A program made the position numbers and the translations under genes. The notes under the pieces were generated by a model that worked only from the letters and a program-made list of their open reading frames with translations, did no database searches and was not told the origin of the DNA. This document shows positions 1 through 64,000 of a stretch of DNA of 64,000 nucleotides, one piece after another (positions within the stretch are counted from its first letter, which is position 1; each line of letters starts with the position of its first letter). This stretch comes from Hemiscyllium ocellatum (lineage: Eukaryota), in assembly GCF_020745735.1 (NCBI RefSeq), contig NC_083433.1, positions 2,119,363 to 2,183,362 on the forward strand. The letters run 5' to 3'.

Positions 1-221
1 ATTTCAGGAATGAATGTGTTATTTTCTGGCACAAAAACAGACCAGGAAATGTGGCCCAATTGTGTCCAATACAGTAAGTTAAGGATTATATTAGATCCAA
101 AAGGAAATAATATAAAGTTGCTCAAAAACGTAACAAACCTGGGGATTGGGACCAGCTTAGAATTCAACAAAGGAGGAGTGAGAGATCGATTAAACGAGGG
201 AAAATAAAGTATGGGAGTAAA

Positions 222-1985
222 TTTGCAAAGGTAGCTAGGGAGAGAATACGGCCCCTCAAAGATCAGCAAGGCAGCCTTTGTGAGGAGCAGCAGTAGACGG
301 GGGAGATACTAAACAAATATTTTGATCAGTATTTACAGTGGAAAAGGACATGGAGGGAAATAGATGATGACATCTTGAAAAATGTCCATATTCCAGAGGA
401 GGAATTGCTGGATGTCTTGAAACGCATAAAAGTGGATAAATCCCCAGGATCTGATCAGGTGTACTCTAGAACTCTGTGGGAATTTGGGGAAGTGATTGCT
501 GGGCCTCTTCTGAGATATTTGTATCATTGATAGTCACAGGTGAGGTGCTGAAAGACTGGAGGTTGGCTAAAGTGGTGCCACTGTTTAAGAAGGGCAGTAA
601 AGACAAGCCAGTGAACTATACACCGGTGAGCCTGACCTCAGTGGTGGGCAAGTTGTTGGAAGGAATCCTGAGGGACAGGATGTACATGTATTTGGAAAGG
701 CAAGGCCTGATTAGGGATAGTCAACATGGCTTTATGCGTGGGAAATCATGTCTCACAAACTTGATTGAGTTTTTTGAAGAAGTAACACAGAGGATTGAGG
801 AAGACTTCAGTAAGGCATTCAACAAGGTTCCCCATGGGAGACTGGTTAGCAAGGTTAGATCTCATGGAATACAGGGAGAACTAGCCATGTGGATACAGAA
901 CTGTATCTACAAAAATAGAAGACAGTGGGTGGTGATGGAGGGTTGTTTTTCTGTCTGGAGGCCTGTGACCAGTGGAGTGCCACAAGAATCGGTGCTGGGT
1001 CCACTACTTTTCATCATTTATATAAATGATTTGGACGTGAGCCTAAGAGTATGGTTAGTAAGTTTGCAGATGATGCCAAAATTGGAGGTGTAGTGGACAG
1101 CGAAGAAGGCTACTTCAGATTACAACGGGACCTTGACCAGATGGGCCAATGGGCTGAGAAGTGGCAGATGGAGTTTAATTTAGATAAATGCGAGGTGCTG
1201 CATTATGGGAAAACAAATTTTAGCTGGTCTTATACACTTAATGGTAAGGTCCTAGGGAGTGTTGCTGAACAAAGAGACCTTGGAGTGCAGGTTCATAGCT
1301 CCTTGAAAGTGGAGTCGCAGGTAGATAGGATAGTGAAGAAGGCATTTGGTTTGTTTTCCTTTATTGGTCTCACTTTTGAGTACGGGGGTTGAGAGGTCAT
1401 GTTGCGGCTGTACAGAACATTGGTCAGGCCACTGTTGGAATATTGCGTGCATTTCTGGTCTCCTTTCTATCGGAAAGGTATTGCAAAACTTGAAATGGTT
1501 CAGAAAAGATCTACAAGGATGTTGCCAGGGTTGGAGGATTTGAGCTTTGGGGAGAGGTTGAATAGGCTGGGGCTGTTTTCCCTGGAGCATCGGAGGCTGA
1601 GGGGTGACCTTATAGAAATTTACAAAATCGTGAGAGGCAAGGAAAGGGTAAATAGGCAAAGTCTTTTCCCTGGGATCGGGGAGACCAGAACTAAAAGGGC
1701 ATAGGCTTAGGGTGAGAGGGGGAAGATATAAGAGAGACGTAAAGGACAACTTTTTCACACAGAGGGTGGTACGTGTATGGAATGAGCTGCCAGAGGAAGT
1801 GGTGGAGGCTGGTACAATTGCAACATTTAAGAGGCATTTGGATGGGTATATGAATAGGAAGGGTTTGGAGGGATATGGACCGGGTGCTGGCAGGTGGGAC
1901 TAGATTGGGTTGGGATATCTGGCGTGGACGGGTTGGACCGAAGGGTTTGTTTCCATGCTGTACATCTCTATGACTCTATGACTAC
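222..1985 (+). mobile_element. CR1 (HER1-like) LINE, 3' part of ORF2 (RT), frameshifted, with 3' tail
   Basis: ORFs 476-1093, 1051-1392, 1399-1704 and 1712-1903 give CR1 RT motifs ([41 protein letters not shown]). Ends in (actctatg)n tail. Confidence 0.95.
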
Positions 1986-2780
1986 ATATAAAAGTGGCTT
2001 GTAAAAGTTTCTATGAGTATGTAAAAAGAAAAAGATTAATTAAAACAAATATAGTCCTTTATGGTGTGAACCACAAGAATTGATAATGAAAAACAAGGAA
2101 ATGGAAAATCTTTTGAACAATGTCTTTTGTCTGTCTTCACAGGCAGAGACACAAGAAACATCTCAAAAATGTGAGAGAAGCGAGGGACTGTTGGGAAGTA
2201 GGAAATTAATCTTAAAATAATAGTCCTTGTGAAAATACTGGGTTACAAACCACACAACAGCAGGTTATAGTCCAAAAACAGGTTTACTTCGAAGCACTGC
2301 TGCTTCATCAGGTGGTTGTAGAGTACTGGCATCTCCAAACTGAGAAAATACTGTCAGTACAAACTGAACCCAGGATCCTGAAGGAGCTGGCCATTGAGCT
2401 GGGATGTGTTGGTTATCAACTTCCAAAGTTCTGTCAATTCAATAACAGTCCCAGCAGATTGGAGGGTGGTAAATGCAATCCCCTTCATTTTAAAAAGGAG
2501 GGAGGGAGAGAGCTGGGAATTAAGAGAGTGCATAACCCGAACATCAGGAATATGAAAAATGTTGGAATCGATGGAAAGGATGTAATAACAGCATACTTTG
2601 ATAATACTGACGGGATTATACAAAACAAAGATGGATTTATATTGAAGGGGAATCGTGTTTGACAGATCCACTAGAGAACGTTGATGATGTAACTCTTGTA
2701 TCATGTCACCTGATACAATGAGTGTGGATCGAGACAGGCTGGGTGGGGGGAAAGCAAAGTCAAGGATTGTCTTTAGGCTT

Positions 2781-2878
2781 AGATGTTCCTGAAGAAGGGC
2801 TTATGCCTGAAAAGTCGAATTTCCTGTTCCTCGGATGCTGCCTGACCTGCTGCGCTTTTCCAGCAACACATTTTCAGC
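2781..2878 (+). mobile_element. Short Penelope-derived repeat with hammerhead-like core
   Basis: CTGAAGA (2789) agggc-ttat-gcct GAAA agtc, followed by the conserved ggatgctgcctgacctgctg body seen in many other copies. Confidence 0.7.
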
Positions 2879-5800
2879 TAAGAAAGAATATACTTACCAC
2901 AGAGAGAGTGCAGTGAAACCTCACCAGGCTGATTCCTGAAATGGCATGTTTGTCGTATTGGGTCACCTGGGCCTGTATTCACTGGAGTTTCGAGGAATGA
3001 GGGAATCTGATTGAAACGGATCAAATTCTGTCAGGGCTGGACAGACTGGAGGCAGCGATGGTGTTTCCCCTGTGTGACTGGGATGGGAGTGGGGTGGGTG
3101 GGGGTGGTGGGGGTGCACTCTCAGGATGCATGATAGGCTGTTTCAGACTGAGATGTGGAGAAATGGCTCCACTCTGAGGGTGGTGAGCCTGTAGAATTCT
3201 CTCCCACAGCAGGCTGTGAACGTCAGGTCACTGAATATGTTTGAGAAAGAAATAGCTAGATTTCTGTAGAATAACAGGATAGAGGGAGAGTGAGATAGAG
3301 GATCAGCCAGGATCGTATTGAATGGTGGAACAGGCTCGATGGGCTGAATGGACTATTCCTGCTCCTAGTTTCTGTGTTTTGATGGAGACTGATCTTTTCA
3401 ATTTGTAATCTCTCCATTGCACAACAGCTCCAAGCCCATCATCAGTAACTTTAAGAAAGCTATACTCCCCTGAGGCATCAATCGTCCCATTTGTCTGGAG
3501 TGAAAACCGAAATTACTGGAGAAATTCAGTAGGTCTGGCAGCATCTGTGGAGAGAAAGCAGAGTTGATGTTTCAGATCCAGTGACCCTTCCTCATAAGGC
3601 TGAAGAACATTCTGTTTAGTTTCTGATTTTTGGAACCTGCAGGTTTTTGGTTGTTAGTCTGAAATGTCCTGTCTCTGTATCACCCTCCAGAAATTGTACC
3701 TCCCTCCCACCATCTCCCCACCATCCAGCAGCTTGGTATTTAGCTTCCAAGAGTCTCAATTCCCTTCCCAAAGCCCTCAACCTCTCCAGCTCTGTCTGTC
3801 TGTTAAAACACTCCGTACAGCCTTTATCTTTGACCTGGTGTCTGGTTGCTCTGGGTCTGATATTCTTTTTTGTGTCTCAGTGTCTGGGTTTGATCTCTGT
3901 TCTTGTGAAACACCAGGTTGTCTCTCCCCATTGAGAAATAATTGGGAAGTGCAACACCTTGGTTTCTCTCCCTCACGAACAGGTGTGGATAGTCTAGTTC
4001 GGTCAGTTCTCTGTCGGCCTGTTTGTTGCTCTCTGTCTTACATCATGTGAGAGGCTGGGCCAGGAAATAATTAACGTCATGGCAAATTGAGAAATTCTGA
4101 GTCAGAAATTGTGAATGTCCTCAGGTTTAGTGTAAAGTTATTTCAGGAAAGTGGGTTGGAGTTAATAAAAACCAATTGCACACGTGTGCAACTCCCAGTC
4201 TTGTTCCTGCGGATGATTCACACAATGTCCTTGACAACACTGAGTAAGCAGCAAAACACTGACTGAGGTGAGACTCCCCGTCAGACGGTGATTACACAAA
4301 GAACAAAGTGGTAAATTCAGAAACAAAGGCTGACTGTGACGGCAGACGTCAGGCCTGGAAAACAGTGCGTTAGAATAATTTGCTCTGAAAGGTTGGGAGA
4401 GGGCCATTCATCCTGACCTGATTTTACTAGCTCTTTGGAAAACCCATCCAAGCAGTTCCCTTCTCCAGCTGTTCCCCTGATTCGCAGCACATTCTCAGGA
4501 TACAGAGTAGGCCCAATCAGACTGAGACGAGGAGAAATGTCATCATTCTGAGGGTGGAGGGAACAGCCTGTCCAGGGGCAGCCTCCAAGTCTAGTCTGGG
4601 GCCAATGGGGGCACTTCCCGAGTCAGGACGCCCTCCACAGGAGACAGATATTGGGCAGGCCAGCATTTCCTGAGTGTTTCTGCTGCCCCCAGTCTGGGCA
4701 TCCTTACACCTGGAATGAAAGGCAGACAGGAACGGAGGGAGATGGAAATGGGGGGCATGTCTGTTCCTGTCAGTGCCAGTGGGGAGGCGCCCCGAGCGAG
4801 TGAGCAGCACAGGGGTTAAGAGTGTCAGGGTTGGGATGGTGACAGCGATGGGGGGGATGAGTTTTCAGGGAACAGTGAGAAGGAGAAAGTCTGAACCTTT
4901 CTGGGAGATGGGTACAGTGGCAGAGAGAGAGAGAGGGGTGAAGGGGATCAGAGAGGAGATGGTGACACTGACCCAGGCAGAGTGGGGAAGGCCCTAAAGC
5001 TCATTCCTAGACAGGCCACGATTCCTCCAGGCAGCTGAGACTACTCTAACCCCAGGGTGGGGAGGGGACCCTCAACCCAGATCAGGGTCTGGTGTTGGGG
5101 CCTCCCGTGCTGCCCCTGGGGAAGAGAACCAGCTCCCTCACACCCCCCCCACCCCAGGATCTCCATGTCCCTGCCCACCGAGTGGGGCATTGATCCACCC
5201 CAGTCTGCAACATCCGGGGTAATGGGGTAAATATCAGGAACTGGGCAGGACACCTCTGGACTGACAGAGTTTGTCTGGATACACCATGGGCTTTTAAAGA
5301 TGGCACGGGAGCAGGGCATGATGGTAAATCCCAGATATCCCAGTCAGGGTGAGTTATTCTGGGAATGGCATGTGATGAGGTGGGAATTAGGGTCTTTTTT
5401 CCTTTGTGGTTCCTTAACTCAACCCACACAGATTCTACTCTATGTCACTTCTTGCTATTAATATAATTTCATTCCAGGACGAGAGGCCATAGTCTTAGGA
5501 TATGGGGAAGCAAATTTAACACAGAATTGAGGAGAAACGACTTCTCCAAAGGGCTGTGAATCTGTAGAATTCACTACCCCATAGTGCAGTGGATGCTGGG
5601 ACAGTGAGTAAATTTAAGGAGGAGTTAGACAGATGTTTAATCAGTAATGGGTTAAAGGGATATGGGGAGAGGGCAGGAAAATGGAGGTGAGGAGCATATC
5701 AGCTATGATCGAATGGGGGAGCAGAGTCGATGGGCCAAACAGCCTAATTCCACCCCTGTATCTTATGAACTTATGAATGGAATCAGACGTGAGGGATGCT

Positions 5801-6684
5801 ATAGGGCAGGGTGGGTAGTTACCGACGGGAATTTTCTTCAGCAAAATTTACCAGGTTTTATGAACAGAAATTTTCCAAAAAGCTCGATGCACCTGAAATG
5901 GAGCCAAAAAAATGAGATTGAAACCATTGTCTTTATTCCTTGGACTTATTCATACACATTCAGAGTGGAGCATTTTAGTCCCTTGCATCATCTCCTGACA
6001 CCTTCCTGCTATGATGAAAAGTTATTGATCTGAAATTTAAATCTTTCTCATCCTCAAAAATAACAATGTACATTTATACACAGCAGTGCCTTCAATGTCA
6101 TAAAGCTGCTTCAAAAGCACTTCACAAGCAAAATTTGCCACTGTTCAGAGCAAAATATAGTTGGCTTTAAGTTTAATTTACATTTTTTGTTTTTGTGTTA
6201 AAAAGGGGGAGACAATGGTTTCCACAATGTACCCCTCTTTGTTCAATGAACATCCCTGAGAGATGGGGTGAAGCTGAGGGCTCACTTGCCTGAGTGTGGA
6301 ATGATAGCTCAGTAATGCTCCCTGCTGGTGAATGGCTGAACAGCATATTGAGAGATGTGACGATGGAGTCGCCATTTCATCCCAATCTCTTGATCAAATG
6401 TAACTGTCACCTCGTTTGCAGTGTTTAAATTCTAGGTAATTCCTTCCTTCTGCATTTTCCAAGCTGCCTCAGTCAGGGTGAAGTGTAGGAATGTGGGATT
6501 TGCTGCTGTTCAGCAAGACTGAGAGTCTTTGTGCTGCTGGTTCATGGGAGTGGGCTGAGGGACAAAGGATTTTGAAATAGGTTTAACAGAGGAATTAGAA
6601 ACAGAAAATGCTGGAAAATTTCTGTAGGTCAGGTCGCATCCCTGGAAAGTACATTCAGTCTGGGCTGTAATTCTTTTTTTTTAA

Positions 6685-6995
6685 GATTAGATTACTTACA
6701 GTGTGGAAACAGGCCCTTTGGCCTAACAAGTCCACACCGACCCACCGAAGCACAACCCACCCATACCCCTACATTTACTCCTTACCTAACACTACGGGCA
6801 ATTTATCATGGCCAATTCACCTAACCTGCACATTTTTGGACTGTGGGAGGAAACCAGAGCACCCAGAGGAAACCCACGCAGACACAGGGAGAATGTACAA
6901 ACTCCCCACAGTCAGTCGCCTGAGGCAGGAATTGAACCTGGGTCTCTGGCACTGTGAGGCAGCAGTGCTAACCACTGTGCCACTGTGCTGCCCAC
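6685..6995 (-). mobile_element. HE1-like tRNA-derived SINE
   Basis: Reverse complement of the ggcacagtggttagcactgctgcctcacag...gggttcaattcc head and the (aatct)n tail. Confidence 0.9.
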
Positions 6996-7249
6996 ACCAA
7001 CCTGTATTTTCCCAGGCCACCTGCATATTGCAGTCCCTATGGCTATTGCATGACTTTCTGACATGCCTTTTCTATCTCTGATTTATCTTCTTCCCCATAT
7101 CCTGACTACCGTTAGGAGGCCTGTACACACCTCCCATCAGGATCCTTTTTTCCTTTGTGGTTCCTCAACTCTGCCCACACAGATTCTACTCTTTCCAACT
7201 CTATGTCACTTCTTGCTATTGACATAATTTCATTTCTTACTGATAAGTG

Positions 7250-7463
7250 TGGAGAAAGTGAGGACTGCAGATGCTGGAGATCAGAGCTGAAAATGTGTTG
7301 CTGGAAAAGCGCAGCAGATCAGGCAGCATCCAAGGAGCAGGAGAATCGACGTTTCGGGCATGAGCCTGACGTTTCCTGAAGAAGGGCTTATGCCCGAAAC
7401 GTCGATTCTCCTGTTCCTTGGATGCTGCCTGACCTGCTGCACTTTTCCAGCAACACATTTTCA
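7250..7463. mobile_element. Head-to-head (inverted) Penelope-derived short element with hammerhead core
   Basis: Inverted arms. CTGAAGA at 7376, gggc-ttat-gccc GAAAcgtc. Flanked by near-identical direct repeats ttactgataagt/ttacggataagt. Confidence 0.75.
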
Positions 7464-8209
7464 GTTACGGATAAGTAACCCTGCTTCCTCTGCCCATTGG
7501 CCTGTTTTTTTCGATAGAACATACATCCTTGGATATTTAGTTCCCAGCCCTGATCCTCTTGCAGCCATGTCTCTATAACACCCACAAGGTTGAACTTGCC
7601 AATTTCACTTTGTGCTACAAGCTTATTTATCTTGTTTCATACTCATTTACTGCATGTATTTAAGATCAATACCCTCAGTGCTACAGTGACTGCCTCCTCC
7701 TCAGTTGTCCCCATTGCTGTTCCTGAAGTTAGATTCCTGACTCTTTCCATACTCTGTCCAATTACTTGTTCTGGAAACTTTAAAACCCTCTGCTGCTCCC
7801 CTCTTAATGTTTTTCATAATTTTCCAAGCAACTGCTGCCCCCAATACCTCCCCGCCATGACCCCAGCTCCCCATGTCCCTCCGAAACCCCCATGTCCCCC
7901 AGCCCCCCGTATCCCCAATATCCCACTGAAACCCCCGATGTCTCCTGACGCCCCTCCCCTCCCCCCCACCACTGAACTGAATTGAATTCACGTTATTGTC
8001 ACATGTACTCAATGAGTACCGTGAGAAGTTGTACAAGGATAACCAGGTCCAGAATCTGATACAAACCTCAAAAATAAAGACACAAAGTTAAAACGTTAAC
8101 CATGACAGTCCTTCTCACTGAGGAGTAGAAAAATGAAGAAACACAGTCTGTAACAGTGTGGCCACACTGGGCTCACACTCCCAACAACAGCTCTGGCTCA
8201 ACCTTCACC

Positions 8210-8550
8210 TCACCACCCTCACCGACCCCACCCCACTCAGCAACCCTGCCCCCTCACCACGTCCCCCCATCACTTACCCCACCCCCCTCATCGGCCCCAC
8301 ACCCACACTGACCCCACCCCCTCGCTGACCCTGCTCCCTCACTGATACGAGCCTCCTCATCGACCCCAACCCCCTCACTGACCCCACTCCCTCACCAACC
8401 CCACCCCTCACTGACCCCAACCCCCTCACTGACCCCACCCCCTCACTGACCCCGCCCCCTCACTGACCCAGAACCCCTCACCGACCCCACCCCCTCACCA
8501 ACCCCCTTTCGCCACCCTCCTGTCACCGACCCCCTCCTCACTGACCCTGC
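8210..8550. repeat. C-rich degenerate minisatellite (ctcactgaccccacccc)n
   Basis: Visible tandem units. Confidence 0.85.
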
Positions 8551-9645
8551 CCCCAGACTGAACCTTACCCCCTCCTCCTCTCCGCCACCAACATCCCCCA
8601 AGGCTGCCTGCTCCCACTGCCCTCATTCTGCGATTGGCCGTCTCTGGTCCCAGCCTGATTCAAGTGGTTCCCATCCCATAGGAACAGCCCCCACCTTCCC
8701 CAGTTCTGGGGCCTGTCCCTCACCAATTTGAACCTGTTTCTCCCAACCTCATCTTTGAGCCACACATTTACCTCTTTAGCCTCACTAACCTCGTGCCTGT
8801 TAGCTCATGGCTCAGGTAGTATTCCAAAGATGATTATTTTGGTTCTGCTTCTCACTTTAGCTCCGATCTGCTAATATTCCCACATCAGAACCTCCTTCCT
8901 CTTTCTCCCGATATTGTTGGTATTCAGGTTGGACTTTGACGACTGGATCTTTCCCCTCCCACTCTGAGTTCCTTTGCAGCCCAGATGAGAAATCCCGAAC
9001 CTGGGGGCCAGACAGGCAACACAGCCTTAGGGACTCTCAATCCTGGCTTCAGAGGACACTGTCCATTCCCCTGACTGTACTACCCCCCATTACAGCTACA
9101 TTTCTCTTTTCTCTACCCTCCCCCGCCCAAATGGCTCCCTGTCCCACGGTCCTACGGTCACTTACTGATGACATCAAAGTCCATGGGGACACAGTGATGA
9201 GTTAGCTGTGAGGGAGAGGATTAGTCATGAGGCAATGATGTCATGACTTGTTATCTAGAGACCCAAGAAATGCCCTGAGGACCTGGGTTCAAATCCCAAC
9301 ATGGCCTTAAGGCCCACCTGGTCACTGATGCCCTTTAGAGAGAGAAATCTGCCTTCCTTACCTGGTCTGGCCTACATGTGACTCCAGACCCACAGTAATG
9401 GGGTTGACAGCAAGAGCTGTTGTCTAGTTCCTCCTTCAACAAGTTCTGAACTCCAAAAAAAATGTTATGAATGAATTTTATTAGGAAACAAGTTATTATT
9501 AAACAATACAATCTCAAATCCTGTGTGGCCCCTTTAAGTTTACAATATTTCCCAAGTCTCTTGTAGATTTGCACAGCCCCTCTCTGTCTCTCTCTCTCCC
9601 TTTCTTTCTCCCATTCTCTCTCTTGGTCTCTCTCTATCTCTTTCT

Positions 9646-11462
9646 NNNNNNNNNNNNNNNNNNNNNNNNNNNNNNNNNNNNNNNNNNNNNNNNNNNNNNN
9701 NNNNNNNNNNNNNNNNNNNNNNNNNNNNNNNNNNNNNNNNNNNNNNNNNNNNNNNNNNNNNNNNNNNNNNNNNNNNNNNNNNNNNNNNNNNNNNNNNNNN
9801 NNNNNCTGTCTGTCTCTCTCTCCCCATNNNNNNNNNNNNNNNNNNNNNNNNNNNNNNNNNNNNNNNNNNNNNNNNNNNNNNNNNNNNNNNNNNNNNNNNN
9901 NNNNNNNNNNNNNNNNNNNNNNNNNNNNNNNNNNNNNNNNNNNNNNNNNNNNNNNNNNNNNGTCTCTGCCTTTGGCCTTGCTTGTCTCCCCAGAAGGTCC
10001 AAGAGAGTGGTCAGCTGGGAAACCCTGTTTTTATACTGTTTTAGATAGTTTTCTGGAACTTTCTGTAGTTTTGACCAATTAGGAAGACTCAGTTTGAAAC
10101 AGTGTCAATCGTTGGTGTAGCAGGAGCCAGTGCCTTTCTGCCTGGGCTCTCCTTTGTTTTGTGGATAAGTTGTTGGGGGATGGTCTATTCAGGATAACTG
10201 TCACCTTTTACATGGTGCTGGTGTCATTGACACCTGCCTGCTGTGTTTGCACTGTGTCTGGTGTAGGGGTTTCTGATTTCAGTCTTTTACTTAGTAATGT
10301 ACCCAGCATCCCTTGGCCAAGTTAACAATCTATCTGTGTTTTATCAGCTAGGAGACTGCTACAGGGCCCTCCGACGTAGCTGAGTGAGCATGTCAGTTGT
10401 ATTAACCACTTTAAAAATCTAAAAAAACAGGAATAAAACCAGACAGACCACCTGGCATTAACTAAGGCAGCAGAAATGACAATATCGAACGCAGCCCTGG
10501 AGACCCCGCAAACTGCTCTGTGCTGATTTGGAAATATATCCTTCCTTGTCCAGTACTTCCCGGGAGCATAGAAACTATGCCATGTTCTTCACAGCCTGCG
10601 ACACTTTATCGATGAGGATGAGCACCACGCCAAGACATTCCCCAAGCCTCCACTTCTCACCTTTAAATAACCTCAAACAGACCATTGTTCACAGCAAACT
10701 GTCCAGGCTTCAGGACAACTTGGGTCACAGCACCATACAACCCTGTCATGGCAACCACTGCAAGACATAACAGAGTGTCGACACACATACCACCATCACA
10801 CGAAGGGACACCCCCCACCGTGTATGCGGCAGGTACTCATGTGACTCAGCCAACGTTGTCTATCTCATACGCTGCAGGCAAGGATGCCCTGAGGCAAGGT
10901 ACATTGGTGAGACCAAGCAGATGCCATGGCAACAGATGAATGGACACTGCACAACAAATTGCCAGGCAGGGATGTTCCCTCCCAGTTGGGGAACACTTCA
11001 GTGGTCCAGGACATTCGGCCTTGGACCTTCGGGTGACCATCTTCCAAGGTGGACTTCGGGACAAGCAACAATGAAAAGTGACCTAGCAGAGGCTGATACC
11101 CAAGTTCGGTATCCATAGGGACGGCCTCAACCGGGACCTTGGGTCCATGTCACATTACAGGTGACCACCATGCACTATACACTCTGTGTCACACGCACAC
11201 ACTTACACACTCACACACTCACGCAGACTGTCTCTCATTCACACACTCTCTGTCAGTCACACGTGCACTCACACCAATGTACACACCCTCTCACAGGCTT
11301 ATACTCCNNNNNNNNNNNNNNNNNNNNNNNNNNNNNNNNNNNNNNNNNNNNNNNNNNNNNNNNNNNNNNNNNNNNNNNNNNNNNNNNNNNNNNNNNNNNN
11401 NNNNNNNNNNNNNNNNNNNNNNNNNNNNNNNNNNNNNNNNNNNNNNNNNNNNNNNNNNNNNN
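9646..11462. other. Three N runs (9646-9805, 9828-9961, 11308-11462) adjoining CT/CA microsatellites
   Basis: N characters in the sequence. Confidence 0.98.
10540..11300 (+). mobile_element. Degenerate Penelope-like element, GIY-YIG endonuclease region
   Basis: 10838-10920 reads CDSANVVYLIRCRQGCPEARYIGET, a Penelope GIY-YIG motif. Confidence 0.75.
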
Positions 11463-11881
11463 ACTCTCTCACGTGCACGCACACATACATATAAGTCTAT
11501 GGGGAGAATTTGCCCCATAGCAGAATTATATTTGCAGTTACATTCAATTTTGTTCAAAAAGCACACAATCTGCAGATTTTATTTTGGTCTCTAACCAAGT
11601 TTGTTTCACTGTGAAGCCTCTTCAAAACATGCCCATGTTGAAGACGCTCTCTGCCTCCCTCAGACGAGCACTCACTGATCCCGATTCTCACTGCCACAAC
11701 ACTGTGACCTCCTCTGCCCTCCAGCTCCTCCCAGTAATCAACCAGGTTGTAGCCTCTGTCTGTCTCCACCTATCCCCACCTGACCACCCTGCCCCATCAC
11801 CCCTTTTATCTGCAGCTCCCCCCCACCCACCCCCAGACCTGAAGAAGGGTTATACCTGAAATGTTGGCTTCTCCACCTCCC

Positions 11882-12115
11882 GATGCTGCCTGCCTTGCTG
11901 TGTTCCCCTCCCTCCCGATGCTGCCTGCCTTGCTGTGTCCCTCTCCCTCCTGATGCTGCCTGCCTTGCTGTGTCCCCCTCCCTCCTGATGCTGCCTGCCT
12001 TGCTGTGTTCCCCTCCCTCCTGATGCTGCCTGCCTTGCTGTGTCCCTCTCCCTCCTGATACTGCCTGCCTTGCTGTGTCCCTCTCCCTCCTGATACTGCC
12101 TGCCTTGCTGTGTTC
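11882..12115. repeat. 35-bp tandem repeat x7, amplified from the body of a hammerhead-bearing Penelope repeat (core at 11839)
   Basis: gatgctgcctgccttgctgtg... recurs at 11882, 11917, 11952, 11987, 12022, 12057 and 12092. Confidence 0.9.
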
Positions 12116-13289
12116 TCTCAGCCTCCTGCCTGTCTACACAATCTGTCGGCAGTAGATATTTTTGAAAATCCATGTGATATTTATATATTCCGATTTGGAA
12201 ATAGAATGAAATGAAATCTGACTCAAGAACGGAATATAAACAGATTCTAACCTCACACCTTTAATGCGTTGTCTGAGCTGTGATGTCACTTTGTTTTATA
12301 AAACCTTGTTATCTCAAGAATGTGACTGAAAAGAAGTTCTGGGATTTACATATTAATGAACCGAACCTGTAACCCATTTGGATGGGTATATGAATAGGAA
12401 GGGTTTGGAGGAATATGGGCCGGGTGCTGGCAGGTGGGACTAGATTGGGTTGGGATATCTGGTCGGCATGGACGGGTTGGACCGAAGGGCCTGTTTCCAT
12501 GCTGTACATCTCTATGACACTGTGATCTTTTACTTTAAATTCTGTGTCCTATGATCTTGCCCTAGCTACCTGACAAAGAAACAGCGCTCCGAAAGCTAGT
12601 GCTTCCCTATAAACCTGTTGGACTATAACCTGGTGTTGTGTGATTTTTAACTTTGTCTACCCCAGTCCCACACCAGCTCCTCCACATCATTGAAATATAT
12701 CGCCATTCCTTCACTGTTGCTGGGTCAGACTCCTGGCATTCCCTCTCGAATGGCATTGTAGATCACCTACAGCACATGGACTGCAGTAAGAAGGCAGGTT
12801 CTCACCAAGAGATGGGTAATAAATGATGACCCAGCCAGTGAGACCCACACCTCTGAATGAATTTTAGAAAGATCTGGAATTGGTGTGTGTGTGCTGAGGG
12901 GTGCATCAGTGCCCTGCACTGACCGTGGAGGACAGCACAGTGGAAAGAAGATAATGGGGGTGGGGGAAGCATTATGTGAGGGGTTGAATGGCCCTCTGTG
13001 TTTCTGTGTTTAAGGCTGGGAGGAGATTTGATTAAGAGGTTTCTGGCCAGAGGACATTCGGAGAAACTGCTCCCATCGATGGAAGGATCAGCAAATAGAG
13101 GTTTAAGATGATTGGCTAAAGGGTCAATGGCAGCCTGAGGAAAAAGACCACTTCAATGCAATGATTGGTTCACATGGAGAAGGTCTGACAGTGGGATGGA
13201 GGTGGTTCATAGTCTATAGCGTGGAAACAGACCTTTTAGTCCAACTCATCCATGCCAACCCAAACCGAACCAGCCACACTTAACTGCAT

Positions 13290-13830
13290 TTGGCCCACAA
13301 CTGTTTTCCCTGCAGTGTCGGAGGCTGAAGGGTGACCTGATCAAATCATCAGGGGCATGGCTGGGGTAAATAGACAAGGTCTTTTCCCTGGGGTGGGGGA
13401 GTCCAGAATTAGAGGCATAGTTAAAAATCACACAACACTAAGTTATAGTCCAACAGGTTTATTTGGAAGCCCCTGTTGGATTATAATCTAATGTTGTGTG
13501 ATTTTTAATTTAGTCCACCCCAGTCCAACACTATCCACCACATCTAGGTGGCACAGGTTTGAGGTGAGAGGGGAGGGATATAATAAAAGGGACCTAACTT
13601 TTTCACTCAGAGGGTAGTGTGTCAATGGAATGAGCTGCCAGAGGAAGTGGTGGAGGCTGGTACAATGACAGCATTTAAAAGGCATCTGGATGGGTATATG
13701 AATAGGAAGGGTTTGGAGGGATATGAGCCAAATGCTGGCAAATAGGACTAGATTAATTTAGGATATCTGGTTGGCATGGACGAGTTGGAGCGAAGGGTCT
13801 GTTTCCGTGCTGTACTTCCCTGTGATTCTA
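13290..13830 (+). mobile_element. CR1 3' fragment with inserted Penelope-derived piece
   Basis: CR1 3' motifs (gaatgagctgccagaggaagtggtggagg...) and tail. Confidence 0.85.
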
Positions 13831-14069
13831 TGTTAATGGTGAAATGGCAAGCGGGAAGGACAGCTCAGCAATGAGATGGAGTGGCGCTGGGCTCAGCATA
13901 ATCCTGAGAACTGCCACATTCTCAACAATGAACAGAGCCCAATAACAGAAACGACATGCAGTAACTGCTGCTGAGTGAGTCCTCTTCCAAGGACAGCTCA
14001 TCCCCATGGAATGAGACCCTCCCTGAATGGAACATCCGAAAGATAGGATGGAGTTGTAATCAGAACAGC

Positions 14070-14432
14070 ATGTAGTGAGAAAGGAAAGACAGAGAGAAGG
14101 AGAGGGGAGAGAGAGGGAGGGGGGAGGAAAGAGCTGGAGAGGGAGAGAGTGAGAAAGAATGGGGAGAGAGATAGTGGGGGGAAGAGAAATGGAGAGAAAG
14201 AGATGATAGGGAGAGAGACAGGCACGGGGGAGAGAGGGAGAGTGAGAAAGAGGGATAGTGGGTGGGGAGAAGGAGAGAGAGAAAGAGGGTGAGAGATGGG
14301 GGGGCAGAGAAATAGAGAGAGGGAGGGGGAGAGAGGGAAAGTGAGAGAGGATGGGAAAAAAGAGAGACAGGGAGAAATAGGGAGGGAGATAGTAGGAAAG
14401 AGAGTGACAGATGGAGGAGGAGGAGAAAGGGA
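14070..14432. repeat. Polypurine GA-rich low-complexity tract
   Basis: Almost pure G/A. Confidence 0.9.
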
Positions 14433-15359
14433 GATTGTAGTCTGTTGCAGTGACTCCCCAGTGGGTAAATGACGTCATTCGCCCAGGTACAGTACAACAA
14501 AGAAAGGAAACACAACAACCAGTTTGTACATAGTATGATCCCAATAAACAATGAGGTATTTGTGACTGCTTTGTGATATTCCCTGAGGGAGGCTGGGAGG
14601 AACTTCCCACTCGGAATAGCAGTCTCCATTTGAGATGGTCTAGACTGTCCCTGGATGTGGACATAGATTCCTGATGAAGGACTTTTGTTTGAAGTGTCGA
14701 TTTTCCTGCTCCTCAGATGCTGCCTGGCCTGCTGTGCTTTTCCAGCACCACTCTAATTTAGACATGGATTACTGCTGAAGCTGCTTGATTACTGAAAAAG
14801 CCTCTTCAACGTCTGTGACATCCTTTTATTGCCATCTCTGCAAAGCAGCTCTCTAGTGTGGTGTCTAAACCCTCCTTCTCTCTCCTCAAATGCCCCCGTT
14901 CTGGCCTGGGCTGTTCTCCCATCCCAATGACCGTGCGACACCCCCCATTCTGCATCACACTGTGCAGTCTGTGCTGGGAGTCACAGGGTTCACTCACATT
15001 CAGCTCCATGTCGAATGAAGCAACAATAGACATAGACGTGAGCCTGACCTTGCTCTGGTCTTGGAGCCCAGCTCACTGCCAGCTGTGATGATAGCAATGA
15101 CACACCTGTGTGCTCATATACATCTGCTATTTTACTTGGAGTGACAGTGTCAACAGCTCTGCAACTGCTGTGACTGAGTCCCACACAGACCTTTCCACCG
15201 AACCCCACACTCTGACAGCCCCCTCACTGTCTCAGTACCTCAGTAGCATGGGCCTTCACACCTTCCCGGGCAGTCACCGCTTCCCTGCTGAATGTTGGGA
15301 CTTGGTTACACGGGAACAGAATCCCAGTAGAGGCTGCAAGTGTCCAATCAAATCCCTGA

Positions 15360-15690
15360 GTGAATGTGAGAGAGGAAGTGCATTTGTGAGAGAGAGAGAA
15401 TGTGTGTGATTGAGAGAATGAGTGTGAGCGAGTGAGTGTGTCTGTGTGTATATGTGTGTGTATGTTTGAGTGCATGTGTGTGAATATAAGTGAATTGAGT
15501 GTGACAGTGTGTGTGAGTGTGAATGTATATCAGCGAATGTGAGAGAATGTAAGAATGTGTGTGAAAGTGTAGGTGTGTGTATGTGTCTGAGTGTAAGTGT
15601 GTATCAGCATGTGTGTCTGTGAGTCTGCATGTATCTATAAGTGTGTGAGCGAGTGTGTATCTGTGTGAATGTGAGTGTGCATATGTGCTG
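15360..15690. repeat. Degenerate (TG/GA)n microsatellite
   Basis: Dinucleotide composition. Confidence 0.9.
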
Positions 15691-15812
15691 TGACACTGTT
15701 CAGGGTTTCACCATGAAGGTGGAAGCTGAGTTTAGCCCCAAAACACTCTCAGACTTTTCCAACGGAGGATAATTGCAATTGGGCAGCGAGACCAATATCA
15801 AATATCAATATC

Positions 15813-16050
15813 CCGCCTCAGGCGACTTACGTTCTCCCTGTGTCTGCGTGGGTTTCCTCTGGGTGCTCCGGTTTCCTCCCACAGTCCAAAGATGTGCAGG
15901 TCAGGTGAATTGGCCATGCTAAATTGCCCGCAGTGTTAGGTAAGGGGTAAATGTTGGGTTTTGGGTGGGTTGCGCTTCGGTGGGTCGGTGTGGACTGGTT
16001 GGGCTGAAGGGCCTGTTTCCACACTGTAATGTAATCTAATCTAATCTAAT
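15813..16050 (+). mobile_element. HE1-like SINE, 5'-truncated
   Basis: SINE body plus (aatct)n tail. Confidence 0.85.
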
Positions 16051-16378
16051 TGAACAGCAGATATGTTTGAGGGGCTGATTAGCCATTGCCTTGTACTTTT
16101 GGGAACAGGAACTCTTGCTGCAATAAAGTCCATGGGAGCTGGTGAATGTCTGTCTAGCTACACACTGAGGGATGGCCTCTGTTTCCATAGAGTATGGCTG
16201 TGTTCTGCACTCAGTGAATAACTGACTGGAGTATCCTCTCACTGACAGTCAAATTGGGGATCACTCCTTCTTCACTCACACATTTTATATTTAACAAATA
16301 TCACAGCACTCAGATTGTAAAGAGAATGCTGGAATATCCATTATAGCGCGTTAAAGAGAGGCTCTCATTCAAAGTGAG

Positions 16379-16745
16379 TGCTGCGCAGTCAGACGGTCAG
16401 TGCTGAGGGAGTGTCGCACTGTCGGAGGGTCAGTGCTGAGGGAGCGCCGCACTGTCGGAGGGTCAGTGCTGAGGGAGCGCCGCACTGTCGGAGGGTCAAT
16501 GCTGAGGGAGCGCCGCACTGTCGGAGGGTCAGTGCTGAGGGAGCGCCGCACTGTCGGAGGGTCAGTGCTGAGGGAGCGCCGCACTGTCGGAGGGTCAGTG
16601 CTGAGGGAGTGCCGCACTGTCGGAGGGTCAGTGCTGAGGGAGCGCCGCACTGTCGGAGGGTCAGTGCTGAGGGAGCGCCGCACTATTGGAGGTTCAGTGT
16701 TGAGGGAATGCCGCACTGTCGGAGGGTCAGTGCTGACGGGGCGCA
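16379..16745. repeat. 33-bp minisatellite, about 10-11 copies (gagggtcagtgctgagggagcgccgcactgtcg), with an inverted 2-unit copy at about 17000-17075
   Basis: 11-aa periodicity in the ORF track; reverse-complement units at 17000-17075. Confidence 0.93.
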
Positions 16746-17418
16746 GCAGTGTTTTTAAAGCAAAGACATATTTTTGAACAGTAAAGGAATTTGGGGTTAT
16801 GGTGAGAGGGTGAGTAATGGCCTACTCCTGCTCCTTGTTTTCATGTTGTTAAGCTTTGCGACACATTCTGAGCTGATGAAAGGCATTGTATAAATGGAGT
16901 ACCTTTACCTTCCTGAGCCCAGGACACTCTAATTCATTTGTCTGCCAGTGAAATTCTGTTTGAAGTCCCATCATTTTTGTAAAGTTGGAAATACAGCACC
17001 CCCTCAGCACTGACCCTCCGACAGTGCGGCACTCCCTCAGCACTGACCCTCCGACAGTGCGGCACTCCCTCAGCAACCAGCCAGCTCTCACCGATAACGG
17101 TGTGATAACCACCAAGTAATTTGTTTGGCTGATATTGAAACTATATTGAACACAGGGTGTCTAGATGAACACAGATGCTGTTTGGTTTATTAAATGGCTT
17201 TAACTATCCAATCCGAATGATTCTGTGCCTTTGTGAGGAGAATGAACTCACCGGATACAAGGTGGAAAATGTGGGGGATTCCTGCTCAGCTTTGTCTATC
17301 GTGTAAACAGGGCAAATTCAAGCCTCAACAGTCCCAACTTTACACCAGGATAATCATTCACATGTTCCTGAACTCCTCCCCTTTGTAACTGGCATTACAA
17401 ACTGTGTCAGACACTCTG

Positions 17419-17498
17419 TATATAAAGACCAGCATCTGAACTGAGTATAAATGCAAGTGCTCTTGGCTACCTGCCCTAGACTCAGTAGATCGTGAGAG
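17419..17498 (+). promoter_or_regulatory. Putative TATA box and non-coding exon 1 of the parvalbumin-like gene
   Basis: TATATAAA at 17419-17426 (second TATAAA at 17446) and strong donor ag|GTAAGT at 17499. Parvalbumin genes typically have a non-coding first exon. Confidence 0.6.
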
Positions 17499-17699
17499 GT
17501 AAGTGATTTTTCATCTTGTTTGCTGAATTACCTGAAGAAATGCACTGAACAGATTTCACAGCTCTCTGTGAAATGTGGGAACGAGTTAACAATGAAACTT
17601 TCTCAACAGGATTTAGATCCAAACTGTTCATCATGTTCTTCAGCAGAAGGGACTTATCTGAAGGGTTTATACTTCTCAATTAATTTTTTGTTTATGTCT

Positions 17700-18580
17700 C
17701 TCATGGGATATGGGTGTTACTGACTGGGTCAGCATTTATTCCTCATCCCTAGTTGCCCCCTTGAGAAGGTGGTGGTGAGCTGCCTTCTTGAACCGCTGCT
17801 GTCCCTGTGCTGTAGGTAGACCCACAATGTCCTCAGGGAGGGAATTCCAGGATTTTGACCCAGCGACATTGAAGGAACGGCGATGTATTTCCAAGTCAGG
17901 ATGGTGAGTGGATTGGAGGGGAACTTGCAGGGAGTACTGTTCCCATGTTTCTGCTGCCCTTGTCCTTTGAGATGGAAGTGGTCATGGATTTGGAAGGATC
18001 TGAGGATCTTCGGTGAATTTTTGCAGTGTATCTTTAAGATGGTGCACCGTGCTGCTGCTGAGTGTCGGTGATGGAGGGAGGGGATGTTTGTGGATGTGGT
18101 GTCAATCAAGTGGTCTGCTTTGTCCTGGATGGTTTCAAGCTTCTTGAGTGTTGTTGGGGCTGCACCCATCCAGGTTAGTGGGGAGTATTCCTCCAGGTTA
18201 GTGGGGAGTATTCCTCCAGGTTAGTGGGGAGTATTCCCTCACCTGGACTTGTGCCTTGTAGATAGTGAACAGGCTTTGGCGAGTCTGCAGGAATATTACC
18301 TGCCACAATATTCCCAGCCTTTTACCCACTTTTGCAGCTACTGTGTTTATGTGGTGGGTCCAGTTGCGTGCCTGGCCAATGGTAACCCCCACGATGTTGA
18401 TAGTGGAGGAATCAGTGATGGTACCAACATTGAATGTCAAGGGGTAGTGATTAGATTGTATCCTGTTGGAGATAATCATTGCCTGGCATTTGTGTGGAGT
18501 GAATGTTACTTGCCATTTGTCAGCCCAAGCCTGGATATTGTCCAGAACTTGCTGCATTTGAACATGGACTGCTTCAGTAT
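17700..18580 (-). mobile_element. CR1/L2-clade LINE 3' fragment (second family)
   Basis: ORFs 18198-18557 (QAWADKWQVTF) and 17729-18169 (GAAPTTLKKLETIQDKA). Related copy at 59100-60350. Confidence 0.8.
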
Positions 18581-18851
18581 TTTAATTACAGAAACACAGG
18601 ATTATTCAGAATCTCACTGATGATGAGGAGTTCATTGCAGCTTTGTGTTCCCTGTGAGATTCATGGAAACTGCAGTGAGGTCTGAGGGAGAGTGTGAAAG
18701 TAACTAGAGAGCCAGAGAGAGAAACGTTACTACTGAGGGTAATCGGAGAGAACGTTAAGGGTTCAGATGTGTTCAGTGAATAAATACAACAGGCAGGTTG
18801 TCTCAGCTTGTTCTGGACAGTAATGTGTGTGATCACATTAACAGGATTGCA

Positions 18852-18912
18852 ATGAAGATCACAGATTTCCTCCTTGCTGGGGATGTGGCTGCTGCTCTTG
18901 CTGAATGTAAAG
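18852..18912 (+). CDS. Parvalbumin-like coding exon 1
   Basis: acag|gattgcaATG ... AAA G|gtaag. Confidence 0.92.
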
Positions 18913-21900
18913 GTAAGACCGTACCTTGGGGCTCTGCTAAAACTCTCCTGTTCAGCGATGTTCCTGTCACAGCATTCTCAACTCCTTGGTCTGTCTGTGA
19001 GAGCATACTGAGGCTGATCTCCCCTTCCCCTGGAGCTCAGGGTCAGTGCTCCTCAATGGATAACAGCCCTTAAGACCATAAGAGTTGGAGCAGAAATTAA
19101 GCCATTCAGCCCATCGAGTCTGCGCTGCCACTCAATCATGGCTGATAAGTTTCTCAACCTCATTCTCCTGCTTTCTCCCTGTAATCCGTGATCCCCTTGA
19201 TACTCAAATACTTCTCGATCTCAGTCTTAGATATACTCAATGACCAGGGCTCCACAGCCATCTGTGGTGATGAATTCCGTAGATTCCCCACTCTCTGGGT
19301 CAGTTCTCCTCAATGGGATTGCAATGCTGCCCCATGGGTCCACATAAACTGCAGAAGGAGCTCACAGGTCACTGACCACAGCGGTCATCTGTAACTGCAG
19401 CATTACAGAGCCTTGTCTCACTCTCTGGGTCTATACTCAATGGAGTTGAGAAGGGTGAGGTATCATACAGAAGACTGAATGGCCTGGACAGAGTGGATGT
19501 TGGGAAGATGTTTCCGATGGTAGGAGAGATTAGGATCCAAGGGCACAGCCTTAGAGTAAAGGGAAGACCTTTCAGAACGGAGATAAGGGGAAACTTCTTC
19601 AGCCAGAGAGTGGGGAATCGATGGAATTCACAGCCACAGAAGGCTGTGGAGCCCTGGTCATTGAGTATATCTAAGACTGAGATCGAGAGGTTCTGGAGTA
19701 TCAAGGGTGACAGGGAGAAAGCAGGAGAATGGGGTTGAGAAATTTATCAGCCACGCTAGAATGGTGGAGCCGACTCGATGGGCTCAATGGCCTAATTTCT
19801 GCTCCAAATCTTATGGTCTCGTGGACTCTAAACTGATGTGGAGACATTGCCAACTGTATTTCTTTAACAATATGATCAACAATTGATTGACTCTGCTCAC
19901 ACACTGAGATCATCTAACTCAGCTCAATGCTGAAGGCTTTTCAATATATACAGCTCAACATCCCTACCTGTATCACCCTGACCCTGTGTGTAACACTGAC
20001 CCTGAATCAGCCTGACCCTGTGTGTAACACTGACCCTGTATTACTCTGACCCTGTGTGTAACACTAACCCTGTATCACCCTGACCCTGTGTGTAACACAC
20101 TGACCCTGTATCAGCCTGACCCTGTGTGTAACACTGACCCTGTATCAGCCTGACCCTGTGTGTAACACTGACCCTGTATTACTCTGACCCTGTGTGTAAC
20201 ACTAACCCTGTATCACCCTGACCCTGTGTGTAACACACTGACCCTGTATCAGCCTGACCCTGTGTGTAACACTGACCCTGTATCAGCCTGACCCTGTGTG
20301 TAACACTGACCCTGTATTACTCTGACCCTGTGTGTAACACTAACCCTGTATCACCCTGACCCTGTGTGTAACACACTGACCCTGTATCAGCCTGACCCTG
20401 TGTGTAACACTGACCCTGTATCAGCCTGACCCTGTGTCACCCTGACACTAACACACTGACCCTGAATCACTCTGACCCTGTATGTAACACTGACCCTGTG
20501 TCACCCTGACCCTGAATCACTCTGACCCTGTGTGTAACACACTGACCCTGTATCATCCTGACCCCGTGTGTAACACACTGACCCTGTATCACCCTGACCC
20601 TGTGTGTAACACTGACCCTGTATCACCCTGACCCTGTGTGTTATACACTGAGGAGAAAGTGAGGTCTGCAGATGCTGGAGATCAGAGCTGAAAATGTGTC
20701 ACTAGAAAAGCGCAGCAGGTCAGGCAGCATCCAAGGAACAGGAAATTCGACGTTTTGGGCATAAGCCCTTCCTGATGAAGGGCTTATGCCCGAAACGTTG
20801 AATTTCTGTTCCTTGGATGCTGCCTGACCTGCTGCGCTTTTCCTGTAATACACTGACCCTGTATCACCCTGACCCTGTGTGTAACACACTGACCCTGTAT
20901 CACTCTGACCCTGTGTGTAACACTAACCCTGTATCACCCTGACCCTGTGTGTAACACTGACCCTGTATCACACTGACCCTGTGTATAACACTGACACTGT
21001 ATCACCCTGACCCTGTGTGTAACACCCTGACACTGTAAACACCCTGACCCTGTGTGTAATGCTGACCCTGTGTCACCCTGACACTGTGTAACACACTGAC
21101 CCTGTGTGTAACATTGACACTGTGCCACCCTGATCCTGTGTGTAACACTGACCCCATATCACCTTGAACCTGTGTGTAACACAGACTCTGTGACACCCTG
21201 ACCCTGTGTGTAACACTGACCCTGTGTCACCCTGACCCTGTGTGTAACGCTGACCCTGTGTGTAACACAGACCCTGTGACACCCTGACCCTGTGTGTAAA
21301 GCTGACCCTGTGTCACCCTGACCCTGTATCACCCTGATCCTGGGTGTAACACTGATCCTGTGTGTAACGCTGACCCTGTGTCACCCTGACCCTGTGTGTA
21401 ACACTGACCCTGTGTCACCCTGACTCTGTGTGTAACGCTGACCCTGTGTGTAACACAGACCCTGTGACACCCTGACCCTGTGTGTAACGCTGACCCTGTG
21501 TCACCCTGACCCTATGTGTAACACTGACCCTGTATCACCCTGACCCTGGGTGTAACACTGATCCTGTGTGTAATGCTGACCCTGTGTCACCCTGATCCTG
21601 TGTGTAACACTGACCCTGTGTGTAACATTGACACTGTGTCTCCCTGATCCTGTGTGTAACACCCTGACACTGTAAACACCCTGACCCTGTGTGTAACACT
21701 GACCCCATTTCACCTTGACCCTGTGTGTAACACTGACCCTGTGTCACCCTGACCCTGTGTGTAATACTGAACCTGTGTGTAACACGGACCCTGTATCACA
21801 CTGACCCTGTATCACCCTGATCACGTGTGTAACACTGACCCTGTATCACCCTGACCCTGTGTGTAACGCTGACCCTGTGTCACCCTGACCCTGTGTGTAA

Positions 21901-24746
21901 CACTGACCCTGTATCACCCTGACCCTGTGTGTAACGCTGACCCTGTGTCACCCTGACCCTGTGTGTAACGCTGACCCTGTATCACCCTGACCCTGGGTGT
22001 AACACTGATCCTGTGTGTAACGCTGACCCTGTGTGTAACATTGACACTATGTCACCCTGATCCAGTGTGTAACACCCTGATACTGTAAACACCCTGACCC
22101 TGTGTGTAACACTGACCCCGTATCACCTTGACCCTGTGTGTAACACTGACCCTGTGTGTAACGCTGACCCTGTGTCACCCGGACATTGTGTAACACACTG
22201 ACCCTGTGTCACCCTGACCCTGTGTGTAATACTGAACCTGTGTGTAACACGGACCCTGTATTACACTGACCCTGTATCACCCTGACCCTGTGTGTAACAC
22301 TGACCCCGTATCACCTTGACCCTGTGTGTAACACGGACCCTGTATCACACTGACCCTGTACCACCCTGATCACGTGTGTAACATTGACCCTGTATCACCC
22401 TGACCCTGTGTGTAACGCTGACCCTGTGTCACCCCGACATTGTGTAACACACTGACCCTGTGTCACCCTGACCCTGTGTGTAATACTGAACCTGTGTGTA
22501 ACACGGACCCTGTATCACACTGACCCTGTATCACCCTGATCACGTGTGTAACACTGACCCTGTATCATCCTGACCCTGTGTGTAACGCTGACCCTGTATC
22601 ACACTGACACTGTATCACCCTGACCCTGTGTGTAATACTGACCCTGTATCACACTGACCCTGTGTGTAACACTGACCCTGTATCACCCTGTTCCCGTGTG
22701 AAACACACTGACCCTGTGTCACCCTGACCCTGTGTGTAACACTGACCCTGTATCACCCTGTTCCCGTATGTAACACACTGACCCTGTATCACTCTGACCG
22801 TGTGTAACGCTGACCCTGTGTGTAACACACTGACCCTGTGTTAACCTGATCCTGTGTGTAACACACTGACCCTGTGTGTAACACTGACCCTGTATCACCC
22901 TGACCCTGTGTGTAAACTGATCCTGTGTCACCCTGACCCTGTGTGTAACACACTGGCCCTGTATCACCTTGACCCAGTGTGTAACACTGACTCTGTGTGT
23001 AACACTGATCCTGTATCACCCTGATGCCGTGTGTAACACACTGACCCTATGTCACCCTGACCCTGTGTGTAACACTGACCGTGTCACCCTGACCCTGTGT
23101 GTAACACTGACCCTGAATCACCCTGACCCTGTGTGTAACACTGACCTTGTATCACCCTGACCCTGTGTGTAACACTCTCACCCTGTGTGTAACACTGACC
23201 CTGTGACACCCTGACCCTGTGTATAACACCCTGACCATGTGTATAATACTCTGAGCCTGTGTGTTATGCACGTATCTGAGATTATGTTCAGTTTAATTTT
23301 TTGTTTAAAGTTCCCAGTTTAAATGCATTGTAGCCGATGACGTTTAGTGCATAGCTCTCTGCTCCTTTGTACAGGCTGGTTTGATGCGATGAAAAAGACT
23401 GTGAGCAATCCCTCTCTATAGGAAGTTTCTCAGGTGCTCTTCTCTGACCAACTTTGTCCTCTTTCAGATCCTGGCTCCTTCCAGCTCAAGAAATTCTGCA
23501 AAACCTCCGGCTTGGCAAAAAGATCTGTGAAAGAAATTGAGCAAATCTTTGCAATTCTTGATGACGACAAGAGTGGCTTCATTGAGAAAAGTGAACTCAA
23601 GTAGGAACTTATTCACTTCTGTCTAAATGTTAACATAGTACACTGACAGGGTCAAGGACAGGGAATGACCCTGAAGACAGGGAGTGTAACAGGGAAAACG
23701 GGAAAGCTTCACACTGCGATGGATCCTCCCTGTCCTGACAGCTGCTGATAAATGTACTGTAAACACCAGCAGGGTACCCAATGATCACAGCCCAGACGTA
23801 CATATCACACAAATATACACACTCAGCTCCTGACCAACTGTGTTATTCTCTCTTAGGGGTTTGATGCAGGGCTCATCTGATTTTTTTTCATTAAAGGTCG
23901 TTCCTCCAGTATTTCGTTCCTCAGGCCCGTAAGTTGAGTGACTCCGAGATGGACAGTTTTGTATCAGCAGGAGATGCAGATGGAGATGGGAAAATCAATC
24001 TTTCTGGTCAGTGTTTACACCTTTACAAATAACTCACTTATCGTTCAGTTTCTAACCATACGCAGACTTTGCCAGAATTACTGAGACTCTAAGCAGGAGG
24101 GTGTTTATCAGAGAAATGATAGGGATGCACGATTATTTCACAATGTAATTGTGACACAGGTTTGTGTTATTTCCCTCATTTCATTCCACCATCCCAGAAG
24201 GGTCTGACTCTCACTGGGATACAGTTCCTGAAGGGGCTGACTCTCATTGGGATACGGTTCCTGAAGGGGCTGACTCTCACTGGGATACAGTTCCTGAAGG
24301 TACTGACTCTCACTGGGATACAGTGACTGAAGGTACTGACTCTCACTGGGATACAGTTCCTGAAGGGGCTGACTCTCACTGGGATACGGTTCCTGAAGGG
24401 GCTGACTCTCATGGGATACGGTTCCTGAAGGGGCTGTCTCTCACTGGGATACAGTTCCTGAAGGTACTGACTCTCACTGGGATACAGTTCCTGAAGGGGC
24501 TGACTCTCACTGGGATACAGATCCTGAAGGGGCTGATTCTCACTGGGACACAGTTCCTGGAGGGGCTGACTCTCACTGGGGTACAGTTTCTAAATGGTCT
24601 GTAGTCAGTGGGTGTATGTGCTGTGTCTTTATCATTATCACTCCCTAATTCTGGGTTAGGAATGGAACAGAAATTATTGCCAGTAACAAACAAGTGACAG
24701 TAGCTGTCCTGAAATTGCAGAATTCCAGAATCTGCTCACTGCTTAA
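18852..24746 (+). CDS. Oncomodulin/beta-parvalbumin-like EF-hand Ca2+-binding protein, 109 aa; CDS join(18852-18912,23468-23600,23897-24006,24721-24746)
   Basis: Spliced translation MKITDFLLAGDVAAALAECKDPGSFQLKKFCKTSGLAKRSVKEIEQIFAILDDDKSGFIEKSELKSFLQYFVPQARKLSDSEMDSFVSAGDADGDGKINLSEFQNLLTA*. All introns are GT-AG. Exon sizes 61/133/110/26 match the parvalbumin layout. AATAAA at 24908. Confidence 0.95.
19967..23260. repeat. 3.3-kb intronic minisatellite built from ctgaccctgtgtgtaaca and ctgaccctgtatcacc modules (about 33-34 bp composite), interrupted at 20650-20843 by an inverted hammerhead-bearing repeat
   Basis: Directly visible tandem array. Confidence 0.97.
23468..23600 (+). CDS. Parvalbumin-like coding exon 2 (CD EF-hand DDDKSGFIEKSE)
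   Basis: tttcag|ATC ... CTCAA|gtagg; 133 nt. Confidence 0.95.
23897..24006 (+). CDS. Parvalbumin-like coding exon 3 (EF EF-hand DADGDGKINLS)
   Basis: taaag|GTCG ... TCTG|gtcag; 110 nt. Confidence 0.95.
24195..24595. repeat. 33-bp minisatellite x~12 (ctgactctcactgggatacagttcctgaagggg) in the last parvalbumin intron
   Basis: 11-aa periodic ORF DSHWDTVPEGA. Confidence 0.95.
24721..24746 (+). CDS. Parvalbumin-like last coding exon (EFQNLLTA*)
   Basis: ttgcag|AATTCCAG...TAA; poly(A) signal at 24908-24913. Confidence 0.92.
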
Positions 24747-25949
24747 GGAGAATTGAAGTGCAGACCAGCGGAGTGTCTACATCTGAGGAACCTGCTGCTG
24801 GATGTGTGCCCTACCATTTGCTGGACACTGACGGTGTGATCGCTGCTTCTACAATGTTAACCTGGTCACTAACCTCTTCATTTGTGGTGATTCAGTTCAT
24901 TCACAATAATAAAAGTGTCTTTTTGAATTCTTGATCAGTTTTACTTTGTGACTGGGAATGATGAGTGAGAAATGGGTGGGGCTATGTGGTGCAGGGATAA
25001 CTGGGTGACTTGGAGACGATCCTGAGTTACCGTCACTGAGAACACGGTGCAAACTGAGAAATGTGTCTGAATTCCACTCACACTGGTTACCGGCTGTGAA
25101 CCCCATCTAACTGTCAGCTTCAGCCGTCAGTAACGTGATTAAATCTGATGTTCCTGTCCCCTACTAATGATCTGTTTGAATCACTTGCTGTGATAAAAAG
25201 CTTCAGAATGGCTTACCCTGAAGATATCAGGAGAATGCCAAAACTGAGGATACTTTGTAAAGACAGAGGAACTAGAGGTCATTCAGCCCCTTGAGGCCAT
25301 TCTACCATTTGTAGGTGACCTCTGTCTAACCTCTAGCTGCCCTAGTTCTATATCTGTCAATATTCTTCATATCAAAATCCTCAAGATCTCAGCTTTTCAG
25401 TTGTTACCTAACTCCCAGCTTCTTGTGAAGTTTTAGATCCTGTTCCTTGGTCCAGACCGCGCTCAAATTTTAAAACCTCTTCTCGATTCGTCCTCCCACA
25501 CCAAGGAAATATTTTATTCAAAAGAACACAAATTAACTCGAAATGGTAACTTTTTCCACAAATGCTGCCAGACCTGCTGAGTTTCTCAGGCTCCTTCTCA
25601 CTTTATTTCAGATCTCCAACACCTGCAGTATTTTATTTTTGTCATAAAGGAAATAATTTCTCAGTCTGCTCCCATCAATACACCATTCGATTGGTCCACG
25701 TTTCTTTTATTTTTAAACTTTCCCACGGAGCCCTCCTCTTTCTAAAACACTTGTGCCCTAATCTTCCAACTCAGGCTCAGTCAATGCAACTGTTGGCTTT
25801 ATTCCCCATCTCTTCATTGGAGGTCTAGGAGAGGGGACAATGTTTGTGACTGGTGATGGATAGGAAACAAGCAGCCAATCTTACACAGAGATACTAAGGC
25901 CAACGTAATGGTCCCTGGTCCCGGCAGATTATTCAGAGTGGATCAATGA

Positions 25950-26622
25950 GGTATTGCGTTCACCATCTGGAAAAACTCACAAAGTCAACAGGGAACTCCA
26001 GTATGTTTATTACGGTTTATAATCAAAATAGAACAAGGTTCAAAGATGCAGACAATAAGTACATAATGCACAAGATTCTGCATCTGCACTGGGAAGACAG
26101 ATACACAACACCAGTGTCCTCGACCAGGCCACCATCCCCAGAATCGAGGCACTGACATCCCGTGACCCCCACACCCTGACAGGCTGCGATGGTCTGGCCA
26201 CATCGACCCCATGACCAACATGAGACTTCCCAAATAGGTGCTCTACTCCCAGCTCCGAAAGAGCAGGTGAGCCCCAGGGTGGATAGAGGGAATGCTTCAG
26301 GGGTATCCTCAAGGCCTCACTGACAAAGTGCAGCATTCCCACAGACATCTGGGAAGCACTGGGCCAGGAGTGTCCAAAGTGGGGGAGCAGCATCCAGGAA
26401 GATGTTTGAGCACCTTGAGACGTTCCAGCAGGGAAAAACTAGAACCAGGCAAAAGCATCGTGCTGGCACACTAAGGCTCCACCCATGCCTCCTCGCCACC
26501 ACCTTACCCAAGTGTAACAGAGCCTGCCATAGTCCGATCAGTCTGTACAGCCCCACAGACTCACCCTGAGAACAGAACAGCATCACCCTTGTCTGTGAAG
26601 GAGCCCCAGTGATGATGATGAC
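25950..26622 (+). mobile_element. RTE-clade LINE 3' fragment
   Basis: KILHLHWEDR.., RLRWSGH.., RLPK.VLYS.L motifs typical of the RTE C-terminus; (gat)n tail at about 26610. Confidence 0.75.
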
Positions 26623-27589
26623 ATTATGGAATGTATGATTAAAACTACTCAGCCCGTGCAGTGATGGTATTTGTGGTCTGCAGCCACAATGTTACATGTA
26701 TTTGATAATCAGCAATATGATCAAACCTACCGAGCTGAGGAGGTCCAAAGCGAGGTTAATGAGTAGAGTAGGCTTTTATTGGGTGTTGGTCAGCAAACAC
26801 TGGACCCGCCCTTTGATTGGAATCGGGAGACAGGGAAGACCTCCTGACCTCCCACCTCCCCAAAGGTGTGGATGTGGGAGGAGATTCCGGACCCACCCTG
26901 AACTGCTATTAAAACCTCATCAGCAAGTCTTTGGTTATCATCACTCAATGCTCTATTTACAGAAAAAAATTCTCAACAAGTTAGATAAATGCAAAACATT
27001 TGAGATTATAATTAAATGCCTTTCCTCTAACAGCTAAACAATCTAAAAAAAACACTGCAATCCCTTTCATACATTTAATCAGCTACCTGAACCACGTGAC
27101 AATTTCCACTGAGAGGATTGGTCCTGCGGAATTCAATTGGACAGGAGTGCTGGAACACTTGCCATATGTCCTGCAATCCCATTGGTCAAGCTAATCAAAG
27201 CCTTGGCGCTGAGCCAATGAAGAGTAACCAATTAATGGTCACCACGAGACACTATCGTCCAATAGGAATGGGGAGTCACAAATTACCACTTCTTTTAACC
27301 AGCTTGAAATTAAGCATAAGGGAATATATTCAAACATTGGAATGTTCAAAGGAATGTAGGAGAATGAAATGACACTGAGTGCCCAGTGCCAGCCCTTTGT
27401 CACAGACAGATGGAGCATGTTCAAAAGGGGAGGGCACTCTAAACTGGTCCCAGGCTCCATCACTGAGAAAATCCTTGGTCGTGCAGTTTGCAAATACTCA
27501 TCGAAAGTTTATCACATTGAACTAGGTCTGGAATGAACAATTCTGAGATTTTTCAAATTTCTGTCAAGACTGGGCAGGATTTAGAATCA

Positions 27590-27942
27590 CAGAATCCCTA
27601 CAGTGTGGAGGAAGGCCATTTGGCCCATCAAGTTCACACCAACCCTCTGAAGAGCATCCCACCCAGACCCAACCACCCCCATCCTATCCCTGTAACCCTG
27701 AATTTTCCATGACTAACCCACCCAGCCTTTACATCCCTGGACACTATGGGCAATTTCCCATGACGAAAACACCCTAACCTGTACATCTTTGGACAGTGGG
27801 AGGAAATCAGAACACCTGAAGGAACCCCATGCAGACATGGGGAGAATATGCCAACTCCACACAGGCAGCTAACTGAGGGTGGAACTGAACCCGGGCCCCT
27901 GGCGCAGTGAGGAAGCAGTGCTAACCACTGAGCCACCGTGCA
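27590..27942 (-). mobile_element. HE1-related SINE
   Basis: tRNA-like head cacggtggctcagtggttagcact on the - strand. Confidence 0.85.
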
Positions 27943-28549
27943 ATTAATGGCTATGAGGTCTTGCTTGCTGGCTTGTTCTGCCTAATGAAGGGCCTCTTAG
28001 CAAGGGTCAGGCACCCTGTGGGCAGAAAGCCCACCCATCGACAACAAGCAGCCAATCGAACGTCAGCAGCTGTCAGGACTCACAGTTACCGGAGAGGCCA
28101 AGGATCAGCATGGATCCCAGGTCAATAGGCACACTGTCCTTGGGGCTGGTGGGAGAAGCTGGGGTGCATAGGCTTGTTTTTTGGGGTTGGAAGGAGGTTG
28201 GGAAGGTCACCCATGAGCCATCCTGGCTCCAGCCTCATTTTGACCAAGGTAGGAAAGTGGCAGAGAGTGGCCACCTCTTATTCTCCACTGGATTGTAACC
28301 CTGTCTTTGGGACGGCCATATAACCTTGAACAATCACTCCTCCAAACCCCAGCAGCCCCCTGCAAACCACGCCCAGCATCCTGCTCCCTGTCCAAAGTAT
28401 TTATTTACAAAGTCAGCCTTTTATTCCAATGCTCAGGGTTAGTCTCTCGATTTTGGAAGCCAGTGAGTGATATTTCCTAATTCACATCGATTTTCATTCA
28501 GGGGAGCAGGAAATGGTTACTCTGAATCCTACCCAAGGCAGCAATGCTG

Positions 28550-30523
28550 CTAATCCACAGTCAATGCGTACACATAAACAAACCTGCTGTCTTGGACTAC
28601 AATCAGATTGTCATCTGGATCAATGGTAAGGACCCGTGGCTTGGAAAGGCCATCGGCCGTGCTCAACAACTGCCTCTTAAAACTTCCCACAGGCGAAAAC
28701 ACCAGGATCCTGTTGGGCTCAGTGACATAGATATTGTCATTTGCATCAACACAAACACTGAAAGGATTAAGAGACCTCTGTATCCCATCCACGAAGCTCT
28801 CACTGCAGACGGTGACAAGGTCTCCGTATCGAGTGAAAATAACAACACATTTCTTCCCACAGTCAGATACAATGAATTCTTCTTCACTGTTCACTGCAAT
28901 GAAGAGAAATCTAATGCCATCATAACCCTTTGGCTTAATCCTGCCAACTACTTGGCCATTGAGATCATACAGAGATACAGAACATAATGTCCCTTCACTC
29001 ACAGCCACATATTCATCCTCATATGCAGCGATAGGGTATGCTGACTCCGAACCTCGGAGGCAAAAGCTTTTCACCAGCGATCCATCCATTTCCAAGTAGT
29101 AAAGCCTGTTTTTGGCAGAACATGCAATAATATTGTCACAGATGGCCACACTGCACGGGTCATCATCTTCATCTGGCAGCGAGATAACCTGATTCAATGA
29201 TCCACCATTCCAGTAACACTTCAGCACCGCATTCTCTTCATCTGCAACAATGATGTCCCCATCTTCCGAACAACAGATGCCTGTCAATTTGGGCATCGTG
29301 TTATACTCCAGCATGGTGTCAAAGTAATATTTCTGAACTGCCCATTGCGTGGGCTGAGCAACAGGCTGGTTTGGTGGCTGGGTTTCTGGAATGTGTGAAG
29401 CCTGCCCAGTACTGGGGACAGTCAGCTCAGACTCAGTTACTGCATCTTCACCCAAGGTGACTGTGAAGAGATGAGTTTCTGATATCATACTCCGGACAGA
29501 TTTGTTAACCATTAGCCTGGGGCAGGATTTGTTTAATTGTTGGATGTTGACTGGCTGCAATGCATGGATCTGATCTTGTATAACGCTCTCCAAACACACC
29601 ATCTCCTTCACATCAGAGCCCATTATAACCCTCACACCAAGTTCTTTCATGCTCTTTGTCTTCTCCTTCTGAAGCTCAAGGTTAGATTTGGCGGCTTTGA
29701 TGAACTCTTCCTGTTTCTTCACACACTCTGAAACAGTTTTTTTGATGGCATCTCCCTGTTTAAACAGCTCGTTTATAACCTCTGTCAGAGTGCTCTCTAA
29801 GCTGGAAATTATAGACAACTCTGTCGTTTTCACTTTGTCCATTGCTTCATTCAGTTCCTCCTCTTGTTGGGCCAGTGACTGGAGGTCAGTGCCGAGTCTT
29901 TCCACAAGTTTTATCACGGTGGGTTTCTTCAGCTTGGCTGCCTCAGCAATCCCAAGCCGTTTGTGTTTGATGCAGTCGTGGGAGTAACATTGCAAACAAA
30001 TGAGTCGGTCACACGTGCTGCAGTAATGACAGACTTGCTTCTTGGGGTGAAATTGGCAGGAGATCCTTTGCTGCAGAATCATCCCTGCATCAGCCTTATC
30101 CAGCGGGGTTGGGGCCAGGTCCAACACCGTGTGGGTGCTGTGGCTAATCCGATGACTGTCCCCACAGGCTCTGCACAGGTAACATGGACAACTGATACAC
30201 TGGGCCACTGCAGGGGTCTTGCCTTTCCAGCCTTGGGGACACAGGCTGCATCTCACTGCCTCCTTCTCCTGGCTTTGTAAGATATCCAGAAGGGAGTTAA
30301 TATGAAAGTTTGTCTTCAAACTGCTAATGCCTGCACTCACGTCAACGATGACCCGACACTCCGGGCAATGGATCTTATTGGCCTTCACCAGCTTTTTCAA
30401 GCATTCTTGGCAGTAGGTGTGTAGACAGGGCAGCATTTTCGGTTGTTCCATTGTATCAAGGCAGATTTTACAATTTAAAATATCACTTTGGATTTTATCA
30501 GTAATAGTGGATGAAGTGGCCAT
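28550..30523 (-). CDS. TRIM56-like E3 ubiquitin ligase (RING, B-boxes, coiled coil, NHL-like repeats), 657 aa, single coding exon
   Basis: RING CKICLD..LPCLHTYCQEC..CPEC; B-box1 CSLC..CISC..LCRAC..H..H; B-box2 CQFH..CSTCDRLICLQC..H..H; heptad coiled coil; NHL repeats (GDIIVAD, EFIVSD, DNIYVTE). First ATG at 30523. Acceptor tttcag at 30539. Poly(A) signals at about 28400 and 28420. No filamin domain. Confidence 0.93.
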   Translation of the reverse strand: MATSSTITDKIQSDILNCKICLDTMEQPKMLPCLHTYCQECLKKLVKANKIHCPECRVIVDVSAGISSLKTNFHINSLLDILQSQEKEAVRCSLCPQGWKGKTPAVAQCISCPCYLCRACGDSHRISHSTHTVLDLAPTPLDKADAGMILQQRISCQFHPKKQVCHYCSTCDRLICLQCYSHDCIKHKRLGIAEAAKLKKPTVIKLVERLGTDLQSLAQQEEELNEAMDKVKTTELSIISSLESTLTEVINELFKQGDAIKKTVSECVKKQEEFIKAAKSNLELQKEKTKSMKELGVRVIMGSDVKEMVCLESVIQDQIHALQPVNIQQLNKSCPRLMVNKSVRSMISETHLFTVTLGEDAVTESELTVPSTGQASHIPETQPPNQPVAQPTQWAVQKYYFDTMLEYNTMPKLTGICCSEDGDIIVADEENAVLKCYWNGGSLNQVISLPDEDDDPCSVAICDNIIACSAKNRLYYLEMDGSLVKSFCLRGSESAYPIAAYEDEYVAVSEGTLCSVSLYDLNGQVVGRIKPKGYDGIRFLFIAVNSEEEFIVSDCGKKCVVIFTRYGDLVTVCSESFVDGIQRSLNPFSVCVDANDNIYVTEPNRILVFSPVGSFKRQLLSTADGLSKPRVLTIDPDDNLIVVQDSRFVYVYALTVD

Positions 30524-30648
30524 CGTGTCATACACAGCCTGAAAGGAAAAGCAGAGTAAAACCTCACCAGGCTGATCTGGAGGAGCTGTGATTCCAGCAG
30601 ACGGCGGCGGCTGACTGTATCTGAACAGATTTCAGTGTAAATTTTGCT

Positions 30649-30686
30649 GAAACGAAACTGCAACTAAAGAGGGGGCGGGGCGGGGG
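30649..30686 (-). promoter_or_regulatory. ISRE (AGTTTCGTTTC on -) plus tandem GC boxes upstream of the TRIM gene
   Basis: GAAACGAAACT at 30649-30659; GGGGCGGGGCGGGG at about 30671-30686. Confidence 0.7.
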
Positions 30687-30982
30687 AACAGCGCCTGGAA
30701 ACAAACACAAGAGATTGAGTAAAAAAAGGGTCAGCTTCCGGGGTTCAGAGCATAGCACCCCCCCCCCCCCAAACACAAACAAAATGCCAGAAGCTGCAAG
30801 GGGGCAGATGCTGTTGCTGGGCTCAGGTGGAGGGTGGGACACAGAGACTGGGAGGGGGCTGGGGCAGAGGGATGGGGGGGTGTAGGGGAGAGGTTACTGC
30901 CCCCTCCCTCTGAGAGCCACTCAGTTACCCCCTCCCAGGGAGAGTGGGGGGCGGCTGCAGGGTCTCTGTGGCTGGTACTTAC

Positions 30983-31130
30983 CTGCGGCTCTCCCTGTCA
31001 GGCAGATTAGACCCCGCCTGCCTGAGGCTCACCCAGAGACAGGGAAGCACTCCCAGCCTTTGCTGCACACCCCCACACCCCCCCCCCCCCCCCCCCACAC
31101 ACACACACAGCAACGTGAGACAGTCAAGGA
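30983..31130 (-). other. Possible upstream non-coding exon of the TRIM gene
   Basis: Strong donor cag|GTAAGT on - at 30982 that could join the acceptor at 30539; 5' end uncertain. Confidence 0.45.
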
Positions 31131-31469
31131 CAGTGTGAAACTAACCCTTCCCTCCTCCGCCCCCAAACAACGCAGCAAACAGTAAACTCTATTCTCGCTT
31201 CACGTGTACTTCCAAAGGATAGCAAATGTTGAAAGCTGTTTGCAGTTTTAGTTCAATAAAACCTTATTGAACTAAATGACGGACTGAAACTGTAGGGTCA
31301 TAGTTCATGATCGCATTTTGTAAAGTGATCTATCGTTATAACAGCACAGGCATTTGGGAGTCCCAGCATATCAATCACAAAGTTCTAGCACCCTGCTTCA
31401 GTCAGGAATAGGGAAGGCTAATGGAAATGTTGGTCTTTATTTCAAAGGAATGGACTATAAAAAACAGGA

Positions 31470-32826
31470 GTAAAAAATGAGGTCTGCAGATGCTGGAGAT
31501 CACAGCTGCAAATGTGTTGCTGGTCAAAGCACAGCAGGCCAGGCAGCATCCTGATGAAGGGCTTATGCTCGAAACGTCGAATTCTCTATTCCTGAGATGC
31601 TGCCTGGCCTGCTGTGCTTTGACTAGCAACACATTTGCAGCTATAAAAAACAGGGTCCAATTCCTCCGTCTCCACCGTATCTGCTCCCAGGAGGACCAGT
31701 TCCACCACAGAACACACCAGATGGCCTCCTTCTTTAGAGACCGCAATTTCCCATCCCACGTGATTAAAGTTGCCCTCCAATGCATCTCGCCCACATCCCG
31801 CACCTCCGCCCTCAGACCCCACCCCTCCAACCGTAACAAGGGCAGAACGCTCCTGGTGCTCACCTTCCACCCTACCAACCTTCGCATAAACAAAATCATC
31901 TGTCGACATTTCCGCTACCTCCAAACAGACCCCACCACCAGGGATATATTTCCCTCTCCACCCCATTCTGCCTTCCACAAACACCGTTCCCTCCGTGACT
32001 ACCTGGTCAAGTCCACACCCCCCTACAACCCACCCTCCCATCCTGGCACTTTCCCCTGCCAACGCAGGAACTGTAAAACCTGTGCTCACACCTCCTCCCT
32101 CACCTCTATCCAAGGCCCTAAAGGAGCCTTCCACATCCATCAACGTTTTACCCTGCACATCCACCAATATCATTTATTGTATCCGTTGCTCTCGATGCGG
32201 TCTCCTCTACATTGGGGAGACTGGGCGCCTCCTAGCGGAGCGCTTTGGGAACATCTCCGGGACACCCGCACCAATCAACCCCACCGCCCCGTGGCCCAAC
32301 ATTTCAACTCCCCCTCCCACTCTGCCGAGGACATGGAGGTCCTGGGCCTCCTTCTCCGCCGCTCCCTCACCACCAGACGCCTGGAGGAAGAACGCCTCAT
32401 CTTCCGCCTCGGAACACTTCAACCCCAGGGCATCAATGTGGACTTCAACAGCTTCCTCATTTCCCCATCCCCCACCTCATCCTAGTTTCAAACGTCCAGC
32501 TCAGCACTCTCCCCATAACTTGTCCGGACTTGTCCGACCTGCCCAACTTCTTTTCCACCTATCCACTCCACCCTCTCCTCCCTGACCTATCACCTTCATC
32601 ACCTCCCACACTCACCCATTGCACTCTATGCTACTCTCTCCCCACTACCCCCCTCCCCAAGCTTATCTCTCCGCCCTTCAGGCTCACTGCCTTTATTCCT
32701 GATGAAGGGCTTTTGCCCGAAATGTCGATTTTACTGCTCCTCGGATGCTGCCTGAACTGCTGTGCTCTTCCAGCACCACTGATCCAGAATCTGGTTTCCA
32801 GCATCTGCAGTCATTGTTTTTACCTT
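31470..32826 (+). mobile_element. Penelope-like retroelement 3' part (RT C-terminus plus GIY-YIG endonuclease, frameshifted) with pLTR-type repeats carrying hammerhead cores at 31551 and 32699
   Basis: QFLRLHRICSQED, LVLTFHP, CKTC, CTSTNIIYCIRCSRCGLLYIGETGR, EERLIFRLGTLQPQGIN. Confidence 0.92.
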
Positions 32827-32919
32827 AGAAAAACAGGGAAGTCTTGCTAAATCTGTACAACTTGTAGTTAAACCATAGCTAAAACAGTTTTGATTTTATG
32901 TAAGGAAATATATATTGTA

Positions 32920-33390
32920 TTTTAATTGCAAAAATATACTTTACTCATAAAGGATCTTTATGTACAGAAACCAATAGTCTTTGCACGTTCACAGAGACAA
33001 ACATTGCCTAACATTTCTGATTTATATGGGACAATATTTACCTACAATCCCAATACCAAGAGGGTCCAATAACTGAATGGGCCCCCATTTACCCTCGGAC
33101 AGGGGTCTTTCTCCACTGTGCCTTGGTGCTATGTCCTAAATTATAGTGCATCCTTCACACGTAGGCCTGAACATTGGAAAGTGCCAGACTGCAACACTTG
33201 GTCAGGGTCAGCTCCTTGCTCTGGAAGACCAACACGTTTCGGGCAGATCAAAGAGCGTCTTTCACTGACTGATGGTCCTCCAGGTGCAGTTGATGTTTGT
33301 CTCGGTATATGTCCTTGTGAACGGACCGTAGAGCACAGAGTCCCCCGTCATGGAATTGCTCAGGATGAACCTTAGAACTGCATCTTTTGG
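32920..33390 (-). mobile_element. Tx1/L1-clade LINE 3' end (continues at 41500-42200)
   Basis: On -: DSVLYGPF..TETNINCTWRTI..VKDAL.SARN, contiguous with LEYAFVKEVWR from 41500-41540. Confidence 0.7.
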
Positions 33391-33450
33391 ATAGATTAAA
33401 TTACTTACAGTATGGAAACAGGCCCTTCGGCCCAACAAGTCCACACCAAC
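33391..33450 (-). mobile_element. HE1-like SINE 3' part (split by ERV; 5' part at 41267-41500)
   Basis: acttacagtatggaaacaggcccttcggcccaacaagtccacacc matches the other HE1 copies. Confidence 0.88.
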
Positions 33451-34025
33451 TGATAAGTTGGAAATAGATATAGTGACCATATAGAAAATGGAGCTTAGAA
33501 TGTTAACTAAAATGGCTGAAGCACATTGGCTGTATTGCCCAGCATGCTGAGCAAAACAAATTGCGAACACAGCAACTTGTAAGGATCCTTGCACAGGCTG
33601 GGTAAACATGTCCAATCCCACAGATCTGAGAATGACATAGTACATAGCACTAGGTCAAAGGGCAGCCATCAGAGGAGTACTGGTGCCTTACGGTCTAGCT
33701 GTAACACAGTAATGAGGTTTGAATGTTTACATTTAAAAGCATCTCTGAGATTTGACTGTTATTTTGAAAAGCAAGAGAAAATAATGGGGACTAATGTCTG
33801 ACTTTAAAGATAGTGTTAATATCTTAACCAGATGGCTGCTGGTGTCTGTGTGTTAGATTTAGAGCATTTTTGATGTGTAAGCTTACAATTAAGTATACTT
33901 TGATTAATATGCTTTGCGATAGCTTAATGACACGGGACTCTGTATTGCGTGAGAAGTTATGTATAAATGTAACAACTTTCCCTATCAACGGTGAGAGAAT
34001 CCACTCTTTAGTACCCAGCGTGGTC
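33451..34025 (+). repeat. 5' LTR, truncated at its 3' end (no U5/PBS)
   Basis: Colinear with 40537-41111, one mismatch seen (33565 G vs 40651 T); TATAAA at 33962. Confidence 0.95.
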
Positions 34026-35840
34026 ATCAAGTGCACCCCAGAAGAGATTCGCTTGACACAGAAAGGCCAGTACTCCGTCTGCATTCCAGCACGCTTTTGG
34101 GCACTTTTCCCTGACTCTGACAGTGACACCCAGACCCCTTTTCGATACCCTCCTCATGTAACGCTCTGTTACGATAAGTCAGGAGTTGACCAGAAAAAGG
34201 AGGAAAAGTTTGAATCCTTGCTAGGGAATCAGTATATATTTACACGATTGGCTAAAGTTAATGGGAAACAGGGTACGGCTTGGTACGTTTGGGTGCCACC
34301 AGAGCTGTGGGACCAAGAGCCCGGTATTGCCCCACATCAAACTATCTTAGTTCATAAGGGATATGTAGCAAAGGACTTAGGACCCATGGTAGCACAGGCT
34401 GTGGCCTTGTCAGATCTGAATGTAATGGGGTATCAGGACTTAAGAGACGGCCTTTCCATCGTCTACCTTGACCATCCCGAACCGGTATTGTCCACGCTAC
34501 GGCAGCATGAAGGTGGTTACAGCCAGGTCGAGATTGACCCTGCGGTCTGGGCCACCAACAAGTACTGTGTGGGTTTGGCAAAGGGAATTGCCCCTGTCAG
34601 TGTCATGTTAAGGCCAGGAGCACAGATCTCCAGTATTAAGCAGTATCCTATCAAGAGTCAAGCTGTGGCCCCTCTACGTGGCTTGATTGATCACCTACTG
34701 GCTCAGGGAGTTCTGATCGAGTGTCAATCACAAGCAAACACCCCTATCCTTCCCGTGGCTAAACCAGGTAAACCTGGCGAGTATCGCTTAGTTCAGGATC
34801 TCCGTGAAATTAACAAAATTGTGGTGCCCTTGCACCCTATCGTCCCTAATCCTGCCACCATACTTGCGGCAATCCCTCCAGAGGCCTGTGTGTTCTCCTT
34901 GATAGACCTACAAAATGCCTATGTTGCTATTCCCCTAGCCCCTGACAGCCAATATTTGTTTGCCTTTACCTTTTTGGGCAAGCAATATACATGGACGAGA
35001 CTACCACAGGGATTCTGTGATTCCCCCACAATATTTTCTCAGATCCTCCAAAGGCAACTAGATCAGATCCATTTGCCTTGTCAATCCACCCTAGTACAAT
35101 ACGTGGACGACCTTTTACTTGCCAGCTCTGATGCCCTGTCGAATGAAAAGGATACTAAGCATCTCCTCAACAAGCTGGCTGAGTTAGGTTATGTAGTTAA
35201 CTATGGCAAGGTCGTCGTCAGCCAACGTAAAATTAAATTCCTGGGGGTAGAAATTTCAGCGCATGAGCGTAGGTTGGCCCCGGATAGAATTGGTCCGATT
35301 GTCAATACTCCGGCCCCTACCACGGCTAAGCAGATGAGACGGTTTTTGGGATTAGTTAACTTCTGCAGACAATGGATTCCTAACATTGCCCCCTTAGTAA
35401 AGGTTCTCACTCCCTTTACCACTGAGCGACAGCCCTTCACTCTATCCGAAGCTGCACTTGAGACATTTAACCAGTTGAAGCAGGCGCTAATCAATGCTCC
35501 TGCTTTAGGGAGACCCCTCTATGATAGGCCTTTTCAGCTTTTTGTGGCCAGTACCTCAGGCTGCGCGGTTGCGGTTTTGACGCAGGACCATGGAGATTCC
35601 CGTAGACCGGTGGCATATTTTTCTACTAAGTTGGATTCTGTGATTAGTGGTCAGCCTCATTGTATTCAACAACTGGCTGCTACGTATTTGATGGTGTTGG
35701 CTGCAGCAAACACAACGCTCCAACAACCGGTCACTGTTTTTAGTCCTCATGCAGTAGTTTCTATGTTGGGCCAAATGCAGACGCAACACCTGACATCTGC
35801 CCGCCAGTCTCGGTATGAAATCTTCCTTTTAGGGAACCCC
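34026..35840 (+). pseudogene. pol: ERV pol, intact segment: protease C-terminal remnant, 2H phosphoesterase-like domain, RT and connection
   Basis: Open frame. PHVTL (His at 34155) and PHQTI (His at 34335). RT motifs QYPI, NTPILPVAK, YRLVQDLREIN, LPQG, YVDD (35100), FLGLVNFCRQWI. Confidence 0.93.
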
Positions 35841-36249
35841 TTAGAACATAGAACATAGAAGGATACAGCGCAGTACAGGCCCTTCGGCCCTCGATGTTGC
35901 GCCGACCGAATCCTACCTAACCTATACTAGCCCAATAACTTCCAAATGCCTATCCAATGCCCGCTTAAATGACCATAAAGAAGGAGAGTTCACCACTGAT
36001 ACGGGCAGGGCATTCCATGAACTCACAACCCGCTGTGTGAAGAATCTACCCCTAACATCTGTCCTATACCTACCACCCCTTAATTTAAAGCTATGTCCCC
36101 TAGTAACACCTGCCTCCATTAGCGGTAAAAGGTTCTTAGTATCTACCCTATCTAAACCCCTAATCATCTTATACACTTCTATCAGATCTCCCCTAAACCT
36201 TCTCTTCTCCAATGAGAACAGCCCCAAGTGCCTCAGCCTTTCCTCATAA
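35841..36249 (-). mobile_element. 5'-truncated CR1 inserted in ERV pol
   Basis: YEERLRHLGLFSLEKRRFRGDLIEVYK..FFTQRVV on -; (ttctatg)n tail at 35842. Confidence 0.93.
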
Positions 36250-38040
36250 TATTTGACTTTCAAATATTGTGCAAGTATTAACCCGGCAACTTTTATGTCT
36301 GACATCCCTGCTGAGACTCCTGTCCCCGTTCACGATTGCGCCAACAAAATCATGCTAGACACTAGGCCCAGATTTGACTTGACTGACCGCTCCTTCCCAC
36401 ATCCTGATGTCACTTTGTTCGTGGATGGTAGCTCCTCTGTAAACAAGAATGGAGAAAGGATGGCTGGATATGGTATAGTAGATGCGGGGGGTAGGATTGT
36501 GGAGCAGCATCGCCTCATACCCGCAGTATCCGCTCAGAAAGCTGAATTAATTGCATTAACTAGGGCATGTGAGTTAGTCTCCGGACTTACAGCTAATATA
36601 TATACTGACTCTAGATATGCCTTCGGGGTTGCCCATGATTTTGGGACATCGAGGCTTCCTCACCTCGTCTGGGACCCCTATCGTACACAGGGAGGAAGTC
36701 ATTAATTTGTTACAGGCCATTCAAAGTCCTCGCGAATTGGCCATTATTAAATGTTCCGCGCACTCTGCCGGAACAGATCCGGTTTCTATGGGAAATAAAC
36801 AGGCAGATGAAGTTGCTAAACAGGCTACGGAGCTCCCTGGCTCCTTAATGATGGTTCAGAGGAAATCTATTAGGGCCTCAGTTCCTGACAAGCCGCCTCC
36901 CTCCACCGCTGATATTGTTGCTTTACAGGGGGACGCCCCTGACAATGTACTTCATGAATGGACTGATCTGGGATGTTTCAAGGACGTTGACGGTCTTTGG
37001 TAAACCCCAGCGGGCCAGGTGTGTATGACTGATGTTTTAGCCGTCTGGGTGGTTGATGTTGTCCATCACTTAACACACTGTGGGGCTAGACAAACTGCAG
37101 ATTTAGTCTGGGAATCTTGGTGGCATCCCAGTGTTCTGCAATTGGCTAGAGCACAAACTAAAAAATGCTTGACATGTATGCAGCATAACCCCGGCAAGGG
37201 AGTCCCCTGTGAACAGGGTAGAACCCCGCTGCCTGAAGGCCCTTCGATACGTTGCAAATGGACTTCATTGAGCTACCCAGAACGGCCAAGTGTAAATATG
37301 TTTTAGTTATTGTAGATGTTTTTAGTAAATGGATTGAGGCTTATCCTGCAGCCGATAACAAGGCTGACACTGTTGTTAAGACTTTACTCAAGGAGATTAT
37401 TCCTAGATTTGGTGTGCCGCGGACACTCAGTTCTGATAACGGCCCTCGTTTTGTGGCCCTTGTTAGTCAAGAACTTTGTAAAGTTCTTAATATCAAGCAG
37501 CAGTTCCACTGTGCTTACCACCCTCAGAGCGCGGGAGTGGTGGAACGTGCTAATCAGACCTTGAAATCTAAATTGGCCAAACTGTCAGCTGACAATGGTC
37601 TCTCGTGGCTCCAAAATTTGCCCATTGCCTTGTTTCAACTCCGGGTGTCCCCGGCAGGAGCCCACCGTCTCTCCCTCGCCGAGATTTTGTATGGGCGGCC
37701 CCTCCGCACTCCCTTTAGCTCTGACTTCTCTGATTCTCCTGTTGACATCCATCAGATGTCAGATGGGATGATCTCCTATGTTTTATCCTTAACTGATGCC
37801 TTACGCATGAACCATGCGATGGTTAAAGCTGCCAGGCCTTTGCGGTCGGATTTGCCGTTGCCCCCAAATATCCGACCTGGCACCTTTGTATTGATCAAAA
37901 ACTTTGCCAGAAAGCACGGCCTGGAACCCTGGTGGGAGGGCCCTTTTCAAGTCCTCCTTACCACCCCTACTGCTGTTAAGGTTGAGGGTCGTAAAGCCTG
38001 GATCAGCCTACACCATTGCAAGCTTATTGGGGAGGAATGA
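36250..38040 (+). pseudogene. pol: ERV pol RNase H and integrase, with frameshifts (about 36645 and 37250) and a stop (37001)
   Basis: FVDGSS, SAQKAELIAL, IYTDSRYAFG; HHCC (HHLTH..CLTC); QMDFI, SDNG, ERAN (DDE); WEGPF. Confidence 0.93.
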
Positions 38041-38127
38041 GAATAAAGGGCAGCTACTGCTGTATGTATTTTCTCTTCCCTTGACATAGGTGCCACTAAG
38101 GAAGGAAGACTGAAGAAAAGTGAAACG

Positions 38128-40505
38128 ATGAAACCTACCCTCTTTCTCTTTGGCCTCTGCCTAACAGCGACATGGACATCAATGCAGACCAGTAACACCA
38201 CCAGCGGCGCACCCCCTACTCTCCAAGGGCCTACAAGCAACTCTAGTGCAGCCACCGCGGAGACGTGGATAAAAACAGGCACCCCCGCGATGACTTCACA
38301 CTCTACAGATGTTACTACTAAAATGACTAATGGTTTTGTGAGTATGGCACCACGTATTGCTTCTGATGGCCCCATTGGTACAGTAATAGTCCCGAGGGAT
38401 CTTGTGAGTACTATGAGTGACAATATGACTATTAGCACCCCCCCCAATGAGTTTATCACTGCCCAGAGTGATAGGTACCCAGTCTAATAATATAAGTGAG
38501 TCCAGTCAGACCCTAGTTACCCCTTGCAACCTCATCAGGGATTGGTGGGTGTGGAGACAGGAGACTAGCATAACGCTGAATAACACAGGCCCCACGAGAA
38601 TAGTTCAGGTCAGAGTGAATGCCACGTGTGATCGTCATGGCCCAGGTAACAGTGGGTTTAACCAGACAATTTGTCCCTTGGTCGGTTTTCCTGACTTCTC
38701 AGGCCACTTCTAATTATAGCAGCATAGTCGTCCAAAATATTGCCTGGTCACAGGATTGCGTAGAGCATTTGCAAAACCTAACAGGACTTCAACAGTGGTG
38801 CCCTGGATATAATATTACAATTCTGGATGCCAGGACAGAATGTCCCTGTAATATAACAATTCATAATACTGGCATCTGCCAGGAAGTAATGTATGTATGC
38901 CTACGAGGAAATGGCACCAAATCCGAGGATACCTATACTTACTTAAATGATACACGCACGTGCTGCCATGCCTTTGTGAATAATACTGCAGCGGACCCCA
39001 GAGACTATTTGTTCAACTTTCCCGGTTACTTAAAATCAAAAAATCTCGCCCGCACACTGTACCGTTTTCTTAAGACCCACCGAAAGAAAAGAAGCAATTT
39101 ACCGGAAGCAACGAGCCTTACCGGCAACATCTTTACTGGCTTCCTTGAAAAAGTAAAAACTCATCTTGACAATCAGACTGATGAAGGAAAGAATACCAAA
39201 GTAGTCTGTGTCCCAGGCCCACACTCGGTAGGGTCCGGATTCCTCATGATGGCGGCCCCTACTGGTCAGGATGAATTATGCAGTCTTACCTACAGGCGTA
39301 CCCAACAAACCCCAAAAATTATTCCCTATAGAGACATTTCTGACCAATACCCAATCCAGTATGGTTACCTCAGGCGTTGCTATGACACCTGGCAAGTGGT
39401 ACCAAAAGGTTTTGTAGTAGCGGTGGTGCCAGAATTTAAATGGTGCATTCATAGTGATACAGGAAAACATGCCATGGGAGACTTAGAAGACAGTAGATGC
39501 CAGGTAATAATATCTCATGATCAAACCAAGTCAGACCCCTTTGGGGGCCTCCCGGAGGACGATTGGGACCTTTGTGTTAATGAAAAGACTCGTCCCGACG
39601 CCCCTACAAGCCGCATGGGTGCTGTCCTCTTCCATGCTAAACACTGTATTACGCCTGCACTTAACGGGACATTTTAGTTATGCAATCACACAGCCTATGA
39701 ATACCTACCCATTAACTTTAAGGGCACCTGTGCGTTGATATATCACCTCCCAGCATTCCGGTTATTGAATTCAACCCCAGAGGTTAACAGCGAATGGAAG
39801 AAGTGGCATGATCTTAATTCAAATTACAAACCTCATGCTTGAGGCAGGAGAGATCTGTTCCACCAACAGACATTTTGGAGCAGATTCTTTGGCGCCCTTC
39901 TGCCCAATTATGGGGTCATGCAAGCTCTGGACCAGATTCGTGATCTCAGTCACGAGCTTGAGGAAATGGCTAAGGCCACTGCTGATGCCCTGGGTCATTT
40001 GGAACACGAGCAGACTGCCCTGTGAATGATGACCTTACAGAATAGGATGGCTTTAGATTATCTCTTAGCAAGCCAAGGGGGAGCATGTGCAGTTATTGGC
40101 CCGGAGTATTGTACCTATATTGAGGATGAGAGCTCGGCTGTATATAATGACACTTCACTAATTAACGATGTTGCCACTAAAGCATATGATCTGGACCACA
40201 CAGACTCAAAGGAGACCTGTGCCTGGTGGAACCTACTGTGTCAGCTGTTGGGATGGCTAAAGTCTATTGGGCTGGACATTCTCTCCATTCTGGCCATCAT
40301 TCTTGGCATTTGTATTAGTATCCGAATCGCTTGGGCCCTTATTAAGAGAAGTTGTCAAACTTGTCCCGCATGACGCCGATGTAGAAAGGAGACAAGCCCA
40401 ATATGGACACAGGAGGAAGGATTGACACCTACACTTTTGACTGATGGCAATTTAGATGTAGAAACAGAAAAAGAGTTTGCTCGACTTCAACGTATTAATA
40501 TTTGA
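38128..40505 (+). pseudogene. env: ERV env with 2 frameshifts and 3-4 in-frame stops
   Basis: Splice acceptor at 38089; signal peptide MKPTLFLFGLCLTATWTS; S/T-rich stalk; RKKR at 39081; (R)GRR at 39840-39851; ISD LQNRMALDYLLASQGGAC; CX6YC; TM anchor; frame stays open from the TGA at 40371 to the TGA at 40503. Confidence 0.9.
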
Positions 40506-40536
40506 AGGTTATCATAAAATGATAAAAAGGGAGGAA

Positions 40537-41262
40537 TGATAAGTTGGAAATAGATATAGTGACCATATAGAAAATGGAGCTTAGAATGTTAACTAAAATG
40601 GCTGAAGCACATTGGCTGTATTGCCCAGCATGCTGAGCAAAACAAATTGCTAACACAGCAACTTGTAAGGATCCTTGCACAGGCTGGGTAAACATGTCCA
40701 ATCCCACAGATCTGAGAATGACATAGTACATAGCACTAGGTCAAAGGGCAGCCATCAGAGGAGTACTGGTGCCTTACGGTCTAGCTGTAACACAGTAATG
40801 AGGTTTGAATGTTTACATTTAAAAGCATCTCTGAGATTTGACTGTTATTTTGAAAAGCAAGAGAAAATAATGGGGACTAATGTCTGACTTTAAAGATAGT
40901 GTTAATATCTTAACCAGATGGCTGCTGGTGTCTGTGTGTTAGATTTAGAGCATTTTTGATGTGTAAGCTTACAATTAAGTATACTTTGATTAATATGCTT
41001 TGCGATAGCTTAATGACACGGGACTCTGTATTGCGTGAGAAGTTATGTATAAATGTAACAACTTTCCCTATCAACGGTGAGAGAATCCACTCTTTAGTAC
41101 CCAGCGTGGTCTAAGTGGCTTTTCTCCCAGGATTGTTTGTATATTCGTATACTGACAGTCTTGAATAAAAACAGTGCTGTTGAAATGTGTTAATCAAGTG
41201 GTGGTTCTCTGTTCTTGGACAGGCGTTCACAGGAAGCCAGGTAACGTGGCTGAGCTTTCACA
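40537..41262 (+). repeat. 3' LTR, full length 726 bp
   Basis: Follows the PPT; TATAAA at about 41048; AATAAA at 41164; ends ...ctttcaCA before the TSD. Confidence 0.95.
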
Positions 41263-41266
41263 CAAC

Positions 41267-41500
41267 CAGCACCCACCCAGACCCATTCCCCCTAACACAA
41301 CGGGCAATTTAGCATGGCCAATTCACCTGACCTGCACATCTTTGGACTGTGGGAGGAAACCGGAGCACGCGGAGAAAACCCACGCAGACACGGGGAGAAC
41401 ATGCAAACTCCACACAGTCTGTCACCTGAGGTGGGAATTGAACCTGGGTCTCTAGCGCTGTGAGGCAGCAGTGCTAACCACTGTGCCACTGTGCCGCCCA
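41267..41500 (-). mobile_element. HE1-like SINE 5' part
   Basis: tRNA-like head at 41440-41499 on -. Confidence 0.9.
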
Positions 41501-42200
41501 CTCTCCAGACTTCCTTTACAAAGGCATATTCCAGAGGGGATGTCTCTACCCACTGCAGCGCCTTCGAGGGCAGCATGTGATGGTGCATAGAGTCAAGGTG
41601 TACATGAAGGATCTCACAAGTAAAGCCCTTCTCACCACCAGCCAAGTGATGTCTTGGCACTTGTTCAAAAGTTCTGGCGCTGAGGCATTCTGTCAAGTGA
41701 CTGACAGTCTGCTCAGGTAACAACCCAACAGTATCCACCATCTCCTTTTCACATAGGGTCTCAAGGATGCTACATGCTACCACTTCCTGATGGACTTGTG
41801 GTCAAAGGTGTTTTTCTTTGAAAATTTCTCCACAAAGAACAGGTTTGACATGCCGCTGAGCACAGTCCCACCCTTTGCAACAACGGGCAGGTAGAGCCTT
41901 AGTACGTAGTGACACCTGTGTACCCAGGATCTGCGTTCAGCTTAATGCAACCACACAAAGGTGTCCATCAGGATAAGGGCAGCATTTGGATTCTGTGTGT
42001 ATGTTCTCCCCCTCCCCCCATCCATCTTAACCCTCCACATGAAGTGGAAGATGGCTCAGATGACTGCAATGGCACAGGTTCAAAGAATGGGCCAGACCTG
42101 TGCCACATCCAACAATCAAAAGTATCTCATACCTGATGATCAGGTTTTTATTTGCAATGGGAAAGGGAAAGGAAGTTCTTACTCCTGATCCTAATGGCCT
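41500..42200 (-). mobile_element. Tx1/L1-clade LINE fragment
   Basis: ILETLCEKEMVDTVGLLPEQTV, LEYAFVKEVWR. Confidence 0.65.
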
Positions 42201-42957
42201 AAAGGATGGATTAAAGTGGGAAAAATACACCCTATGGAGAATTTGCGATCAATTTTAATTAGCACCTTGTTATAGCTTGTCTGAATGAACCTTTGCTCCT
42301 TTACATGACCCCTCATCCCTTTTGCTCTTTAATCTCTCCTGCCCTCCATCTGAACACACATGGTGGGAGAGGACAGCAATAGGTGAAGTGTAAACATAAA
42401 AACAGAAACAGAAAATGCTGGATATACTCAGCAGAGACTAAAAAATGCAGGTGCGGGTATCCAAGGTAGACAGGCAGAGGCCGGAAGAACACACGAAGCC
42501 AGGCAGCATCAGGAGGTGGAGAAGTTAATGTTTTGAGTATAACCCTTCTTCAAAACTGGGGATAGGTGTGGGGGAGAGGCTGGTGAGGTGGGAATAGGTG
42601 AACACAGGTAGAGGGTATAACCTGGTTGGTCAATGGGAAGAATGAATCCAGTCACCGCCCATTTTAATTCCCCTTCCCACTCCCTTACCAACATGACCAC
42701 CCTTTGCCTCCTCCATTGCCACAACGAATCAGACCGCAAATTGGAGGAACAACACCTCATCTTCCACCTGGGCAGCCTACAGCGGAGGACTCAACACTGA
42801 GTTCTCCAATTTCACATAACCTCTCCCCCGACTCCCTTCCCAGCCCCTTCCCCTCCATTCCATTCCATTCCTCTGATCGATCTTTCCTTCCTGCCACAAC
42901 CAGATTCGTTCCTCCCATTAACCAAACAGGTCGTACCCTCTACCTGTCTCCACCTAT

Positions 42958-44227
42958 TGTAGCGGGTCCTGTTCCTGCTTTACTCCGCGCTGAGTCGGTA
43001 TCTGACAGGGTGGCCACCTGCGCGTGTCTCGCACCAGCTGGTTCTAGGAACCGGGGAAATCCCACACTATGGGATTCCCTCTGGGGCGAGCGCTGAGTCA
43101 AAACTGCTGCAGGCTGCACAGCAAGTCTGACCCTTATATCACCCAGGTAACCCACTGCCACCAATACTCAGGCGATTCTCCCTTCCGTCAGTGGATTAAT
43201 GGCCACCCCGTTGTCTACCCACTCGGGCAGTTTCCCCGGAAGAGAGAAAAGGACTGGGCTGTTTATGCCTGACCAGACCCAGTCCTGAGTGGACGGCTTC
43301 GAGGTGTCCCAGGAAAAACCCTAGATTCTTGACTCCGGAATTATGGCAAAGCCTTTTGAAACACCGTGACTTTACCAGAGGTCCGTGGTGAGGGTGCAAT
43401 GGAGCAAACAAGACGCAGAGGGACAGTCCAACACCATTTTATTATCAACACCCACCAGAACCCGTAAGAAAGACAAACATTAGACACTATACAGTTTACT
43501 ATGACTATGGGAACAAGATGCTAACGCACACAACGTAAGGCCTTACTTTACACAAGTTAGCAATGCTTATAACTATGACAGTGGAGAACCCCCTTTCCCA
43601 CAAAGCCTCAACCACTGATATGGTTCTCGGAAAACGCCACGCTTCTGGGTAAGAAACTTACAGCCAGGCTTGAAATTGAGTGTGAGGGTGAACAGCAGAC
43701 CTGTCCCAGCAGCCAGCGAAGAGAGAGGGAGAGAGAGATCTGTTCCAGCAGTCAGGAGAGCCCCCCGGAGAGAGCCCAGGTACCTCTGCAGTTATAGTCT
43801 GGAAATGCCCCCAGGGCACTGGCCATGTCCGATGTGTTTTCCACCTCCCTACTGTGCAGGTGAGATGACCTCCGTGGCTGTGTCCATTGTTTCATAATCT
43901 CTCCGTTTGCTAACACGGAGGTGCTAATGGCTCTCTTCTGTTCTCCTGAGCCTAGCCCAGACATCGTGACTCCAGGCTTTGTTGGCTTATCAGGCCTGCA
44001 TAGTGGCCACTTCCCCCCTCCAATACACTTAGGTGTCTGGCTGATTCCTGCCAGAACACCTTGGGGGCTGGGCTCTCTTTTGTACAGGCACAGAGATAGC
44101 AGCCAGCTGAGCCTGCTGGGAAATCATGTCAAGCTTTCAGAAAAAGGTGGCTGCTCTGTCCATTTTAGCTGCTTTTCCCAGGTTCCACTGCTTGCTCCCT
44201 GCTTCTGTGTTGCCCGAAATTGCTACA
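42958..44227. mobile_element. Solo LTR (1270 bp) inserted into a Penelope-derived remnant
   Basis: TGTAGC...GCTACA inverted termini; 4-bp TSD CTAT (42954-57 / 44228-31); AATAAA on - at about 43438 suggests minus orientation. Confidence 0.85.
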
Positions 44228-45023
44228 CTATCCCCACCTCACCACCCTGCCTCTCACACACATTATCTGCAGCACCCCCCACACCTACCCCCAGTCCTGA
44301 AGAAGTGTTACTCCCGAAACGTTGACTTCTCCACTTCCGGATGTATTCAGCAGGCCTGGCAGCATTAGTGGAGAGACATTGAGAGTTTATGATCTCCTCT
44401 TCTGGTGTTCCCAGTAGAATAAAAGTAGCAGTAAAGGTGGTAAGGTTGGAAAGGTGTACTGTTGGAGGCGTATAGAGTCGAGAGTGTAGTGCTGGAAAAG
44501 CACAGAAGGTAAAAACAATGACTGCAGATGCTGGAAACCAGATTCTGGATTAGTGGTGCTGGAAAAGCACAGCAGTTCAGGCAGCATCCGAAAAGCACAG
44601 CAGGTCAGGCCGCATCTGAGGAGCAGGAGAATTGACATTTTGGGCATAAGCCCTTCATCAGAAAGGGTTTATGCCTGAAACATCGATTCTCTTGCTCCTC
44701 TGATGCTGAGTGACCTGCTGTGCTTTTCCAGAACCACACACTCCACTCTGATCTCCAGCATCTGCAGTCCTCACTTTCTCTTGGAGGTGTTGAGTACAAA
44801 TATAGGGATATGATGATGAAACTGGATAAGCCATTGGTGAGGCCACAGCTGGAGTATTGTGTGCAGTTCTGGTCACATTAGAGAGAGGACATAATTGATC
44901 TGGAGAGAGTGTAGTTAAGATTTACTAGACTGTTGCCAGGTTGGAGAATTGTTGCTATGAGGAGAGATTGGAAAGTTTGGCGTTGTTTTCTTTGAAACAA
45001 AGATGACTGAGGGGTGACATAAA

Positions 45024-46235
45024 GTCATAGAGATGCACAGCACAGAAACAATCCCTTCAGTCCAATCCATCCATGCCGACCAGATATCCCAACCCAATCT
45101 AGTCCCACCTGCCAGCACCCAACCCATATCCCTCCAAACCCTTCCTATTCATATATCCATCCAAATGCCTTTTAAATGTTGTAATTGTACCAGCCTCCAC
45201 CACTTCCTCTGGCAGCTCATTCCGTACATGTACCACCCTCTGTGTGAAAAAGTTGCCCCTTAGGTCTCTTTTATATCTTTTCCCTCTCACTATAAACCTA
45301 TGTCCTAGTTCTGGACTCCCCCACCCCAGGGAAAAGACCTTGTGTATTTACCCTATCCATGCCCCTCATGATTTTATAAACCTCTACAAGGTCACCCCTC
45401 AGCCTCTGACGCTCCAGGGAAAACAGCCCCAGCATGTTCAGCCTCTCCCTATAGCTCAAATCTTCCAACACTGGCAACACCCTTACAAATCTTTTCTGAA
45501 CCCATTCAAGTTTCACAATACCCTTCCGACAGGAAGGAGACTAGAATTGTACGCAATATTCCAAAAGTGGCCTAATCAATGTTCTGTACAGCCGCAACAT
45601 GACCTCCCAATGTCTGTACTCAATACTCTGACCAATACAGAAAAGCATACCAAACGCCTTCTTCACTAGTCTATTTACCTGAGACTCTACTTTCAAGGAG
45701 CTATGAACCTGCACTCCAAGGTCTCTTTGTTCAGCAACACTCCCTAGGACCTTACCATGAAGTGTATAAGTCCTGTTAAGATTTGTTTTCCCAAAATGCA
45801 GCACCTCTCATTTATCTAAATTAAACCCATCTGCTACTTCTCAGCCCATTGGCCCACCTGATCAAGAACCCATCGTAATCTGAGATAACCTTCTTCACTG
45901 TCCACTACACCCACAAGTTTAGTGTCATCTGCAAACTTACTAACTATACCTCTTCTGCTCACATCCAGATCATTTATATAAATGACGAAAAGTAGTGAAC
46001 CCAGCACCGATCCTTGTGGCACTCCACTGGTCACAGGCCTCCAGTCTGAAAAGTAACCATTCACCACCACCCTCTATTGTCTACCTTCAAGCCAGTCCTG
46101 TACCCAAATGGCTTGTACTCCCCGTATTCCATGAGATCTAACCTTGCTAACCAGTCTCCCATGGAGAATCTTGTCGAACGCCTTACTGATGTCCATCTAG
46201 AACACATCTACTGTTCTATCCTCATCAATTTTCTT
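45024..46235 (-). mobile_element. CR1 (HER1-like) 3' fragment
   Basis: RT ORFs 45834-46070 (GVPQGSVLG, FADD), 45541-45804, 45298-45516; tail at 45024. Confidence 0.93.
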
Positions 46236-46869
46236 TGTTACTTGTTCAAAAAATGACTGAGATATACAAAATTGTGAGGGGTGAAGATACACGGAGGAAT
46301 GTGTTTCCCTTAGCTGAAAGTTCAAAAACCAGGGATCATAGATTCACGCAAAGTGGCAAAAGGACGAGGTCATGTGAGGAAAAACGTTTTTACACAGTTG
46401 GTGGTGGGTGTCTGGAATTCACTACTCCTGAGTTGGTGATGGAGACAGAAACCTCAAATAATACCTGGATCTGCACCTTGAGTGCTGGAAGCTGCAGGGC
46501 TGTATGCATGAAGGAAGGGCATTGGGGTGTCTTTGGGTCAGCATGACAAGATTGGTCAAACGGCCACCTTCTTTGCTGGATCATTTCGATGGTTCTATGA
46601 AGTGTAGGTATTAAAGGTGTGTGTAAACAGCAGAAAATGCGGCAGCTCTCCTGAGACATTCCTGATGAAGGGCTCATGCCCGAAACCTCGATTTCCCTGC
46701 TCCTTGACCTGCTGGCTTTTCCAGCGCCACACTTTTCAATCCCGATCTCCAGCATCTGCAGTCCCCACTTTCTCAGAGCTCTCCTGAGACCAAACCCATG
46801 AGATATGTCTGGCAAATGAGGTGGAGCTTAGGGTTAATTGAGATGGAGGAAACAGTTCAGAGAACACTC

Positions 46870-48095
46870 TCATGCCCCAGGGTGCACCTCCATACCCAGG
46901 GTACACCCCCATGCCCCAGGGTGCACCTCCATACCCAGGGTACACCCCCATGCCCCAGGGTATAGCCCCCATGCCCCAGTGTACATGTCCGTGCTCCAGG
47001 TTACACTTACCTAGGATACACCCCCAAGCACCAGGATACACTCACCCAGGGCACACCCTCATGTCCCAGGTGACACTCACCCAGTGTACAATGTCATGCC
47101 CCTGGGTTCACTCATACAGAGTGCACCACCATTACACCTGGAACACCCAGACAGGGATACCTCCATCCCCTGGGCACACTCACCAGGGTACAACCCCATG
47201 CCCTATGGTACACTCACCCAGGATACATCCTCATGGTCCACGGTACACCCCAATGCCACATGGTACTCTTACCCAGGGTACGCCTCCATGCCCCAGGGTA
47301 CACTCACCCAGGGTTCACTCCCATGACTCAGGTGACACTCACCCAGCGTACAATGTCATGCCTCTGGGTACACTCATACAGAGTGCACCACCATGACACC
47401 TGAACACCCATGCAGGGATACACCCATGCCCCTGGGTACACTCATACAGAGTGCACCACCATGACCCCTGGAACACCCACACAGGGATACCTTCATCCCC
47501 TGGGCACACTCACCAGGGTACAACCCCATGCCCTATGGTATACTCACCCAGGATACATCCTCATGGTCCAGGGTACACCCCAATGCCACATGGTACTCTT
47601 ACCCAGGGTACCCCTCCATGCCCCAGGGTACACTCACCCAGGGTTCACCCCCATGCTCCATGGTACACTCACCCAGGGCACACCCTCATGACTCAGGTGA
47701 CACTCACCCAGCGTACAATGTCACCCTGGGTACACTCATACAGAGTACACCTCCATGACACCTGAACACCCATGCAGGGATACACCCATGTCCCTGGGCA
47801 CACTCATCCAGGGTACATCCTTATGGTCCCCGTGTACCCTCACCCAGGGTACACCCTCATAGCCCTGTGTACACTCACCCAGGGTACACCCTCATAGCCC
47901 TGTGTACACTCACCCAGGGTACACCCCCATGCTCCATGGTGCACTCACCCAGGGTACACCCCCATGCTCCATGGTACACTCCCATGTCCCAGGGTACACC
48001 CCCATGCTCCATGGTGCACTCACCCAGGGTGCACCCCCATGCTCCATGGTGCACCCCCATGTCCCATGGTGCACCCCCATGTCCCAGGGCACAGC
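46870..48095. repeat. Complex C-rich minisatellite (cacccagggtacacccccatg...) directly upstream of DDX47, with higher-order duplications
   Basis: Visible tandem modules; 47110-47400 is duplicated at about 47440-47760. Confidence 0.9.
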
Positions 48096-48129
48096 CCCAA
48101 TGCTGCTCAGTCTCAGGACTACATCTCCC

Positions 48130-48174
48130 AGAATCCGCCGCGCGGCGCATGTGCGGAGTGTCTCCGGGAGGAAG

Positions 48175-48180
<6 letters not shown>
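48130..48180 (+). promoter_or_regulatory. DDX47 CpG-rich core promoter with NRF1-like (GCGCATGTGCG) and YY1-like (AAGATGGCG) motifs
   Basis: Motifs at about 48146-48155 and 48172-48180. Confidence 0.6.
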
Positions 48181-62708
<14,528 letters not shown>

Positions 62709-63169
62709 TGATTCCTGGAAGGTGGTGGAGCAGAGATTGATGCTCTCTCTGTGACAGTAACGTATTCCCAAAGACCCTCTGAAAATACCGGTGTGCTCAG
62801 GCACCCCAATTCATTACCAAATCCACTGACGCCCCCAGGAAAAGGATGATATCTAGTTCTCACTGTTGCTAGGACATTCTCTGGCTGTTGGTTGTGGAAT
62901 CTTGATATGCACATTGGTTGCCTGGTCATAGAGGCATAGATAAGTACATCACAGAAGTAGACTCTTTGGTTTAATTTGTTCAGACCGACCTAACCTAATC
63001 TGATCTAGAGACGAGTTGAGTGGTGTTGGAAAAGCACAGCAGGTCAGGCAGCATCTGAGGTGCAGGAAGATGGACGTTTCAGGCAAACTGTTGGCGCACT
63101 GTAGTTTGGTGCACTGACCTCTATACTGCTGAAGCCAGGCGTTAATGCAAAGACACCTCCTACCGTCCC

Positions 63170-63590
63170 CTTGACCATGACGTCACCCCCTACAGCCAAA
63201 CCATCATCTCCAAGATCATCCACAACCTCATCACCTCAGGGGATCTCCCCCACACAGCTTCCAACCTCGTAGTTCAGGAATCCTGCACCACCGATTCTAC
63301 CACCTGACTACCCCGGCCGACCCATCGTCTCGGCCTGCTCCTGCCCCACCAGATTCATCTCCACTTCTCCATCTACCTCGATACTGTCCTATTCCCACCC
63401 CCCCCCCCACCCCTCCCCCCCCACCCCATCATTCCCGGAACTCCCCACATACATTCGAGACACCACCCACGCCCTCCACCTCCTCTAAGACTTACATTTC
63501 CCTGGCTCCCAACACCTCTTCACCATGACATCCAGTCCCTCTACACCTCCATCTGCCATGACCAGGGCCTCCAAATCCTCTGTTTCTTCC
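63170..63590 (+). mobile_element. Penelope-like RT fragment
   Basis: PGRPIVSACSCPT and PTYIRDTTHAL motifs. Confidence 0.7.
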
Positions 63591-63593
63591 CCT

Positions 63594-64000
63594 CATAGAG
63601 ATGTACAGCATGGAAATAGACCCTTCGGTCCAACCCGTCTATGCCGACCAGATATCCCAACCCAATCTAGTCCCACCTGCCAGCACCTGGCCCATATCCC
63701 TCCAAACCCTTCCTATTCATATACCCATCCATGTGCCTCTTAAATGTTGCAATTGTACCAGCCTCCACCACTTCCTCTGGCAGCTCATTCCACACATGTA
63801 CCACCCTCTGTGTGAAAAAGTTGACCCTTAGGTCTCTTTTATATCTTTCACCTCTCACCCTAAACCTGTGGCCTCTCGTTCTGGACTCCCCGACCCCAGG
63901 GAAAAGACATTGCCTATTTACCCTCTCCATGCCCCTCAAAATTTTGTAAACCTCTATCAGGTCACCCCTCAGCCTCCGACGCTCCAGGGAAAACAGCCCC
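63594..64000 (-). mobile_element. CR1 3' end (runs off window)
   Basis: ORF 63667-63939 and tail. Confidence 0.92.

Follow-up and report, generated by a model that had tools for sequence, protein, structure and literature searches.

The pol gene of an endogenous retrovirus (ERV) of the shark Hemiscyllium ocellatum carries an insert between the protease and the reverse transcriptase (RT) which, according to its predicted model, is a compact 2H phosphoesterase domain of the CNPase type, with a predicted activity. The domain is of a kind already described in fish retroviruses, and the copy analysed here, in a 64,000-nucleotide stretch of contig NC_083433.1 (the window), adds a member from a cartilaginous fish.

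Position of the domain and state of the provirus

The provirus spans 33451-41262 and contains the following features.

33451-34025 (+): truncated 5' LTR, 575 of 726 bases, 3' part deleted; one mismatch in 575 against the 3' LTR; TATA box at 33962
34020-34049 (+): remnant of the protease C-terminus, fused to the LTR through a short sequence common to both; the same residues end the full protease in sister copies
34071-34514 (+): predicted CNPase-like 2H phosphoesterase domain, model residues 8-155
34155-34172 (+): first His-x-Thr motif, PPHVTLCY; H36, T38 and the aromatic Y41 are counterparts of CNPase H230, T232 and F235
34335-34343 (+): second His-x-Thr motif, APHQTILV; H96 and T98 are counterparts of CNPase H309 and T311
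34368-34409 (+): AKDLGPM loop with helix 107-120, corresponding to the β5-α7 loop and helix α7 of CNPase
34533-35840 (+): RT and connection region, in frame with the domain (Pfam RVT_1, RT_RNaseH_2)
35845-36250 (-): interspersed-repeat insertion interrupting pol (repeat families D12/D13)
36250-38040 (+): RNase H and integrase, disrupted by a stop and by shifts of frame (Pfam RNase_H, rve and MLVIN_C in separate frames)
38128-40373 (+): env, split over several frames in the ORF list (Pfam TLV_coat on the last piece, E 1.4e-06)
40537-41262 (+): complete 3' LTR, 726 bases; a 4-base target-site duplication flanks the provirus

One open frame (33828-35858) holds both motifs, AKDLGPMV (34368) and RT together, RT being identified downstream in the same frame (Pfam RVT_1, E 1.4e-27). 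The original prediction had placed about 150 extra residues between the protease tail and RT, with two HxT motifs 60 residues apart followed by AKDLGPMV. The insert from VIKCTPEEI to IDPAVWA (34533) was counted at 161 codons, 60 codons separate the two motif histidines (34155 and 34335), and the predicted positions were borne out. VIKCTPEEI was also correctly read as a true protease tail, since the full protease of sister copies ends there, and an upstream protease match was found in 29 of the 30 close copies.

What the original prediction overlooked is that in the window copy only about the last ten protease codons survive, fused to the truncated 5' LTR. Full-length matches of the 726-base LTR were found elsewhere in the genome, and 2,951 bases are absent compared with one sister copy, namely U5, the primer site, gag and most of the protease. 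Identity to the skate Pol P0002 is 52.6% over residues 105-703, with a gap in the match at the repeat that breaks pol; this repeat resembles a LINE 3' fragment. The window provirus is an ordinary dead, defective copy. Because of the deletion, the lesions in pol and env and the first in-frame ATG downstream of the TATA box, which lies beyond both motifs, this copy probably makes no domain, and the interest therefore lies in the virus family. The two LTRs differ at 1 of 575 bases despite the insertion, frame changes and stops in pol and env and the 2,951-base deletion; either the damage predates a recent insertion, or the LTRs have been homogenised.

Several other features were observed in the window. 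A single-exon RING/B-box/coiled-coil/NHL gene (28550-30631, minus strand), whose best solved match was the TRIM56 RING (E 4.7e-24), starts about 2.8 kb from the 5' LTR of the provirus, in head-to-head orientation. TRIM56 is an antiviral ligase that targets cGAS/STING, and the location of a TRIM56-like gene beside the provirus is probably a coincidence. Overlapping open frames at 31481-32585 (plus strand) resemble the terminal part of a Penelope-type element carrying a GIY-YIG-like nuclease. Minisatellite arrays with units of 29-35 bases lie at 11841-12155, 16307-16818, 19923-22027, 24116-24667, 46967-48082 and 48431-49061.

Fold, family and conservation

When the segment was shuffled, a bare H-x-T/S pair arose in 3,753 of 100,000 sequences, and a pair in hydrophobic context with a spacing of 50-110 arose in 35 of 100,000. 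Because the stricter, hydrophobic-context pattern was drawn up after inspection of the sequence, the motif pair by itself is modest evidence, and the argument depends on conservation and fold. Gapless alignments of motifs 1 and 2 to the corresponding motifs of host CNP are likewise weak, single-sequence matches (E 0.062 and 0.037, respectively).

The structure comparison proposed with the original prediction returned a 2H fold. The 12 best rows of the VIA structure comparison were all 2H proteins, and the Foldseek matches include 6u05, a fungal Trl1-type cyclic phosphodiesterase (CPD). The closest structural neighbour of the model is CNPase, on which it superposes over 146 residues with a sequence identity of 14%; this superposition implies that the two histidines would line a common cleft. 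The model has a helix (residues 107-120) after motif 2, with G111 at the offset of CNPase G324; the available text of PMC4643303 describes the β5-α7 loop and helix α7 after motif 2 as a CNPase feature. By language-model features, the nearest clusters were the Trl1-type CPD (PF08302) and small viral relatives of 137-158 amino acids.

The domain was not assigned to vertebrate CNPase proper. The PF05881 (CNPase) profile matched none of the 49 aligned members, and the genome search with it found the host CNP gene and zero ERV copies. Compared with the CNPase/RICH catalytic domain (PF05881; 2xmi, 1woj, 2i3e), the ERV domain has about 145 residues instead of about 215, a motif spacing of 60 instead of 79, and no N-terminal PNK-like domain. 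CNPase R307 (His2-2) is changed to A/S/V/I in ERV domains (A94 here) and V321 to K/R (K108 here). The Pfam CNPase model does not reach this domain. The ligase and kinase modules that accompany the fungal Trl1-type CPD are also missing, and the ERV domain is embedded in Pol. MHV NS2, rotavirus VP3-CTD, Acb1, the penguinpox cGAMP PDE and AKAP7 have the same 2H superfamily fold and motifs, and the viral immune-evasion enzymes among them share a viral setting with the ERV domain. Membership in the Acb1/poxvirus cGAMP PDE family was rejected, as the Pfam Acb1 match at motif 1 was weak and below the cut-off (E 0.026) and this fold was not the closest; the viral 2',5'-PDE group (NS2, VP3-CTD, AKAP7) was rejected by structure. 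The predicted membership in the 2H superfamily was upheld by the conserved paired motifs and the predicted fold, and among the folds named there for comparison (AKAP7, NS2, CNPase and Acb1) CNPase was nearest. Overall, the original interpretation is supported in part.

Of 150 candidates scored in the genome search, 131 were matches; some 40 of them belong to the window's own family, and 90 are diverged (24-43% identity). Ninety loci were fetched (the best 30 and 60 of the 90 diverged ones), and RT was found downstream in 80, a protease upstream in 83 and either one in 89. Clustering by domain identity at 50% gave 10 groups, with representatives mutually 10-40% identical, and 13-15 groups were obtained at 55-60%. 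Both motifs are kept in related ERVs: 28 of the 30 close copies and 31 of the 60 diverged, decayed copies carry all four catalytic residues. Among the latter, H36 was found in 50, T38 in 43, H96 in 54 and T98 in 55, against a median column conservation of 38%; Y/F at position 41 (52/60), G111 (47/60) and K/R108 (50/60) were also frequent. The protein database search yielded 21 matches, one of which was discarded as chance. The named relatives come from skates, catshark, devil ray, catfish, pipefish and killifish, the closest being those of skates, a catshark and a devil ray. The first His and Thr were present in 17 of 17 database rows and the second His in 16 of 17, although these rows were collected by similarity and are therefore biased towards motif carriers.

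A comparison of two subgroups within the window's family gave a pN/pS of 0.37 for the domain (codon bootstrap 0.22-0.63), 0.14 for RT and 0.19 for the protease. On these ratios the domain is under purifying selection, looser than that on RT. Identity to four other Pol proteins was 29-45% for the domain and 35-58% for RT; this faster change of the domain may reflect loose constraint, but equally a new substrate or conflict with the host. Near-identical ERV copies with common lesions were also observed (L004/L005, L012/L013/L017, L019/L020 and L072/L078/L080), which suggests segmental duplication of proviruses, not reinfection.

Predicted activity and competing explanations

The modelled fold points to 2',3'-cyclic-phosphate chemistry over 2-5A. 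The reading favoured by a slight margin is that the domain, a standing part of Pol in a broad group of epsilon-like fish retroviruses, hydrolyses the 2',3'-cyclic phosphates of RNA 3' ends or free 2',3'-cNMPs, leaving a 2'-phosphate and a 3'-OH. Such an activity has to be reconciled with the low identity to CNPase, the weak matches to host CNP, a PF05881 profile that hits the host gene alone, the changes at R307 and V321, the shorter motif spacing and the faster evolution relative to RT. In addition, the host has its own CNP, which raises the question of what a virus would gain by carrying another.

A stop codon lies just upstream of the protease in sister copies. By analogy, the domain would be translated as part of Pol when ribosomes read through the gag stop, enter virions in low copy number and then be freed by the viral protease, and the released domain would enter the next cell alongside the genome and core. 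The dUTPase of some other retroviruses is a comparable virion-carried enzyme. Host metal-independent nucleases may cut viral RNA or the tRNA primer to leave cyclic ends, and the likeliest use of the domain would be to clear these ends so that they reach neither RTCB ligation nor sensors. The virus might gain through protection of cut genome or primer ends, damped XBP1 splicing or removal of cyclic products read by sensors. According to the available text of PMC13247085 and PMC5434554, CNP takes cyclic ends out of RTCB ligation and can substitute for the yeast Trl1 CPD module.

Among the alternatives, the domain could tentatively be regarded as a virion-carried eraser of nucleotide danger signals that acts as the virus enters the cell, and as ancient enough to be common to the viruses of sharks, rays and bony fish. 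Its targets would be the cyclic nucleotides or RNA read by TLR7/8, or cGAMP through a Lys-retooled CNPase pocket. Endosomal TLR7/8 sense 2',3'-cyclic nucleotides and cyclic-ended RNA fragments, and retroviral DNA is sensed by cGAS. Somewhat more doubtful is the specific proposal, central to the original prediction, that the CNPase scaffold was retooled to cleave cyclic dinucleotides (2'3'-cGAMP) and would thereby dampen the detection of reverse transcripts by cGAS-STING. STING is present in the host genome, other viral 2H enzymes cleave cGAMP judging by structure titles (Acb1, 7t27; penguinpox PDE, 9bkq), and the conserved K/R108 in place of V321 could bind a second phosphate; the Acb1 match at motif 1 also favours it, at a score under the cut-off.

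A non-catalytic or binding role seems unlikely, whether as a spacer that binds RNA or nucleotides or as a decoy for host CNP. CNP restricts HIV-1 assembly, and both the faster change relative to RT and the differences at several CNPase substrate-binding residues are consistent with such a role. However, across groups of 10-40% identity few columns are as well conserved as those of the four catalytic residues, which is the pattern of an active enzyme.

Destruction of 2-5A by a 2',5'-phosphodiesterase, as by coronavirus NS2, rotavirus VP3-CTD and AKAP7, is the weakest option of the original prediction and appears very unlikely. OAS is present as a cluster of about three genes (G000:C59:18296037-18357854) with a further OAS-like locus (G000:C2:58010075-58017411). 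RNase L was not found in the genome by an exon-wise search of limited reach, in which the two KEN matches among 48 scored candidates were both IRE1. The domain persists in teleost viruses, whose hosts are not known to have the OAS-RNase L pathway. Least probable of all is a phosphodiesterase for ADP-ribose 1'',2''-cyclic phosphate (Appr>p) that partners the macro domains of some fish ERVs, given a fold score at the background 2H level; the Pfam scan of the pieces of this provirus, in which gag is deleted, also gave no macro-domain match.

Viral relatives and significance

The top three matches in the viral structure library were WEHV-1 Q9WHI8 (E 3e-09), Q2VF30 and WDSV A4GTG3, all polyproteins of large, retroviral size; this ranking of the model agrees with homology to the WDSV/WEHV region. 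As a fish-retrovirus Pol 2H domain, it lies in frame between the protease and RT of an epsilon-like Pol; its identity to the known counterparts is 15-20%, and the host here is a cartilaginous fish. The next-closest folds (ranks 4-6, TM 0.56-0.67) were A0A516LHL6 and A0A516LSI7 (153-154 amino acids) and a Sylvanvirus protein; these small stand-alone viral proteins are possible relatives for the origin of the domain.

The statement that 2H domains had been noted before in fish ERV pol agrees with the literature, as far as the available text goes: PMC9503650, citing Mazumder et al. 2002, reports 2H domains in fish retroviruses including WDSV, and PMC4977317, citing Basta et al. 2009 (teleost), attributes CNPase or macro domains to epsilon-like fish ERVs. 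The available portions of the elephant-shark ERV paper PMC4422223 do not mention the domain, and those of PMC3185748 contain nothing on it. A search of the open literature found no functional test.

In one cartilaginous-fish genome, a domain noted in fish retroviruses since 2002 is now seen as a conserved, selected part of Pol in about ten groups of ERVs, and its small size and good fold make it amenable to assay. If it acts as an eraser, it would be a Pol-encoded retroviral antagonist of nucleotide-based innate sensing. Should the nucleotides erased be those of innate immunity, this would be a new enzyme class for retroviral Pol and would show which host defence early vertebrate retroviruses had to overcome.
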